A DNA stretch of 12,018 bases from assembly GCA_964525635.1 (NCBI GenBank), contig CAZGJX010000115.1, positions 1-12,018 of the forward strand, given 5' to 3'. The notes under the pieces were generated by a model, which searched no databases, was not told where the DNA came from, and was given only the letters and a program-made list of their open reading frames with translations. The DNA comes from an uncultured archaeon. GTDB taxonomy: Archaea; Asgardarchaeota; Lokiarchaeia; Sigyniarchaeales; SOKP01. The position numbers and the translations under genes were made by a program. Positions 1 to 12,018 of this stretch are shown piece by piece (the first letter of the stretch is position 1; each line of letters opens with the position of its first letter).

Positions 1-77
1 TAATTGAATGCCAATTTTGCTAATCATTCAAAAAACTAAATATTTACAATTTTTTATATGTTTTTATTAAATCGATC

Positions 78-785
78 TTAATTCACGCTCCATGGTCCTT
101 TTGGAATAAATTGAACTTTATCTAAGAATATTTGTTTAATACTTAAAAGATCTGGTCTATAACCTGATCGTGAAGAACTTATAGATATGAATTCAGGGTA
201 TTTTTTCGATAAATCAGACATAAATTGTATAAATTCGTCCATATTATCAATATCTAAATGCTTGAAAAAAATATATGCTTCTTGGAAATTCATTGTAAAA
301 GGATAATTCGAAATTACTTTATCTGAATTATTTAGAAGAAAATTTAAGACTTTTGAGTAATTATTATTTGGAATATTTTCTAATTGTAAGAGATCTCTAT
401 CTAAATTTCTAAATAATGCTGAAAGAATATTTTTATTTAAGACTCCGACTGAAGTAAGAAAATCTTGAATCTTTCGAAAAGAAGCGTTTTTACATGCGTT
501 CACAAATGTAAAAATTAATATATCTATAAACTTTGGATTATCAATAAGATTAAATGATATATCTGGTCTAATCTGAGCACTTTCTTTATGAGTATTTTCT
601 TTTAAGCTAATAAAAAAGATATTAGCACGTCCTTTTTTACCAATAACTTCTATTTTTCCTTGATCCCTTAATTTTTTCACATGATAATTAATAGTGCTTT
701 TAGAAATATCTATTTTTTTGGATATTTGTTCTACTGTTAGTTTTTCTTCTGTTAATAGTTTTAATATTATTTCGGTATTATCCAA
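78..785 (-). CDS. Winged helix-turn-helix (ArsR/TrmB-like) DNA-binding protein with an uncharacterised C-terminal domain
   Basis: N-terminal IILKLL-TEEKLTVEQISKKIDISKSTINYHVKKLRDQGKIEVIG-KKGRANIF is a classic wHTH pattern. TTG start is preceded by purine-rich AAAGGAAG. Confidence 0.8.
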   Translation of the reverse strand: MDNTEIILKLLTEEKLTVEQISKKIDISKSTINYHVKKLRDQGKIEVIGKKGRANIFFISLKENTHKESAQIRPDISFNLIDNPKFIDILIFTFVNACKNASFRKIQDFLTSVGVLNKNILSALFRNLDRDLLQLENIPNNNYSKVLNFLLNNSDKVISNYPFTMNFQEAYIFFKHLDIDNMDEFIQFMSDLSKKYPEFISISSSRSGYRPDLLSIKQIFLDKVQFIPKGPWSVN

Positions 786-1079
786 ATCTATTACTTCCTT
801 TTAGAAATAATCTATTCTGTCTTAATTATAATAATGTATAATAGAAATTTAAAAATATTTGTTAAAGAAACATGATAAATAATATTGAAATGGATCTTAA
901 TAACAATCATTAACTCTAAAATATTTAAGAATTTTCATCCAAACTTATCACATTTATTAATTTTTTTGTCAATTATCCAAGATAAGCATTTCACCAAATC
1001 TTATATCATAATAATATTATTTTTTTATATATAGAAAATTCATTTTTGTAAATTTTATTTCTCAATAATCGAAGAGTAA

Positions 1080-1751
1080 TATTGTTTTTCTGAAAAATTA
1101 GCAAAAAAAATTAGAAAAATCATTGAATATATTATTGCAGTAAGGGATAAAGTTGATCCAAAAGGAGCAATTAATTTCTCAGAGAATTTTTACAAACTTC
1201 TTCTAATGGATGATACTATAGAGAATGCTTATAAATATGCTAAATAAAGATATATATCTTTTATGAAAAATAAAACAGAAAAAATGGGATCTTATGAAAT
1301 GGTCTATCCAGTAAAAAAAGATGATTATTTAAAATTTGGTATAATTGGTTCTGAAGAAAAAATAATCAAAAGTAGTATAATTCAAAAGAAAAGACTAATA
1401 GAAAAAGCAGAACTACATGGAAAAAATATAGAATTAATATCATTATTGAGAAATGATATAAGAAATTTAAAATATGATAAGATTTTAGAGAAAACTCATA
1501 TAAATGAAGAGGTTAGAAAAAAGATTCAGGTAAAAATTGACTCTCTAATAAAGATAACAACGGCAATTGATTCTCCACATAATAGATTACACTTAATTAG
1601 TAAAATAAATGAGCTGGATGCTGATTTCAATTCAAAATTTCCATACCAACCATTAATGGAAAAAATTATTAATGATATTGCACAAATATATAGATTTAGT
1701 ACGGCAGAAATGAATAAAAAGAAGGAAAAAAAGAAGAGAAAAAAAGGATAA
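1080..1751 (+). pseudogene. Degraded CHAT (caspase-like) domain gene; the 1263..1751 ORF is probably its remaining C-terminal part
   Basis: In frame with ORF 1263, positions 1080-1244 read YCFSEKLAKKIRKIIEYIIAVRDKVDPKGAINFSENFYKLLLMDDTIENAYKYAK, then TAA (1245-1247), then RYISF-MKNK...EMVYPVKK. This matches the C-terminal half of CHAT domains (C-x-S...yvI...i.D..Ai.F...FY..L....i..A...A......PV). The frame is also closed upstream by TAA at 1077-1079. Confidence 0.6.
1263..1751 (+). CDS. Hypothetical Lys-rich helical protein, possibly only a pseudogene remnant
   Basis: 162-aa ORF with a basic tail (KKKEKKKRKKG). No clear SD before the ATG, and it continues the interrupted CHAT-like frame. Confidence 0.4.
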   Translation: MKNKTEKMGSYEMVYPVKKDDYLKFGIIGSEEKIIKSSIIQKKRLIEKAELHGKNIELISLLRNDIRNLKYDKILEKTHINEEVRKKIQVKIDSLIKITTAIDSPHNRLHLISKINELDADFNSKFPYQPLMEKIINDIAQIYRFSTAEMNKKKEKKKRKKG

Positions 1752-2041
1752 TTGTTCTAAATGATATTTATAACCACTCATCCAAATTTTTATTACTTCT
1801 GGAAAATAGTTTTCTTCTATGTGATTCATACGATTTCAACTTAGTTAAAGTCATATAACATTAGAAATATAATTTTTTTCCCATTTTCAACGACTTATGT
1901 AAAAATTATTTAATTTAGAAAGTATTTTAAATCCTTGAGAATCCTACTTAGGATTATTTCTAAACACACGACTAAAATATCTTTCTATTAAGTTTATTAT
2001 TTTAATTATATTTTAGTTAAAGTAAGTTATCTATTAGGTAT

Positions 2042-3298
2042 TTAGTAATTAAAGAATTCAGATAATAATTTAGGGTATTTCTTAATAAAGAAACTTAAAT
2101 CCTCACTATCCCAAATTTCTATTAAATTATTGTTTTGTTCCTGCAACTCATCTCCAGTATTTCTAAGATCATCAGAAGCATTTTTTGAGATACATACTAT
2201 ATAACCTTCAGCATTATATTTTTCTAATTCTGGTTTTACTTTTAAAAACTCATCATTCAGATCTTTTCGACTAAAATTTTTATCGCGTTTTGCCTGAACA
2301 ATCCAATTCCGATTGGAATCTACTTTTACTGCTAAAATATCTTTCCCTTTTTCTTTCCCTGCAGCTCCTCGCCACTGAACTTTAGTCCAATCTTTATTTG
2401 ATTTAAGAATCCATAATATTAATCGTTCAAATTCACGAGGAGAAATTGAAGAGTATGGTAATTCCCTTGGTTTAGTAATATTTTCGGATTCTATTTTTTT
2501 GATGAACATTAATTCAATATATTTAGTACTAATCCAATCTCTAAGTATTGAATCTTTAATCAAACTATTATTTTTAGTAAAAATTTTTTCCCTTTTATCA
2601 TAAATAATTGGGGATAATATTTTAAGAGCAAGTCTATAATCATTTAATCCTCCATATTTCATAATTAATAAAGCTATGCCTAATTCTATACCTAATCTCT
2701 GATCCTGAAAACTAAAAACATCAATTGGAAGACTTCCTAAAGAAATAAATTGAATTAGATTGTTTATTAATTCAGAAGAGCTTGAATTTTCAAAATTTTT
2801 CTCAAGATTTTTGAGATAGGTTAGCAATTCTTCTTTTCCTTTCCAAAGTAAAAAAGAAATTCCCAATACAAATTCGAGATGGAAATCCGTGTTCCATTTC
2901 GATATTATATCTTTAATTTGCCCCCATTTAACATCTAATATGTAGATTAGCTGATTTTTTATTTCCTTATTGAAAAAATGGATTGTATCAAACCAAAAAT
3001 AGAGAAATAAATTATAATTCAACCAGAAATAGACTTCATTCCAATTATCAAGCTCTTTTAAATCACTCAGTAAATCTAAAATATCTTCGAATATGTCTTC
3101 AAAAAGCGGTAATTCATTATTTTCAAGCACATTATCTTCGGGGAAGATGTCACTTTCTAAAATTTTCTTTGTTAAAACCAATATCTTTTTTGATTGAAAT
3201 TCTTCTAATATAAGACTATATTTAAAAATTTGATTGATACTTTCTTTAAAATCTATAAATAAGTCTTTATAACATTCATAGGAACCAGGGTGTCTCAT
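2042..3298 (-). CDS. Protein with an N-terminal helical domain and a C-terminal Mrr-like (PD-(D/E)xK, QxK-type) restriction endonuclease domain
   Basis: C-terminal motifs ISPREFERLILWIL, GAAGKEKGKDILA, WIVQAKR, GYIVCIS and IEIWDSEDL match Mrr_cat. SD-like GGGGGG lies 6 nt before the ATG. Overlaps the pAgo 3' end by 23 bp. Confidence 0.85.
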   Translation of the reverse strand: MRHPGSYECYKDLFIDFKESINQIFKYSLILEEFQSKKILVLTKKILESDIFPEDNVLENNELPLFEDIFEDILDLLSDLKELDNWNEVYFWLNYNLFLYFWFDTIHFFNKEIKNQLIYILDVKWGQIKDIISKWNTDFHLEFVLGISFLLWKGKEELLTYLKNLEKNFENSSSSELINNLIQFISLGSLPIDVFSFQDQRLGIELGIALLIMKYGGLNDYRLALKILSPIIYDKREKIFTKNNSLIKDSILRDWISTKYIELMFIKKIESENITKPRELPYSSISPREFERLILWILKSNKDWTKVQWRGAAGKEKGKDILAVKVDSNRNWIVQAKRDKNFSRKDLNDEFLKVKPELEKYNAEGYIVCISKNASDDLRNTGDELQEQNNNLIEIWDSEDLSFFIKKYPKLLSEFFNY

Positions 3299-5564
3299 TT
3301 AAATCCCCCCTTGGAATTATATTATTTTTAGAATATTGTGCAATAATTAGAGCATATTGAAGCGTAATTGGATAATTAGAAGGTATAAAGGTAGTATGTC
3401 TCCAATTCATCCTGGAGAGCGCCATTATATCATAACCCGCATCATGAGGTTTAGCATATACATTTTTATCCCTCATTATAGTAATTTTAAAAGCTTTAGG
3501 AATAGATTTTGGATTGAACGGTTTTGAATATGTACCTTGATAATAACTAGCAAATCCTTGAGGAAATAATAGCCCAGACTTTTCATTGAGATTAATCCAT
3601 GTCCCTCTATTAACTGCTTTTTCATTATAATTCCATTTTAAAGGATGTTCAGATATTGAAATTAGGGCCCCCGCAGAATATTTTGAAGTGTTAAAGCACT
3701 CCAAGAATTCATCAGCCTCTTCCGAAGAGACCGAACCTAGTCGATGAACTACAACCGCTCCAGGACTTTCTTGATGATAGCCTGTTTTGTTAATTAATTT
3801 ATTAGCGTCAGAGAATAATTTTTTAATATCTTCAGAAGGGATTTTCAGACCTTCATACATTCGAGTAAAACCATGGCTTTTAAGAATGAATTTATAATTC
3901 TCCCCAATATTATCAATTGGTATAGATCTAGTTTTAAATCCTAGATATTTTCCATTCCCAGAAAAAACTGTTGCAATACCAAGTACAAATTGATTCCTAC
4001 CATTTTCTCTTTGTCTTGCAAATCGTAATCCTATTATAGTATCTATAGGTGTTCCATTTTTAGCATAATTTGCTTCAATTTGCCAAGGAATTCCCCCCAC
4101 TTTTGAGAAAATCGCTGAAGATGAGCTCCACAGGGGAAGTGATTTATAATTCCCAAAGAATTGACTAAAATTAGTAATTATTTGGTTTGGATAACCTAGA
4201 TATGTGAGGTTTTCTTTAAAATATTTATAATATGGTGTGAATTTTCCCCATTCTTTTTGAGCATTTTCCTTGAACCCAATTAAAAAGAAAGGATTGATCC
4301 TATTTCCTAATTTAAATTTAATTGGTAGATTTGGAACATCATTTTTTACTTCATTCAATATATCTGTAATTTTCCTTTCAAATTCCAATTTAGATAAATT
4401 TAAGGGTAGTTCCTTCGGATTTCTTAAATTGATTTTCAAATTAAATCTCCGTAATAATCCAGGAAAATCATAAATACCTGATCCAGTTCCAGAAATAATA
4501 TAACTTGCAATTTTTGAAATTTTATCCTTAATATATGGTTGATTATCCGGATATAAAGGTATAAAAACTATTGTAGCTCCGGGAGTTTGAAATGGACCAT
4601 ATTGGTTTAATAAATATAATGGTGTATTATTTGGTACTTTTTTTTCTCCTCCAACCCATAATGGTGGCTCATCTAGGACACCGTATTCGATTTTTGAAGG
4701 AATGATTGGTAAAATATATTCTATTAATTCATTATCAATTATATTGAGGTTTTCTTCTTCAATGATTTCATAAATCTCTTCTTCCAATTCTTCGGGAAAA
4801 ATAAAGTCATCAATATATTCTTTTAATTTCTTTTTCTTGGGTTTCTTAATCCGATCTAAATCCTTTAACGGTATTAATTTTAATAATTCCATTTTTTTTT
4901 CCAAAAAAATTGTTAAATTTCCAAAGGTAATTGTTATACTATTTCCTATTAATTCCGTTAATAAGGAATTTAATTCATTGAAATAACTGGAAGTATTTAA
5001 TTGAGATAATCGTTGTAATTCTGTTGGGCTACCTTTTACGTTTCCTTTAATCCTTATAATCCTGCTACATATAAAAGAAACTGTTAAGCTCTCACCTTTT
5101 TTAATTAGTGAAGGAATAAACTGAATACCTTCAAAAACTTTGTAGAAATTGGTAGTGAAAATAGGTTCCTCTTTTAAAAAATCTCTCTTAAATCGAAGTC
5201 CTACTTCTTTTGCGTTTACAAATGTTTTAGTTTTATTAGATTTCAAAATAGAATATTTAAGAGAAGAAAATAAGGCATGAATAAATTGATTTTGACTTTC
5301 TTCATTTTCATTCCATCTAAAAATATCATCAGTAAATATAGAATCCAAATTTAGACCATTTTTTAAAAACGGAGGAGGAATGTGTCTATTATTTTCATCA
5401 ATCGATAAGAATCCAAGCTTTTTTCCTAATGTTAATACATTCCAACCGATATCAAAATATATTCTCCTTATTAATTTCAATTTAATATTTAGATTATCTC
5501 TATCTGTAGTGTAAATTTTTATTTCATCTGATAATTCTTTATTAGATTTAATTATATTAAACAT
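3276..5564 (-). CDS. ago: Prokaryotic Argonaute (PIWI-domain protein), catalytically inactive; probable start is the ATG at 5564 (ORF track uses 5576)
   Basis: Motifs: LDEPPLWVGG...LLNQYGPF and FPGL...F (entry to MID); MID Y-x3-K...GYPNQII...SKVGGIPWQI; PIWI TIIGLRF, VVVHRLG, ALSRMNW and YPITLQYA. The catalytic Asp positions are replaced (G-L-R instead of G-x-D; H-R-L instead of H-R-D). GGTG SD-like motif upstream of ATG 5564. Confidence 0.9.
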   Translation of the reverse strand: MFNIIKSNKELSDEIKIYTTDRDNLNIKLKLIRRIYFDIGWNVLTLGKKLGFLSIDENNRHIPPPFLKNGLNLDSIFTDDIFRWNENEESQNQFIHALFSSLKYSILKSNKTKTFVNAKEVGLRFKRDFLKEEPIFTTNFYKVFEGIQFIPSLIKKGESLTVSFICSRIIRIKGNVKGSPTELQRLSQLNTSSYFNELNSLLTELIGNSITITFGNLTIFLEKKMELLKLIPLKDLDRIKKPKKKKLKEYIDDFIFPEELEEEIYEIIEEENLNIIDNELIEYILPIIPSKIEYGVLDEPPLWVGGEKKVPNNTPLYLLNQYGPFQTPGATIVFIPLYPDNQPYIKDKISKIASYIISGTGSGIYDFPGLLRRFNLKINLRNPKELPLNLSKLEFERKITDILNEVKNDVPNLPIKFKLGNRINPFFLIGFKENAQKEWGKFTPYYKYFKENLTYLGYPNQIITNFSQFFGNYKSLPLWSSSSAIFSKVGGIPWQIEANYAKNGTPIDTIIGLRFARQRENGRNQFVLGIATVFSGNGKYLGFKTRSIPIDNIGENYKFILKSHGFTRMYEGLKIPSEDIKKLFSDANKLINKTGYHQESPGAVVVHRLGSVSSEEADEFLECFNTSKYSAGALISISEHPLKWNYNEKAVNRGTWINLNEKSGLLFPQGFASYYQGTYSKPFNPKSIPKAFKITIMRDKNVYAKPHDAGYDIMALSRMNWRHTTFIPSNYPITLQYALIIAQYSKNNIIPRGDLNETPWFL

Positions 5565-5615
5565 ATTCAGCACCATTAACTATAATTTCAATACTCTTTA
5601 AAAATTCAAATATTT

Positions 5616-7520
5616 TCACAATTTATATTTTTTAATGCTAGGAAGAGATATTATATTTACATCTTCTGATTTTACATATTGACGAGTAAGAGATTCCTCG
5701 AATGTTGTGATGATTAATTGATTTATTAATCCTTTTTTATGAATATCAATGAGATAATTAATTATATTAATTCTATTCTCCAAATTGAGATGTTCTAGTG
5801 GTTCGTCTAATATAAGAAATGGTATTTTTGTATATTTCTTCAAGAGTAGAGTTTTTATTAGTATCATTAAAATCATTTTCTCACCAGCACTTACATTCAA
5901 AAAAGGTATTTCATTACCTGCTTTTTTAAAATAAGGATAATATTTGTTATTAATTGAAAGGATTCTCTCCTCATACGGGAAAAAAGCCCCCCAGATTTCT
6001 TGAATATCTGTGATTAAATCATTTAAATTAATATTTCTCTCCTTTTCTAAGATATCATCTATAGCTTCTATTGTTATATCACAAATTAAAGATCCTTTAA
6101 TACTATCTTTATATTTTTTTTCATATCTCAATGCATCTCTCACTTTTTCAGCAGCTTTATACTCTCGAAGAGATTGGTCAATGTCATTTAATTCTCGTTC
6201 TTTTTTATCTTTTTCAAACCTAAGATTTTTTGATCTCTGTTCCTCTATTTCTATTTTTTTATCAATTTCTTTCATTGAATTTCTTATCCTCTCTAGGTTA
6301 TCCTCATCAAAATTAGATAGTATTTCTAATAAATCAATCAATTCTTTAAGATTATTAACTTTACTTTTTAATAGTTTTACCTTAATTTCTTTCTTTTGAA
6401 TAATCTCTTGAACTCTATATATTTCTTCTTCTAATCTAGAAATCTCATTAATATTATCTTTATGAATCTTAATGAATTCATCTTTCAGCAAGGATTTCTT
6501 ACATAAAGGACAAAAAATTTCTATATTCCCTCGATAATTTATTTCTAACTTATTAATAATCTCTTTGATTTTCTTTCTTTCTGTTAGTTTAATATTATTC
6601 TCAATTCTTTGTTCTTTTAACTTTTGAATCTTAATCTCGATTAATTTAATTTCCTCAACGAAGTCCTTATTTTTATGGCAAATCTGTTTGATATTACTAA
6701 TTAATTGCTGTAGATTTAGTTGCTTAAATCCTATCTCTGAAAATAATTCTGTATTTTGTTTATAAAACTCTTCTATTTTCGATGAAGTTTTATTATAATC
6801 ATAATTTTCACTAAAGTCAATATCCTTAATTTTTCTAAATTTTGATAGTTCAATTTCTATTCTGTTTCTTTCTATCTTTATAGAGTCTAATTTTTGTTTT
6901 AAAATTTCCCTCTTTTTTTCTAGTTCGAATTTATCTCCAATATCTTCTTTCATTTCAAACTTTTTAAGAGCCTCTATTAATTTTTTGTTATCATCTCGTC
7001 TATTATTAAAAACTCTATTTAAATTTCTTATTAAATTTTTAAAATCATTAATCTTACCAATCCCTATTAATTGTTCCAAATAATTTAATAATTGATTTTG
7101 ATTTAATTTAAGGAATTTATAAGTTTCGCCTTCAGAAGAATATAGTATATTTTCAAGAAATACTTTATCTGAACTAAAAATCTTTTCAATAAATTCAAGA
7201 ATTGAATCCTCATTCGTAAGTTCTAGATCTTTTCCTTCTAATTTTGATTTTGAGACACTATTAAATTCTCTTGTAATTTGATATTGATCATTATTTTGCT
7301 TAAAATTCAGAATGACTTTAGTTTCTTCTGTAGAATCGATGTTAATAAATTCTTTTTTATTTTTGGTTCTGACGCGTCCAATTAAACAAAAAACAATAGC
7401 TTCCAATACAGAAGTTTTACCAATTCCATTAAAGCCTATAATAAAATTCACGCCTTTTTTAAAAGTCAAGGATAATTTAGAATGACATTTCCAGTTTTTA
7501 AGAATAATTTCATTTATCAA
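5616..7520 (-). CDS. Short Rad50/SbcC-like SMC-family ABC ATPase with zinc hook; probable TTG start at 7520 (ORF track uses ATG 7535)
   Basis: INEIILKNWKCH N-terminus, Walker A GFNGIGKTS, coiled coils flanking a CPLC hook (6501-6512), signature VSAGE (5880-5894), Walker B FLILDEP (DEP at 5799-5807). GAGGAGG lies 6 nt upstream of TTG 7520. Confidence 0.9.
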   Translation of the reverse strand: MINEIILKNWKCHSKLSLTFKKGVNFIIGFNGIGKTSVLEAIVFCLIGRVRTKNKKEFINIDSTEETKVILNFKQNNDQYQITREFNSVSKSKLEGKDLELTNEDSILEFIEKIFSSDKVFLENILYSSEGETYKFLKLNQNQLLNYLEQLIGIGKINDFKNLIRNLNRVFNNRRDDNKKLIEALKKFEMKEDIGDKFELEKKREILKQKLDSIKIERNRIEIELSKFRKIKDIDFSENYDYNKTSSKIEEFYKQNTELFSEIGFKQLNLQQLISNIKQICHKNKDFVEEIKLIEIKIQKLKEQRIENNIKLTERKKIKEIINKLEINYRGNIEIFCPLCKKSLLKDEFIKIHKDNINEISRLEEEIYRVQEIIQKKEIKVKLLKSKVNNLKELIDLLEILSNFDEDNLERIRNSMKEIDKKIEIEEQRSKNLRFEKDKKERELNDIDQSLREYKAAEKVRDALRYEKKYKDSIKGSLICDITIEAIDDILEKERNINLNDLITDIQEIWGAFFPYEERILSINNKYYPYFKKAGNEIPFLNVSAGEKMILMILIKTLLLKKYTKIPFLILDEPLEHLNLENRINIINYLIDIHKKGLINQLIITTFEESLTRQYVKSEDVNIISLPSIKKYKL

Positions 7521-8271
7521 ATTTTTCCTCCTCATATACTTTTAATCTTTTTATAATATCATCTAAATCAGTAATATCGATTTCTTCTTTCATATATTTT
7601 CTAAAAAGAAGAAAAATGGGTTCGATTTCTTTAATAGCTAACTCTTGCATTAGATCTCTTTTTTCACCTCGAAAGGATCTTGTTTTATAATATGTGAATT
7701 TATCTTTTAAGCTTTGATTAAAATCCTCTATTATTTTAGGCTTTTTCATTTCTTTAATATCTTTAATCGGGGTTTTAATTACCTTTAAGAATTTCTCTCT
7801 CGTCTCTACTTCCCCGTTTATTAATTCTTTTAGAGGTTGACGCTCTTTTTCTATGGTTTCTAGGATTTCCTTATGTTCTCCATATAATTGTTCTCTCTCT
7901 AATTTAACTGCGCTTAATTCTTTATTATTCCATACAATTATAATTCCTACTTGAGATGGATTCTCTAAAAATATTGTTTTGTATTCATCTAACTCCTTAT
8001 CTGTTAGGTTGTTTTCTTCAGAATTAATAACAAAAAGTAGGAATTCTCTGGAATTAATTAATATAATAAAACTAAATGGGAGAATTTTAAATGACTCTGG
8101 AAAATCATGAGGTGGATTAACCTCTTTCACTTTTAATTTTTCATTTGATCTTAAAAAATCATCTAATTTTCTAAAAAAAATAATAAATTTATTCATCTCC
8201 TCATAATCATCCAAGAAATACCCCTCTAAATTAATGAGTTCATCTGGATATTCAGAATCTTTCTCCCCCAT
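7510..8271 (-). CDS. Hypothetical protein; possible inactive restriction-endonuclease-like alpha/beta fold plus a helical C-terminus
   Basis: 253-aa ORF. Its ATG overlaps the upstream stop (TAATG), a GGAGG SD is present, and its stop overlaps the start region of the SMC gene. Beta-strand pattern PFSFIILI...FLLFVIN...VGIIIVWN. Confidence 0.75.
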   Translation of the reverse strand: MGEKDSEYPDELINLEGYFLDDYEEMNKFIIFFRKLDDFLRSNEKLKVKEVNPPHDFPESFKILPFSFIILINSREFLLFVINSEENNLTDKELDEYKTIFLENPSQVGIIIVWNNKELSAVKLEREQLYGEHKEILETIEKERQPLKELINGEVETREKFLKVIKTPIKDIKEMKKPKIIEDFNQSLKDKFTYYKTRSFRGEKRDLMQELAIKEIEPIFLLFRKYMKEEIDITDLDDIIKRLKVYEEEKFDK

Positions 8272-9188
8272 TATGCTTCAGCCCTCCTTTTTCCAATTAA
8301 ATCCTTTTCACCTTTGGCTTTTGGATATACTCTCTGAAGCCATTTATAATGTGCCATACACTTATAAATTCTCATTCTTTCATTATCAATCATAAGCTCT
8401 TTTCTAAATAAAAATTCATCAAATTCTTGGATTTTTTGAAATTTACAACATATAAAAATAGTCGTTAGATAAGTAACAGCAGTAATAGGTATAATATTAA
8501 AAATTGTATATTTCATCCCTGATAATTCAATTGCACCAGAATCTTTTTGATGATTAATAAAATCATATAAACTAACATCGTCTGTAATTATTAAAAATTT
8601 ATGTTCAATATTTTCTCTCATATCTTCAAGAGCAACTAAAAATAAAGAAAGATCTGCTATTTCAATCTCTCTTTTTATTTTTTGTTTAGTATATAGGTCA
8701 GCAATAACCTTTAATTCTTTAAGCTTTTTCTTATCAACTGATTTATAATTAAGATGCTTCTCGTATTCTGATTTTAATTTTTTCTTATTCTCATTAATAT
8801 AATAGAAAGCAATCCTCTTCTCTAATTTTGTTAAAAACAATATCTTTCTATATATAGTTAAGTTAAACTCATTATCATAAACTAATTTTGAGCAAAAAAA
8901 TTTATCTTCTTGACAACAATCGCAAACAAGTCTCAAAAAATGTTTAAAAATCTTAAAAAATTCTCTAAAATTGAGTTGTCTCTTAAAACTAGTGCAGAAA
9001 TTTAAAAAATTTATTAGGAAATTGGAATCACATATAGTATATCTTTTATTTTCACATTTCTTATCAATTCTCTCACAATAACTTATAATAAATCCCCTAT
9101 TTTTGTCTTGGTCAAAAAATTTTGACCTTATAAAAACTAATATGTAATATTTATTTAAATTTAAATTATTCTTCCTTACAAATATCAT
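8271..9188 (-). CDS. PIN-domain nuclease (putative RNase), Cys-rich; start codon uncertain
   Basis: PIN acidic motifs in the correct order: TICDSNFLI (D54), CSKLVYDNEF (E107), IADLSLFLVA (D179), LIITDDVSL (D203/D204). Confidence 0.75.
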   Translation of the reverse strand: MIFVRKNNLNLNKYYILVFIRSKFFDQDKNRGFIISYCERIDKKCENKRYTICDSNFLINFLNFCTSFKRQLNFREFFKIFKHFLRLVCDCCQEDKFFCSKLVYDNEFNLTIYRKILFLTKLEKRIAFYYINENKKKLKSEYEKHLNYKSVDKKKLKELKVIADLYTKQKIKREIEIADLSLFLVALEDMRENIEHKFLIITDDVSLYDFINHQKDSGAIELSGMKYTIFNIIPITAVTYLTTIFICCKFQKIQEFDEFLFRKELMIDNERMRIYKCMAHYKWLQRVYPKAKGEKDLIGKRRAEA

Positions 9189-10019
9189 TTTTCTAGGTAA
9201 TATATTAACATTTAAAATTATAGAGTATTATGATTTTTATATTTAGACAGGATAAGTATATTTCTATCTCTCGAGGATATAAAGAGCTTTCAACTTCTAC
9301 TTATTTTTTTTATATATTTAAAATAAAAAACTGAATGTGGATTGAATTTTTTTATATGTAGATGACTTTTTTTTTAAATAGAATTACTTATAATATAGAG
9401 AGTAAGAAAGAAGCAAATCTTTTCACCTATTAGCTCTTGGGTTTCCATTTCGAATATGTGCTTAAGAAACGGAAAATGGAAAAGAGTAGAACATACAATT
9501 CACAAAGCAACAATACGACAGTTAGACATAAAGAAGACAAGCTCCTCATACACATTTGAAAAAGAGACGTTAGGATTGTATCAAATCATTCAAGATACTT
9601 CTCTTTTGGTACGCATAAGTTAGAAAATGATATACTGCTTATGATAACAAATTTTACTTTTAAAAAAGGATAAGGTAAGGTATAGATAGGGTAAATCAAG
9701 GTTAAGAAGTTATAATTATTAATATCTAGGTATTCTCTTTTATCAATTTAATCTTTAATTTAGGTATTTCGTCTATATCTCGCCTTAAATAGAATATTGT
9801 CGCTATATTGGTTAAAATCTATTTAGAATCAGAATTTACAGAAGATAGATTCAAAGCATCTAGTCATTATTTACGAACATTTATTCTATTAGAATTAGAA
9901 TGACTCTAAGGCATTAATCTATGGAGACCGTTATTTTCCTATGAGTTTAAATAGTCATTTTTTAAATTATATAGTAATAAAATGAAGAAAAATTAACCTA
10001 AAATAAGAGGTAAATAAAA

Positions 10020-10202
10020 ATGAGCAATAATATAAAAAAGAAAAGACTCACTACAGAGGACATAGAGAGAATGATGGCAAACGCCCTTGTAGATGCCTTT
10101 CTATCATGTCCCTATTGTGAATACAACACCTTAGAACCTGACTATAGCACTTGTCCAGAATGTCATAAAAAGAATCCCTTAAGACAACTTGGGATGATCT
10201 AA
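10020..10202 (+). CDS. Small zinc-ribbon protein
   Basis: CPYC-x11-CPEC motif. GAGGT SD upstream of the ATG. Confidence 0.75.
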   Translation: MSNNIKKKRLTTEDIERMMANALVDAFLSCPYCEYNTLEPDYSTCPECHKKNPLRQLGMI

Positions 10203-10222
10203 TTAGGAGGTATGAGAAAAAA

Positions 10223-10717
10223 ATGAAATTGCTATTTAGCATAGAAATTGACTCAAAGGAATGGGATAATGAAACATTTGACGATTCCAACTTTGATAAA
10301 AAAACTCTTGAATCAATGCTATTCGACAGATTTTACGATTTACTAACCGATATTTTAAAAGTCAATGATTTTTCCGATTACATAGAATATGAGCCAAGTA
10401 ACAAAGCAGAAAGGAAACCTATTGAGCAATTAAAAGAGCAGATGACAGAAGAACAATTTAAGAAACTGGAAGATTTATTAGAGGATTTAAGGAAAGAGAC
10501 TAAATTTAGTCTTGGTTATCACAGAATTAGTGGATCATTTTGTCAATATGAAGTTTTAGATTTTAATGAAAAGGAAATAGTAGTTTTATTAGAATATGGA
10601 AAAGTTGATGATGGATCTGATTTTTCTGAACGATATAGAGAGGGATACAGAATTGACAGGAACACCTTAGAATTCATTAATCGAAGACAAAATGAAGAGG
10701 ATGATTTTATCGTATGA
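10223..10717 (+). CDS. Hypothetical acidic protein
   Basis: 164-aa ORF with a strong AGGAGGT SD. Its stop overlaps the next start (ATGA). Confidence 0.75.
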   Translation: MKLLFSIEIDSKEWDNETFDDSNFDKKTLESMLFDRFYDLLTDILKVNDFSDYIEYEPSNKAERKPIEQLKEQMTEEQFKKLEDLLEDLRKETKFSLGYHRISGSFCQYEVLDFNEKEIVVLLEYGKVDDGSDFSERYREGYRIDRNTLEFINRRQNEEDDFIV

Positions 10718-11142
10718 AGATCTACACATTAATCTATTACGAGCCAGATTTTAGAGGCATGAGAATAGGGATATCTTATATGAAGGAAAATCAATTCTAT
10801 GTAGGTTTCTATATAGGGTACTCAGGCGGGGCAGTCTATTCAGATAATTTCTTTAAGGTACATTCCAAGCTAACAGAAGAATCGCTGTTTCAAATAAACG
10901 ATATTGACGAATTCGAACATGAGATTCAACCCAAGCTCCAAGAATGCATGGAATCTATTTGGGATATGTGCATTGATGATGGTTCTTTCATTCCCTACAT
11001 CAAGCCAGAGATATTAAAAACATTTGAACATCATAAAGATGATTTTGGTAGCTCTATCTTTCTTTATGAGAGTGAGGGATTTAATTTTGACCTACTGCGA
11101 TTTCTCTCGAAGCGTTGGAGTCTTCTCACATTTTATAAATAA
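10714..11142 (+). CDS. Hypothetical protein
   Basis: 142-aa ORF with a 4-bp ATGA overlap with the upstream gene. Confidence 0.7.
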   Translation: MKIYTLIYYEPDFRGMRIGISYMKENQFYVGFYIGYSGGAVYSDNFFKVHSKLTEESLFQINDIDEFEHEIQPKLQECMESIWDMCIDDGSFIPYIKPEILKTFEHHKDDFGSSIFLYESEGFNFDLLRFLSKRWSLLTFYK

Positions 11143-11181
11143 TTATGAAATTTTAATAAAAAACGAGAGGGATACAAAAAA

Positions 11182-11352
11182 ATGAATGATTTTATAAAAG
11201 AGCAGAAAATTAAACTTGCGAAAAAACTCGAAAATGAAATCTTCTCTTATGAAGAATATCATGAAATACTGGATATAATTAATACTTTCATTGTTGGAAA
11301 AGATGAATTTTATAAAGAGTTTGTAAGTTTAGTTTTAAAATATTTTCTATGA
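11182..11352 (+). CDS. Small hypothetical protein (56 aa), not in the ORF track
   Basis: Manual translation MNDFIKEQKIKLAKKLENEIFSYEEYHEILDIINTFIVGKDEFYKEFVSLVLKYFL*. GAGAGGG SD upstream; it fills the gap in the plus-strand gene run. Confidence 0.65.
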   Translation: MNDFIKEQKIKLAKKLENEIFSYEEYHEILDIINTFIVGKDEFYKEFVSLVLKYFL

Positions 11353-11371
11353 ATAAAGGAGAGAGAGAGAA

Positions 11372-12018
11372 TTGAAATATCTAATATTGAATCAAGATTT
11401 ACGAGAAGAGGACTCCCTAAGAGAGTTAGAATCAAACTCAATCCAATTAATCCTCACATCACCCCCATACTTCAATGTTAGAAATTATAAAAAACACTCA
11501 AGATCAAAAAGAGCATTACTTCAAGACGCTAAGATATACGAAGAATTAAACGCCCAAGAGAAGACAATTGTAGATTATGAACAGTATCTAAGGGAAATGA
11601 AAGGGATTTTCTTTCAATTGAAGCGATTATTAAAAAATACAGGATATATCATTGTCATTATCTCAGATATAACCTCAAATAAGATTCATTTTCCCCTCTC
11701 ATTTCATTTTTTCAATCTTCTTTCAGAGATATATATTTGGACTGAAACTATTATATGGGATAAGACCTTAGAGTTTAATGATAAGAAACACCGAGTCCAG
11801 AAATATCTTTACCAACCTTTTAGCTTTTACTATAAACCGAATTGGTCGCATGAATATATCTTAATTTTCACGAAATCAAAAGATTTTCCACGATCAGATT
11901 ATATTAAAGATTCCAATTTTAATAAATCTGATTTTCTCTATAATTATTCCCGTTCTATTTGGCATATTACTCCAATCCCCCCTGATCTACAGGATATTCA
12001 TCCTTCTCGATTCCCTTT
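11372..12018 (+). CDS. Beta-class amino DNA methyltransferase (N4-cytosine/N6-adenine), truncated by the window end; not in the ORF track
   Basis: TTG start after AAAGGAGAG. Manual translation MKYLILNQDLREEDSLRELESNSIQLILTSPPYFNVRNY...RLLKNTGYIIVIISD...ETIIWDK...HEYILIFTK...RSIWHI...HPSRFP. N-terminal SPPY motif IV and the later HPxxFP motif are typical of N6_N4_Mtase; the frame stays open to the end of the window. Confidence 0.9.
   Translation, partial: MKYLILNQDLREEDSLRELESNSIQLILTSPPYFNVRNYKKHSRSKRALLQDAKIYEELNAQEKTIVDYEQYLREMKGIFFQLKRLLKNTGYIIVIISDITSNKIHFPLSFHFFNLLSEIYIWTETIIWDKTLEFNDKKHRVQKYLYQPFSFYYKPNWSHEYILIFTKSKDFPRSDYIKDSNFNKSDFLYNYSRSIWHITPIPPDLQDIHPSRFP

Follow-up and report, generated by a model that had tools for sequence, protein, structure and literature searches.

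A single-chain, PAZ-less Argonaute and an overlapping Mrr-type nuclease gene as a likely two-gene defence module of Lokiarchaeia-type Asgard archaea

The window, i.e. the whole stretch of 12,018 nucleotides that was analysed, carries a run of five co-directional genes on the minus strand, in the order P0005, P0004, the SMC-like P0003, the Argonaute gene P0001 and P0002, with short gaps or overlaps between them. P0003 resembles LmuB/Rad50-type defence ATPases and is separated from the Argonaute gene by 39 nt. The P0001 and P0002 genes overlap by 23 nt. Features of this pair are as follows.

3276..5576, minus strand: Argonaute gene P0001, 766 aa.
4872..5576, minus strand: N-L1-L2/APAZ-like domain of P0001, residues 1-235, predicted by AF2, VIA-align and Foldseek, without PAZ and without effector domain.
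4692..4871, minus strand: acidic/Lys-rich linker of P0001, residues ~236-295, predicted to be disordered (pLDDT ~25).
4077..4691, minus strand: MID domain of P0001, ~residues 296-500, with pocket residues Y450, K454, Q465 and K492; the boundary to PIWI is approximate.
3279..4076, minus strand: PIWI* domain of P0001, ~residues 501-766, with R518, E575(?), L613 and L743 at the tetrad positions, ending in TPWFL.
3305..3310, minus strand: GGGGGG, a Shine-Dalgarno-like run in the 3' end of the Argonaute gene, 6 nt before the ATG of P0002 (3298).
2042..3298, minus strand: partner gene P0002, 418 aa, downstream of P0001, encoding a putative trans effector.
2465..3298, minus strand: all-helical N-domain of P0002, residues 1-278, with no recognised fold.
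2045..2464, minus strand: predicted Mrr-type PD-(D/E)xK nuclease domain of P0002, residues 279-418, assigned by Pfam Mrr_cat, invariant columns and fold.

The reading frame of P0001 is open over 766 codons in DNA of ~25% GC. Met6 (position 5561) may be the true start, since MFN is the beginning of most homologues. No TIR, SIR2 or nuclease domain was found in P0001 using Pfam, NCBIfam and PADLOC, in agreement with the first-pass annotation of this DNA, which had described an Argonaute with no such domain fused. A full-length AF2 model, built from 10 sequences, was confident over residues 1-232 (pLDDT 70-90) and unconfident in the MID-PIWI part (pLDDT ~25); for the latter reason, the probable bilobed architecture was deduced from homology.

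The MID-PIWI core comprises residues ~296-766. The PADLOC pAgo model PDLC02436 matched residues 301-751 (E 5e-50). Following a profile search of the PDB, the best E-value (2e-9) was obtained for the SPARSA short pAgo 8in8_C, aligned across the full MID-PIWI length, and RsAgo and EcAgo matched at ~1e-7, locally, over ~100 residues. The homologues P0013, P0027 and P0034 carry precomputed Pfam Piwi annotations. Judged by sequence, P0001 has homologous MID and PIWI domains and belongs to the Argonaute/PIWI superfamily. The motifs from which a short-pAgo-like pattern had first been read are present as EPPL (303-306), YGP (326-328) and DFPGL (370-374). The 5'-phosphate (Y-K-Q-K) pocket is intact in the alignments, as had been noted: no family member deviates at Y450, K454, Q465 or K492, and all four align with the same residues of RsAgo and EcAgo.

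The catalytic tetrad was read by alignment with Asgard pAgos carrying D-E-D-D. P0001 has lost three of its four catalytic residues, with R518, L613 and L743 at the Asp (Asp/His) positions; R518 aligns with EcAgo G492 at the first position, and the coordinates that had been given for two lost aspartates, 4023-4025 and 3738-3740, are indeed those of R518 and L613. E575 is a Glu at or near the glutamate-finger column of the same alignment. Because R518, L613 and L743 replace tetrad residues, P0001 is considered catalytically dead. Its C-terminus is the clade-typical TPWFL. Neither a canonical PAZ nor a complete DEDX tetrad, which the first-pass annotation had named as speaking against its own reading, is seen in P0001.

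The N-terminal part of P0001 is a sequence orphan, in that no sequence similarity to APAZ or to its structural matches was found. Its profile retrieved its own family alone from 1.8 billion representatives, gave no match to PDB sequences and yielded fused copies only in 400 Asgard genomes. One weak match, in G231, was discarded as spurious and corresponds to a housekeeping ORF. By VIA-align, the best structural match of residues 3-235 was SiAga1 (8znj_B; Z 15.5, rmsd 3.5 Å, 215 aligned residues). Next came AfAgo-N (Z 11.8) and the APAZ domains of SPARTA and SPARSA, all at Z ~12. Foldseek supported an N-L1-L2/APAZ fold (E 6e-7), and SPARDA APAZ domains were also among the matches of both programs. 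The first ~230 residues had been called APAZ-like by eye, on motifs that are present as VFEGIQF...SFICSRIIRIKG (147-178) and RLSQLNTSSYFNELNSLLTELIG (189-211); this impression is borne out by the predicted fold. As modelled, the N-terminus is an N-L1-L2/APAZ-equivalent fold in the same chain as MID-PIWI. No PAZ remnant was found in P0001, alignments to long pAgos passing directly from N-L1 to L2, and the structural alignment skips the PAZ of long pAgos (model residues 1-234 against chain residues 6-313). Between residue 235 and MID there is just the disordered acidic linker of ~60 aa, which is too short to accommodate a PAZ domain.

A structure model of P0002 was confident (pLDDT 81). The Mrr type was judged by Mrr_cat, the motif E...D...(Q/E)xK and a core of alpha-beta-beta-beta-alpha-beta topology. 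Pfam Mrr_cat was hit with E 5e-6 (27 bits, the cutoff being 21), E291, D320 and Q335-x-K337 are invariant across 11 sequences, and the modelled fold matched AF1548 (1y88; Z 13.0, rmsd 2.3 Å, 111 aa) as well as the nuclease domains of AspBHI, LlaBIII, FokI, MspJI and Avs4 (Z ~10). Sequence and model together identify the C-terminal domain as an Mrr-type PD-(D/E)xK nuclease with an intact motif. In a comparison with PDB sequences, P0002 matched no chain, entry 23wq included, and 23wq was also absent from the results of the fold search. For the helical N-domain, Foldseek and VIA-align returned only generic alpha/alpha matches (Z <= 8.2), and no convincing sequence relative was found; we propose that it could be an Ago-docking or autoinhibitory module. 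A complex predicted from Ago 1-240, Ago 286-766 and P0002 1-275, each supplied as an alignment, had an ipSAE of 0.00, a value that counts neither for nor against binding.

All relatives with a contig that extends downstream retain the Argonaute-Mrr pair, down to 39% identity. The partner lies immediately 3' of the Argonaute gene, overlapping it or <=4 nt away, in the window and in all relatives listed with downstream sequence. These include L063 (Argonaute 82% identical), L004/L005 (62%), L002/L003 (48%) and L008/L040, as well as L062 from a different taxonomic family (MID-PIWI 37-39% identity); the sole locus without a partner stops at the contig edge. Contigs of P0002 homologues mirror those of the Argonaute homologues, and a search for related loci returned family members only. 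Of the two readings offered at first pass, a single-chain APAZ-Ago with its effector supplied in trans is thus the one that the data support, P0002 being overlapping, downstream and syntenic. Upstream of the pair, genes vary (an SMC-like gene in the window, McrBC in L004 and unknown genes in L002 and L063). Defence genes abound around the family, namely McrBC, HinfI R-M, SLFN/AlbA_2, nSTAND, Csa3, HEPN-AAA and a methylase. Members of the family are few and occur only in Promethearchaeota.

In a MID-PIWI tree, constructed without any verified long-B reference, the family was sister to HrAgo2-like short pAgos of 471 aa (UFBoot 96 / SH-aLRT 97). Both groups form one clade apart from canonical Asgard short pAgos; the tree gave no resolved branching order for this clade relative to canonical short and DEDD-type pAgos. 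They have the R/L/L tetrad substitutions and the C-terminal TPWFL in common, and in BLASTP they are 29% identical across 333 aa (E 2e-30). L059 was taken to be HrAgo2-like because its PCNA...TOPRIM operon agrees with the published description. Plasmids searched with P0034 by tblastn yielded unnamed Piwi proteins, unfit as labelled long-B references. The 207-233-aa proteins encoded upstream of HrAgo2-like genes showed no similarity to the N-domain of P0001, nor did the 405-435-aa proteins encoded downstream to P0002 (hhalign probability <1%; BLASTP). Bastiaanssen et al. placed the HrAgo2 subclade sister to short pAgos and described it as containing both long and short asAgos (PMC11217426). Eight family sequences are present in the supplementary alignments of that 2024 study; they were not characterised there, and its main text mentions neither APAZ nor Mrr.

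Set against the definition of short pAgos (Ryazansky 2018; Koopal 2022), P0001 is neither MID-PIWI only nor SIR2-APAZ-MID-PIWI as in S1A, having a 235-aa N-L1-L2 fused without SIR2. It shares the APAZ association of short pAgos, with a predicted APAZ-equivalent fold in the same chain. The long-B architecture N-L1-PAZ*-L2-MID-PIWI* is not that of P0001. The other reading offered at first pass, that of a long-B pAgo whose PAZ is reduced, found no support, as there is no PAZ remnant and MID-PIWI groups with HrAgo2-like short pAgos in the tree without a verified long-B reference.

We consider it likely that P0001 and P0002 constitute a two-gene, guide-directed defence module, based on Argonaute, in Asgard archaea of the Lokiarchaeia type. 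By analogy with BPAN, SPARDA and the SiAgo system, it would most likely sense targets by means of a guide and thereby turn on a collateral nuclease. In EcBPAN (PMC13535254) and in SiAgo-Aga1/Aga2 (PMC11788926), an inactive pAgo sensor recruits a separate effector only upon guide-target binding. In the proposed mechanism, P0001 would act as a single-chain sensor consisting of an N-L1-L2 lobe, a flexible acidic linker and a MID-PIWI* lobe, without PAZ and without slicing. A 5'-phosphorylated guide would be bound in the YKQK pocket and complementary invader nucleic acid recognised. An RNA guide and a DNA target are probable by analogy with all characterised inactive pAgos that have a YKQK pocket. 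Target binding would then lead to physical recruitment or de-repression of P0002, its helical N-domain perhaps docking or autoinhibiting like the N-domain of bAgaN in BPAN. The Mrr-type domain would subsequently degrade DNA indiscriminately, resulting in abortive infection or plasmid clearing.

Alternative readings were weighed against this module. It is unlikely that P0001 is a long-B pAgo minus PAZ and the pair a true BPAN system with P0002 as a divergent bAgaN. This reading draws on EcAgo (long-B) as the top PDB match of a single-sequence phmmer search (E 5.7e-6), on the RsAgo and EcAgo matches to the family profile, on the two-domain layout of P0002, which is that of EcbAgaN (N-domain plus C-terminal PD-(D/E)xK), and on the existence of PAZ-less truncated long-B pAgos such as AfAgo/fAfAgo. 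However, the RsAgo and EcAgo matches are local, whereas the match with the lowest E-value is a short pAgo that aligns along all of MID-PIWI. Canonical Asgard short pAgos hit the top PADLOC model of P0001 at 300-390 bits, the sister group with shared R/L/L consists of short pAgos, as does the sister of the HrAgo2 subclade in the published tree (PMC11217426), and P0002 lacks a sequence match to any PDB chain, that of 23wq included. Quite improbable, too, is a non-immune role in which the pair serves a mobile element or DNA replication or repair, e.g. by guide-directed DNA processing. HrAgo2-like short pAgos share operons with PCNA and TOPRIM, not with classical effectors, and also with transposition genes (PMC11217426), and certain pAgos aid replication or recombination (PMC11217426). 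A non-defence role of the clade is thinkable because of these PCNA and TOPRIM neighbours, but such genes and those for transposition are absent beside the P0001 family, where restriction-modification, McrBC, SLFN, nSTAND and HEPN are found instead, and the constant partner is a restriction-type nuclease.

All five minus-strand genes of the window could also form a larger new defence system, given that they are co-directional with short gaps or overlaps and that P0003 is similar to LmuB/Rad50-type defence ATPases. Extra components are possible in this genome because the SMC-like gene is only 39 nt upstream of the pair. Yet the SMC-like gene and the two ORFs upstream of it are missing beside the pair in all other loci examined (the 82%-identical L063, L004, L002 and L062), for which reason only the Argonaute-Mrr pair is regarded as conserved and the five-gene system as very unlikely. 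Least credible, with hardly any probability left to it, is an Argonaute that works alone as a guide-loaded binder, silencing invader transcription or replication in the manner of RsAgo, next to an unrelated Mrr gene. RsAgo-type interference without cleavage is established, and defence islands often hold Mrr-type genes; still, strict adjacency and gene overlap persist over 39-87% identity with differing flanks, and both families share matching, very narrow distributions.

Within the favoured two-gene module, a bolder view, which we regard as doubtful, is that the family represents an extant intermediate linking long with short Argonautes, a PAZ-less chain with kept or regained N-L1-L2 that is sister to short HrAgo2, and that the nuclease docks via a previously unseen helical adaptor. 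If true, the activation assembly would differ from those of SPARDA, BPAN and SiAgo, and the intermediate would lie in the archaeal lineage closest to eukaryotes. Whichever view is taken, the wider impact of the family is moderate, given its small size and its confinement to Promethearchaeota. With P0002, the 'long' representatives of the HrAgo2 subclade in Asgard archaea gain a concrete candidate effector, and the two proteins are a compact candidate for nuclease assays that are programmable and activated by a target. The wiring of the pair helps to trace the origin of short, long-B and SiAgo-like systems from one another.

Compared with known systems, the arrangement consists of known parts rearranged and is not a new type of system. 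HrAgo2 is short and MID-PIWI only, with PCNA, TOPRIM and transposition genes in its operon, whereas the P0001 family has a fused N-L1-L2 and a constant Mrr-nuclease partner. In the SiAgo system (PMC11788926), SiAga1 has the fold closest to the N-domain of P0001, a likeness visible in structure only, as for SiAga1 itself, and the effector is likewise not joined to the APAZ-equivalent. There, however, Aga1 is separate, the effector SiAga2 is a membrane protein, and SiAgo belongs to another clade; in the P0001 family, the Aga1-like module is fused, and the nuclease that always accompanies the Argonaute is a soluble Mrr-type protein, not an Aga2-type membrane effector. BPAN consists of the long-B pAgo EcAgo and bAgaN, which is recruited after RNA-guide/DNA-target binding (PMC10620215, PMC13535254). 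It similarly combines a single-chain inactive pAgo bearing an N-terminal lobe with a separate effector of ~400 aa, and bAgaN resembles P0002 in layout, its C-terminal PD-(D/E)xK domain being preceded by a regulatory N-domain, without sequence match. EcAgo keeps PAZ* and P0001 is without PAZ; bAgaN is RecB-like with a D-EVK motif and P0002 Mrr-like with D-QxK. S1A SIR2-APAZ-pAgo proteins and fAfAgo also join APAZ/N-L1-L2 to MID-PIWI* without PAZ. The former, unlike P0001, carry SIR2 in the same chain, and the latter (AfAgo-N plus AfAgo) is split and long-B, whereas P0001 is a single chain; neither has a dedicated Mrr partner of the P0002 type. SPARDA, like the pair, has an inactive pAgo and a lobe of APAZ type, and its nuclease effector also belongs to the Mrr superfamily. 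Its nuclease is N-terminal to APAZ and fused to it, and its Argonaute is MID-PIWI only. P0002 is no SPARDA-type DREN (DUF4365)-APAZ partner, being without APAZ and made up of a helical N-domain and Mrr_cat. The P0001/P0002 pair would thus represent a third wiring of N-L1-L2/APAZ, MID-PIWI* and effector, with APAZ on the Argonaute and a free nuclease placed C-terminally in the other protein, behind a helical domain of its own as putative adaptor.

The Argonaute P0001 is encoded by 766 open codons in a window of about 25% GC, and all strings quoted for it in a first-pass annotation are present in the translated ORF. The start of P0002 lies 23 nt inside the Argonaute gene, with a GGGGGG run six bases before it. 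The window carries the following features:

78-785, minus strand: wHTH (ArsR/Csa3-like) regulator
2042-3298, minus strand: P0002, 418-aa partner protein
3276-5576, minus strand: P0001, 766-aa Argonaute
5616-9188, minus strand: P0003, P0004 and P0005, three co-directional ORFs upstream of the Argonaute; P0003 (639 aa) is an SMC/Rad50/LmuB-like ABC ATPase
11372-12016, plus strand: N6/N4 DNA methyltransferase (5′ part only; the gene continues beyond the window)

Pfam gave no match to P0001 itself. The PADLOC pAgo model PDLC02436, which has short-pAgo length (460 positions), matched residues 301-751 (E 5e-50). When PDB sequences were searched with a family profile of residues 286-766, the SPARSA short pAgo 8in8_C was matched end to end (E 2e-9) and RsAgo and EcAgo locally (~1e-7), followed by the SPARTA pAgo, AfAgo and the SPARDA pAgo; long-A proteins were not among the hits. 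The MID 5′-end pocket, annotated earlier as intact, is indeed so: following phmmer alignment to EcAgo, Y450, K454, Q465 and K492 fall on pocket residues. These columns are also conserved in RsAgo, and across 39 Asgard pAgos there is little or no variation in the K, Q and K columns. The codons singled out for loss of the PIWI catalytic Asp, 4023-4025 and 3738-3740, encode R518 and L613. In an alignment with the Asgard pAgos L043, L044 and L049, which carry GxD / EGE / RDG / SD, the three Asp columns are occupied in P0001 by R518, L613 and L743, and its glutamate-finger region retains a Glu (E575). R518 aligns with EcAgo G492 (phmmer), the first tetrad position (PMC13535254). Because the pocket is kept and the tetrad Asp residues are lost, P0001 should bind guides and is predicted to be slicing-incompetent.

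Full-length P0001 was modeled with AlphaFold2 from a 10-sequence alignment; the model is poor overall, with residues 1-232 confident (pLDDT 70-90). For this N-terminus, Foldseek retrieved SiAga1 (E 6e-7) together with AfAgo-N, the APAZ halves of SPARTA, SPARDA, SPARSA and SPARHA, and RsAgo and long-A pAgos through their N-terminal lobes. Using VIA-align, SiAga1 ranked first (model 3-235, Z 15.5, rmsd 3.5 Å, 215/237 residues), followed by SPARTA APAZ (residues 168-418), SPARSA APAZ (328-584) and AfAgo-N (each Z ~12), and by TtAgo, KmAgo and CpAgo (Z ~11). The APAZ/N-L1 likeness noted by eye is thereby confirmed at the level of the fold. In the model, the TtAgo, KmAgo and CpAgo alignments (model 1-234, chain ~6-313) cover N-L1 and L2 and skip PAZ. 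PAZ has no room in P0001, since residues 236-295 form an Asp/Glu/Lys-rich stretch predicted to be disordered. An N-domain profile retrieved only its own family from 1.8 billion representatives and nothing from PDB sequences; it is a sequence orphan. SiAga1 was likewise recognized through structure only (PMC11788926).

As stated previously, P0001 carries no fused TIR, SIR2 or nuclease domain (Pfam, NCBIfam, PADLOC). The suggestion of a single-chain APAZ-Ago with its effector in trans is supported, and is extended here by identification of P0002 as the putative effector. Pfam detected Mrr_cat at the P0002 C-terminus (27 bits, cutoff 21), and E291, D320 and Q335-x-K337 do not vary among 11 homologues. 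The AlphaFold2 model is good (pLDDT 81), with residues 1-275 all-helical, followed by an alpha-beta-beta-beta-alpha-beta core. This core aligned with AF1548 (Z 13.0) and with the nuclease domains of AspBHI, LlaBIII, FokI, MspJI and Avs4 (Z ~10). No convincing match to the helical domain was obtained in structure (Foldseek, VIA-align) or PDB-sequence searches.

P0001 and P0002 each have 10-17 relatives in a 5.8-billion-protein collection, all from Promethearchaeota or sediment metagenomes, with both families on the same contigs. Wherever downstream DNA exists, a P0002-type gene lies directly 3′ of the Argonaute gene: in L063 (Ago 82% identical), L004/L005 (62%), L002/L003 (48%), L008/L040, and L062, which belongs to another taxonomic family (MID-PIWI 37-39%). 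At the sole locus without a partner gene, the contig edge is reached. In L003, otherwise equal to L002, the partner gene (4552-5717) was called as 79 aa + 302 aa in one ENA assembly, which reflects a frameshift or else an error in the assembly. Upstream genes vary, being SMC/LmuB-like ATPase (window), McrBC (L004) or unrelated ORFs (L002, L063). The P0003-P0005 trio is absent beside the pair in the other loci, so conservation does not support a five-gene operon. P0004 (253 aa) and P0005 (305 aa, Cys-rich) gave no Pfam, NCBIfam or PADLOC match, and P0005 was matched by no PIN model. The pair sits in defence islands, with McrBC, HinfI R-M, SLFN/AlbA_2, nSTAND, Csa3, HEPN-AAA and methylase genes nearby; the wHTH regulator and methyltransferase of the window are consistent with this. 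In L062, the locus of the most distant member of the family, the gene after the pair (4269-7505) encodes an AAA ATPase of 1078 aa that includes a Swt1-like HEPN domain.

The PADLOC model scan detected pAgos in 75/400 Asgard genomes; the full family with N-domain occurs in four of the 400, always fused. A quick tree and an IQ-TREE phylogeny of 48 MID-PIWI segments were built; in the latter the P0001 family is monophyletic. Its sister group consists of 471-aa short pAgos (UFBoot 96 / SH-aLRT 97), and the deeper node relative to canonical short or DEDD-type pAgos is without resolution. These sister proteins are 29% identical to P0001 over 333 residues and share its TPWFL end and R/L/L at the tetrad. 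Their operon order (PCNA, 207-233-aa protein, pAgo, 405-435-aa protein, TOPRIM further on) fits the published description of the Asgard HrAgo2 locus (PMC11217426). The operon, with overlapping genes, is kept in three genomes (L059 6478-14500, L060 7439-10855, L061 5292-8708); the PCNA and TOPRIM flanks were seen in L059, and the 405-435-aa protein has a weak DUF4145 match. The 207-233-aa and 405-435-aa proteins beside the pAgo could represent an APAZ-equivalent in split form and an effector; sequence comparison of the P0001 N-domain and P0002 with them gave no similarity. The P0001 family was already catalogued, since the supplementary alignments of PMC11217426 hold eight sequences with its RMNWRH motif; its domains and partner were not discussed there, the main text mentioning neither APAZ nor Mrr.

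Other pAgos were met alongside. At least two or three more pAgo-like genes, all unrelated to the P0001 family, are present in the genome from which the window comes: a 754-aa gene with a Pfam Piwi match (G000:C25:29612-30823; L055 4568-6832) and a 745-aa gene adjoining a 632-aa gene (G000:C46; L056 5917-8154 and 4019-5917). Asgard pAgos of 918-1008 aa (L009-L013 and L023, from G321, G365, G370, G316, G318 and G312) form, with L016, one clade nested inside canonical Asgard short pAgos. Among the six, Pfam was run on L009 alone, in which a Schlafen/AlbA_2 domain is fused N-terminally to a core of short-pAgo type (see the 2026 SLFN-pAgo preprint for comparison).

P0001-P0002 is best explained as a sensor-effector pair. 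PAZ-less, inactive P0001 would bind a 5′-P guide, recognize a matching invader and, once target-bound, switch on the Mrr-type nuclease P0002; guide and target chemistry, physical binding of the two proteins and collateral cleavage are inferred. Complex prediction (ipSAE 0.00) weighs neither for nor against binding. As in EcBPAN (EcAgo with bAgaN) and the SiAgo system, a sensor Ago would act with a separate effector protein. Autoinhibited bAgaN, which like P0002 combines an N-domain with a C-terminal PD-(D/E)xK nuclease, is recruited by RNA-guided EcAgo only after target DNA binding (PMC13535254), and SiAgo-Aga1 must carry both gRNA and tDNA before it binds Aga2 (PMC11788926). The modules of P0001-P0002 are known and their arrangement is new: the Argonaute itself carries APAZ, and the Mrr nuclease is part of a second protein, where a novel helical domain precedes it. 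The arrangement occurs in an Asgard-specific clade catalogued but uncharacterized before.
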